From positions 91,140,001 to 91,204,000 of the forward strand of contig OX597818.1 of the NCBI GenBank assembly GCA_951406725.2: a stretch of 64,000 bases of DNA, written 5' to 3'. The stretch comes from Octopus vulgaris (lineage: Eukaryota). The notes below the pieces were generated by a model. The model worked only from the letters and a program-made list of their open reading frames with translations. It was not told the origin of the DNA and searched no databases. Positions 1 through 64,000 of this stretch are shown here, one piece after another. The position numbers were made by a program, and so were the translations under genes. How positions within the stretch are numbered: the first letter of the stretch is position 1; each line of letters opens with the position of its first letter.

Positions 1-1499
1 TTTACGTACGTATTAATATCTTTACACATCAGGCCTATAGATGCATTTATCTCCCTGCTTGCTGCTCGCTAATCTTTTCTGAATGTATTTTACGTGTGGA
101 ACACATGTTCTTTTACTTCCTTTTAATCCTCCCCTTTACGTTTTTAATATACCTAACGGATTTTATCATTTTACGTTTTCCCATTCTGTTCTTTCACTCT
201 TCTTGTTTTCTTTCTTGTCTTTTATTTTGCTTTTTTGTCCCCACTATAACACCTACAGAGAAATAACATACATTTTACTTTTATAGAAATATACGCCTCT
301 TCCAATGGAAACTAAATCCCCACTAGTTTCATTTTGCCTTTTAATTTCTAATTACGATTTCCTTCTCTGTGTGTGGAAGATAAGTCAGTTGATATAGTGA
401 TCAAATACCATATGATTTGTAAGTTCAAAAACAAGCAACCGTCCTATGGAGTGTTTGGACAAGGATCTATGTTATTCGCCTTTCATTCACCAAGCTTTGA
501 CGAATAAAGTAACCCCCCGCTGCGACTTCTATTTGCTATTGTTCTCATCATTATTGCTGCTGCTACTGCCGTTTTTGTTGTTTTTGTTGTTGTTATTAAT
601 AACATATCTATATTTTCCCCTAAAATAATAGAATATTCCATTGAAAATTAACAATCAGAGAGGGCTCGTGAAAGGAACAGTTCTGTAAGTACCATTTATG
701 CTTCAACAATCTCTTCTTTTCGTCGATTACATTTATATTATATACTAACATTTACGTCTTCCTTTCATTTTGCATTTACAAATTTATTTTATGCTGACCG
801 GAGGACATTACTGTCTGCTAAATGATAGATGCACACGAACTCAGTAAGGAAATGTTACCAGAACATTCACTCTAATAGAAGCAGCAACCAAATATCTCTA
901 CTTTAATTCATATACCATAGATTAAAAGATAAGCCAATGGCACAGTGGGTAATTTTGTGTTTGATAATGTCATAGTAAAAAAAGAAGCGATTATGAAGAC
1001 ACAGATGAATTTGTTTATAGGTCTGTTCAGGAAACTCTGACCAAAAGTTAAACAAAAAGAATAATAATTCTATCTAACTAAAGGCACAAAGCTAAAATTA
1101 ATGGGAGGAGGCCTTTCGATTACATCAACCATAGTGCTCAACTGGCGCTTACTCTATCAAACCTGAAAGAACGTAAATTAAAGACGACCTCGGCAGAAAT
1201 TAAATTCGGAATAAAAAGACGGAACAAATTGCGCTAAGCACCATTTCTATTTTAAGCACCCTTTTATTTTATTTTATTTTAAACACAAGGCAGGAAATTT
1301 TGGCTCGCTGCTAAAACAATAATAGTGATGATAATGGTTTCAAATTTTGGCACAGGAACAGCAGTTTCGGGGGAGGGAATAATTCGATTAGATCGACCTC
1401 AGTGCTCAAATAGTACTGAGTTTCTTGACTGCGAAAGGATGAAGGTAAAGTCGATCTCGGTGGAATTTGAACTCAGAACGTAAAGACAAATCTCCTTTC

Positions 1500-2205
1500 C
1501 TGTTTGTTGTCTGCATACTGCCACTAACAAACGTTTTCAGAAAGATGTTTGTGGGGTACATGTTAGGCAGGTGAAAATAAAAACCTGTGTTTTGTGGATG
1601 ACCTAAAGCTATCGCTAGTGTTTGACGGAAACTCTGTAGATGATTAGCAAAGATATTGGCAGGTATTTGGGATCGAGAAATGTGATGTAATGATTCTCAA
1701 AAGTGGGGAAATCAGCAAAAGCCATGGGATCAAGCTGGAAAGTGGGGAAACTATAAAGTAGGTCGGAGAGGAAGGATATAAAGACCTGGGTGTCATGGTT
1801 AGGGATAAGATGAATGAACACGAGATGAAAGAAATGTACAGGAGAGAGTATTTGAGGAGAACTCGGCTTTTGATCCAATTGAACCTAATTTGCTGCTATG
1901 TGGGTTGTTGCTTTGATGAGCTATGGGGTAGGAATAGTATCATGAAAGAAGCATTAATTACAAGAGACAAACCCTAGAACACGCAAATTAATGACAATCA
2001 GCAAGGAACTACAACCCAAGAGTGATGTGTCAAGATTGTATGTAAAGAGGAAGGAAGGAGGACAGGGATTAGTGTGTTGTGAAGGTTGTGTAAGGGATGA
2101 GGAGAATAGCCTGGCTTGATATGTCAAGAGGAGTAAAGAAGAAATGAATGAATCAGTGAAAATGCAGGAACCCTTAAAAGTAAACGAAGCCGTAGATCCA
2201 AGAAA
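1500..2205 (+). mobile_element. Degenerate R4/Dong-like non-LTR retrotransposon RT fragment
   Basis: Translates to FVDDLKL, GIEKC, YKDLGV, REYLRRTR and QPKSDVSRLYVKRKEGGQGL (cf. HPKSDVDRLYxxRKEGGRGL); stops and frameshifts present. Confidence 0.75.
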
Positions 2206-2214
2206 ATTTTTTTT

Positions 2215-3357
2215 CCATTTTGTCGACTACTCAGTATAGTAGGGTCAGTTGGGCATGGTCCGTTAGAAAAAAACAGCGCTATGATGCAATTCAGTCTACC
2301 AGAAATTTAGAAACGACATGCTGTACTGTTTGGCATTCACGTTGGAAGCTCCAATAAGAACATTTCAGTGTGTTTGGGTGTCAATCTGAGGACAGTGCAG
2401 AGGATTCGGAAAGAGTTGGATGAGTCTCATTGTGATTACGAAGATACGGCAACTCGGAAAACTTACACTGATCATTCTGGTGAGAAAAGAACTTCTGAAT
2501 TCGTTGGTGAGATCCAGGGTCTGATTGACAATGATTCCTCCAGGTTCAATGCTAGGGACATGAGTGTGCCTGAGTTTCTTATCAGGCAGGTATTTCATGA
2601 AGATATCTGGTATACCTCATACAAGATGAGAAAGAGCCAAGTACTACGAAGCTTTTGAACAAACGCAAGCAGCTCCTCCAACTTTTTTTCTACGACGAGA
2701 AAAAGTTCTGCCAGGATCAAATGAAGAACACACAGATCAACCGTTGACTTGCAGTGTCCAGAAAACATGTACGGATAGTGATAAAAATTAAACATCCAGT
2801 CAACATCATGGTGTTTGGAGTGATCACTAGTGATGGCGACGTTATGCTTCCATTCATCTTCCGATACGGTTTCACACTCAACACGGGGTCCGACATCAAG
2901 TGCCTGGAGGAGGTCAGGAGGAAAACCCTATGACTGGCAACAGGACTCTTCCCCATGCCACACAAGCAGGCGCCTCTCAGACAATTTCTGCGACCACATC
3001 ACTCGTAACAAGTGGCCACCTAACTCCCAAGACTACAACGCACGTGATTATTATGTGTGCAGTGCAGTTGTGCGAGAGACCAACAAACATCCTTGTAACA
3101 CCTAAGATGATCTGAAGGCAAGGGTTTTGGCAGCATTCACCAAATTAAACAATGAGACAGTCCAGAAGAATTGCAGGAGATTCCGAAATCGTCTGTGGAC
3201 CGCGGTTGAAGCCAACGTTGATTTTAATGAATAAATTTACTACTTAGTATTTCATTATATTTTTATCTAATTTTGGTAAACATATCTGTTAAAATGAGAT
3301 GCCGGTGTTATTTTCCTTTTGGCGTAATTTAGACGACAGTTTATTTACCGCACTCAG
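2215..3357 (+). mobile_element. Degenerate Tc1/mariner DNA transposon
   Basis: LGVNLRTVQRIRK (HTH), IMVFGVITSDG, WQQDSSPCHT, WPPNSQDYNARDY; right end matches the end of the copy at 30601. Confidence 0.8.
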
Positions 3358-3389
3358 TATATATGGAAAAATATATGTATGTATGTATG

Positions 3390-3425
<36 letters not shown>

Positions 3426-3468
3426 TGTATGTATGTATGTATGTATGTATGTATGTATGTATACATGC

Positions 3469-3513
<45 letters not shown>

Positions 3514-4752
3514 AATGGATGTACGTTTACATGTGTATATATATATGTATATATATATGTATATGTGTGTGTGTGTGTATGTATATATATAGTGTATGTT
3601 ATCAATTATAGTGTCTATAAACAGGTGAGTAGCTTGGTTATTAAGGTGTTGCACTCAATGTTTTTTTTTCTGTACGGGGCGATATGTTGTCTTCATGAGG
3701 AAAGTATTTTATATCATATTGTTCCAGTTCACTCAGAGGGCAAAAAAAATATCCTGAAACGGACTGGCATCCATATCCATGAGGGAAATATTTCACCTAA
3801 CAAAATCTGGCAAAAAAATCCTTATGAAGCTATAGCTCGTGAATGATTGATTTTTTTACATTATAAACCATAGTGTAGTCTACAGTTGTACTCCTAACGT
3901 AATTCTTAAACAGAATAAATGTGACCCAGTGTATACTGGAGAGTTTGTATGCATTAAATTACTGGTACAATCCACAAGATGGGCTTCTGTACCGTTTCAA
4001 TTAATAATATTTCGCTCGCATTGTCTGGACCCGAGCTATCAAAATAAATTAGAATTTACAAGCTACAACGCAGAGGATTGAACTTTGAACTTCGAACATA
4101 CTGCTCCTACATTTTAACTCATAAAATTAGACAGAAGACTATTCGCTCTGAATTACTCTGTCTGGGTGACATAATAACTGGGTGTCAGCCAACTTCTATT
4201 AACTGGGCAGCAATTAGCTTCACCAATTAAAATGACTGCACCTCGTTGATTAGCCAGTTAGAAATGTAATTGTGGCTAATTAGCAACAAGTCAGGTTTGA
4301 TTTGTGAAGCGCTTTATTGTGAATTTCCAGGCGTGTCCATCCAGAGTCTATCTTTTATACAAAATCAATTTCTGTCTGAGTAAAAAACCTATATAGTCAC
4401 GGATGGAATTTCTTTAGAAAGAGTCTGTTTAGACAGGGCTGATTTAGAGTCAAACAATGAAGACAAGAGTTAAAAGCACGGCAATCATAGCAGGATTAAC
4501 AACAAAAGCAACAATATATATTCACGCAGCCAGCAAATTCCCAGCTACCGAGTCCGTGTCACCTATTTAGAGGTTTCCCAGTTACTGCTACACAAAATTT
4601 CCCGTTTAAGATACACTTAGATGTAGATATATTCCACTTAGAAACCGTAGCATATATTTAGACGAAAGCACAAATATGTAATTCAATTGTATCATATTTA
4701 GTCACCTGGCAATAATGCACGTCACTACGTATCGCTGCATGTACATGTATGT

Positions 4753-4827
<75 letters not shown>

Positions 4828-5020
4828 ATGTATAGGGAGAATTCACAAAAAAAAAACAAAAGACGAAGACAGGTGGTGTTGACAGCAAACAGATGTATTA
4901 GTATAACACTCGGGAAGTGAAAAAGTCTTTAACGTTTCGAGCGTACGCTCTTCCACAGAAAGGAACACAGAAAGAATCACGGAGGGAAAATGAAGAGAGA
5001 AAATAAAGAATGTGTAGTGG

Positions 5021-5065
<45 letters not shown>

Positions 5066-5777
5066 CCACCATTAAAAACAGCAAATAGATATGAATGTGT
5101 CTATGTGGTTGATCGAGCTACTAGAAATATAAACTGAATTTCCTACAAACAGCAACATATACATTTGAATAAAAATGTATTATGTATAGTGGTGAAGGAC
5201 CTTGAACGTGATCTCAGAACCCGCTGGGATTAACAACGCTAGAAGTAAATACTATAACACACGCCACACACACCGTACTGCATAAACTTATATTCATAAA
5301 TACGTACATACCCACATACATAAACACATACATACATACTACGTACGTACGTAAGTACAAACGTACATGCATACATGCATAAATACATACATACATACAT
5401 ACATACATACATACATACATACATACATACATACATTCATATATTCATACATTCATACATACATAGATACATGTCTAACTGTCAGTCAGGATAAGCTTAA
5501 ATTTTTTATAAAAGAAAGCAACTTCCTCGCAGATTACAAATAAAATTTGCAAGCGGATCAGTAAAACTATGCAAGACTTTCCTCGGTTTAAAATGTGATA
5601 ATGTTTTCGTTAGCTACATTCTAATGGTAGTGATTTGTATCTTTGTTAGAAACCATGTTTTTTTTTTTTATTTTAGCGGAAGAATTTAAATGAAAACAGA
5701 AGAGAAATATACATACAAACATACATACATACATGCATGCATTCGTACGTACGTATATACATACATACTCTTTTTTT

Positions 5778-6152
5778 ACTCTTTTACTTATTTCAGTCAT
5801 GTGACTGTGACCATGCTGGAGCACCGCATTTAGTCAAGCAGGTCGACCTCAGGACTTATTCTGTGTAAACCTAATACTTATTCTATCGATGTCTAAGTTA
5901 CGGGGACGTAAACCCACCAGCATCGGTTGTCAAGCGATGTTGTGGGGACAAACACAGACACACAAACATATACACACGCATATATACATATATACGACGG
6001 GCTTCTTTCAGTTTCCGTCTACCAAATCCACTCACAAGGCTTTGGTCAGTCCGAGACTATAGTAGAAGACACTTGCGCAAGGTGCCACCCAGTGGGACTG
6101 AACCCGGAACTATGTGATTCGTAAGCAGGCTACTTACCAGACAGCCACTCCT
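5778..6152 (-). mobile_element. tRNA-derived SINE family A (octopus OR/OK-type; exact family unverified). Other copies: ~10131-10475(-), 20344-20755(+), 29000-29232(+), 35822-36142(-), 41180-41390(+), 49530-50175(+, interrupted), 53691-54060(+), 59905-60075(-)
   Basis: Shared tggctgtgtggtaag..ggttcagtccc head, gtagacggaaactgaaagaagcc core and ccagcatggccgcagt..gactgaaac tail. Confidence 0.85.
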
Positions 6153-8189
6153 AGGAATACTAGGTGCTTTGAAGAAAGAAAAACCTGATGCCACCTCCTA
6201 ATAAAATCTATTAGTGCACAGTGGCGATTTATATGACATTCCAAAGATTCTTCAACTGAGGCAAAATGGAAGATTAGCTGCACCCACTTGGGTATATGCT
6301 TTGGCAGTTCAACCAACACACTATATCAAACACATATATACAATATCCGCGAACTCCATTCACTCGGAATGTCTTGTTGCTTTGTTAGCTTGAACTTTCT
6401 AAAGGAGAATTTAAATAAAATTGAAAGAGAAAAAAGTCATACTTACATATATACATATGTGATGGCTCCTACTCGGTTTCCAGAAATGCCATTGCTTGAT
6501 TGTTATCTTAAAGTAGTACTGATATGGCCTTTCAATCCTGCTAGAGACATACATAATTTGGCGCATATGTGGTTTGGATGGGGACTTCTAACAGAAGATA
6601 TGTGAGTTACAGCTCATGTTTACACACGCCTTAATACTGGCATATAATTAGTTACTGTTAGAAGAATTCTACTGTGAGGAAAGACCTTGTAGAAGGTCAA
6701 TTATATTCTGGAAATAACATATTCCTTTGCCCAAAAAAAGTTTACGTCGTTGGATGTAAACGAGGTCGCAATTGTTACATTAGGAGTTTCCTTCTCCTAG
6801 CAAGATGTCTAAACAAAAACAAAGTCACGCTCTCTCTCTCTCTCTATCTCTCACTCCTCCTCTCTCCCTCACCTCTCATTCTTTTTCCAGCTGCTAGATT
6901 GTCGCTAACTCTACTGAGTTCATCCGCTCTTTGAACCTCATTACTGAGCCGGTTCCGTATTGTTATTCGTTTAGTGAGCAATAGCCCAACCATGCAGCAT
7001 ATTGTACCAAGTCAAGTGCATGCATACACAAACATGAGCACGCTCACGTGCATACATACAAACATACATACATACATACATACATACATACATAGTTATG
7101 CATACGTACTTACATGCATACATCGGTGCACATGCACACACATATAAATATATATATATATACATAGATGTATGAATAGGCATGCATACATCTGGGCGAA
7201 AAGAGAAACATCTACGGAGAACTAACGAGGCACGCACAGATCTTGTGTCTGCATCATTGATTTTAATTTTTAGCTATCAGCATAATTTTCACAGGGAAGA
7301 CATTCATTATAGACTAGAACAACTTGGAGTTCTCCAAAACACAAATGCAGTTTTAGAAAAGTAAGAAAAGGAGTAATCTAATTCGCCTTATCCACTTATA
7401 GTCTATTAGAAGTACAGTGAAGACTCACAGAATATTCAAGGGATACTCTGATATTAGAAGGTTGAACAGATATGCACAAGCATACACATAAACCATAATA
7501 TTCTACACACACACACACGATTGTGCACTTAAGTTACATGTACACCCACTGAAGGAATGTAAATTGATTTCACATACACTCACGTAAGCACACCCCCGCC
7601 AGACAATACACATAACCACCAACCATGAGAGCTGTTTTAAATAAAAGAAGTTTACTATATTTTTAGAGACTAGTAAGAAAAACATCTGCACTGATGGGGA
7701 GGGAGACGGGGAGAGAGATAGGGAGAGAGAAAGAGGGAGAGAAAGGGGGTGAGAGAGCAGTGGTACTAAGGCAACAGTGTTTACTGGAAATATCAGTCGA
7801 TACATTTACGACGCTATAGTAAATCTTCAGTGTGTATATACTGGCAAAGACGTGGAGGGCAGCGAACATAAACATTTTCGTCTTACCTCTAGGAAGAATA
7901 TTAGAGAAATGGACAACACAGAATCGGATAATCTAGGAACAAGGATACGGACTCTTCAAATACGTTTGTTCTCGTAAATTTGATTAGTCTTCTTCAACCA
8001 GATTTACCTGGACAATATTTCAAATGTTGCTACATCAATGCCAATATACTCGCCTGGACGCCTAGCCGTTAACAGACCGAAAACAGTGAAAAAATTTTTC
8101 GATGAAAAATAAAATATTGCAATACAAATTTATTACTAAATTACGTTGCTATCTCCTAATAGGTGAGGAGGTTGTAATGTATGTTATGT

Positions 8190-9400
8190 GGGGAGTATTC
8201 TAACACAAGCCCAAGTACACTCGTCAACAACATCGAGGCCGAAAGTAAGGAAACATGGGGAAGAACTACCTGTGGTATATGCGTTAACCCAACTGAGGGA
8301 TCGGAGTTCTCCTTCAAATAGGGTCAAAGTTTTACAGTGAAAAACAACTTCACATATGCTTTGGAAAACCTGATATATGTGTTGACTTGCTCAGGTTGTC
8401 GAGAGCAATACGCCAGAGGATGAGCTAGATCAAAATACGAGAATACAGAAAAATAGCAATAAGTGAACTCATCAACATTTCCGCCACTAATGAACAACCC
8501 AACTTTAGAACTTTTCCCCTCTATGAATTGAGGGACAATGAAAACTATAATCAGCGCTTTAGAAAAGAATCATATTTTATCGCAAAATATAAACCCCTTT
8601 TGAATGCTTCCACCACAGATGACACTACTACAAGGATCTTAGGATAATACCGACGCAAATATTAAAAACAATAGATATATTAGGAACGATCGCTACCAAT
8701 GAATTTATTTAGAACAGTCCCTAACACTACAACCTCAACAGGTCACTCTTAGGACTACTGACCCTTAAAGTAGATTCCACGGACAGCCTCTACTACTGGT
8801 CATACCACTCTTTCTTTTTTCTTCTTCTTCGTTTACAACTCTTCCTCTTCCTCTTTTTCTTCTTCTTCTTCTTCTTCTTCTTCTTCTTCTCCTCCTTCTC
8901 CTTTTCCTCCCCCTCATCCTCCTCCGCCTTCTTCTTCTTCTTCTTCTTCTTCATCTGCTTCTTCTTCATCTGCTTCTTCTTCTTCTTCTTCTTCTTCTTC
9001 TTCTTCTTCTTCTTCTTCTTCTTCTTCTTCTTCATCTGCTTCTTCTCCTTCGCCTTCTCCTTCGGTTGCTTTCGCTTAAACTATCAAACTTCAGAAACAA
9101 ATATTTCTCTGACCCCCATAACTACTATTTTTTCAGATCTGCTACTACCTACCGATCCTTCACAACGAAAAAGAGAGAGAGACAGAAAAAAGCAAAATAT
9201 CTTACTTATTTGAAGATTATGGGTATATTTACAAAACATCTAATTTAATTTTTTTCTTCAATTTAATTGCTTTTCTTCTTAATAAATATCCAGCTTTGTT
9301 TTTCCTCTTAGTTGAAAAAGTCGAAAAGTATGAAACCGGTACTAACTGTTACAAAATGTATTTCATAATAAAACTTTAGCGTTTTCTATCTTGTCTCATT
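8190..9400 (+). mobile_element. Penelope-like element 3' fragment (Zn-linker, GIY-YIG, decayed 3' end) with an internal (CTT)n tract
   Basis: GRTTCGIC, NNFTYALENLIYVLTCSGCREQY, RFRKESYFIAKYKPLLN; decayed HHR-like GAAACCGGTActaa near 9332. Confidence 0.7.
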
Positions 9401-10006
9401 TTCCTTTTTTTCTCTCCCTTTCCCTTGCTCCTCCTCCTCCCTCCCGTCGTTGATCCGCGACGAGAGCTCTGCTACTGTCTTTCTGACCTGGCTTCCTTTA
9501 AGTGTGGATGGCTTTCCTTCTCTCTCTTGCCGTCCTCAAAAGCGTTCATAATATTTTTTCCTTTCGTTCTGACTTAACAGCTCTCAATGTTTGTGTTACT
9601 GTTATTCTCCTTCTCCTGTCTTTTACTGTTTATATTTTGTACTGTCTTTACTGTCCTATTTTTGTTACCATTTTTACCCCTCCACAAACAAATCTGCTTT
9701 TTGCGGGAAGGAATGTTTCAACGGAGTCGTGTCTCGACTTGACCTTCGAAACGCGGAGTAGATGAAACAGAGGCGACTGAAGAAGGGGAATTTTCCTTGT
9801 GTTGTATGTCCTGTACTCTATTTTGTTGTTGTTTAATAAAAATGTCCATTTCCTTGGTTTTGTGTTTATGTTTTCGTTTCTCATTGTGATCGACGTTTTC
9901 TTTTGGTGTCCTGTACTCATATATGCATGTATATATATATGTAGATGTAGGTACGTACATATATGTATATATATATATGCATGTGCTTTATTTTTTAATT
10001 TGTTAT

Positions 10007-10037
<31 letters not shown>

Positions 10038-10078
10038 GTGTATATATATGTATATATGAGTATATATATATGTATATA

Positions 10079-10121
<43 letters not shown>

Positions 10122-10280
10122 TTCTCCTTTTCTCTTTTACTTGTTTCAGTCATTTAACTGAGGCCATGCTGGAGCACAGTCAAGCAAATCGACCCCAGGA
10201 CTTATTCTATCGGTTTCTTTTTCCCACCATCGGTTGTCAAGCGATGTTGGGGGGAACAAAAGCAGACACACATACATATA

Positions 10281-10354
<74 letters not shown>

Positions 10355-11092
10355 ATATATACGACAAGCTTCTTCCAGTTTCCATCTACCAAATCCACTC
10401 ACAAGGCTTTCGTCTGCCCGAGGCTATGGTATAAGACTCTTGTCCAAGGTGCCACGCAGTGGAACTGGACCTGGAACCTTCGTAACCTGGTAGCTTACCG
10501 TTAAAGGACAGTCACTTTCAGAGTAATCGTTAGGTAAATAACAAATGAAAGACAGAAGATGGAACGTGCGAGAGTGTATTATTTACCATAGCAGTTGTTT
10601 CGACACATCTGTCATCGGCTCCTGTTGTGAGACACGCAGGGGCTGGTTCGGGAGTTTCCGGTGGTGCACACGTGTCTCGTCGGGTCACAAATAAATAAAA
10701 AATCTCACTAAAATCACTGTTCCATAATGCAACTTTCCGTTTTATAGAGAGAAAATAAGAGCCAGACGGATGAAAATTCTTCATATATATAGAAGATCCA
10801 AAAATAAAATTGCAGAAGACAAGAAGAGAAACGAACAGTTAATCCAGCTGGAAATATATATATATATATTGTATAAAAAGTCGTGGGTAAGGCCAAAACA
10901 ATGCGAGGTAAATGCAAATTAATGTAGACTTACCTTGTTTCAATAATGCAGTGTTATAACACCATTTTCAAGAAATTAACGAACGTTGCTGATGTTTTCT
11001 TGTGATTTAACTTCCATTTACTTGGCATTGATTTGACCTTACACACAATATTTTACCGAATATCTTCTACATAATGCTTCTTACTAATTATT

Positions 11093-11138
<46 letters not shown>

Positions 11139-13039
11139 GTTATATATATATACGTTATATATATATGTATATATATATATATACACATTATATATATATG
11201 TATTATATATATATGTATGTATATATATGCACGTACATATATATATGCATACATAATACACACGCATGTATATATGTGTGTGTATGTGTGTTTGCATTTA
11301 TAAGTGCAAACATGTATTTATATGCATTTATGTATACGTATTAGGGGTACTTTTTTCATATTGACACATTTTCACATCGACAATCTTCTTTTGTTCACAC
11401 ATACACTGCCAGACACTTTTTAACAATTATTCAATGTATTGTGCGCCGCACCTTTTGACAGAGAGCATGAAAATGTATAACAAGTCATCAAATCAGATAG
11501 ATGCCAAAAGGATTTGAATGAATTCATAATTGGCTCCTGGATATGCAGAAAGATGAGACAAATTTGAATAAATGAACTGCAATTAAAATCGCATCAGATA
11601 TTTAAGACGTAATTGAATTTTTTTATTATTATTGCACTCTTATTATTTTTAACGAATAGTTGTGCACAGCTGGCCAGATATTCTACAGCATTCGTGAGAG
11701 TTCACTCATAATAGGTACATCTCTACATAACAGTTATTCAAGACATCAAGCCCCGAGGAAGCATATTTCGAATAACACTGAAATCCTGCCTTATCTGTAG
11801 AAAAACAAGACCGAATTTTAAGTTGCCAGTATCATACAGCCATATGGAAAATATTGATTCTGCAACTTTCAGTGACTTATCAAATGCGATTCTATATTAT
11901 ATATTATAAATACAATATCTAATATCGTCATGTTGTAATATTTGTTTATTAAGATAGATATAATATTTATATAAGCATACGGAGATATTGTGGTATCGGA
12001 GAAAAAGTTAATACAACAGGACATGGTGACAATGAATTAAAAGTGATATTGTTATATTAAGGATATTGGTATATTGATATATTGTAATACCAGGAGACCA
12101 TCGCTGTTGTAGCTATTTTAATAATATGACAAGCTTTCCAGATAGAAAACTTTCAGGTTGTCTCTGCAGAGACAGAAATCAATATATAAATGTGACTCAA
12201 AGGAAATTTGGATTTTTCTCAATTTCGAATAAAACCTAATTGTCTCCTCGCTGTGTGACGTTTCTATTCGTTATGCTATCTTACACATGTACAGGTGTAT
12301 AAACTTTAGCCCAAACTCTCCGAACAAATACATCAATTTATCAACGTAAATATGAGAGATACTGAAATCCACTTCCTTTGTAAACCTCGCGTTACCTATC
12401 ACCACTACAGACAAGACACATTACATATGCGCACACACAGACGCACATGCACACACGCAAACAAATATAGGTCCAATATTGATTTAAAATTTTGGCACAA
12501 GGCCAGCTATTTTCGGGAATGGTCTGATTACATCAGCCTTGGTATTCAACTGATACTTATTTTATCGACTCCGAAAGGATGAAAGGCAAAGTTTAACCTC
12601 GGCGAGTTAGCGAATCTGCCTGCACGTCGCCTTATGTATGTGTGTGTGTATGTATGTATGTATGTATGTATGTATGTATGTATGTATGTATGTATGTATG
12701 TATGTATGTATGTATGTATGTATGTATGCATGTATGTATGTATATATATATATATATTTATAATTTATATATATATATATATATATATATTTATAATTTA
12801 GAATTTATATATATATATATTGTATTAAATTAGAGATAAAACCACTATTAGGCAAATCATACAATGAAAAACATACACATTATAGAATCTTCTTTCAAAT
12901 TTTGCTTTTGTTTTTCACACATTAAATTCCGTAGGTTGAATTATGTAAAATGATAGAAAAACAAATCTATTTCTTGCAATAAATAACATTATATACAACT
13001 AAAGCAACATTTTTCCAGTGGCCTTAAAATACTCTTGCT

Positions 13040-13920
13040 AGTAATTTGGACCTTGCGTGTATTTTGGATTTCCTCTTACGAGAATGGCTCCCTCCTTTGC
13101 TAACCTAGTTATGGGGTACCTAGAATTTACTCTTTATTGTAAGGTACTAAAAACATACAGAAATCCATTCTCCCTTTACATAGAAAATAAATGGAAGAGA
13201 TATCTAGATGACTGCTTCATTCTTTGACATGAAAGTATATAGCAACTTAAAACATTTCAATCATTTCTAAATGGATTTGACACATACATTCAATTGCGAC
13301 GAACTATAGCCATCAATAACTTCCATTCCTCGACATTCTCATTAAGAAATCCAACAGCAAAATAGAAACAGACATATACTATAAGCCCACGAACTCCAAG
13401 CAATATCTACCGTTCAACTCATGCCACACTAGATAGATCAGAATGAATATTCCTTTCAATCTGGCTAAAAGGATTTGCACTGTAGTATCTGATACATGCA
13501 CTAGGGGACACACGACTACATGAGCTAAAGGATACACTCATCATCAGGAATTACACACACTCACTAATTGATATAGGTTTTCAATGTGCTCAACAACTCA
13601 ACATCCACGAACTCAGACATCGCAAGCTAAAGAATGAATTACAACCAAAAGCCTTACCATATATATCCACACAAAACCACCTAAACAATGAGGCCTTCGA
13701 CATCATCCTCAGCACATTCCTTTACTAAAAAGGGACCACAGAAGAAATCAAATCCTCCAAACACACATCATCATAAAAAGCGAAAGACAACCCAAATCAG
13801 TGAAGAGTATTCTAACACAAGCCCACGTACACTCGTCAACAATATCGAGGCCGAAGGTAAAAAAGAAATGCGGAAGAACTACCTGTGGTATATGCTTCAA
13901 ATAGAGTCAAACTTTACATC
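13040..13920 (+). mobile_element. Penelope/Poseidon-type RT fragment
   Basis: APSFANLVMGYLE, KWKRYLDDCFI, LPFLDILIK, ETDIYYKPTNSKQYLPFNSCH, NIPFNLAKRICTVVS; 13805-13895 is homologous to 8193-8283. Confidence 0.85.
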
Positions 13921-15169
13921 CTCAGAACATTCATTTGTTATTTTGTTGCGTGGACCCCACAAAATCTATGTATGGACTCCCAGGAGCCATATGAACACCC
14001 GTTGAGAATCACTGGACTAAAGCTTTTAAACTCGTGCCCCAACATGGCCGCAGTCCGATGACTAAAACCAGTTACAGATAAGTACACAATCTCTGATCAA
14101 ATCACTAATCAAGTACATAAGAAACATGTTATAATGTAATGCAAAGAAGAATGTTGATCAGTTTCTTTACTGTGCTGGAACCCAGCAGTGCACCGAAAGG
14201 GCTTGAACTACGCACTCCTCGTTCGAAAGCTGGCTGATTTAACAAATGCACAACAAAATACTAATAATTCGTTCTTCTCCAAAAACTTTTGTACCCGAGA
14301 ATGCCATTTATTCCTATATATGTTCATAGTTTATTATCAAAATTCTTTACATTAATAACTAGTTTATGGAAGTTATACATGTGTGTTTGTGCATCTGTAT
14401 AAGAGCAATAGTGAAGTGATACACATTATCACTCTCTCTCCCTCCGTCCCTCCATCCCTCCCTCCTCTTCCTCGCTCCCCCTTTTTCCCTTTCTCTTTCT
14501 CTCCCTCCACTCTCCCTCCATTGCACCTTCTCCCTCTCCTTCCCTCCATCTCTCCTTCCGCTTCTCTCTATTTATTTTTCTATCTTTCTATATGTGTATG
14601 TGTGTATATGTGCGTGTGTATGTGTGTGTACGTGTGTGTATGTGTATGTATGTGCATTTTTGTGTTTGTGTGTGTGTGTTATGCGTGTGTATGCATGTAT
14701 ATGTATGCATATGTATGTATATTGTATATATGTATATGTCTGTATGTATGTGTGCATATATATATATATATATATAATATATTTATATATATATATGTAT
14801 TTGTATGCATACTTAAGTACATATATATATATATATATTATATATGTATATATATATGTATATACATATATGTATATATACATAGATATATGTGTGCACG
14901 TGACCGTGTGCACACACGCGTATGTGTGTGTGAATGTGTGTGCGTGCGTGCGTGTATATGTGTGTCACAATTCAGCAATCAAAGAAAAATACTTGTCTAA
15001 TTTAAATAGAAATTTCGTAAGCATAATTTGCCCAATATATTGAATATTCTGTTAAAAACTTGCATATGTTGGAAATCAAGCATAAATATACAGCAATATA
15101 TTTTAAAGATGAAACTTCACAAATTCGTTATATGAGCGTATGCAATCTAGAAGGCATTTCCAATAGGGA

Positions 15170-15230
15170 TTCTTCTTCTTCTTCCTTCTTCTTCTTCTTC
15201 TTCTTCTTCTTCTTCTTCTTCTTCTTCTTC

Positions 15231-15285
<55 letters not shown>

Positions 15286-15356
15286 TTCTTCTTCTTCTTC
15301 TTCTTCTTCTTTTTCTTCTTCTTTTTCTTCTTCTTCTTCTTTCTTCTTCTTTTCTT

Positions 15357-15418
<62 letters not shown>

Positions 15419-15488
15419 CAGTAGTAGTAGTAGTGGTGGTGGTGGTAGTAGTGGTATTATATTATTATTATTATCATTATTATTATTA

Positions 15489-15525
<37 letters not shown>

Positions 15526-15690
15526 TATTAATATTATTATTGTTGTTGTTGTTAATGTAGTAGTAGTAGTAGTACATGTAGTAGTAGTAGTAGTAGTAGT
15601 TGTATTATTATTATTATTATTATTATTATTAGTAGTAGTAGTAGTAGTAGTAGCAGCAGCAGCAGCAGTATTAGCAGTAGTAATACTATA
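15170..15690. repeat. Compound trinucleotide microsatellite (CTT/ATT/GTA/GGT/GCA blocks)
   Basis: Directly visible; source of the poly-F/I/L and poly-N/R/K pseudo-ORFs. Confidence 0.95.
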
Positions 15691-16181
15691 AATTTATTTG
15701 CGTTGAAACAGAATAACATAGCTCTAGGACTTAGAAATATAATTCCTTAATATTTTTATAAGATCTATACTTTACATTAAACAAATGCGCGCGCACACAC
15801 ACATAAACACACAAACACAAATACGGACAGAGACACACGCACACAAATATAAATATATATATATATAATTTCGCAAATATGTAAGGCAGGAACACCTGCA
15901 ATTTGAGGAAAATTGCAAAGTGCTGAATTGTAATTAAAATATTTTTAATGCAGTAAATAAAACTTAATATTTACACACATACACACACACACAAAAAAAC
16001 ACACTCAGAAATATACACACTTATACGCGTATATATAATCAAGATAGTATGTTTCTATAATTGTATTAGCGAGAACGTTGCAAAGTGTATAGGAGTGTGT
16101 TATAGCCAGGTAGGCAAATACATGTGTATAGACTTAATAGACAAAAACATTCGTATGAAATTTATTCATGTACTGTGTATG

Positions 16182-16219
<38 letters not shown>

Positions 16220-16248
16220 GCATATCTTTATTTCTATCTATGTATTTC

Positions 16249-16377
<129 letters not shown>

Positions 16378-16413
16378 CCCTCTCTCTCTCTCTCTGTATA
16401 TATATATGCATAC

Positions 16414-16455
<42 letters not shown>

Positions 16456-17358
16456 GCACACACACACAAATACGTATATATAAGTATATGCTTACATTGT
16501 GTGTATGCGTTTGTGTGTGTTTGTTTGTATTTATGTAGGTATTCGCTAGCATACACATATGCACACTATATATATATATTTTTTTATGTGAAGTTAATGT
16601 TTGATCAATATGTCTAATGTAATAAATATATTTTCCATTACTTGAAGTTTTGCGCCTGAGTCAAGTTCATCGAACGGTAAATTAACGAAATATAAACAAT
16701 GTTTGAAAGTCTAAAATTCTGAACGAATTATCCACGGCATTCACTACCTCGGGGCAGCCTGTTGTAAAATTCCGGTTGATCATATTTATCTGCATCCGGT
16801 AAATGAATCAGACTCTTCTTAGTTTTGTAGATTTACTAATAAGACTGTTTTGCATTTTCGAAATCATTGAAAAAGAAGTATCAGTTTTCATTTTATATAT
16901 GAAAGATGCAAGATCCAGCGAATAAAGCATTCCATTATGTAGATGGATTTCTCTCTCTGCGCTCTTCCCCATATAGGAGAGAAGATGCATTTCTGCTAAT
17001 CAACACCACATGTAAACGTTTGTATACCAATTTGCCCGTGTTATAGATGCATATGTACATACGTACACGCACAAATACGCGCGCGCACGCACAAACACAA
17101 ACACACATACATTCATATACTTATACACGCAGTCATACCTATCTCTCAATCTATCTATTTATTTATCTATCTTTCTGTCTATATATATATTTAGAGCGGC
17201 CATTTGTTTCACACCTATAAAGCGCTTACCTGTATAGGCCCTTTAAAGTTGCGAGATCTCTCCCTAATCGACCATAACAAATAAGTTTAAAAATATATTA
17301 CTGGTGTAATATTTTAGGGCGAGCTTCCTTTTGGATATATAAACTATTACTAGATAAA

Positions 17359-17418
<60 letters not shown>

Positions 17419-17515
17419 ATCGAAACATGAAAACACCAAGAGAAAATACAACAACGCGAGGACGTGGAACCAGTATAGTATTATGTGATGCTCAGGAAAG
17501 AAGGAAAGAAGAAGC

Positions 17516-17550
17516 GTTTAACGTTTCGAGCGGAGCTCTTCGTCAGAAAC
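17516..17550 (-). ncRNA. Minimal PLE-type hammerhead inside a ~220-bp element (17415-17632) between (TA)n tracts; related degenerate copy at 4927-4962(-)
   Basis: rc gttt CTGACGA agagc-tcc-gctc GAAACGTT aaac. Confidence 0.65.
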
Positions 17551-17629
17551 ATAGGAAAAGGAAAGATCCAATGAAGGAAATATAGAGGGAAAAAATCGGC
17601 AACAGTACACACGCGGTCACATTTTGAAA

Positions 17630-17681
<52 letters not shown>

Positions 17682-17700
17682 ATATATATAATTATATATA

Positions 17701-17731
<31 letters not shown>

Positions 17732-17742
17732 ATATACATACA

Positions 17743-19330
17743 AACAGGGTTGGGCAGAGTGGACGAATGTTTGTGAAATTCGCAAAATCATTGATTTTAG
17801 CCGCAAACACCAATGTGTTCGTATTGTATTAGTATTTGTCAAAATTAAGTGTGGAAAACAACATCCATCATGTGGTGTCCGTATTCTTTGATGCATTTCT
17901 GAAGGCGTTCTTCGGAGTTGGTCTCTACTTCCTCCAGCAAGTCATAGTTTGTAAATGATTGTCGTTCAATTTTAATTTATTACTCTTTTTTTTTATTAAC
18001 TATCAATTTTAAGAGTCTGTATTACCATCATATATTTTAATAGCGTCTTGCCCCTATAATTGGTAACTGACATTTTCATTTGGGGTCTTCTCCCAACCAG
18101 CCTCCTTTATAAATAGTTACTTATACATTTTCTAAATTCTGTCAGTATTTACGACAATACCCAAGTATAAAATGTCAGCTCACTCTGACTATCCACAAGA
18201 AATAATCCATGTGTGATTATTTCTTGTGGAAAAACCTCAAGACATGTACGTATGCGTACATTGGACGATTTAAAGGAATTTCGACAGAGGAATTTAAAGG
18301 AATTTCGACATTGGACGATTTAAAGGAATTTCGACAGAGGAATTCGAAATTTCTTTAAATCGTCCAATATACGGGGCTTATGTGCATACGTACATGTCTT
18401 GAGGTTTTTCCACAAGAAATAATCACACTTGGACGAATGAAGAGACCGAAAGGAGGCCAAGAATCGCCATCAAACTTGGAAATGAAGCGGTCACCGAACA
18501 GAGGGCGAAGAACGTCCATTGATGCTTTGGCTGTGTGGGACCTGGCCCCATCCTGCTGAAACCATACACTTCGAATAGGCATAATTCAGGCACAAAGAAG
18601 CTGTTTATCATTCCGATGTAACGCTCGGAGTTCACAGTAGCAGTATTTCCATTATTGTATACAAACCAGTAAGGACTAAAGACGGTAGATTTTCCAATAG
18701 CGCAACAGACCGTCACTTTGTGGCTGTGCAGTGGCCTTTCGTGCCGTTCTCTCAGATTTTCAAGAGCCCAAGAACGATAGTTCTGTTGATTCCCCTTGTT
18801 ATTGAGATGAAAATAAGCTTCACCACTCATTAACAAAATGTGGTTGTCATTTGCCTCAAAAATTGTTTCCATCTGACTTGCGAAGTTAAGCCACTGTGCA
18901 TAGTCCTGTGGTTGCAACTGTTGCCCAATGAGCAATTTATACGGGTGGAAATGAAGGTCTTCATGCAAAATACGCCTTACCGATCGATTACCGATGCCAA
19001 GTTCTGTGGAATACCCCCAGAGCAAAGCGATTTGGACTCCATGTCAAAACTTGTCTCACATGTTCCACATCTTCCGGGATTCGTATTATTAGTGTACCTC
19101 GTGTACGAAGTGCATTCCGCCAACGTAAGATAGTGTAACGGGTGGGAACCTCCTGATTTCGGTGAATGTTGAAGTGGCGCCGAAACTCAGGCTGAACTGC
19201 TATGATAGACTCGTTATTCTTCACTTAATAGTCGTAGGTAATGTTAAAAAAACATTCTTTGCTGAGAAGAGTTATCATTTAGAGAAACTGAAGACATATC
19301 TAGTTCACGCTAGATATGAAACCAATGGTA
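17743..19330 (-). mobile_element. Tc1/mariner (rosa/DD41D-like) transposon, disrupted and rearranged around 17960-18430
   Basis: ORFs 18988..19224, 18423..19025 and 18355..18582: VQPEFRRHF, HFHPYKL, SGEAYFHL, TVNSERY, WFQQDGARSHTA; C-terminus RLQKCIKEYGHH and cagggt.. terminus near 17744. Confidence 0.8.
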
Positions 19331-19379
19331 TTTCACTAAAACTGTTACATTACACATACAGTATTATATATATATATAT

Positions 19380-19997
19380 ATTTGGTTGTAGCTTACTTTT
19401 CTACTTATTTTAGAACATGCTTGAGTCCATAAAATAGGATTTGACTACACCTCCATTTAGAGCAAACTTTATGTTATCTTTTCGTGGAAGAAGGGTTATG
19501 TTCCTATAACATGTGTTAATTCTGTGACCCTTTGAAATGGAAGATAAGAAAGTTCATTTTCTGTATTTGATGCTTTTCTTTTTCCGTAAAGGGAAAATTG
19601 CCTCACAAGCAACCAAAGAAATATGCGCAGTTTACGGTGATGTTTCTTTATCCGAAGGAACTGTACAGAAGTGGTTCGCAAAGTTCCAAGCTGGAGATTG
19701 TAGCCTTATTGATAAAGAGCGATCAGCCAGACCATCTACTACAGATGATGACCAAATCAAGTCATTAATTGAGAATAACCCACATTGTACAACCCAAGAA
19801 TTAGCAGAAAGCCTCAACCTATCAAAATCTGTCGTTCATGTGCACCAGGTAAAGCTTGGGTACACAAATCGCTACGATGTTTGGGCACCACATGTGTTGA
19901 GTCACAAGTATCTTTTGGATCACATTTCCATCTGCGATTCGCTTTATAAACGGAATGAAAACGTGCCTTTTTTAAAGCAAATTTTGACAGGTGATGA
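19380..19997 (+). mobile_element. Mariner transposase 5' half (Mos1/Hsmar1-like HTH)
   Basis: EICAVYG, TVQKWFAKFQAGDCSLIDKERSARP, VWAPHVL, FLKQILTGD in ORF 19537..20145. Confidence 0.85.
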
Positions 19998-20250
19998 TAG
20001 AGAATTTAAAATTTGCCTGAACAATCACAGATCTTCTTTCAAGGTGATGGAGGGTCGCGACAGAATGATACCTGCACCATACGTATGGTGCCTAAAGGAC
20101 GATCATACGGCGTTTAACATCAGGTGGAAATTACTAGAAACTTGAGAACCCTATCGCAATGGAATAAGGGTATGCAAGCAGTGTATGACAGAAACATATA
20201 TAATACTTATGAACTCACATGAGCCAGGGGACTTCCTGAACTCCAGGGCA
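19998..20250 (+). mobile_element. Naiad/Neptune-type PLE GIY-YIG C-terminal fragment
   Basis: EFKICLNNHRSSFK..YVWCLKD..NIRWKLLET*EPYRNGIRVCKQCMTETYII..FLNSR aligns by eye with the C-terminus of ORF 55859..56794. Confidence 0.7.
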
Positions 20251-20502
20251 CAACGCACCACCAAGTCGAACGCATCATCTATTGATCATGTTTGTCACAA
20301 CCAAGCCACTTGGCCACGAATAAGATTCAGTTTGGGCAAATACTGGCTGTGTGCTAAGTAACTTGCTTACCAACAACATGGTTCCGGGTTTAGTCCCACT
20401 GCGTGGCACCTTGGGCAGGTGTCTTCTACTATAGCCTCTAGCCTACCAAAGCCTTGTGAATGGACTTGGTAGACGGAAACTGAAAGAAGCCCGTCGTATA
20501 TG

Positions 20503-20543
<41 letters not shown>

Positions 20544-22020
20544 ATATGCTTGTATGTCTGTGTTTGTTTCGCCCAACATCGCTTGACAACCGATGCTGGT
20601 GTGTTTACGTCCCCATAACTTAGCGGTTCCCCGAAAGAGACTGATTGAATAAATACTAGGCTAACCAAGAATAAGTTCTGGGATCGATTTGCTCGACTAA
20701 AAGGCAGTGCTGCAGCATGGCCACAGTTAAATGACTGAAACAAGTAAAAGAGTAAATGCATCATGGCCAAATTATCTCTTGCCTTCTATATTTGAAACTA
20801 CAGAAGTCGTGAGAGAAAAGTTGTAAACAAGTGTTATCCTTAATAACCTTCAGCTTCTGGTTGCAAGCTCATTATAACAATACCATCAAGACATCACTGG
20901 CATTGTACAGTTATTCTTGTTTGTGAACTGGCACATCAGCCATCGTTATTTAATATTTGTATTCTTCAGTGATTTCAATGCAGAGTCGTGTCTGCGTTGT
21001 TAATCTATTTCGTGTATTTTCTCTTAGTAATAATTATTATAGAAAAATATACTATACGACAAACATTTTCGTATGCTGTACATAAATTATGAAAATATAC
21101 ATAAACCGATCATGCTACGGTAGAAATTCTTGGATGACATATAATTTTATGTGGGCTTTTCAATTTCTGGTAGCGCTCCATCTAGAGACCATCTTCATCT
21201 CTGTCTAATGAATGTAAGTGGAAATCGCAACGTCCTTGTGTTAAAAGGAATTATAAAATTATTTGTTCAACTTCAGAATGAAACTGGTCCGTAGTTATTT
21301 GTTATTCATAAGCATTCCACAGACCTACATTATTCGGACAAAAACGTATGCATACATATGTAACTCTTATAGTTGACGAGATGGCAGAATCGTTAGCACG
21401 CTGGACAGAATGCTTAGCCGTATTTCGCCCGTCCTTACGTTCTGGGTTCAAATTCCACCCGAGGTCGAGTTTGGCCTTCATCCTTTTCTGGGTCGATAAA
21501 ATAAGTACCAGTAAAACACTAAGGTCGATGTAATCAACATAATCCATTTCCCCAAACTCCTCTTGTGGTAAAAATTTGAAATCGTTATAGCTTATAGTGA
21601 CACACACAGGACGTTGCGTTGAATGTACACGGTATACATTTAGTATTTTACTCTGCCTTTACATACGTAATGGCATTTGAGAGATATCACCAGGAGGGTA
21701 ACTTTTATCTTGTATTTGGCATTTGACGAATGACGATTTTTATGTTTTCTTTTTCGTCCATCAATCCAACCGTGATACAGATTAAAATTTACGGTATTAG
21801 ACAGCATGTTATCCTATTGCCGCCGGTTGGCGCTGATACAAATTTCATGCGTACATACATTAGACATACATGCGTGTAGGTGGTGATTGTAAATATGAAA
21901 CTGGCATCAGTACCATCATGCAGTAATTGGACAATATGTTGAGTAATAAATCTGGATACATATATGCATGCATATACACATAAACACACATACACACATG
22001 TATATATACATACATATATA

Positions 22021-22066
<46 letters not shown>

Positions 22067-22080
22067 GCGTATGTATTTAT

Positions 22081-22112
<32 letters not shown>

Positions 22113-22343
22113 GTATGTATATATGCGTACGTATATATACACACACACACATATATTTATATATATATATATATATATATAAGCGTGTACATTTATATGT
22201 ATGTATGTGTATATATATATACATGTATGTATATGTATGTATATATACAAGTATCTATCTCTATATATGTTTGTGGTTGCGGAAATGTACGCATGTATGT
22301 GTGAATGGACGTATGTATGTACATATATTCACACGTACACACC

Positions 22344-22375
<32 letters not shown>

Positions 22376-24014
22376 GATATATATATATATATATATAGAG
22401 ACAGAGAGATATGTGGGTGGGGTGTATATACATGTTTATATACTTATATATGCATACATGTTTGTATATATTTATATGTGTGTGTATATATATATGCATA
22501 CATATATGTATACATATTTATTACACAGTATATTGGTACTGATAACGCTTTCATATGTACATACACCACCCAAAGGTATGTATGTATGTATGTATGTATG
22601 TATGTATGTATGTTTGTATTTATGTATGTATGTTTGTGTGTATGTACAAGGTTTTCAGTTGCAGCACCATCAGTTTATTTATATCTTCATAATTTATACT
22701 TACTGCATACGAAAATGTTTGTCGCATATTATACTTTTCTATAAAGATTATTACCACAAGAAAAAGACATAAAACAGTATATCGATGCAGACATGTCTAT
22801 GCATCGCAATCATTTAAGAATAAAAATATTAAACAGTCATGTCTCGTCTGCTGGTCCACAAAACAAGAATAGAGCAGCAATGTCAGTGATATCGTGATAA
22901 TGTTATAATGAGTTTGTAACCAGACACTGAAAGTTATAAACGCAAAATAGAGGATTGTTTAATGTTATTATTACTTAACGTAGTCAGTAAAGAATAGATT
23001 AAAACGGACACACAGACACAGACACAAAACGCATACATAAGTAAGTACAATCCAATAAGTGATTGTGAGTGCATGGGTGAGTGTGTACGTTGGGTGATGG
23101 TGCATAAGTATTAGCTATTATTTGTGCATTTTCTTGTGTGTGTACCTGTGTACATGTATACATACAGGAATATATGTAAATACATATATGTGTGTATATG
23201 TATGTATATATATATATACATACGTACATACACACACACACAATACATAAACACATGGCTGTGTGGTAAGAAGCTTGCTTCCCAATCACATGATTCCGTG
23301 TTCGGTCCTACTGCATGGCATCATGGGCAACTGGCTCCAACTATAGTCTGGAGAGGACCAAACTTTTGGGAGCGAGGCTATAATAGAAGACACTTGCCCA
23401 AGGTAACACGATGTGGGACTGAACCCGGAACCATGTGGTTGGTAAGCAAGCTACTTACCACACAGCCACTATTTTTCCAAACTGAATCTTATTCGTGGCC
23501 AAGTGGCTTGGTTATTACGATCATGATCAATAGATGGTCCTTTCGACTGGGCGGTGCATTGTACCCTTGAGTGAGACCCATCATTTCGCTTTTCTCCTGT
23601 CTATTCATTACAAACTGAATACCAGCCAATTGCTCACGAAATTTTCTCTCCTCCCTGCAGTCATATCCTTGATGTTCCACTTGGTCAAGATTGGGGAGGC
23701 CAAGAGAGTATTTATGTTTGTTCATGACCATATCCTTCATTCCTCCATGTTTATATAGCATGTCTATCTAGCATGTAAAACCTTGTAATTCCTATTAGTA
23801 AATGAAACGTGTGTAATGTTAAATAAATAATACCAAAACCTTCCAACTATCTTGTTATACAATAACTCTGCAAACAATACCTTACAACAGTACAACAACG
23901 AAAGCAACTACATATTCGATTGCAATAAGGAACTAAACAGATGTACTTCAAAGGGAAACAGCAGTGATTTTACCCTACCAACCTACATTATATATGTGTA
24001 TGTATATATATATA

Positions 24015-24221
24015 TATCATCATCATTATTCGACCGTGGTCGAAACAATGAAATTTACTATGTTACGCCAGACTTTTCGGTCCATCATAGCATTACAGAG
24101 GTCCTGTTGCTGGATGCCTGTATCCCTGGAGATTACATCAGGTTAGGAGAGTTCCAAAGGAGAAGAAATTACCTCGTTTTCAACTCTACAAAAATGTCCA
24201 GCAAACTGGACTCTTCTACCT

Positions 24222-24222
<1 letters not shown>
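24015..24222 (-). mobile_element. RTE-X-like LINE 3' fragment
   Basis: Minus strand gives [11 protein letters not shown] and DVISRDTGIQQQDLCNAMMDRKVWRNIV followed by a (TGA)n tail. Confidence 0.6.
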
Positions 24223-24288
<66 letters not shown>

Positions 24289-24590
24289 ATATATACATAC
24301 ATACACATATATATATATATATATATGAAACGCGGAGTAGATGAAACCATGGCGAATGAAGAAGGGGAATTTTCCTTGGGTTTTAGTTGTCCTGTACTCT
24401 ATTTTTTCGTTGTTTCAGAAAAATGTCCAATTCCTTGGTTTTGTGTTTATCTTTCTCTTTGTATTCGACGTTTATTTTTGGTGTCATGTACCCATATATG
24501 CATGTATATATACATGTAGACATAGGTACGTACATATATGTATGTATATATGCATATGTTTTATTTATTAATTTGTTATATATATATATG

Positions 24591-24694
<104 letters not shown>

Positions 24695-24821
24695 TCTTTT
24701 ACTTGCAGTTGAAGAAATAGCCAAATTTTTGGCTGCTATTTCTGAAAAGTTCGGTGTGTGGTAAAGTGAATTTTTTTACTTTACCATATTTTTATAAATT
24801 ATATATATATATATATATATG

Positions 24822-26238
24822 TGATGGCAATCCTCAAGGTCGAGGATGATGGTCTTCGCGCAAATTTACTGGTGAGTCCGTAGGTGACCGATAAGACCAA
24901 TTCTTGCTTGAAAAGATCGGTCGCAGTGCGGACATCTAGTGCCGGAAGGGAGAGTCGCACGTGGTTGTTGTTGGCGCTCCTTCCGTCGTCGTCTTTTCTC
25001 CTCCAGCTCTGCAGACCTTTTCGACTCGAAAGTCGCCGTTCCCTCATGGATGGTGGTTTTCCAGAGTGGTCTGTTTTTTTGCCGTTTCCTCCCAGTTTGG
25101 GAAGTCGATGTCACACTTTTTGAGGTTCGTTTTCAGGGTGTCCTTGTAGCGTTTCTTCTGGCCTCCTTTTGTACGCTTGCCATCTTTGAGTTGGGAGTAG
25201 AAGATCTGTTTGGGAAGTCGTTCGTCAGTCATTCTAACCACGTGGCCGCTCCATCTTAGTTGGCCTTTGATGACATAGGCTTCGATGCTGATCATTTTTG
25301 CTTCTTGTAGCACGCTGACGTTTGTTCTTCTGTCTTCCCAGCTGATGTTAAGGATCTTCCGAAGACAGCGTTGGTGAAATTTCTCGAGCGTTTTCAGGTG
25401 GTGACTATACGGGGTCTAGGTTTCGGATGCGTAAAGGAGGGTAGGAATAATGATTGCCCTGTACACCATGAGTTTGGTTTCGGTTCGGATGTCCCGATCA
25501 GCAAAAACTCTTGTTCGAAGCTTGACGAAAGCTGTTCCTAAACACTTCAGACGGTGTTGGATTTCATCGCTGAGGTCTACATTTGCTGACAGATGGCCCC
25601 AAGGGAGCAGAAATGGTTCACATTTTCCAGTGGAATTCCTCCGAGTTGAATCGATGGCGGCATGAACCGACATCATCTTCACGCTGCGACAGCTACAAGA
25701 AAAATGTCGTGAGCAACACCAACCGTTCTATTGCTTTTATCGACCTATCCAAAGCCTTTGATCGTGTCTCGCGAGATCTCCTCTGGGACATTCTCGCCCA
25801 GTATGGATGCCCAAATAAGTTCATCCGGATCCTCAAACTCCTCCACGACAATATGCACGCCAGAGTCCAGACCGACGGAGGCAGTTCTGAGCCCTTTAAA
25901 GTCACCTCCGGAGTTGGTGATAGCGCCAACTCCCTTTACCATCTTTATCGCGACAGTGTTGCACCTCATACGAGATGACCTTCCACCTGGCATCGAGATC
26001 TCGTACAGAATGGACGGCAAGCTTTTCAACCTCGCTCGCCTCAAAAGTACGTCAAAGACAATGGCGCGAAGCTAGCTAGAGTTCCAATATGCCGACGACA
26101 ACAGTATAGCAGCTTACAGAGAGGATCACCTCCAACAGATCCTAAATGCTTTTCATCATGCATATACTAAACTTGGACTGAGCATCAACATCAAGAAGAC
26201 TCACTTACCCTACCAACCTCCTCCCAATGCCCGTGTTG
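24822..26238 (-). mobile_element. RTE LINE insertion with an inverted 5' segment (3' part minus 24822-~25660; RT part plus ~25657-26238)
   Basis: Minus: PTLLYASET, LRWSGHVVRM, RLPKQIFY, CPHCDRSFQARIGLIGHLRTHQ. Plus: DIIFTLRQLQEKCREQ, FIDLSKAFD, QYADDN, GLSINIKKT. (TA)n on both flanks. Confidence 0.9.
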
Positions 26239-26378
26239 ACATATATATATATAAGGAAAATAGGACAAAGTAGAAAATGCCAAAGAAGTTTTTACATTAA
26301 GAATATTTTAGTACCGGTTTCAGTCTTAGTTACTAAAATGATAAAATTACCTTAGCATTTTCTACTTTGTCCTGTTTT

Positions 26379-26416
<38 letters not shown>

Positions 26417-26735
26417 CGGATGTTTCGCGTCTGACACCAATACATGTGTGCTACTAACACCGTGCATCTGTGTGCGAGAGTGTCTCATGCCAAGTGCCGC
26501 ATTATTCAGCGTTGTAATAATACATCAACGTTGTTTAGAATATAGGAATTACCATTCGATATTAATGCTACTTTCATCGCTAATGTTTATTATTTTAATA
26601 AGCCTGTTGTTTATTTGCGGCATCATTGACCGAAACGTCACTGTTAATCGTCATATTGTTTACAGTGAGATTTGCCCGATTTCCAGCGACAGGACATATG
26701 TTTGTGAAGTAGCACGATGACGCTGATGTCACACG

Positions 26736-26824
<89 letters not shown>

Positions 26825-26829
26825 GTAGG

Positions 26830-26899
<70 letters not shown>

Positions 26900-27786
26900 T
26901 GTGTGAATAACAACACCAGCCACTAGTAACTAAATAAAGAAACACTAATGATGTTTTAACGGTAAACAATATACATATTTACTAATGATAACAACTGTTT
27001 TCTACGAAGATGCAGGCATCTCAAATCTTTTGAAAAGTCAGTATCGGCCAATATATGAGTACAAGCCGTCGATTACGCACACACACACACGCACATACAC
27101 ACACATGCACGTACACTGTTAACGAGTTTTTGCATTGTATGCGCACAACTGTATTGCAATTACATACTCGCGTTAAATTTTAATAACACACCAATATATG
27201 CATATCTGGTAAATTGGAATTCCTAATGTCAGTGTGTATTTGCGATTTGGCTGCGTGTGTACAATAATGCAAAATAAATCAGATAAAACCAGGAAACCAT
27301 TAAGTAATGTTACGTCAAATGGAACATAAACAACTGTATAGTAACAAGACTCTTACCAATTTTAATGGAGTAATTTTCAAAGAAAAATATGTAATTGTTT
27401 CCATTATGCATATTTACCGACATATTTACATTAGATTAATTTTCATTTCTTCAACTGATTTTCAGTTAAAAGCGCCAATTCAAGAATATAGGGCACTTAA
27501 TTGTTTTGTGTAATAAAAAGGAAATATAATTTGTTAATTTCCATGTATGCATTGATCTGGAAAAGTAATAATTTTTTAAATCGGCAATTACATATAATAG
27601 AGGAAATAAATATAGTGCATCGGTGCACATAAGTATATAATTATAGGTATACACATGCAAACACATATATGGATAAACGCATGCATGCTCTTAATTATTG
27701 TTTATACATACAAACGCATATATATATATATATGTGTGTGTGTATGTGTATATGTATGTATATATATATATATATGTATATGTATG

Positions 27787-27833
<47 letters not shown>

Positions 27834-28195
27834 CTATACATACGTATAATTATACACAAACATACATATTTATATTGATATGCTCGTTTATATGTATATG
27901 CATGAGTTTAATGCATATATATATATACATTATCGCACGCAGTATTGATAATAGTTGATATTATAATTCTGTCCACAGTGCATTGATTTACGCACACCTA
28001 ACAAGTGCATTATACATGACAATTTCCTATAATACATTTATGATAAATAGAGACCTACATTAACAAGTAGTTAAACTTCTGTTAATGAGGAACAGATACA
28101 ATACATATTGTACAATATATAATAGAGATTACTCACAATATGTACTTGCATTAATCAATATATTTCTTTATATATGACTATATAAATATATATGT

Positions 28196-28450
28196 GGAGG
28201 CGTGTGGCTTAGTGGTTAGGGTGTCAGCATCATGATCGTAAGATTGTTGTTTCGATTCCTGGATCGGACAACGTGTTGTGTTCTTGAGCAAAACACTTCA
28301 TTTCACGTTCCTCCAGTCAGTCCACTCAGCTGGCGAAAATGAATAACGCTTCGATGGACTGGCGTCCCGTCCAGCTGGGGGAACATATACGCCATTGAAA
28401 CCGGGAAACCAGGTCCATGACCCTGGCTAGGCTTTAAAAGGGCGCATTTA
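28196..28450 (+). mobile_element. tRNA-derived SINE family C. Related copies: 48790-49140(-), ~39283-39400(+), ~53260-53340(+); a different tRNA-SINE with (CAA)n tail at 50860-51095(-)
   Basis: A box tggcttagtgg, B box gtttcgattcc, shared gttcttgagcaa.acactt.atttcacgtt core. Confidence 0.75.
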
Positions 28451-28857
28451 TTTGTTTAAATCATACAAATTACCCTGTTTTTTATAAATCTTAATTCTTC
28501 AGTGAATGGAGATAAAGTCGGACTTTGTCGAATTGGGATAAGGTCCTGTTTATGAAGATTGTTGAGCCAGAAACACATGTCCGTGCTCAGCCTCTTATCT
28601 TGAGACTATAAGCCTATGATGGTAGGTTAATCTTGTAGAAATACTTGAAACTTGACATTATATCTCTTTCTGGAGACTATTGTTATTTGGTAATTACCAT
28701 GCATCATCTGGAGAGAGAGACAATTTCAATAAATCGAGAATTTTTATTGTATATTTGACATACAAAAATATATATATATATGTATGTGTATACATATGTA
28801 TGTTTCTCTGTATGTATGCATGTATGTATGTATCTATCTATCTGTCTGTCTGTCTAT

Positions 28858-28938
<81 letters not shown>

Positions 28939-29685
28939 CATACTAGCAATCAACTAGTAGAGAAGTATGACCTTCACTGACAAAGAAGCCAGTCCTATAT
29001 ATCTGTGTGTATGTGTGTGTCTGGATTTGACACTGACAATCTCTTGAAAGCCGGCATTGGTTCGTTTACGTCCCCGTAATCCAGTGGTTCGGCATTAGAT
29101 ATCAATAGAATAAACACCAGGCTCTTCAATAAGAAAGACAAGGTAAGTATTGGGGTCGAACTCTTCGAATAAAACCCTGCAAAGTAGTGCCCCACAGTGG
29201 CTGCAGTTCAATGACTGAAATAAGTAAAAGAGTGAGATGAAACATACGCACTTTCAGAAGCACGCAGTAACGTACCTACGTACAAACGTACATATACACG
29301 CATACACACTCGCGCACTCATGCGCACACACAGACATACACAGACACAAATACACGCATGCACGCACAGCCATACCTAGATGTTACGCAATGTCACTGGG
29401 TAATGTTCTATATTCGGCTAATTAATCACATGCAGACATGCAAAGAATACGCATAGAACACCGAAAAACATAGAGACAAGCACATTAGGAACATCATGCC
29501 TAATGACCCAGCCGTAAGCTCAAATAATTGAAGTAGTGACAGACAGCTTCACATACAATAATGGGCGCGCACAGATATATATACACAAGCATGCCATTCG
29601 AGAAAAACACTGAATCACGTTACTTAGTGTGTGCTTGTCGGTGTGTATATAAATAATATATACGTCCATATACGTACAAACGTAC

Positions 29686-29736
<51 letters not shown>

Positions 29737-29737
29737 C

Positions 29738-30398
29738 TAAAAAATTCTAGCGGCGAGTTTGCCCGACTTCAGTTCTTCGATTTTTGCTGTAGCGAGTAAA
29801 TTATTTGTGGAAATTGACGATTTAATAGTCTGTTATCATCAGCATATTGGCTTTGAATTAATTTTCTTTAGCCCTTACTTATAAGTTGTTTATAATTTTA
29901 ACCGTAAAGGTATTTTAATATGCTGCCACATTTGTTGATGGAATTTTTTTCTGTAGAGAAAAAAACTTCATACTATATTAGTAGTAGACTTATTAATAAT
30001 CGCTATAGGGTCTGGTAACCCCTATAACCTGTAGTGGGGAACGGTAAACACGTTGTACTGAGGCTGACCAAAGAATTTTCATTTTTAGATATAACTGGGG
30101 TACTTAAATGTACTCATGTTTTTTGCTTCGGCTTTTTCCATGGGCGCATGTAGGTATCTTATTTATATTCTTTCGTAAGCTCTACTGAGGAGGAATAACT
30201 CTTTTATGAGATTAATTCCGAAATTGATTCAATATAGAGATAACGAATTTTAAAAAAATTCTAACGGCCAGCTTGCCCGACTTCAGTTCTTCGATTTTTG
30301 CTGTAGCGAGTAAATTATATGCGGAAATTGACGATTTAATAGTCTGCTATCAGCATATTGGCTTTGAATTAAATTTCTTTAGCTCTTACTTATAAGTT
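29738..30398 (+). mobile_element. Non-coding HHR-containing element with ~150-bp terminal direct repeats (retrozyme-like or partial tandem pLTR)
   Basis: Direct repeats 29738-29887 and 30251-30398 (period ~514 bp), HHR at 30172-30247, TA-rich microsatellite flanks. Confidence 0.7.
30172..30247 (+). ncRNA. Type I hammerhead ribozyme (canonical core)
   Basis: ttcgt-aag-ctcta CTGAGGA ggaat..attcc GAAA ttgattcaa TA tagag-ata-acgaa; predicted cleavage after A30234 (AUA triplet). Confidence 0.8.
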
Positions 30399-30600
30399 AT
30401 ATGTATATATGTATGTATATGTCAGTATTCAGTTTATTTCAAGATTTATTTACTAGTAGAGAAAGGACCGGTTTCGTTGGAATTTTAAGATCAACAATAG
30501 GGTGTGTATGTATGTATGTATGTATGTATGTATGTATGTATGTATGTATGTATGTATGTATGTATGTATGTATATGTATGTATGTATATGTGTATGTATA

Positions 30601-31452
30601 CAGTGTACGGTGAATAAACTGTCGTCTAAATTATGAAAAAATGAGAATAAAACTGACACCTTATCTTAAGACATAAATTACCAAATTCCAAATATATATC
30701 CTGAAATACAAAAAAGTAATTTTTTGCAATAAAATCATCATTGGTTTCAGCCGCGGCCTCCAGACGATTTTGAAATCTCCTGCAACTCTCCTGGGTGGTT
30801 TCTTTGTATAAGTTGCAGCTATAATCATGCAGCTATAATCCTTGCCTTTGGTTCATTCTTGTAATTAAAAAGAATTTTTTGGTCCTTCGCTCAGCTGCGC
30901 CCTAATCATAATAATCAAGGATCGCAGTGTGGAGAGTTAAGTGGCCAGATATTAGATGTGATGTGGTCGCAGAAATTTTCATGTAGCCATGACTGGGTTC
31001 TCCTGCTTGTGTGGTATGGTGCAGAGTCTTGTTGCAGATATAGGGCCTTCAAGGACTACCTCCTCCAGGCACTTGATATAGGCCTCCGTGTTGAGTCTGA
31101 GGCCGTGTGGAAGAATGAATGGAGGCATAACGTCGTCATCACTAGTGATCACTCCAAACAATATGATGTTGACTAGATGTCTTACTTTTATCACTCGTGG
31201 TACATGTTTTGGGGACCCGGCAAAAACTGAGATTGACACCCTAACACTCTTGGAGCTTCCAGTGCGAATGCCAAACAGAACAGGATGTCGTTTCCGAAAT
31301 TCTGGCAGAGTGAATTGCGTCATAGTGCTGTTGATCTCGCAGACGGTGCCCAACTGACCCTACTATAATGTGTATTCGACAAAATTAAAAACAAACTATG
31401 CGCATGCGTGAAATTAAACATATACAATGGTGACAATTACTCATCGCACACT
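30601..31452 (-). mobile_element. Internally deleted second copy of the same Tc1/mariner family with imperfect TIRs
   Basis: Homologous to 2215-3357 (MTQFTLPEFRKRHPVLFGI, ILFGVITSD); termini cagtgtacggtgaataaactgtc / rc aagtgtgcgatgagtaattgtc. Confidence 0.8.
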
Positions 31453-31627
31453 TTACACACACACATATATATATGTACATACACTCCTAAATGCTCGACT
31501 TTGGCAAGTCAACGTGCATAAGCAGCGGTAAACAATAGAAAACATGCAGTTACACACGAAATATAAAATCTGACACATACACACTTGCGTATGCATATAT
31601 ATGTAAATGTATATATATGTATATATA

Positions 31628-31707
<80 letters not shown>

Positions 31708-32007
31708 TAAAGAGAGAGACCTAGACAGACATGTATCATTGGGCATTAACTTTGTTGGCTGCATATTGCTGTGATTTCACCCAATTAAAAACTTAATCAT
31801 CTCGCACTTGATGACATAATCACTTTCATTAACAGTTCCGTAACCAAAAACTACTGTCCTCTCTATCCTTTTTTTTGTTTTTCTCAATTCTTTGATCTCT
31901 CCTGTATTTTGTTGCGCATTTCTTCCTTTCTATTCTTTCGTCATTTTTGCTATTCATTTATTTTAATTATTTCTTATTTCTTTTCTCCTCAGTATTTTTG
32001 AAATGCT

Positions 32008-32044
32008 TATATAAAAGCGCAACAACGAGAACAGGACCTCATTC
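32008..32044 (+). promoter_or_regulatory. Core promoter of the S-crystallin: TATA box plus initiator
   Basis: TATAAAAG at 32010-32017 and TCATTC (Inr-like, A+1 = 32041) 31 nt downstream, 93 nt before the ATG. Confidence 0.65.
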
Positions 32045-32133
32045 TCTATAGACCGTTCGTCTTATATAAGTATTAGACTTATATTCAATACATCTGTTGA
32101 ATCCCATCTATCAACGTCAAACAACAACCAACC

Positions 32134-32266
32134 ATGCCTTCCTACACTCTCCACTACTTCAACCACCGTGGCCGTGCTGAGATCTGCCGTATGCTGTTTG
32201 CAGCTGCTGGTGTCCAGTACAATGATCGCAGGATCGAGTCTTCGGAATGGAACAACATGAGGAGCA
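32134..32266 (+). CDS. S-crystallin coding exon 1 ([16 protein letters not shown]...EWNNMRS, phase 1)
   Basis: accATGc start context; GST N-terminal YFNxRGRAE motif; donor A|gtaagt at 32267. Confidence 0.96.
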
Positions 32267-33595
32267 GTAAGTAACAATATATTAATTATACTTAACACAA
32301 AGAATGTGAGCTCGCCGAATTATTAGAGCTGGCTCTTTACGATTTCAATACAAATACAGCCCAGATAACGTTGGCCCTTTAATCCTTTTGAAACCGATAA
32401 AATAAATTTCTAGTCAAAGCGAAAGTATTAACTAAGGCTCTTCCTTGAAAATTACTGAGTTTGTTAAGAATTTGAAACAATTATGCTTTATATACTCAGA
32501 CTTGCAAATTACAAAATAGAAACTGTAGATTCTTTGTAACTGATTTGGTCTGTACAGAATTAAGAGAAAACATCCGCAATCGTCATTCTGCTTTAACACC
32601 CATCCAGGTCGTCCGGGACGAGAATCTTTTGATTCTTTTCCTTGGCTTTTGAATTGCACTATAATTCTATTAACAGCAGCAATAGGAATTTGAAGATTTT
32701 CGGCAATTTCTCGCTGGTTAAGACCAGCCTCAGATTGCCCAGCAATATGACCTCTTTGAAAATCTGAGAGATGTGCTGAATTTTTTTTTTTTTTTGCGTG
32801 GCATGGTTACTCTTCGCAAATGTTTAATATAATGGCACCTGGAATGAAAAAGAATAATTACGTTGTAAATTCTACACCGCTGAAAACATATTAAGACGCT
32901 TAGATTAGAAATTTTGAAAATTAAAGGTGTCAATTTACTTCCTGCATGTCTGTGTATACTATCTAGTTCCATCCCATTATGTTGTTAGGGCAAATCCTAT
33001 TACACTCAATAGAATTTCAGTTGACTCCTGAGATTATTTAGCCATCTTTGCTTAATTCTACCCAAACTAGAAAACATTAATTTGTCATTTCAAATGTAAC
33101 TGACAACATTACCTTTATAAATATAAAACATATTTGTTGCTTTTATAACAATACTGCATGAGTTATGGAAAACGTAGACATAAGAAATAATAACGATATG
33201 TATTTAGTTTCTGTACGAAATTACACCTGAAGTCCAGCCGGGAATCTCTTTTTAGACTGCTTCGGATGAAGTTTTGGCCTGATAATTTTGTTGTAGCAAT
33301 CGGTATATTAAATGTAACGAAACACAAATAATCGACATTAAATTCCAAAATCATATTTTACTATGCATAATGTCGACGATGGTGAACAAGAAAGCAGATA
33401 TAAATAGTGAAGTAATTTACATGAAGTCACCTACATTTCCTGTTTTCCTTCATAAACATTTATAACAAATATGGGAACAAGTGAATAAAATATTCAAGAA
33501 TCTTTTATTTCTTGTGAAAGAGTTTCGTTGTATTCTGCGACCTGGTCATGTACACTGTTCCTCGGTATTATTAAAATTACAAATAAATTATTTGA

Positions 33596-33639
<44 letters not shown>

Positions 33640-33641
<2 letters not shown>

Positions 33642-35388
33642 ATTTCAGCTCAGAGCTGCGGCCATGCTGGTGCACTGCCGTTTTGTGCTACACTGTTATT
33701 ACTAAGAGCCTCCTCTGATATGTGGCACTTGGTGAAGAATGGAGTTTGATATAGCTACCCTCATTTGCACCTCTTGCCGTGATGTAGGTTCATTTGGGAC
33801 TCTCGACAGGAAGAAGTCCAGCTTTGATTTAAAAACCGCTACATCTACTTTGTGCAAGTTCCTCAGACTCTTTGGGAGAATATTAAAAAGCTGTGGGCCC
33901 TTGAAACCCAGGCTGTTGCAGTAGCTTGTCCTGAAGCGTGATGGCATTGCTGGGATCTTTGGCACTATGCAGTGTCGTCCCGTTCTAGCATTGGTGTAGC
34001 TTTCAATGCCAAAATTTAGCACAATTCCTACTAGAATCTTCCAGATATATATTACTGCATACCTCTCCTGTCTTCTCTCCAGGGAGTAGAGTCTTAGCTG
34101 TTTCAACCTTTCCCAGTAGCTGAGCTGTTGCAAAGAGATGATCTTCTTTGTGAATCTTCTCTGGATTGCTTCAAGGTCCGCTGTTAATTTCACACTGGTG
34201 GGTGACCATAGCTGTGAGCAGTAATCCAGGCGACTGAGGACGAATGTCCGCCAGAGGACCATCATGGTTTCCTTATCTCTAGTTCTGAATGTGCTTAGGA
34301 TCCAGCTAGCCAGTCGTCTGCACTTTGTCGCCATCATGGTAATGTGCACTTGGAAAGAGGTATCATCACTCATGTCGATACCGAGACTTAGGCTCTGGGA
34401 TTGAAATTCCCTGTGGGCCGGAGTACCCTGTAAGTTCAATATTCATTTTTGGATGCTGGTAGCGCAGGGCCTAGAATTTTTCAGTATTAAACTGCATATT
34501 ATTATCCTCAGCCCATCTGTAGATTGAGTCCAACTCATGCTGCAGGTTTGCAACATCGCTGGGGTTCTGTATTTTCTGCGAGACTTTCGTATCATCTGCA
34601 TAGCTTGCCAGAGTGGCTATCCTGGCATTTGAGGGCATATCTGAGAGGGCCACTATATAAAGCAGTGTTCCGAAGACAGTGCCCTGTGGAACACCGCTCA
34701 CTATTTGTGTGTTCATAGAGGTGGCTCCATTAACCACGACTGCCTGACTTCTATCTTTCAGGAAGTCATGTAACCACACTCCAAGTTTTCCAGCTATGCC
34801 GAGGTCACGCAGTTTGTGGCATATCATACCATGATCCACCTTGTCAAAAGCTTTTGCAAAATCAAGGTATATTACGTCCACTTTTGACTTGTTGAGTAAC
34901 TGCCTCAACACCCAGTCATAATGTTGTAAGAGCTGGGTAAGGCAGCTCGTACCTGGTCGGAAACCATGCTGATTATCACTCAGCAAGTTATTTTCCTGAA
35001 GGAATGCGATTAATTTTCCTCTGACTATCCGTTGCATGCCTTTGCTGATGTGTGAAGTCAGAGAGATAGGCCTATAGTTTTTGGCATCTGATCTACTTCT
35101 CCCTTTATGTATTGGGCATATTATTCCCCCCTTCAGCTTGCTTGGCAGTTTTGCCATTTGTAAGAAAGCTCTGGAAGAAAATCTTGAGGGGTTTTGCCAG
35201 GGCATGCTTACACGCTTTGAGGAGGATTGCTGGGAAACCACCAGGACCGGCAGTTAAGTTTGTGTCCACTTCATCTGTGGCGAGTAGTATATATTCTTCC
35301 CTAATGTCAATGTATTCCATTGTAACTGCCTCGCTAGTTATAGGTGAGGCGGCAAAGATGTCCACTGGTTCGTTCACTTGTCTGTGCA
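33640..35388 (-). mobile_element. 5'-truncated CR1 LINE, antisense in S-crystallin intron 1
   Basis: ORFs 34471..35241 and 33702..34439: NYRPISLTS, QHGFRPG, YLDFAKAFDKVDH, GVPQGT, YADDTK, SRLDYCSQLWSP, LYSLERR; intact 3' tail; (TA)n flanks. Confidence 0.92.
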
Positions 35389-36161
35389 TATATATATATA
35401 TATAAACATATATATATATATATACATATATATATATGTATGTATATATGTGTGTATGTATGCATGCATATGCATATATAACAGTTTGATTCAGACAGCT
35501 CGGTACTCTGGTTTCAAGCGTGTTGCTAGTCTTCAGCCATTGGGGTCTGAATTAGAGTCCGATTGAAGAAAGTCAATGTCTTCTACTGGACGCTACCCTG
35601 CGATTGGTCGGAAAAGGTCACGCGGTATAGCAGTTCGATGTTGATATTTCAGTGAATACAATTTGGTTGGAAAATACCGCATGGTGAACAGGAAATCGAC
35701 GGCGTGGTGGACAAGAAATCTCAAGGGACATAGTATACAGCGCCACTTTTACACCGTCCGATAGCATTACTAAGCACTATACTGGGCATGACGGCCAATA
35801 TCTTCAAGGAAGGTATACACAGAGCAAATCGATCCCAGGACTTATCCTTTGTAAGCCTAGTACTTGTTCTATTGGTCTCTTTTGCCGAACAGCTACGTTA
35901 CGGGTACGTAAACACACCAGAATCGGTTTCCAAGCGATGATGGGGGGACAGACAGACAGGCAGACAGATACACACACACACACACACACACTTCTTTCAG
36001 TTTCCTTCTACCAAATCCACTCACACAGCATTGGTCGGGTCGAAGCTGCAGCAGAAGACACCTGCCCAAGTTGTAATGCAGTGGAACTGATCCCGGTACC
36101 ATGTGGTTGGTAAGGAAGCTTCTTACCACACGGCCACTCCTGAGCCTAAAGCATAGAAAGA

Positions 36162-36280
36162 CATTTACAGCACTGAGGTTTCTCAAGCGGTCACCCATCT
36201 AAGTACTCACTAGGCTCAACGTTGCTTAACTTCGCTAACCGGACTAGAACCGGTGTTTTCAACGTAATATGGCCATGAGC
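36162..36280 (-). pseudogene. Full-length dispersed 5S rRNA pseudogene
   Basis: rc gctcatggccatattacgttgaaaacaccggttctagtccggttagcgaagttaagcaacgttgagcctagtgagtacttagatgggtgaccgcttgagaaacctcagtgctgtaaatg; ~119 nt, recognisable A- and C-box segments, many substitutions. Confidence 0.88.
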
Positions 36281-37285
36281 CTAATAACTTCAAATTTAGG
36301 TACGTGGACATCAGTTTTGAGGAAAGGGGCAAAGTTTTCGATTGGTACTTTACTTTATGGACCCCAAGCAGATGAAAATCAAAGTTGGCGGGGGTTGAAT
36401 TCCCGTGTAAAGAAGCGAAAAAAATGACCAACTGATTATTTCCGACGCTCAAACGATTATATCTGTCCCCCGTCCTAATATAAATTCTATTAATATAGAG
36501 TTGAAACAAATCAACTATAGACTCAAGAATAAAATGGGATCATTTTGATTTACATTTTTGTTCTGGAAGGAGAAAACCTGTCAGCTTAGAAGTCATTTGC
36601 TGACCTCTAGATTGATTGGCCTTGAACCTCCATCATAGAGGCACCCTTGACTAAGTTGTCTTCACATTCCAGGGATGTCCGTCAAGCCCACAAGATGAAT
36701 CATCTGTATTCAGTCAATGTACCTTCAATGTATTTTCATGAATATTTGTCATGAAAGACATATGAGCATGCATCACTATGCTCCTAATTCTATGGGAACT
36801 GGACTAATGCGAACACGTGATTAATTGAACTTATATATCCTGAAAATGGTTGGCAATGAAATTGGAAAACTTGTTTATCTTTCAATGACTGAAACCGCTC
36901 GCAATGCTAATATCCAAAATCTAGTCTTCTTTCTCCAAACCACTGTTCGATTAATGATTATAAGAACACATTTTTAAAAGCTGAGTGTCGTTCAACAGAT
37001 ACTGTTATCACAACGCATGTCTAAATGCGAATCGTTGTTGATAAAAAATTAAATATTTTCACCAAATAGAGGTTATTTGCTCACAGTAAGACAAAATTGT
37101 GCAACCTTAGTTTGGTTTCGCATTCTTAGGAATAAACCAAAGTCGTTCAGTCATTATCTACATGGATGCGTACGTACGTTTGAGGCATTGACGTTTAAAT
37201 CTACCAGGAGCATTTGCATTCTGAAAGGTTTGTGATCAAAAAGTTGGCATTGGTTCTAAAAAGTATCCTCTTTATTTTGTTCCAG

Positions 37286-37381
37286 AGATGCCATGTTCCA
37301 TGATGCCAATGCTGGAGATCGACAACAGACATCAAATACCCCAGAGTATGGCTATTGCTAGGTACCTAGCCAGAGAATTTG
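37286..37381 (+). CDS. S-crystallin coding exon 2 ([33 protein letters not shown])
   Basis: tttattttgttccag acceptor; [16 protein letters not shown] motif; donor G|gtaagt. Confidence 0.96.
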
Positions 37382-37606
37382 GTAAGTACATACGAAGTAT
37401 ATATTTGATTTTAAATAAATATTGAATATGTCATAATAAACAGCACGGGAACAGCTGTAACTAGAAATAGTAAGTTATATATCTTTCAATATCATGTTCT
37501 TACCCACTTCTCAAAAATGATACTAATATTACAGCGTAGAAAATATATATTCAGATAATATATGATGTAAGATAATTTATTTGAAAATTATATAAATGTA
37601 CATTTA

Positions 37607-37654
<48 letters not shown>

Positions 37655-37838
37655 TGTGTGTGTGCATTTGTATTCGTGTGTGTATGTGTGGGTGTACGTG
37701 TGTGCGTTGTTTGAAGGACATGTGGCTAATAAGCTTTGGTTTCGGAACAGCCACCATGAAAGGCTTATTTGTGTTGTATTAATGTTTAAAAGTGAGTTTG
37801 AAATAGAATATAGGGTTCATATATATATATACATACAT

Positions 37839-37923
<85 letters not shown>

Positions 37924-39139
37924 AACCACATGGCTACACCAGAAGTTTAAATACCATAATAGTAATAATAGTACTTAGATTAAGCACCCAAAATATTTTC
38001 TATGAATCAGAGACCAATAAATGAGCGTGCATTCCAAAATGTATTGGTTGTTTCTGCTATATCCTGCTCACCTAACAGAAAACAAATCTATTCCGGTGCA
38101 TTATATTAAAAAAACTTATCAAAATATTTTAAAATGGAGTTTAAAGACTTTCTGGTGTTAAATAGAAATGTATACAACGGAAAATGTTTAAGAAATTATT
38201 TCTTTATTCATTTAGTTAAGCGAAGCTTTTGAAAACTTGAATTTAAGATTATACTCTCTATATTACCCATTTTCAAAATACAATTTATTTATATCTCTCG
38301 GTGCAAATCTCTATTCGGAATAAAATTATCAAATGTAGCTTACCGTAATAATGCAAGTAGTGAACGAATTTGAATGAAATTTGTTTGCTCTCTTTTTAGC
38401 AAATTAAGCAACCAGTTGAGTGTCTTTTGTAGGCTCAAATCAAAGCAATTTTCTTTTTTTTTTCTTTTTGAATAGACAAAGTGCCACTCTAAATAAACGC
38501 CGAACAAAATTTCAATGCCTGTCAAGGCAGTCATGTTTGAAATCACAGGATTTTGACGCAGACTTTAATTATATTTTGTGACAGTATACTGATTGGAAGC
38601 CACTCTAACAAATAGACGTGTCGATAATGTAAATTCCGCATGCCGATTACTTGCAGTCATAAATACAGTACATGATGTTATACCTAGTGGTAGTTAAGAA
38701 AATAAATTGAAATTGCTTATATGAGAGTTAATAGAAAGCAGTTCGTTATATAAGCCGTAGCGGAAAGATATCCTTTGTTGAATAAAAATTCTTAATAGCA
38801 ATATTAGACTTTAAATATTAGAAACAATTAATATTTATAATGTTAGACAGAAAAAATATATTAGTCACTTAATATAGCAGTTATGGAGCAGAATCAGTTA
38901 TTTATAACATCATAGAATTTACTTTCTATCAGTGTCTATTTTGATTTTACTTTTTACCAGTTCGTTTTCAAACCCATCGTCTCAAAGTAACATTTTTAAA
39001 ATATTTGTACAGATGCATACATACATATGATCATATATATATATATGTCTGTGTGTGTATTTATGTATGTATGTATGTATGTATGTATGTATGTATGTAT
39101 GTATGTATGTATGTATGTATGTATGTATATGTATGTATG

Positions 39140-39173
<34 letters not shown>

Positions 39174-39177
39174 TATG

Positions 39178-39227
<50 letters not shown>

Positions 39228-39875
39228 ATGTGTGTGTATGTGTGATGCGTATGTATGTGTGTGTGTATGTATGTGTATATAAAGGCTTGTGGACAAGCGG
39301 TTAGTATGTTGCAATCATGATCTTAACTATGTGGTTTCGACTCCCAGACTGGTATTTAATTTTCTTTTGAGCAAAACACTTCATTTCATGCCTCTCCAAC
39401 CCACTTAACCGTAATCTTGGGAAGGGGCTTGCTGGCCTGTGTACCCAGCCATTTGTTACGGTATCAATCGAAAGGTAAAACAATGCGAAGAAGCGCACTG
39501 TGACCAGTGGTGTATAACAATGTTGGATATTCTGGTCGATAAATTGATATTTATATATACATACATACATGCATGCATACACGCGAAGCACACACACACA
39601 CATATATGCATGTGTGTGTGTGTTTGTGTGTGTATGTGTGGTGTGTGTGTATGTGTATGAAATGTACTACTATAAAATGCTAGTCATACCAATATTAATA
39701 TCCGGTTTTACCACATTTCCAAAGATACATTTGTCACTAAATAGACTTCCTTTTAGTTTTCTTAAACTTGACAATTGAAATTTAAGACTTCATCGATTGA
39801 ATTCCACAAAACTTGAGTTCTACATATATTTATGTATCATACTACAAATTGATATCTCCGTTTCATTTCGCGTAG

Positions 39876-39991
39876 GTTTCCATGGTAAGAGTAATATTGA
39901 GATGGCCAGAATCGACTTCATTTCAGACTGTTTCTATGATATTCTGGATGACTATATGAGGGTGTACCAAGATGGTAACTGTAGAATGATG
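39876..39991 (+). CDS. S-crystallin coding exon 3 ([39 protein letters not shown])
   Basis: tttcatttcgcgtag acceptor; lies inside ORF 39797..40126; donor ATG|gtatgt. Confidence 0.96.
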
Positions 39992-40199
39992 GTATGTATG
40001 CTTTATTTATCAGTTGATATTAGAAACAAAAACAAAGAGAAAGATTACTATATAATATTATTTATTCTATTATATACTCCAGTGCAACCTGTTCCGTGGT
40101 CGGGTCGTCGGCGACTAAACTGGTAACCCCACTAGACCTGCTTGGTGAAGTGGGTGCTTGTTGAACACCTTGCGGGACAAACATAAGAGCCGTTAAAGG

Positions 40200-40905
40200 G
40201 TTGAGGAACTGCAACTATCAGTTCACAAATACAGTACAATCTACATTTACAGGACCCAAAGTCACTACAATCTCAGAGTCACAGGCAGTGAAAGATATAA
40301 GCAAGATGCCAACAAAGGGCAGACAACTGGCAGGATAGATACTGAGGTCCTTCAAGACAAGAGACCAAGAAACTATGTTGACATTGTGAAGAACCTTTGT
40401 TCTCAACCGCCTGGACTAATGCTCCCAGTTATCGTCACCACATAGTGCAAAACTAACAGCGGAGCTTGAAGCAGTTCAACGCCATTACACTAAAAAGATT
40501 GAAGCAGTACAGCGGATGAGCTACAGAGATAGGCTGAGAAAACTGCAGCTTTACTCCCTGGAGCGAAGGCGTGAGAAATATGTAATAATATACGTATAGA
40601 AAATCTTAGAAGGGCTAGTAACTAACTTTGGTATTGTGTGTTATACAAATGCCAGAACTGGCCGCCCTTATATTGTGCCAAAGGTACCATCCACCCCATC
40701 TAAATTCAGGACCAGATATTGCAGTAGTCCAGGGCAAAAACCTACAACTATTCAATGCGCTGCCACAAAACAGAAATTTGCATTAGGTGGAAGTAGATGC
40801 CTTCAAAAAGGAACTTAGATATCCTCCTCTCCACAATACTGGGTGAACCAACATGAGGTAAAGACGAGGGCAGCGGAATCAAACTCCATTATAAACCAAC
40901 TGTGC
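40200..40905 (+). mobile_element. Older degenerate CR1 fragment in S-crystallin intron 3
   Basis: LWRTFVLNRLD, LQLYSLERRREKY, YTNARTGR; homologous to the 33702..34439 ORF. Confidence 0.8.
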
Positions 40906-41069
40906 GAAAACCAACCAACAGCTGCGACGAAGGCACATACAGGAGTAGTGATGTGAAACACCTAAACTGAGGAAGTCAGAAAGACCAGTAAGACCACGGC
41001 CGCATGGCTGAAACGAGTAAAAGAATAAAAGACTATATATATTATATATGCCTTATATATGTATATATG

Positions 41070-41127
<58 letters not shown>

Positions 41128-41579
41128 TACATATATACATATACATATATATAAACATACAAAATATATATATATATCTGTGTACGTGTGTCCTTGTTTC
41201 TACCCCCACCATCGTCTGACAACCGATGATGCTGTGTTTACGTCTCCGCAACTTAGTAGTTTGCCAAAACACTCCGATAGAATAAGTACTAGGCTTACAA
41301 AGAATAAATCATGGGGTCTATTTCTTCGACTAAAGAGGGTGCTCCAGCATGTCTTCAGTCACATGCCCGAAATAAGTAAAACAATACAAAACTATGCCAT
41401 TTCAATACCAAGCAACGCCGGGTATCTATGGTAGTATAATCCCTTGTTGATCAAATGCCAAGTATCAGAGGTGGATTCACATATTAGTGTAGCTCATTCA
41501 GCGATGGTGCCCCAGCATGGCAGCGGCCTTCGGGCTAAAACATTTTTAAGGATTTAAGGATTTTATATATATATATATA

Positions 41580-41630
<51 letters not shown>

Positions 41631-41660
41631 TACCAGATAATAAGTATATATATATGTATA

Positions 41661-41785
<125 letters not shown>

Positions 41786-42927
41786 TCTGGCTATCCGCAA
41801 TATTTTAAAAGTGAGAAAATAGGAATTTTTATGGAGTTGTAATAATCTAATATGCAGGAAGAAATATTTACCCTTGTTATTCCATGGCTTCGCTTCCTGA
41901 CTAGATGAAAATGGTTTATTCCTCAAAGCTGCATTGCAAGTTTTCCATTAGTATTATATATTTAGAACACACGAATGCACTTTAGTGTGTGCGATTTCGT
42001 TTGATCCATAGAATACTCCGAAACGGACAGTTACGTGGATTTGTATTTACGTCTGAAAATGAGAACGTTTCTGCCATATAGCGAGTCGTAGACACATTAC
42101 CATCTGAGCGCTCGTTTTTCCGTCTTCCAGTGATATAGTTATTCGAAATAGGATTCACTTAAGCCTACTGGCATATTCAAGTGTGAAAGAATCCAAAGTG
42201 AAATACCTCCGATTCATATGAGCAACTTAATACTAAGTAAATTTATACCTTAACAAGATGGTGTACTAGACAAGGTTTTCGAGGAAATGCTAGTATCATA
42301 TCTTGTGCTTCCTTCCACAGAACTTGACCCATAGATTAATAAAACGACGATCAATAGACCGATCGATAGTCCATAACCAGGAGCTACCACTAAACTCTCA
42401 TTATCGACAGAATACCTAACTATAGCTAGTGTAGTCTGCCATGGTGTAAATATGTACAAGATTGTCATTATTGTTTTAACGTTTTCTATTTTCTTTATTT
42501 CTTTGTGTTTTCTCGTATCTGATGGAACACACATCACTGCGACTTTATTATATATATTTAATGACAGTTCAGTTTTGTAAAAACGTAGAATACAAGAAGA
42601 CACTGAAAAGAGAAGAAAATCAACAACTGAAAACATGACAAGATATGCGTTAGGAAAAAAAATAGAAGAAATGAAATTTCATAAAACGAAAAGCAAAATG
42701 AGTTCGCATCCAAGGACAAAAAGAATAGAACACCAAACGATATATTGTCAAGTATGTGACAATACATACATACAAATTTTTATGGATAACACCATACAAA
42801 AATAAATGTATATAAGGACACAGGAAAAATGTGTCAAAGCCATCAGGAGGCGTCGATGCTTCCTAGGGCTAAACAGCGGTGGTGTACCCCCTACTGTCAC
42901 GTTCGTGTTAAATTGACAGTATACAAC

Positions 42928-43000
<73 letters not shown>

Positions 43001-43055
43001 TGATATTATATTACGGCGTGCTGCGATGCTTTTTTAACCAAAAAAAAAAACGTGG

Positions 43056-43111
<56 letters not shown>

Positions 43112-43220
43112 TTATGTAGACATGTCTGTATATATGTATGTATGTATGTATGTATATACATAAACACACACATATGCATTTTACTGCGGATATTCGATCA
43201 CATTTTTGTTTTTATTATAG

Positions 43221-43250
43221 TTTCAGAGATCTGGAGACAGAAATGGTTCA
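43221..43250 (+). CDS. S-crystallin coding exon 4, 30-nt loop micro-exon (FQRSGDRNGS)
   Basis: tttttgtttttattatag acceptor, TCA|gtaagt donor, phase 0-0; supplies the FQRS..SS linker of octopus S-crystallins and gives the expected 215 aa. Confidence 0.9.
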
Positions 43251-43611
43251 GTAAGTTACACTTTTCTTTCATTCTTTCTGTCTTTCTTTCGTTCTTCCTT
43301 CCTTCCCGGTTTCTTTCTTAGTAGTTAATAAAAATCTGTATCGAAACGATAAAATCACTAAAGAGAGTAACATGACTACAGATTTGAATATCTTATGAAA
43401 TGCAGGGTTGCAAAGTTTATTTCAGCTTTCTACGACCGGTAATAAAATACCAGCAATTACCATTAACACACTAGTACTTTGCACTATGAATTTTACTCTT
43501 AAATATGTAGAGGTTTAATTAAGACAATAATTGAATAACATATTATTATAATCCCATTACAATTAATCATAAATATGACGTAAATATGACATGCATCATT
43601 ACATATTACAG

Positions 43612-43719
43612 TCGGAAAAACGTATGAGATATCAAGAGACTCTGCGAAGAATATTACCATTTATGGAACGCACCTTGGAAATGTACAAGAGTGGTAGCCA
43701 ATTCTTTATGGGAGACCAG
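43612..43719 (+). CDS. S-crystallin coding exon 5 ([36 protein letters not shown])
   Basis: ttacag acceptor, CAG|gtatga donor, [13 protein letters not shown] crystallin motif. Confidence 0.95.
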
Positions 43720-44954
43720 GTATGAATTTATCTTTCTTCTATTCTATTATATGTAAAATACGATACAATCTAATAACTAATACGATCACACCATGAGTCC
43801 TACTCTAAGTAATGTCAGCTATATCAGCAAAAAGTTTGCATTTACGTATAACTAACTTTTGGGAGACGTTGTATGATTTTGTAATTCTCATATTTTTCGT
43901 TATATTATTTACAACATACCACGTGGTAGTATGTCTTTATCCTACCTGCTGTAATACTTGAGAGAAACTACGCTTACGATAGTGTATCTTTTCAATACTG
44001 AGATATTTGCCCTTAATCCGGTCATTGTACTACTGTCTCACTGATTAACGCAGTTGGTATTACATCCCAAAGCAATATCAATGCGTTTCCCTCAAATATG
44101 CATGTATGTATGAAAGTATGTGTGCATGCATGTATGTATTCATAATTCTGTTAGTTCTTGTATTTGTTTATCTCTACTTTCGTTTTTGCAGTATAATTCT
44201 CGTACCCTTAAGCACATCTTTATTTTATAGTCTATTATCCTCATGGACAAATAGCTGTGTATGTGAAGAAGCAGATAAATAGCAAAGCTGTTACCATGCG
44301 TTATATTTCATTTATGTTTATTTGGAAATATGAATGTTGCTGAGCTTCATATCCGCCAAGCTTACAATGGACGTTTTTAAAAGAAACTTTTTACTTATTC
44401 ATATCCACCTACATGAAAGCTTCCTACGAAGTTATCGCATTTAAGTGTTAGGCAAATTCTCTCACTGATACACGTTGCGTAAACTGAACTGCACACTATT
44501 TTCTCTTTCTCTCTGCCATACTGCTTTTACGTGAGCCCTGTGAGACATATTCTTCTTACAATACACAATCGTATTCAATTGAAATTATATTTAATTCTTC
44601 TTAAATGTCCACACGCGGGCTAGGCGTCCCGCACAAAACATGTATTGAAATAAAACATATTCAGCTTAAAACAGTATCTTTGCTCATTTACACCATTTAT
44701 ATACTGCCACGTTTTTACCAGATCAATCTATAATTTGTAATTGACAGATGAACTGAATTAATATTCATTTTACATCTACTTTACTAACCGTAACAATTGT
44801 GCTTAGATCCTGTAGGTTCCACTGAACATTTCTTTTAAAAAAGCTTTTACTGTCATGAAACTATGCGGACTCATGAAACAGAATTAGAAATAAATGATGA
44901 ATTCAAAGCTAATCATTCATTATTCATTTATGCTTGCCGTTTTTCTTTTTCCAG

Positions 44955-45119
44955 ATGACCATGGCTGATATGATGTGTTATTGTGCCCTTGAGAACCCAC
45001 TAATGGAAGATCCCTCTATCCTTAGTAGTTATCCCAAAATGCAGGCTCTTAGAAATCGCGTGATGAGCCATCTTAAAATGTCTCCCTATCTGAAGAAACG
45101 TTCCAGCACCGAATTCTAA
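44955..45119 (+). CDS. S-crystallin coding exon 6 ([17 protein letters not shown]...KKRSSTEF*)
   Basis: ttttctttttccag acceptor; GST C-terminal TMAD motif; TAA at 45117-45119; matches ORF 44934..45119. Confidence 0.96.
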
Positions 45120-45258
45120 GAGAAAATAAATAGCAAACTATAACTGATGATGGATATTCCCAACACAATGAGATTGACCGAATGAACATCCAACAAATGT
45201 TAATTGACCAAAGAAGTAACAAAATATGAATAACAAATCCAACACGACAACCGAACCA

Positions 45259-45300
45259 AATAAAATGAAAGTATCTTCATGAATTTTGTTTGTTTTAATT
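45259..45300 (+). terminator. Candidate polyadenylation signal with downstream U/GU-rich element
   Basis: AATAAA 45259-45264 followed ~20 nt later by ttttgtttgtttt; other AATAAA at 45125 and 45535. Confidence 0.5.
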
Positions 45301-48300
45301 TATCGTTTTAATATTTCCAAGAAAGAAAAAGAGAAGAAAGAAAAATAAGCGTAAACGTTATCGAGAACTCCGAAAATAATATAATTTCCAGAATATCAAG
45401 TTTTGAAATCTTTGTTCACCAATGTCTGATCTTTTTTTTGCAACATTTGCCGCAAATAGTTTTGAAAAATAATATAAAATATTTGAAATATATTTGTTGT
45501 TTTGTTCTTTGTTGCATTTTAGTAGTTTTGTTGAAATAAATTAAATACATTTGAGATGAGATCAGTGAGTTAATCAATAGGTTGTGTTCATTTTATATTT
45601 CTTCTGTGAAGTCTATCAGCCTTATTTCTTAAACCAGTTATCCTTTGAAATACTAAATAATTCAAGTGCATCATTTATACGACTCCTAATCTTGTTGACA
45701 CAAGGCCGCATAATTACCATGAAAGTACCATCGGTTTATATTGACCTGAGTACTTGACATGTATACTGCATAATCCGCCCTCACTGCTCCTCAGAAGGAT
45801 CACAGGTAAAAAATTTATTCAGTTGTGAACTCCAAATATTAATGTATTATAAAATATCAATGCAGCGTGCTGGCAGAAACGTTAGCACGCCAGATAAAAT
45901 GCTTCGTGGTATTTCGTGGGCCTTTACGTTCTGAGTTCAAATTCCGCCGAAGTTGAGCTTACCTTTCGTACTCAATGAAATAAGTACCAGTTATCCACTG
46001 GGGTCGATGTAATCCACTTATTCCCACCCACCCGCACACACAAAATTGCTGGCCTTGTACAAAAATTCGAAATCAACATATTATAAAATACCGCAGGATT
46101 AGTTCGATGCTTTCACGATAATAATATTAATTATTGACAGATAACATCTATTTATTGATTCCGTCACTCCAAGTATTGAATATACATGGAGCATTAAAGA
46201 ATAGAAATATGAATGTGGTAAGAAAAGTCTATATACTAAAATACCTTTCTACCTATGCACTTGCTTTTTGTGTAATGCTCATGAACATCTATTCGAAAAA
46301 ATAATTACTAAAACGTGTATACCTATATAAACGCAACGGTATTCATAAATTTAGATTTAACATTTAGGCGTGAAAATACAATTTTTTTCATAGATGTAAT
46401 AAATAATTTATATGTGGCAATAAGTAAAAGGATTTACGGTTAAATAATATTTTAAAATTATTACTGGAAAAATAGTTTTTCATTAATTACCTCCCTATGT
46501 GTATGTTAAATTTCCAGCTACAAGTGACAGAAATAAATATCAAACAGTTTTAAATGACTGACCTCTTATGCTAAAAAGGACTACACGTTTGGAATTGGCA
46601 GTATTAATTCAATAAGTTGTTTTTATTTACTTATATTCACAAGCAAAATTTGTGGAAATTTCACGAGAACTGCTGCTAACATAAATATTATTATTGCCTT
46701 TAGAGTATCGAAAAAATATCCCTTCTCATATTTAAAGAAGGAATATAATCGTTTCTAATATACAGATGAGTAGAAATTATTAGGGAAAGGGATTTACCGA
46801 TGCCATCGACTCCAGAACCTGGCTGGCATTTTATGCTGTCGACCCTCAAAGGGATGAAAAGTAACGATGGCATTGGCCAGGGTTGAACTCTGAACGTGAA
46901 AGCGGGAAGAAATGCTACGAAGTATTTTGTCCAATTCTCAAACGATTCTTCCCTTCGCCGCCTTATTAAAGAAATACATATAGGTTTGTACATGTAGGTT
47001 TGTACAATGAGATAATTAAGATATACTAAAGGTGAAGGCTGCTCAAACTACGCACCAAAGTTTAGTAGAGAAACTGTTTTTTTCTAAAGATGCATTAATC
47101 TGCAAAGATTCTCTTCTCCTAGAAAACCACATTTGTTTTGTGCGAAAATGCGACTTACGTATCGGAAAATACAGTATTTTCCGAATAAACATGATGGATT
47201 GATTGAAAGAAATTCTGCTTTGGTACAAACTTCTATCTATGCTTCATATATAATATCAGCAGAACAAAAATTTTGAATTATATGCTAAATAATACAAACG
47301 ATACATCAGATACATAAGTCAAAGTCCCAAAATATCTGGAGTGATGTAGCTTTGGGTAAAATACAAACTTTCGTTCGGAACTACATTTAGTAGTTCACTA
47401 TATCCTCTCAATAATCGAGAAGTTCGCTTCACAACCAAAAGGGGCCAAGTATTTATCACTTTGCGCTGAGTCGATCTGAGAATCTCATTAATTGTACACT
47501 TCTCTACGGAATAGCTAGTCACTTAAACGTTAACTCAAGGGCAGGTAATTCATTCTCTCGGAAATTCAATCCTCTTCGTCGAATGAAGTATATTTTCCCG
47601 ACTATAATCCAGTACTTGTTTAATCTAAACAGACCAAAGCGAAGTGACTTCTTCATTGCGCCATAGATTATTGCTACTATCAGGATACGAACTGCGAAAA
47701 CATTGACAGCTCAGCACACAGGCGATCTATAGTTTTGAGTAGTTTTAAGCTATACACCTCTCCAACAATTCTGTGACAAACTCAAAGTGTTATATTAAGA
47801 AAATTTCCTACCAAGTTTCTTTAGTATACCAATTAAACTGGTAAATTATTAAATATTACCTGAGGACAGGCGTTAATGACTTCCATGGAGAAGATTTCGC
47901 TTCTTATCTCATTGTGTTGCTGCCTGTGTTTTGTTCCGTTTCCGGGCAGTTATCTAATTGTTCAGCCATCTTCTAGCTGTCAAGATTACGCTCCAAAGTT
48001 TCAGGGAAAGATCAAGAGGTTTGAATACCTATTGGCAGATATTTTCTGAACACGAAAATTCAACCAATTCTTATTATCGTAGAAATACACGAAATGAATA
48101 ATTATCCAAATGTTTTCATCAGATTGAATAGAATGCACACACACACACAATCACACACACATACATACACATACACACATACACACACATACACACACAT
48201 ACACACAAACAATCATAAAGAGAGAGAAACATCTGCACACGCAGAGTCATATATGCACACAGAGAGACACACACAAAGACATACACAGAGACAAACATCC

Positions 48301-49345
48301 ACGCGCACATACACATACTCACACACACAAACACAAATACTCACACACAAACCTGTACACACTACGTTCTCTCTAACCTCTCCACACACATTTTGCTATA
48401 GATACGTCATTACTCTACAATGAATTCCACAGCGGATATCCATACAAGGTTCGCTATCTAATCGCATTCAACAGCCAATGAATATTATTGTTTACCAGAA
48501 CAGGTATGCTGTCGTTGACTTCGCCAGTTATGATCGAACTGAAAAATAGAACAACCCAGAAAACAGAAGCGGTATATGTATATACATACATGCACAAACA
48601 CACGCACACACACGCACACACACCACAGACACACACGCACACACACATACATATCGATAGAGCATTGCCTTGATTGAAGCTTTGGTCACTGTCGCCTCTC
48701 ACTTCATATTATTAATAACACACTTCATCAAGTATCAAGTGATGCTCCCAATATTTATTATTTAAATTCTGATAAATATTCTAATGGATACTGTTGGAGA
48801 GGGAAGACCCCTTCGGTCATGAATAAGCATGGGATTGCACCTAGAAAGTTACCCTCCGAGGTACAAGTCTGGGCAAGGTTGTTTATGGAAGGCCATCAGT
48901 CGCCCATGCATACCAGCCTACCCTATCCACACCACTGACGTTATCCAAGGGAAAGGCAAAGGGGCCGATACAGCTTGGCACCAGTGATGTCACAACTCAT
49001 TTCTACAGCTGAGTTAACTGGAGCAACGTGAAATAAAGTGTCTTGCTCAAGAACACAACACGCAGCCCGGTCCGGGAATCGAACTCACAACCTTACGATC
49101 GTAAGCTCGACGCTCTAACCACTGTGCCATGCGCCTTCACAACGGATACAGTATATTATGTGCATTCTAGTTGCGGGAGAAACTGGACTACTTAATTCAT
49201 CGCATCTGTGGTGTGTATGAAAGACCTTCAGATGTTTAAGATGCATCTGACAGTCTTCTCCATTATATTTCTTTTATCACATAGATGCACCAACACATAC
49301 ACAAATATACAAAAACGCACACTTATATACACGCAAACCACCACA

Positions 49346-49391
<46 letters not shown>

Positions 49392-51900
49392 CACACACAC
49401 ACGCACACTTACACACTCACAACACTATAATCCAGTGATGTTACATATTAGGTATCAAATCAGGATTCTTCTGTTTAAATTTATTGAACAAACCGCCAGA
49501 TGCCTTAAAGTTTACATCATAAGCAAAAGTGTGGTTATGTGGTAAAGCAGATAGTTTTACACTCATTTCGTTTCGGGTTCAATCCCACTGAGCCGTACCT
49601 TAGGGAAATGTTTCTTTTTACTACAGCTCAGGGATGATCAGTACCTTTTAAGTAAATTTGGCAGAGGGTACTGTGTGGAAGCTCGTCGCATGTAAATGTG
49701 CACGCACGCGCGCGTTTTGTCTATGTATTTTTATTTCTTTATTGCCCACATGGGGCTAAACACAGAAGGGACAAACAAGGACAGACAAAGGGATTAAGTC
49801 GATTACATCGACACCAGTGCGTAACTGGTACTTAATTTATCGACCCCGAAAGGATGAAAGGCAACGTCGACCTCTGCGGAATTTGAACTCAGAACGTAGC
49901 GGCAGACGAAATACGGCTACGCATTTCGCCCGGCGTGCTAACGTTTCTGCCATCTCGCCGCCTTTCTGTTTTGTGTTTGTATTTGTCTACCCCCATCGCT
50001 TGACAAATGATGTTCGTTTGTTTATATACCCGTAACATAGTGGTTCGACAAAAGAGGATTATAGAATAAATACCAGACATAAAATAAAATGTGAATGAGG
50101 TCGATTTGTTTGACTAAAATCTTCAAGGCAGTACCAAAGCTCGGCCGCAATCTAGTGACTGAAACAAGTAAAAGACACGATAAAATGTGTAACAATAACG
50201 TATATAGCGGCTTGTATTAGTTGGTGAAGTAAATAATGGTATCAGTCTCTAATATCCTGTGTTTCGTGTCTGACCTCGACTTTACTTCGTGTCTACATGT
50301 AAACATATTTGCTAATACGAAACATTAAAATGCCTTTCAGTGATCGACATCGATATTATAGATTGCGTATTGAACTTATTCATATCGATACTGTCGTTTA
50401 ACCTTCTTTTAATATTTTGTATTTGATATTATGTTTGCTGTTTGACTACACGCCAGACTTAATAGTCAATATGTAAGGTGATCAATGTTGATTTAGATGT
50501 GACCACTCCTCTATTTCCAGACACATTATAGGAATATTTCGACTACTGCTGATTCGAATATTGCGGTTCCAGAATTCTTCGTTTTTTCTTCTTCTTAATT
50601 TGTAGTTTATCTCCGAAGTCCATATACTGTGGATTATGAGTAAGAAACGAAATAAATGATTAAGATAGTAATTCCTGGAACAAGGGCGCAGTTTTATTAA
50701 GAATGTGTTATAGTTGACTATAACGATTCCAATACCTCGATTTCTTATTGCAAAATAACAACAGAACTTAAGGCAGACATAAGCGTAATATGAACTTTTG
50801 ATATGGAAAGCTGAAATACAACAACGTGCATTGTATCTACACTCTTGGAATTCTACCAACGTTGTTGTTGTTGCTTGTTCCTTCTTGAGCCATGCCTGTC
50901 TCATAAGGTCCGGTTTCCCGGTTTTATTGGTGTATAGGTTCCCCACCTAAACGGGAATGCATCTAGCAGGTCACCTGCCGTGTGGAGCTTAGGTTTTTCC
51001 CTCATAAACACACACACACTGCTCGGTCTGAGATTCGAACCCACGATTCCGCGACCGGGAGTCCGCTGCTCTAACCACTAGCCATGTGCGTCCACCCAGC
51101 GTACAGTTACTGAAAGGAATGAAGAGTAACGAAGTGTAATTTCTCCTTCATTTTCGTCTTCCGTTTTTGTGTTTGTTGAGATCCACTGTAGAGATCTGAT
51201 TAATTGTTTTAGACGAGTGATATTTGATGAGTTTTTCTGATTTTGTCTGCGGGTTGCGTAGATATATTCTTATTGATGTGATGGTATTTTATACCAATTT
51301 CCGATAAGTTTCAGTTGGGAAACAAGGTATTCGAAACCATGCTAATCGGATGTTTACATTATTTTCAGACACGAGTGAATATCACCACTATAAGAGGTGA
51401 ATGTGCTAAAAAGAATAGAAATTTATGGTAATGGAAAAGAATACCATTAATTTTTCACACATCTGGAAAAACTTTAACATAACCGAAGCATCGGAAAATT
51501 GAGATGTTGCATAACTTGAGGGCAATATGACAGGTGTTTGAAGCAATATATGATTTCTTATTAAAGAAATATTCTTTCCTGATATCGGAGATGAAACTAC
51601 AGAGAATGCCTACAAATGACAACAACAATACGAGAAAATTGCGTGACCCACATGGACTAGATCTTGAAAGTAATAATTTTAAAAAGAAATAAATTTAGAG
51701 CTGTAACGTTCATACGATTATGACGAAGACTGCACACAGGAAACTGTGATGGAAAAAGAATTCTGCTATAAATATACTTGGGGAAAGAAATCTTGGGGAA
51801 AGAAAATGAATGCAGATCTCAATGTAGAAAGGGGAAATTCAGCAGAAAAGTTGAAAATCTACTTAGTGCTTATATTCAAGAATAAGTAGGTAGGAAAAAA

Positions 51901-51965
<65 letters not shown>

Positions 51966-51970
51966 CATAC

Positions 51971-52053
<83 letters not shown>

Positions 52054-52069
52054 CATACACACACACACA

Positions 52070-52449
52070 TCTATATGTATATAAACGGCAAAATGTCTGT
52101 CTGTCTGTGTGTGCGTGTGCGTGTCCTTTATACAAATCTACAATTTTTCAGTTAGAGGGCTCGCACTTTCTATGGTCATTCAAAACCGTCCAAGGGTGGT
52201 CGTGCACATCTTTACATTTCCCCAGTCACCCCGGAAAGTCATTAAAAAATCAATAGAAGTGACTTTTTTGTGAATTTTCTATCCAAACCCCAATCAAAAT
52301 GCCCGAAACTTGATACGCCAATTGAATGCCAGCTAGTTGTATGTGATTGGTCGGAGAATTGGAGAGTACTCGCGTATATGTGCGCACGCACGCAGCTGTA
52401 TATGCATGCACTAGCACTATGACCCGGCGTTGCCGGGTCACAATGCTAG
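52070..52449 (+). mobile_element. Non-autonomous Helitron
   Basis: 5' TCTATATGTATATAAA, internal (GTCT)n, 3' GC-rich hairpin gacccggc-gtt-gccgggtc followed by CTAG; inserted between A and T. Confidence 0.75.
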
Positions 52450-52459
52450 TGTATATATA

Positions 52460-52777
52460 TATGTCAACAAACCGAAGAGCCTGGTGCAACTGAAGAAGAA
52501 AATCAGTAGAAAAATCATAGAAGTGGGGGTCTGAAACTCTTGAGGGTATTATGGTGTGCACGTTTTGGAAATGGCACGGACGTGCAAAGCCGAATATTGT
52601 AGCCATTTAAGCGATGGCATTTTTTATAATTGATGTAGTTGTGTTTCAAAATTTGACTAGTGCATATTAATCTGCATTATATCCTTTATATTGTATCAAA
52701 ATGTTATGCGGTTATTTCTAAAGTTAAAGAAATTATTAAAAATTTCATCCCCTCAGTGACCTTTCGGACGCGCTGTA
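52460..52777 (+). mobile_element. Tc1/mariner transposase 3' end with right TIR
   Basis: YVNKPKSLVQLKKKI..CKAEYCSHL; ends tttcggacgcgctg+TA. Confidence 0.55.
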
Positions 52778-54294
52778 TAATGCAAGATGTTTGGTAGTGA
52801 ACACCATTCAAACATAACTCATATATGAATATCATTGAACATATAGTTGCAAATACAAGTATGATTGCTAATCATTGTTTGATTACAACAGCTGTCACGT
52901 ATTTATATACTTAGATATATTAAATACATCGTTTGAAATGAGATATTTATCTATCTAAATAAATATGTGATTAGTTTTTCTGAAAATAGTTCTAAAATTA
53001 CCGAAATCTATATCTTATATTCCGGAGTTTTATGTTTTGTATATGACTCGATAGTTTTTGTTTTTTTCTTTTTTCTGCAATACACTTCAGACACAGATGT
53101 AAAAAGAGGAGAAAACGATGGATAAACAAGATAAATATGAACACATACATATATACATACATGCGCATACATATATATGTGTGTGTATGTATGTGTGCGT
53201 GTTTGTGAGAGAGTATGTGCGTGTATGAAGGTACATGATCCACGGTTTGTGTGTGGTGATTATGATCGTAAATTCGTGAGTTCGATTACAGGTACTTACA
53301 AGGCATTGCTTTCCTGAGCAAGGCACTACGGTTCACGTCGCTGTAGCGACACATCATTCTGATGAAAAATGTAGTACAGGCCCAGTGCTGGTGCCGGTAC
53401 TTTGTCTTCAGGCGCCATATCCAGGGTGTTACACTTGGTGAAGAATGAAGAGGGTGAAGTGGAATTATATGATTGTTCTTGATGGCATTACTTCCTAAAA
53501 CATTTAGCAAAACATTGTACATTGTTAACCATCGCCTACTAGCAAGCATCTACTCCTTAACATGCGCGCTAGGATGTCCGATCGCTGAGACAACCTGGTG
53601 CCAGGAGCAGGACTTACAGGGGATGTCGGTCAAACCTCGTAGCTCTCCGACGCAGGCCGCTCCCGCGTGCAGGTCGCTTACAAGGCAGAAGTGGCTTGCT
53701 TAACAACCACATGGTTCCGGGTTCAGTCCCACTGCGTGGCACCTTTGGCAAGTGTCTTCTACTATAGCTTCGGGCCGACCAAAGCCTTCTGAGTGGATTT
53801 GGTAGACGGAAACTGAAAGAAGCCCGCCGTATATATGTATGTGTATACATATATATGTGTGTATGTGTTTGTGTGTGGTTGTCCCCCAACATCGCTTGAC
53901 AACCAATGCTGGTGTGTTTACGTCGCCGTAACTAAGCGGTTCGGCATAAGACCCCGATAGATTAAGTACCAGGTTTACAAAGAACAAGTCCTGGGGTCCA
54001 TTTGCTCGATTAAAGGTGGTGCTCCAGCATGGTCACAGTCAGATGACTGAAACAAGTAACAGTGAGAGTAAATGAGAGAGTATACTACGAAATTACAGAC
54101 TCATTTGCGAGCGACGACTGTGATGTATGTGTGTGGTGTGAGTAAGTGTGTATAAGTAACAACATAAGGCGGCGAGCTGGCTGAGGGTTTAACACGATAC
54201 CTTTCCTTCTGGGACGGGGTCAAGTAATTCATGTATCAGTCAAGAAATCGTGTTGACTACTCTGTATATATATCGAGAATATTATGTTAAACTG

Positions 54295-54335
<41 letters not shown>

Positions 54336-54480
54336 AAAAGCAATTAAGATTCAAGTCAATTCTAATGAATTTACTTGAATGCGGTACTTAACTTAGATGC
54401 ACCAGAAAACTATATGGTGTTAACCATACAGTAATGTGGGGTGATTATAAACGAGAAAGAAGCAACAAGAATGAATTAGT

Positions 54481-54571
54481 TTTTAGTACAATTGTTTCAT
54501 ACAAAGACAGGCTTTATTAAAAGTTGCAAATATTGCAGCAGATAAAAGTGTCCCGTACTCATCAGCTAAAA
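54481..54571 (-). ncRNA. PLE-type hammerhead ribozyme with long stem II (intact copy; G8A variant at 56906-56996 on +)
   Basis: rc ttttag CTGATGA gtacggg..tttgtat GAAA caattg TA ctaaaa. Confidence 0.75.
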
Positions 54572-55858
54572 CACATATGAGTTCTCCAAACATCTTAGTG
54601 GGTGAGGCTACACTCGTGAAGTATTGGAGATAATTTCATTAAAAGCAGATTTAGGTTGTAAAGAGACTTCCGAAGTTCTTTAATGATGATGCACAGTCTT
54701 ATCACAGGTTTTTAAAAAAGCTTATTAGCTTCACAGAGAAGGTGAATTAATCCGTAGTGTAGATGTAAATTTCCAGAGATATGAGGAGGAATTTCATACT
54801 CACAGACGATGAATTTATCCATGGTTAATCCACAATGAGGTGGGTATAATTTCATGCTATATGATAAGGTATTTGTCACATTACTGTTCTCTTCACAAGA
54901 CTGCTATGTTATGACTTCTAAAGGCTGAAGGAATTTTTGTGGAGCAAAGAAAAGAAAAGAAAGGAAAGAGAAGAAAAGAGACAAGGAAAAGGAAAAAAAG
55001 AAAAAGAAGAAAGAAAAAGGAAAAGAAAAAAGAAAAAAGGGGAGAAGAAAAGAAAAAAGAAAAAAGAAAAAAGGGAAAGAAGGGAGAAAAGAAAAAACGC
55101 CCACATAGAGTATACTGTAACAACTGAGAGGGAAAGGGGTCGCAGGTGACCCACTACACAGAAAAATTTGTAGACGGCTTGGCTGGCTTCGAATTTGCAG
55201 GAATCTAAGAACTATAAGGAGAACATTATTTTTGACCAGTAAACAGCTATTTATTGCCAACCTGACGTAGCTGAAAGCAGATATGAGAATCTAAAGAGAT
55301 AACAAGTTTAGGGATAGAGGGGTCAAAGGCTATCATCAAAAGGAAATACATTAAGAGAAAAAAATAAGTGCAATCCTAACAAGAGGTCATTTAAATTTAT
55401 TTATTTATTTATTACTGTTACTGTCTTAAATTGTTGCCGTTACTATCTATACATTGACAGACTACAGGTCAAAACTTAGAAGTTTGTTTACAAGGTGTGA
55501 GGGAATTGCCTATTATACTGAAATTTCTCATACTACTTTCAAGGGAGTAGCATTACTTATTTAATTTTGTAATAGAATTATGAAGTCTTAGTAACTTATT
55601 TTATTAAAGTTGTGTTACCTAAATTAGATTAAATTAAAAATTTAAAATTAAATTTAAAATTAAATAAAACTTCATTTAAGCAACGTACAAGTACTATTTG
55701 TTTCCTTGTGCTCAAAATCAAGTGCAGTTATAAAGAAAGAGATAACTGTAGTGTGAGAGCTCGCAGTTATCTACTTAAAAAATTAAAGTTATGCTATACT
55801 AGTAAAAAACAAGCTATATCTATCTATCTATCTTGTTACGATTATTCTATACGGTTAT

Positions 55859-56794
55859 TCATTTAAAATATTTTAGAGTCTTCAATTTTGCGTGGACACA
55901 AACTTGACCTAATTCAATATGGTTATTTAACAAACCCTTATTTTTTCTATGCTTCAGAATTTCATACGTTTCCATGGAGCAGAGTTGGCAACCAAACCTG
56001 TTATTTTTATACGGCATTGCTCTTCTAACTATTTCCCGATTAAGGTTATAATTCCTATTATTATTTTTGAGTTCCCAGATCTTATTTGAAAGTGTGATGG
56101 TACCAGCTTTATGACGTAATTTAAAAGATGAGACGTGGTTTCTAACTCTATCTCTAAAATTTATCGTACAACCAATGTAAAAAAATTTATTATTCTCAGT
56201 AGATATGGTACATTTATAGATTACGTTATTTACCCCGCATAGACCAGGTGCCGGGCATTTTGACTTAATTCTACACTTACACGCAGGAGGAACAACTTCA
56301 GATGTTGGATTATTCATGGATAGATGTCTTATGTTCCTGTTATTTTGATTATCATGAGTATAATTATCTTTATTATTATTATTATTTTTATAGTTGGTGC
56401 TGTTATCTAAAGCATTGTTATTATTTATTGATCCTTCTGCTCCATCCTTTAGGTCTAAAGTCCTACCATGATTATTTACATTATTGGTATTGTTACTATT
56501 ATTGCTAGTATTTGTATCTGAATGTATATTGTTGTTATAGATATCACTGATATTTTCATTCTCTGTATTTTCTCTGTTAGCCTTACTTCTATTATTAACA
56601 TTATTACTTCTATTAATATCAATATTATTATTACTCCTATTAATGTTAATATTATTATTAGTCATTCTGTGGTTACTGATTCCACCCATGTTTTGATAGT
56701 TACTATTGTTGCGTTTATTGTTGGTATTATTATAATTCTCTGTGAAGCTAATAAGCTTTTTTAAAAAACCTGTGATAAGACTGTGCATCATCAT
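55859..56794 (-). CDS. PLE-derived ORF: Asn-rich linker plus CxCx5Cx5C and GIY-YIG endonuclease domain (no RT)
   Basis: CKCRIKSKCPAPGLC..VIYKC..YIGCT..FRDRVRNHVSSF..LSNKIWELK..PY..CQLCSMETYEI..LLN..CVH; uninterrupted 311 codons; the start codons come from the inverted repeat. Confidence 0.7.
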   Translation of the reverse strand: MMMHSLITGFLKKLISFTENYNNTNNKRNNSNYQNMGGISNHRMTNNNININRSNNNIDINRSNNVNNRSKANRENTENENISDIYNNNIHSDTNTSNNSNNTNNVNNHGRTLDLKDGAEGSINNNNALDNSTNYKNNNNNKDNYTHDNQNNRNIRHLSMNNPTSEVVPPACKCRIKSKCPAPGLCGVNNVIYKCTISTENNKFFYIGCTINFRDRVRNHVSSFKLRHKAGTITLSNKIWELKNNNRNYNLNREIVRRAMPYKNNRFGCQLCSMETYEILKHRKNKGLLNNHIELGQVCVHAKLKTLKYFK

Positions 56795-57024
56795 TAAAGA
56801 ACTTCGGAAGTCTCTTTACAACCTAAATCTGCTTTTAATGAAATTATCTCCAATACTTCATGAGTGTAGCCTCACCCACTAAGATGTTTGGAGAACTCAT
56901 ATGTGTTTTAGCTGATAAGTACGGGACACTTTTATCTGCTGTAATATTTGCAACTTTTAATAAAGCCTGTCTTTGTATGAAACAATTGTACTAAAAACTA
57001 ATCCATTCTTGTTGCTTCTTTCTC

Positions 57025-57097
<73 letters not shown>

Positions 57098-57281
57098 AAT
57101 AAGAAAATGGAGAAACAAATTCATCTCGTTCACCAACTTACAGATATTGCGATTTTACATTATTTATTAATTTTACAAATGAGAACATCAAAATCAAACA
57201 AAACATTATATAAATCAATAGGTAATATAATAATAAAAATAATACAAATACATATTTAATAGTCATATTATAAATAAATAA

Positions 57282-57338
<57 letters not shown>

Positions 57339-57341
<3 letters not shown>

Positions 57342-57576
57342 CAGCTATTATGCTAAAATGCCGTATGTCCAAAGATGACCAAGTGCGTTTTTTATCAATA
57401 CTTATTTTTGCTTATAATAGCCGGTTCTTATGGTCAAACTATCGTAGCTCTAGCTGCTTCAGATGCCAAGATATCAAAATAGTGTAACAGTTTTGCTATA
57501 GAATGGTGAAACTATTTTTTCTTTTTCTGAAAAAGCAACGTTTTGGACTTACGACATTTTTGCATAATAGCTACTG
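57339..57576. mobile_element. MITE with ~35-bp imperfect TIRs in TA context
   Basis: Left gcagctattatgctaaaatgccgtatgtccaaa vs right (rc) gtagctattatgcaaaaatgtcgtaagtccaaa. Confidence 0.75.
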
Positions 57577-57688
57577 TATATATATATATATAATATCAGG
57601 GAGTATAATTTTCTCTAAGTTAGATATATATTAATTTTATAAATGAGAACATCAAAATCAGACAAAACATTTTCTATTTTCTATTTTC

Positions 57689-57734
57689 TCTAGACTGATG
57701 ATGGGCAAGACCTAGAAACATGCATGTCTCTAGA
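57689..57734 (+). ncRNA. Type I hammerhead ribozyme (canonical core, palindromic stem III)
   Basis: tctaga CTGATGA tggg-caaga-ccta GAAA catgcatg TC tctaga; GUC triplet, predicted cleavage after C57728. Confidence 0.85.
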
Positions 57735-57999
57735 TGCAGGCCTAGCTGTTGGGGGTGTTTGTCTCCCCTTCGTAAATATATAAGGACACAGGAAATGTAC
57801 CAAGGCCGACAGGAAGCGTCGATGCTTCCTAGGGCTAAACAGCGGTGGTGTAATTCCCTTACAGGATTGTCACTTTAAGTTGACAGAACACAACAACTCT
57901 TACGCTCCACCACCGTACATATCTCTATGAGATATTTAGAAATTTAATATTTCTGAAATATATATTATATATATATGTGTGTGTGTGTGTGGGGGTGTG

Positions 58000-59785
58000 T
58001 ATCTTTTAGATTCAAACATACAGCTAATAGTACGTCCTTAACTAGCAATATTTGGGAACCGAAAGTAAGGAATACCGGATTTACCCTTAAATGGGATATA
58101 ATTCTGACGACGCTGCCCTATAGAAATAGTCTAAATGGGTGTGAGCTGCAGTCTATGGAAACTTATAGGGACAAGAACAACTTGATCAGTTATAGGTTAG
58201 ACCTAAGCCCATCATGCATGCATAGCGTCACCCGTATATTTAAGCATTTTCGAAACTAACGATTATAGATACCATACTTGAAATTTGATGGTGAAAATTA
58301 ATTTTGGTGTCATATCCGTTTTAAACTTACCCTCTAGTATTAAATAAAATAAAACCATGCGATATTATGCTATATGGTGAATTACATGTTATATGCCGTG
58401 TGTCATGGTATGTGCTGTGCTATATATAACACTATCCCCTGTCTAGTTAGTCTGACTACATCATATATCCCCTAGAAACTATAAAATCATATGTAAAATA
58501 ACACTCTCTTCGGTCTGAATATATTTAACTGTGCACACTACTTCCTTACCAACTATAACCCACTCTTTCAGGTTACCTTTATCGCTCGCCTACATCTAAT
58601 TTTATCCCCTGCCTCTTTATATGTAGTTTATATGCATTTCTTATTATTTTCTATAAATTCTTATTTTATTTTCCTATTTTGATATCCTTACTTATTAACC
58701 TATTATCCCTTATAAATCGTTATTTTTCTTTTTCTTAAATAGACATTTTTCAATTACTTAAGTCTATGCGAGCTATTACTACTATATCCATATAAACGTA
58801 TAAATATTTGTGTATATGTATATATGCATATATGCACATATATAAATATGTATGTATTCATATGCACTTTTGCATTTTTCTGATTCATGGCTTAAAATTA
58901 ATAGAGAGCATATATATCGTTCTTGTTATTCCATAAGGAAATGCCTTGACAGACTTTATCGAAACCACATTATAAGTAATTAATTAAGTACAAGAATCAA
59001 TATTAAACTGATTCTATGTAACCTTACTCTTTAATGTTTATAATTGATATATATACACCTTTTACCTAATTTGGCTATGATATCATTTTTGAAATTCTTA
59101 AATTTTATTTTTATACAACATAACAATATTGTTTAAAAACAATCATCCACGGTGCGCCTAAATAAAATTTATGTATTAACATCTTAGGTTTCTTAGCATC
59201 GTGCCCCTTTAACTGGTAGTTAACATCATGATTTAAAGTCTACCTCTACCCTGCGTCTTTTTATAGACAGTTACTTACATCCAACTCACTACTCCAAATG
59301 TCTTATTTCCCCTTGGGGAAAAGGGATACATATGATAATATCTATAATATCTTGTCCCTTATTCAAAATAGATACAATCTTCTAATCTTAGATTTAGTTG
59401 TAGATAAAGAAATAACTGAATTAGAACTGAATTACAGTCCCTCCTCTATGACTCCTCTGTGTTCCATGCGATTCTCAGAAGTTGTAGTCTATTCCTAGCT
59501 ACATGAATTTCTTCCATCTTCTTGTTCTATTAAAAAATATAGAGAAAAATTATATTAATGTGTTCTATTTGCTAAAATTCCATTTATTTATGTGTGCAGC
59601 AGAAGATAGCACTACATTGCATTGTTCAACTAAAAGGAACCGCTTTAAACGGTCATACTGGCATCACTACTTGGTATCCTGTTGTTTATTTTGATTTTAT
59701 TCATATAACTTCGGGCTGTGCGGTTAATATCGAACTGACTTGGTGCGTCAACTTAAGTACCAAATTCAACTGAGTCTCAATTATT
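58000..59785 (+). mobile_element. Degenerate Naiad-type PLE 3' fragment (GIY-YIG end plus long 3' region); extent approximate
   Basis: ORF 57975..58259 SFRFKHTANSTSLTSNIWEPK..LKWDII..PYRN..CELQSMETY parallels the 55859 ORF C-terminus. Confidence 0.6.
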
Positions 59786-59789
59786 TCTC

Positions 59790-59902
<113 letters not shown>

Positions 59903-60520
59903 ATTCTTCTATTCTATTACTTGTTTCAATCGTTTGACTGCGGCCATGCTGGTGCACCGCTTTGAAGGATTTTAGTGGAAGGAATCGACCGCAGGACTTA
60001 TTCTTTGTAAGCCTAGTGTTTATTCAACCATCACTTGGGCTGAATCGCTAAGTTACAGGGAAGTAAACACACCGGTAGCAGCGACTCGCTGTTGCAATTG
60101 TCAGACGCCACAGAGTCGCTTCTACATCAGTCGGGACAACAAATATCATTGTGATACCTGTCGGTGTCTATGGGTTTTCAGCTCTGAACTGTGGAATCAC
60201 ATCCCGCCTCATCGCTCAGAACATACTTCGTCATCGTAGGACACCGAATGACTGCTACTAGCTACACACACACACCTACGCACACGCACACATACACACA
60301 CAAACACTCACGCACAAACACACACATACACACACACATATATATAATTCAGATTCAGTTGAATTAGGTACTTAAGTTGAAGCACCAAGTCAGTCCGGTA
60401 TTATCCGCTCAGCTCGAAGTAAAGTGAATAAAATCAAAATAATCAACAGGGTATCAAGAAGTGATGCATTACGACCGTTTTAAGCGAGTCCATTTAATGG
60501 AACAATGCAATCATTACATA

Positions 60521-60561
<41 letters not shown>

Positions 60562-61033
60562 GTGTGTGTGTGTACAAACATATGTATACGGTGTACATAC
60601 ATATATATATATATATATATGAAAGTTGGGGTATGTGTATATACATATAGTTACATATATATATATATATATGTTTGGCGCGCTGTTAGTAGGGGCATTT
60701 GAATTATAACGTCGGATGTAATCAATTGAACCACATGTGTATTTATCGTTATGGTAAAATATGGCGTGTGATTTGAGTGGATTTCATCCAGATAGTTTTG
60801 GCTGAGGAGCTACAAGTGGGTTTTTGTAAGTAAAATTACATTTAATTCATTAATAGCGAAACAATTGTCCCAAAATAATCTGTATTTTTGTTATTTTTTA
60901 TTTGCCCTGTTCGTGTGAGCTAACAATCGTACTGACTTTCATGTGAAACATGTATTTTTGTGGTTGAAACCTTTTGGATTTTCTAGTGCTAGAATGAGCC
61001 ACATAGTGACCATTCTCTTATATTTATTTTTAT

Positions 61034-61075
<42 letters not shown>

Positions 61076-61237
61076 ATGTATATGCATGTATATATATGTG
61101 TGTGTGTGTGTGTGTATAGGTATATATTTATATTCTTTCAAATATACATACACATAGATATATGTCTATATTTATATATAAACATGCAAGTCTATGTATA
61201 TATACACACACATACACATATATATATATATTTATAC

Positions 61238-61358
<121 letters not shown>

Positions 61359-62029
61359 TATATATATTATGTATATATATATATATTTATGCATACACAC
61401 GCGTATAGACATATGCATATATATTCAATTAAATTATACATAAGCATGCTCACGAGCTTGCTTGCTTATAGGCTGAAAAGGAAGCGATAATTATTTTAAT
61501 ATTTGACCACATAAACACCTGCCTTGCACTAAGACCTATCGTCAAATAAAATTCCCACCTATGACTATCACGTCTTTTCGGATGTCTCCGGCTTTCTCCG
61601 GATCATTTTCATCTGCACTTGTCTTTCCTCATATTCAGACAATAGTATTTGTTGTTAGACGCAGTCGCTATTTCTTGCAATCAAACCTCCATTTAGTCGC
61701 TCCCACATTGTCTCGTAAACGTTGCTGGTTGTATCTAACAGTAAATATTCCGGTAATTACATTGCAGTAAATTTTGCTCGCTTGGTGGCTAATGTCCAGT
61801 ACATCAACTGCAGTATTGTGGTGTCTACGTTGTGATGACCATAATATCATTGGCTGGACAATGGCGAGCGCCAATTACCAACTGCTAAAATTAGCAGAAA
61901 GTGCCAAGGACAGGCAGTAGATGAGTCTCTTAAATGTTAATTACTTTTATTGTTAGGTGTTAGCAGGTTAATAAGAGATAGTGAGTGGAGGTGTGAGAAA
62001 TGTCATATATTGGGGAGGAGGGGGTCAGG

Positions 62030-62935
62030 GCTGCTGGTGGTGGCAGTGCTGGTGCTGATGGGTGGTGGTATTAGTGGTGGTGTTAGTGGTGGTGTTAGTG
62101 TTGATGGTGGTACTGGTAATTCTGGTGGCGATGGTAGTTGTCGTGCTGTTAATGTTGGTATTGTTGGTGTACTGGTAGTTGTAGTATGGTGGTGGTGGCG
62201 GTGGTGGTGGTTGAGGTATTGATGTTTGTGGTGGTCAGGTGGTAGTGATATAGGTGATTGTGTTGATGGTGGTAGTCGTAGTGGCTGAGGCAGTATTATT
62301 GTTCGTGTTAGAGGTAGTAGCTGTGGTAGCGGTGTTACTGCTGGTTGTGCAATGTAGCGTCACTGGTAGTTACCGTGAATCGTGTTAGTGGTGGTGATGG
62401 TAGTCTTGGTGAAAGTGATGGTACGACTGGTTTTGTAGTGATGGCGTTGGTTGTGGTGGCATTATTTGCTGGATGCAGGCTGTGGTGATTGTGGTGATAG
62501 ATTACCGACGGAGTTGGTGGTGCCGATGGTAGCATTCGTAGCTGGGTTGATGCTGGTAGTAGTAGTAGTAGTTATAGTAGTGGTGATGGTGGTCGTGACG
62601 GTTGGTGGGCGGATTTTGCTGGTGGGTGTGGTTGCGGTTACATTGACATTTGTGTTGGTGGTGTTACAAGGGATTGTGGTGGTAGTTGTGCTAGTGGAAC
62701 GACGATGATTTGGCTTTGGCATCACGTCGGTGGTGGCGGTGATGTTGATGGTGGAATCATAGTGGTAGTTGTGTAGGTATTGGTGGCTGAAGTAACAATA
62801 GTAATGGTAGATGACTGTAAGAATGACATGGCTGTTGGTGGTTGTAGTGATAATGGAACGGTGGTAGAGGTAACAGAGGTAATGGTGGAAGCGGTGGTAG
62901 TGATAGAGATGGTAGCGTCGTTAGTGGTAATTTCA
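62030..62935. repeat. Degenerate (GGT/GTA/GAT)n low-complexity region
   Basis: G/T-rich triplet periodicity with stops in all frames; poly-V/poly-T pseudo-ORFs. Confidence 0.8.
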
Positions 62936-63119
62936 GGTCGCTCATGTGTGCAACTGGTAATATGTAACACAGTAGAAGCTGTCACTTGGTCAGGTCGTCG
63001 GTGTCTAGACCGACAGCCCACTCAAGCGAGGAGGGTGATCCTACGGGATAAAAAAAAAAAAAAAAAGAAACAAGAGCAAAACCTGACAAGGAGTGGAAGA
63101 ATTCAGAAGAGTCAACAGC

Positions 63120-63350
63120 GGCAGGCTGGCAGAATCGTTAGCACGCCGGGCGATATGCTTAACAGTATTTTGTCTGCTGTTACGTGCTGAGTTCAAATTC
63201 CGCCGAGGGCGACTTTGCCTTTCATCCTTTCGGGGTCGATTAAATAAGTACCAGTTACGTACTAGGGTTCGATGTAATCGACTTAATCCCTTTGTCTGTC
63301 CTTGTTTGTCCCCTCCGTGTTTAGCCCCCTGTGGGCAATAAAGAAATAAG
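63120..63350 (+). mobile_element. tRNA-derived SINE family B. Other copies: ~1080-1240(-), 1340-1488(-), 12485-12605(-), 21375-21582(+), 36290-36440(-), 45868-46075(+), 46790-46960(-), 49730-49962(-)
   Basis: Shared gctggcagaa.cgttagcacgccggg..gagttcaaattccgccgagg.cgactttgcctttcatcctttcggggtcgat. Confidence 0.85.
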
Positions 63351-64000
63351 TATTGTGTATGAAACGAAAAAGAAAGAAGACGGGATGACTACTTTGTACG
63401 TGTTGACTGTTGAAGAGCTAGAGGGGCAGCTGATGTTGACTGTATTTGTTTTGCGTGCATTGTCTGAGTTGTCCGATGTGTGTGTTTGTGCAAAGCCGGA
63501 TGTTCCTCTCATGCAATATCTTTTAAATCTTTTTTTTTCTTTTGGCTGCTGAGGTTCCTCCTCATCTTCACTTCCAGATGTATTGGAATCAGAGTGTGTA
63601 TAGTCCGTTTGCGATTAGGTGTATGCCTGTGCTTGTTTTTGTGTAGTTGTCTATGTGAGAGTGTGTGTTTAAGAGAGAAGGAGAGCTGTGTTGGGGAAAG
63701 CCCCGGGGGGTCTTCTCTGTTGATGTTCTCGTCAATTTTGGTGGTGACGGTGGTGATGCTGCTGCTGGGTCTGTTGTTACTGTTGCTACTATTGCTGCTG
63801 TTGCTGTTTCTAATACAGCACGTTTATCTGTTACTGCCGGTTCTTCCGCTTAGAAGGATCTGCTGCTGTGGTTTTTCATTGAGATGTTGTTGTTGCTTCA
63901 CTCTTTTTCTTTTCTTGTATATGCTGTCGCTGTTGCGGTAATAGGTGTGACATCGGCGGCGGGGGCCCTCCTCTCACCTCTCTTGTTTTTGTTTTGTAAA

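Follow-up and report, generated by a model that had tools for sequence, protein, structure and literature searches.

The insert at 29739-30398 of the window, by which we mean the whole stretch of 64,000 nucleotides of Octopus vulgaris DNA that was analyzed, is best explained as a 5'-truncated copy, 1.3 units long, of a protein-free hammerhead family that has fixed ends in TA microsatellites, with a Penelope-like element (PLE) acting in trans as the likely agent that copied it from RNA. We give this explanation a probability of about 0.8. Animal retrozymes are already known; the contribution made here is mostly the quantitative footprint: copies end at one of two internal sites, and two-armed copies use one site per arm.

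The insert and its hammerhead motif

A repeat search of the window finds a unit of about 514 bp at 29739-30252, followed by a partial second copy that reaches 30398. The repeated segments, 29739-29887 and 30253-30398, are spaced by 514 nt and are identical in 138 of 149 columns (93%), with one 3-nt indel, which bears out the head-to-tail unit in about 1.3 copies proposed in a preliminary description of this DNA. That description also placed the insert in a TA-rich microsatellite and called it non-coding. Both statements agree with what we find, i.e., (TA)n at 29687-29735 on the left, a short TA/TATG tract to the right of 30398, and a unit interior overlapped by no stop-to-stop frame of more than 55 aa. 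The features used below are:

29687..29736, no strand: (TA)n microsatellite of the left flank, the likely insertion target
29739..30252, plus strand: full 514-bp non-coding unit, 33% GC, whose 5' end is the truncation point of the insertion
29887..29894, plus strand: site A (unit positions 149-156), where TTATAA-N5-TTATAA ends; the first of two 3' ends that are fixed in the family, here lying inside the full unit
29895..29986, plus strand: 'tail' of about 92 nt from site A to site B (unit position ~248), with a predicted hairpin at 29938-29971
30172..30247, plus strand: type I hammerhead motif, with predicted cleavage after AUA at 30234/30235
30253..30398, plus strand: partial second unit (positions 1-149), which stops at site A and is without a second hammerhead
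30399..30420, no strand: TA/TATG tract of the right flank, as read in the sequence

The window copy consists of one arm only, with its 3' end at site A. It is decaying: the overlapping parts differ by 8 substitutions in 146 nt (4 without the first 21 nt), which at a rate of 0.0036 per million years, borrowed from the available text of PMC13282606, would very roughly correspond to an age of 4-8 million years. Fold prediction places the unit RNA ahead of 100 out of 100 shuffles (z -3.5). The short inverted repeat at site A is retained across subfamilies, and the predicted hairpin of the tail covaries weakly, at 2 of 19 pairs. About 30 nt 5' of the hammerhead, at 30138-30155, lies the motif CCATGGG...GTARGT, which is present in subfamilies A, B and C described below. 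It comprises an ATG and, 10 nt later, what we take to be a splice-donor-like site, and may be the remnant of a PLE 5' exon; subfamily B does not conserve an acceptor to match it.

The complete type I hammerhead predicted earlier is found in the sequence with all its stems and all core positions present. The putative core is formed by CTGAGGA (30185-91) and GAAA (30220-23), stem II by GGAAT/ATTCC and stem III by TTG/CAA, while stem I pairs CTCTA at 30180-84 with TAGAG at 30235-39, and past an internal loop TTCGT at 30172-76 and ACGAA at 30243-47 extend the pairing. With AUA as the triplet, the cut is predicted where the description had put it, at 30234/30235. A strict hammerhead descriptor matches the window twice (at 30185 and at 57695) and gives no match in 200 block-shuffled windows; a search with Rfam gave no hammerhead match, neither at gathering level nor at E<=10. 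The ribozyme fold lies above the predicted minimum-energy fold by 3.1 kcal/mol for the fragment and by 4.6 kcal/mol in the circular monomer. The topology is type I and the repeat runs head to tail, with no type III hammerhead in LTRs of the kind that defines plant LTR retrozymes.

The stems also covary. In a hand-picked set of 23 hammerheads, made up of 10 from subfamily A, 12 from subfamily B that were selected for passing the descriptor and 1 from subfamily C, 92.7% of 413 cells pair, compared with 32-46% in slid controls. Compensatory changes are seen in 7 of 18 pairs, four of them in proximal stem I and two in stem II; these counts are inflated by kinship among the sequences, but the changes do run between subfamilies. 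Because the stems covary between subfamilies that are only 72-76% identical, selection on the fold is implied.

Among the full hammerhead homologues of subfamily A, 40 of 110 pass the descriptor. Two full-length homologues in tandem are carried by 11 insertions, and both are intact in only two of these (L003 and L011). If 'active' loci are taken as those with two consecutive complete hammerheads, following Li et al. (Li, Clavereau and Pollet, 2026, 10.64898/2026.07.22.740005), then L003 and L011 belong to this class and the window locus, with one hammerhead, does not; with a single hammerhead the window copy could not by itself release a circle. One subfamily, which accounts for 5 of 42 copies (including L005, L010, L013 and L023), has a C-C mismatch where stem II begins at its base, and since this subfamily has multiplied, spread may not require cleavage.

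Another type I hammerhead motif, unrelated to the first, occupies 57688-57735 of the window (plus strand), with a palindromic stem I (TCTAGA), a GUC triplet and a palindromic stem III (CATGCATG); a short stutter repeat stands just before it.

The dispersed family and its insertion footprint

Searching the octopus's own 2.8 Gb genome with the unit gave 2572 candidates, of which 40 were scored. Of three short motifs, a hammerhead motif of 29 nt had 479 exact matches, and the two others had 413 and 1205 (one mismatch); their reversed controls had none. The other genomic copies, whose lack would have counted against the preliminary description, thus exist, in many hundreds and dispersed. A second subfamily (B) has a unit of 470 bp and is 72-75% identical in the aligned parts. 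A third (C) was found at L205, a locus followed as a lead to a parent element that turned out to be another non-coding subfamily.

The copies are short, with a median span of 462 bp, and scattered; they do not form satellite arrays. In a set of 132 insertions that is biased to long copies, an arm exceeds one unit in 45 cases, the longest measuring 1328 nt or 2.6 units, and no ORF lies between the units. Tandem units within one locus share subfamily alleles, with 0.48 differences compared with 2.03 between loci, and differ by private changes. Judged by its sequence, the insert belongs to a family of hammerhead repeats that are dispersed, carry no coding region and run head to tail, as non-LTR retrozymes do. 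This agrees with the retrozyme-like reading of the insert; the family fits the sequence-level definition of a non-LTR retrozyme and is likely an octopus member of this known class. Literature searches of main texts returned no octopus retrozyme paper; the family may already be catalogued elsewhere, e.g., in a supplement or in Repbase/Dfam.

For the footprint we used 100 loci picked only by their 3' region, which represent 88 distinct insertions with 132 outer ends. Site A (unit positions 146-170) accounts for half of these ends (66/132) and site B (238-272) for 57, and the other 9 lie elsewhere. The sequence (TA)3 adjoins 114 of the 123 outer ends located at A or B, so that insertion is targeted to microsatellite (TA)n. 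Of the 88 insertions, 44 are inversions with two arms, whose 3' ends both face outward. In 39 of them one arm ends at A and the other at B, none has two like ends and 5 are unclassifiable, i.e., the combination A+B accounts for 39 of 39 classifiable cases. When 160 loci were used, giving 132 distinct insertions, the corresponding counts were 52 A+B, one A+A, one B+B and 11 unclassifiable (p ~2e-13 against a 50:50 expectation). The 28 inversions in 60 further loci, which were chosen by the tail motif, not de-duplicated and read with slightly wider site windows, comprise 20 A+B, one B+B and 7 unclassifiable. In reading all these counts, some nearby loci may be duplicates and not independent events.

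The insertions are 5'-truncated partial tandems with an inverted arm, as expected of the PLE type, and they have a tail that lies between two fixed 3' ends and is present at one end only, with a length of about 92 nt compared with the published 30-40. The available text of Craig et al. (2021, PMC8557442) counts an inverted arm and a tail confined to one end among the features of PLEs, and in that of Frangieh et al. (2024, PMC11167929) the PLE tail lies between two internal starts of reverse transcription. Ends at two sites, one per arm, are therefore the PLE 'tail' signature, and support the proposed mobilization of animal retrozymes by PLEs.

The explanation that we favor can be written as a short series of steps. 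The reverse transcriptase and endonuclease of a PLE, acting in trans, would likely copy the retrozyme RNA. The endonuclease would nick (TA)n, and reverse transcription would begin inside the RNA, at site A or at site B. If both target strands are primed, one from A and the other from B, a two-armed insertion would result; if one arm is kept, the result would be a single-arm copy such as that in the window, which is likely an inert offspring. Because the template spans the ribozyme site, it would be either a circle closed by re-ligation or a tandem transcript left uncut, and circles could come from the rare loci with two hammerheads.

The template and the coding PLEs of this genome

The left end of the insert lies about 18 nt 3' of the predicted cut, and in the preliminary description this was read as a clue to the origin of the copy. 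The position is correct, but as a clue it fails, since 5' ends are not enriched there. Among the 5' ends of 123 arms, only 1 lies 5 nt or less from the predicted cut, and the stop rate in the 33 nt directly 3' of the cut is 7 of 64 arms at risk, with rates of 0.07-0.24 in neighboring windows. The predicted cut is crossed by 56 of the 123 arms and by the window copy itself. The 56 arms that run through it do not support copying from a self-cleaved linear RNA, which the preliminary description had suggested beside a circular one, and together with the lack of enrichment of 5' ends they mean that a cleaved linear monomer alone cannot be the template. Between the two templates that span the site we put the re-ligated circle at about 55% and the uncut tandem transcript, possibly with template jumps, at about 45%. 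The sharing of alleles within loci fits a circle and a homogeneous dimer alike and so favors neither.

The four sequencing runs covered, of 21 listed, all gave assembled contigs of the family (1162 records in an unclassified run, and 1, 114 and 41 in three runs guessed to be RNA); such contigs can show neither transcription nor strand nor ends, and they count neither for nor against expression. Two contigs of run X9 end at 30234, the predicted cut, but the unclassified run also has contigs that end at 30233 or start at 30234, and contigs from a 31-letter graph would be interrupted there by a variant at 30203 that is common; we therefore treat the contig ends as an assembly effect.

The alternative that survives best, and that we regard as a serious possibility though not the favored one, is the same non-autonomous PLE-type element without a circular stage. 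The template would be an uncut read-through transcript, tandems would arise via template jumping, and the hammerhead would be slow, protein-gated or a passenger, so that this alternative differs from the favored explanation at one step. It has analogies in other animals: in the available parts of the respective papers, hammerhead mutants of the anole PLE insert normally with uncut RNA as the main substrate (PMC11167929), and 8 of 9 Xenopus retrozymes did not cleave (10.64898/2026.07.22.740005). The octopus data add that the C-C subfamily of stem II has spread, that 5' ends ignore the cut site and that the longest arm is just 2.6 units. However, covariation of the hammerhead stems across subfamilies argues for selection on the fold, and circles are abundant for the retrozymes of mussel, coral and axolotl, as far as the available text of PMC7229834 goes. 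Linear templates alone would also be expected to shorten the copies each round unless jumping rebuilds the tandems.

Taking the circular template one step further, we tentatively consider that all two-armed insertions may come from one circular 510-nt RNA, with the PLE priming the two strands at two obligatorily different sites 92 nt apart. If true, the octopus retrozyme would be a minimal protein-free substrate that directly shows both the mobilization of retrozymes by PLEs in animals and the origin of the PLE tail in vivo. The length of the tail could then serve to assign a retrozyme to the PLE clade that is its partner, here likely a Hydra-type element.

With four PLE proteins of this genome as queries, no copy examined is joined to an ORF with RT and GIY-YIG; the attachment to a coding PLE that, according to the preliminary description, would have made the element an ordinary pLTR is thus not seen in these copies. 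Matches to these proteins lie within 3 kb of 11 of the 160 loci and of 1 of the 60 further loci. Five loci with PLE neighbors were extended, and in none of them is DNA shared between the unit and the PLE ends; in the closest case, L247, a TA tract separates the retrozyme from the PLE, with whose ends it has no DNA in common. We also found no DNA homology to coding PLEs in the GIY-YIG loci (L091-L134), in the loci of the 980-aa family (L165-L204) or in the extended neighbors (L277-L281), although further PLE families exist beyond those sampled (6136 and 16592 candidates). Joined to no PLE ORF and homologous to neither coding family, the element is non-autonomous. Unit matches in L102/L122 and L195, considered as evidence of a parent, proved to be separate insertions of subfamily B.

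These results bear directly on whether the copies are ordinary pseudo-LTR stumps of an unsampled coding PLE, which we consider highly improbable and, for the sampled copies, largely refuted. Such stumps would be expected from insertions that are mostly 5'-truncated, as those of PLEs are in the available text of PMC8557442, and the PLE protein fragments near 11 of the 160 loci, together with queries limited to four proteins, leave them some room. However, the long arms wrap into a preceding unit and not into an ORF, and in the 60 further loci read-through past site B enters unit sequence, apart from three that enter unrelated DNA with no PLE protein match. Even at L247, the closest case, the copy is split from the PLE in the way described above.

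Two coding PLE families are plentiful in this genome: one of 781 aa with RT and GIY-YIG, and one of about 980 aa that carries the motifs RWK and CxCX5C and has many near-intact ORFs. By its motifs the latter appears to fit the Hydra description in the available text of PMC8557442. It has two ends that adjoin TA, about 36 and 150-154 nt past its hammerhead (~117 nt apart), and 4 of the 5 inverted copies read, including that at 54330-57028 of the window, have one of each end; the fifth has a shorter first end.

The element at 54330-57028 is a two-armed, 5'-truncated coding PLE with Hydra-type motifs. Its minus arm holds the end of the ORF (55859-56815), the 3' UTR, a hammerhead with a long stem II and a tail ending in (TA)n, and its plus arm ends 36 nt past its hammerhead. 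The loci L121-L126 hold a young 781-aa PLE family with an upstream ORF and terminal repeats of about 300-500 bp that are 99-100% identical; the core of its hammerhead is degenerate, and its tail measures about 35 nt. Retrozyme copies in TA tracts that adjoin coding PLE copies were seen at L122, L195, L247, L215, L276 and L325, as is expected if both use the same targets.

A different machinery altogether, with the copies as SINE-like passengers of a LINE (RTE, Dong-R4 or CR1) or as a satellite spread by DNA recombination, is very unlikely. The window does contain many LINE fragments, and an octopus repeat annotation shows LINEs in abundance (PMC13282606, in its available text). Against this, the copies have two fixed ends, both internal and each used by one arm, in agreement with the PLE tail and with the coding PLEs of this genome; a single 3' end that carries poly(A) or a repeat tail is absent; and the copies are dispersed and of short span (median 462 bp), not arrayed as a satellite.

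Known systems and the S-crystallin gene

The comparisons in this section refer to the available text of each source. Like the metazoan non-LTR retrozymes of Cervera and de la Pena (2020, PMC7229834), where a mussel family is described, the octopus family has a non-coding head-to-tail unit, one type I hammerhead, a GC content below 50% and a self-paired RNA, and it coexists with PLEs. Unlike them it has a unit of 514 bp, above their 150-450 bp, and unlike the coral retrozymes with long arrays its arms reach only 2.6 units. Insertion into (TA)n, two-armed inversions and a 92-nt tail are not among the features described for metazoan retrozymes in that text.

The Xenopus study (10.64898/2026.07.22.740005) reaches the same conclusion on origin, i.e., that retrozymes are non-autonomous PLE derivatives. 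The octopus unit length lies within its range of 51-972 bp, and monomers are dispersed in both. The Xenopus evidence consists of co-occurrence and pLTR homology, with no mollusc included, whereas the octopus evidence is an insertion footprint, and unlike in Xenopus no homologous pLTR was found among the sampled octopus coding PLEs.

A mechanistic parallel is the anole Poseidon PLE (PMC11167929), in which two internal starts 3' of the hammerhead likewise bound the tail, the targets are AT-rich, both strands are primed and the cut is not the end of the copy. The anole tail differs in being 30-40 nt long and in belonging to a coding element. In vitro, its start sites show no strand difference, whereas the two-armed octopus copies use each site once. 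With the Hydra clade and other EN+ PLEs (PMC8557442) the octopus family shares (TA)n targeting, partial tandems, canonical hammerheads, an inverted 5'-truncated arm and a tail at one end only. Unlike those elements it lacks an ORF, and no homology of its DNA to the sampled coding PLE families was detected. Non-autonomous head-to-tail PLE families (Chlamys) are known in Chlamydomonas (PMC8557442).

The copying of animal retrozymes by PLEs is still a hypothesis drawn from shared hammerheads, co-occurrence and pLTR similarity (PMC7229834; 10.64898/2026.07.22.740005). The octopus family leaves the mechanical footprint of a PLE in quantity, in a genome with many near-identical full-length PLE ORFs, and this makes PLE mobilization of retrozymes testable. 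The strict rule of one site per arm also sharpens the published two-site model of initiation.

The S-crystallin gene downstream of the insert was correctly recognized in the preliminary description: the best match of the exon at 32134 is the structure of an octopus S-crystallin (5b7c, E 1e-24), and the end of the insert lies 1736 bp from the ATG, on the same strand. Sequence analysis of the locus found no functional link between the copy and the gene. Since the family has copies in the many hundreds and TA tracts are dense, the proximity needs no explanation, and the copy beside the gene looks ordinary. Co-option as a regulator of S-crystallin, e.g., by cutting upstream read-through transcripts, is the least likely of the alternatives, even though the copy lies 1.7 kb upstream on the same strand with its hammerhead motif intact: many hundreds of other family members likewise sit in TA tracts, and such tracts are dense around this gene, the copy is decaying (8 differences at 146 overlapping positions), a transposon fragment lies between copy and gene, and the motif is also kept in 40 of 110 sibling copies.

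The fragments between the insert and the gene, at 30600-31360 of the window (minus strand), resemble what we take from their motifs to be Tc1/mariner transposase. Further along, at 36162-36280 (minus strand), lies a lone match to 5S rRNA that scores 75 bits, above the threshold of Rfam, and may be a pseudogene or the head of a 5S-derived SINE.

Follow-up and report, generated by a model that had tools for sequence, protein, structure and literature searches.

A high-copy octopus repeat with a type I hammerhead motif and a likely Penelope-like affiliation

In this study we describe a short, very abundant repeat of Octopus vulgaris in which a type I hammerhead motif is joined to a hairpin-rich body. 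The copy at 57689 probably belongs to a Penelope-like retroelement, either as its terminal part of pseudo-LTR type or as a non-autonomous derivative; membership of that group is likely rather than shown, because a partner ORF was not seen. The window, as we call the whole 64-kb stretch of DNA analysed here, is animal DNA rich in microsatellites. Its + strand carries an S-crystallin gene, one exon of which matches S-crystallin OctvuS4, a protein of solved structure, with an E value of 3.9e-20. The evidence on the family comes from one search of public runs and from the contigs of four runs (2358, 167, 2431 and 1147 contigs) aligned to 57600-57950 at 80% likeness. A viral or microbial origin is unsupported, exact-pattern scans having found 0 loci in metagenome contigs, viral contigs and prokaryote genomes. 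The features are collected in Table 1.

Table 1. Features of the repeat, its second copy and the host gene (window coordinates)
Feature	Position	Strand	Basis or remark
S-crystallin gene	32143-45116	+	six coding exons at ~32143, 37286, 39876, 43221, 43612, 44955
Second copy, 5'-truncated, without ribozyme or tail	42803..42933	+	ends at (TA)n tract, 42933
Type I hammerhead motif	57689..57734	+	sequence, strict descriptor; predicted cut between 57728 and 57729
Stem I UCUAGA	57689-57694 / 57729-57734	+	6 bp, palindromic
Catalytic core CUGAUGA	57695-57701	+	sequence
Stem II	57702-57705 / 57711-57714	+	4 bp, 5-nt loop, opens with U10.1-A11.1
GAAA core segment	57715-57718	+	sequence
Stem III palindrome ACAUGCAUGU	57718-57727	+	10 nt
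C17	57728	+	GUC at 57726-57728
Competing helix CUAGA/UCUAG	57712-57716 with 57729-57733 (57712..57733)	+	pair probabilities, BLAST self-inverted match
G5/C4-type hairpin	57751..57769	+	fold; similar hairpin in loose ends of the family preceding 57778 and 57780
Conserved structured body	57777..57902	+	common to the 42809 copy; variant table, depth
Body hairpins	57785-57801, 57804-57836 (contains 57811-57830 palindrome), 57856-57865, 57866-57887	+	fold
3' extension ('tail')	57903..57959	+	closing-stem partner strand and two hairpins; (TA)n tract at 57958

The hammerhead motif and its predicted folds

The motif at 57689-57734 carries the type I core (C3-U4-G5-A6-N7-G8-A9, G12-A13-A14, A15.1-U16.1, H17), with three helices of 6, 4 and 3-4 bp paired beside the core and helix I open. 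A strict hammerhead descriptor gave three matches in the window (57695+, 30185+ and 17546-) and none in any of 100 block-shuffled windows. This bears out the hammerhead proposed in the initial annotation, and the palindromic nature that it gave to stem I (UCUAGA) and stem III is directly visible in the sequence. Its wording of a perfect and canonical hammerhead goes too far: positions 10.1-11.1 are occupied by U-A (U57702-A57714), followed by G-U, the consensus G10.1-C11.1, termed highly conserved in PMC4209133, is absent, and Rfam at E values up to 10 returned three matches for 57600-57950 with no hammerhead, twister or HDV-like ribozyme among them. The U57702-A57714 pair shows no common variant among the contigs of the four runs. 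A natural U-U at 10.1-11.1 has been reported in PMC3088659, where earlier work is cited according to which U-U supports cleavage, and U-U variants are also found in PMC7229834. For a possible extension of helix I with a loop 1-loop 2 contact, the consensus of the upstream loose ends paired with the downstream strand at shuffle level (229-513 of 1000 as good), and the upstream loose-end motif has 0 window matches at up to 3 mismatches.

Several short patterns were noted around the motif. CTAG occurs five times in 151 nt (57685-57835), where 0.27 would be expected from the window average, two of the five being forced by stem I. A CTGACGA...GAAA core without valid stems lies at 58104-58225, and at ~58207 there is a 9-nt reverse-complement match to 57698-57706 of the ribozyme, which is probably due to chance.

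The fold predictions point to a ribozyme that might hold itself in check. The competing helix, stacked on stem III in the predicted fold, has pair probabilities of 0.84-0.98 in three longer contexts; once formed, it would bury the catalytic GA and take the place of stems I and II. The stem III hairpin is computed at +1.7 kcal/mol versus -13.3 for the two-molecule self-duplex, which fits the dimer model suggested early on for the palindromic stem III; the link between such palindromes and dimers is stated in PMC4209133 and PMC3088659. The double hammerhead is computed at -25.7 versus -4.5 per monomer fold, which speaks for the dimer idea, and the locked dimer at -29.3, which speaks against activity. 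The inactive fold of the 57689 hammerhead is predicted to be favoured by 3.5-6.9 kcal/mol as a monomer and by 3.6 as a dimer. As the active folds of the two other window hammerheads likewise lie 2.7-3.9 kcal/mol above the minimum, the lock at 57689 is a moderate prediction. On these models a ribozyme monomer would cut weakly or not at all, and any cutting would take place as a double hammerhead via the 10-bp stem III. Only one of nine predicted dimers cleaved in vitro in the set reported in bioRxiv 10.64898/2026.07.22.740005.

The repeat body and its family

The body recurs in the window: 57777-57900 aligns with 42809-42933 at 79.5% over 127 columns (E 7e-24, same strand), and the second copy has no hammerhead, just as the initial annotation had described. 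It sits in sense orientation between S-crystallin coding exons 3 (~39876-39991) and 4 (~43221-43245), so that its assignment to crystallin intron 3 is correct when coding exons are counted. The repeat was at first given the span 57670..57920, which has to be revised: it starts at ~57688 and extends to at least 57950, and we infer the 3' end of the tail beyond that position, giving a length of at least 271 nt (57689 to about 57959).

The description of the element as highly structured applies to parts of it. The shared body beats shuffles in both copies (57777-57925, z -2.44; 42800-42935, z -2.82), and so does the tail (57905-57960, z -3.28), whereas no fold excess is seen for 57729-57800 (z +1.39) or for 57680-57925 as a whole (z -0.10). 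The palindrome at 57811-57830, the stem 57842-57850/57908-57916 and the TGTCA/TGACA hairpin, all named at the outset, are all part of the minimum-energy fold. There are 27 variable sites in 57744-57906, nine of them within the predicted stems of the window copy. At five of these the majority change restores or strengthens a pair (57799, 57800, 57863, 57867, 57887), and at two it keeps the pair (57804, 57815); minority changes break a pair at the remaining two (57757, 57844). The variant table holds no two-sided compensatory change at the nine stem sites. Since the helices were defined from the window copy and extended along their register, the variants show a worn copy of a better-paired family and not covariation. 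A common change at 57820 falls into the loop of the 57811-57830 palindrome, and thus the hairpin is kept and perfect symmetry lost.

Both window copies end in (TA)n at the 3' side (42933, 57958), about 55 nt apart; 2.95% of non-tract positions have a (TA)n tract within the next 15 nt. The tail has 0.27-0.31 of the depth of the body in all four runs, depth not being copy number. No target-site duplication is visible at the window copies, and no terminal inverted repeats bounding the element were found in the window.

Far from the rare two-copy repeat that the first description implied, the contigs of the four runs reveal a very high-copy family. Part of the stretch is present in 20 of the 24 listed runs (9 studies, 4 organisms). 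There are no RNA runs among the matching runs listed, and an RNA nature of run X6 would be a guess. Summed depth is 52-95 on the 5' flank 57600-57623 (X1, X5) versus 0.6-1.3 million at 57816-57851, and in X6 and X7 the flank has zero cover at 57600-57623 and 57672-57683 (contigs, 80% likeness). Depth climbs from the bin 57684-57695, reaches its maximum at 57816-57851 and remains high up to 57950. Summed contig depth does not equal copy number, as short-unitig overlap inflates it up to about 30-fold, and we therefore infer a copy number of hundreds to about ten thousand.

The ribozyme takes a smaller share of this depth, 0.07-0.36 of the body around the cut site (57720-57743) and 0.03-0.11 in the catalytic core, ratios that are distorted by fragmentation and by the window copy's own divergence at 57864-57910. 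A minority of family copies likely keeps the ribozyme and most are likely without it, again with depth not standing for copy number. An X1 contig covers 57641-57743 with zero differences, and hence the junction is real. Among the 32 pieces listed (6128 lie beyond these), five from three runs cover the catalytic core in full and extend to 57798 or further, with 14-21 letters that differ; two of them probably represent a single orthologous locus. In these diverged contigs the ribozyme is joined to the body, which places the hammerhead within the terminal repeat and argues that the two move together at other loci. Across 57600-57743 the variants listed for the four runs include no substitution that reaches 8% of depth. 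Thirteen X1 contigs have a common upstream sequence (agreement 0.7) that is absent from the window copy, suggesting that the latter is truncated at stem I. In two contig checks, three long ribozyme-bearing contigs with 430-564 nt upstream had no second match listed, and 0 contigs of the four runs fitted two places. The joints listed comprise three inverted and three go-back kinds in seven contigs, isolated cases in a set of about 6,100. A joint at 57728 has depth 3; in X5, a contig that has reached 57847 resumes at 57730, next to the cut site.

The element has a GC content of 43% and is present at the 57689 locus as a single unit, with no tandem unit. Its 58-aa frame had 0 matches in 1.84 billion proteins, and a C-to-T change of the family at 57840 introduces a stop into this frame; a 29-codon frame runs through the ribozyme. 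For 34 of the 43 frames of at least 50 aa listed for 55000-61000 (the other nine lying at the outer edges of that interval), Pfam gave 0 matches and no reverse transcriptase or GIY-YIG partner was seen at the locus. Stops, indels and 0 protein matches led us to reject a Penelope ORF with its start inside the ribozyme or beyond it. A TATA-box considered at 57777-57784 was dropped, family loose ends varying there.

Other elements share the window. At 29739-30397 there is another ribozyme element. Its unit of 514 nt is continued by a partial repeat (30253-30397, 92.6%), and a type I hammerhead occupies 30180-30239, immediately ahead of the junction; the element looks like a partial tandem or a retrozyme. 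We found no sequence in common between it and the 57689 family, in agreement with the proposal that the latter is a separate non-coding hammerhead family. A third hammerhead of minimal Penelope type (bulged A, G-C at 10.1-11.1, no real stem III) is found on the minus strand at 17405-17632 (core 17546), in a unit of roughly 230 nt between two (TA)n tracts. Crystallin coding intron 1 harbours a 5S rRNA-like sequence (36162-36280, minus; 75 bits, above the Rfam gathering score). Just upstream of the 57689 repeat, an inverted pair (57318-57373 / 57542-57596, 87.5%, (TA)n-flanked) resembles a small TA-targeting DNA transposon. A 296-nt inverted repeat (54446-54740 / 56736-57031, 98%) around about 2 kb possibly represents young DNA transposon ends, and of a 47-nt direct repeat (57161-57207 / 57625-57671) the second copy is multi-copy in all four runs.

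Proposed mechanism and competing readings

A Penelope-like origin might work as follows. The repeat RNA would be transcribed, and its hairpin-rich 3' body would be bound by an autonomous Penelope-like reverse transcriptase-endonuclease. Nicked (TA)n tracts would prime the cDNA, with two alternative start points ~55 nt apart, and an early stop of copying would be usual, by which most copies, such as that at 42809, would lose the ribozyme. The 57689 copy retains 40 nt upstream of the cut site, which suggests that its template was uncut or re-ligated RNA; uncleaved RNA was found to be the main substrate for PAc (PMC11167929). Should the ribozyme cut, it would do so in tandem transcripts, in the form of a double hammerhead. 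Penelope-like elements account for 6.83% of the O. vulgaris genome (PMC13282606). In PMC4209133, PMC8557442 and PMC11167929 such elements are described with 5' truncation, an optional tail, (TA)n ends, inversions and a hammerhead with palindromic stem III, and partial tandems and inversions are known in Penelope-like elements (PMC8557442). Signs consistent with truncation, a tail, (TA)n ends and inversions in the 57689 family lead us to propose this mechanism. Some features depart from the type. Penelope hammerheads have a bulged base before stem II and G10.1-C11.1 (PMC4209133), neither of which is present at 57689, and the tail of ~55 nt exceeds the published length of 30-40 nt (PMC11167929, PMC8557442).

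The copy at 57689 could also be a monomer fragment, now dispersed, of a non-LTR retrozyme that is organised in tandem; arrays elsewhere would be transcribed, dimer-cut into units of ~300-400 nt, circularised and re-inserted. We regard this as possible but doubtful, and it overlaps with the preferred reading because a derivation of these retrozymes from Penelope pseudo-LTRs has been proposed. With a 6-bp helix I, a 4-bp helix II and a palindromic helix III, the motif corresponds to the 'canonical' metazoan type I plan (PMC4209133), the GC content lies under 50%, there is no coding capacity, and such elements are known in a mussel (PMC7229834). The X5 contig returning from 57847 to a point beside the cut site would suit it as well, as would the reach of the family further upstream. 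Yet the locus has no tandem unit, the three long ribozyme contigs have no second match listed, no contig fits two places, and the ribozyme-less body takes most of the depth. The contig test against tandem arrays is weak, since unitigs break in arrays.

An unlikely reading, to which we give still less weight, makes the ribozyme a dead passenger: the body would spread as a LINE-dependent SINE-like or DNA-level element, and one old subfamily would have captured a non-cutting hammerhead. The minority of depth in the ribozyme region, U10.1-A11.1, the predicted locked fold and the missing Rfam score all agree with this. However, the core is without common substitution in four runs versus 27 variable sites in the body, Rfam gave no tRNA-like head in 57600-57950, and terminal inverted repeats do not bound the element. 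An origin of the motif by chance, or by the joining of unrelated pieces during assembly, is largely refuted and scarcely deserves credence. The hammerhead fold is indeed not the predicted minimum, but none of 100 shuffled windows matches the descriptor, the X1 contig is free of differences across the junction and diverged contigs connect core and body. At the speculative end, and very improbable in our view, thousands of short elements mobilised by Penelope might form a family present throughout octopuses, with a self-locking hammerhead whose repeated CUAG palindromes would hold the ribozyme inactive as long as two copies have not paired at stem III. Under this reading, copy number or inter-transcript pairing would determine cleavage, which would yield circular RNAs and would allow intronic copies in sense orientation to cut the host pre-mRNAs of lens and neural genes.

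Significance and comparison with known systems

Our search of the literature on octopus hammerheads, cephalopod ribozymes and four sequence motifs gave no description of the 57689 family, and in the PMC8557442 supplement covered by this search the four motifs do not occur. Repbase, Dfam or the consensus library of PMC13282606 may already contain the family. If the Penelope-like reading is true, an abundant and probably unlabelled octopus repeat would be classed as Penelope-related, and hammerhead-bearing short retroelements would be extended to cephalopods. Two further unrelated hammerhead families within the same 64 kb suggest that such ribozymes are common in the O. vulgaris genome. The role of hammerheads in the transposition of Penelope-like elements is termed unclear in PMC8557442, and the U-A closing pair together with the predicted lock might offer a simple handle on whether the ribozyme serves transposition or is a passenger. 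What is known of hammerheads themselves is left unchanged by the 57689 family.

Among known systems, the hammerheads of Penelope pseudo-LTRs (Cervera and De la Pena 2014, PMC4209133) share the type I core and a small palindromic helix III suited to dimers. They are also mostly single dispersed motifs, ascribed to truncated elements. The 57689 hammerhead differs from them: it lacks the bulged base before stem II, has U-A where they have G10.1-C11.1, carries a longer palindrome of 10 nt, varies little in sequence and was seen with no ORF beside it. Animal non-LTR retrozymes, in the accounts of PMC7229834 and bioRxiv 10.64898/2026.07.22.740005, are likewise non-coding, small and below 50% GC, with a helix I of 6 bp and a helix II of 4 bp; dispersed monomers are known, and Penelope pseudo-LTRs are their proposed origin. 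In contrast to them, the 57689 locus is without a tandem unit, most family copies appear ribozyme-less and the family is known here from contigs.

The Poseidon element PAc of Anolis (PMC11167929) has its ribozyme upstream of two alternative 3' ends (a 'tail'), as here, and resembles our element further in AT-rich targets and in insertion from uncleaved RNA, the template at 57689 probably having been uncut or re-ligated. The ORF of PAc starts inside the ribozyme, whereas the ATGs of the 57689 core reach a stop within a few codons. Compared with the repeat-type dimeric hammerheads of Aedes and Nematostella (PMC3088659), the sequence is unrelated and the extra CUAGA is predicted to lock both monomer and dimer, but the plan is alike, with stem and loop III forming a palindrome that gives a 10-bp dimer helix.
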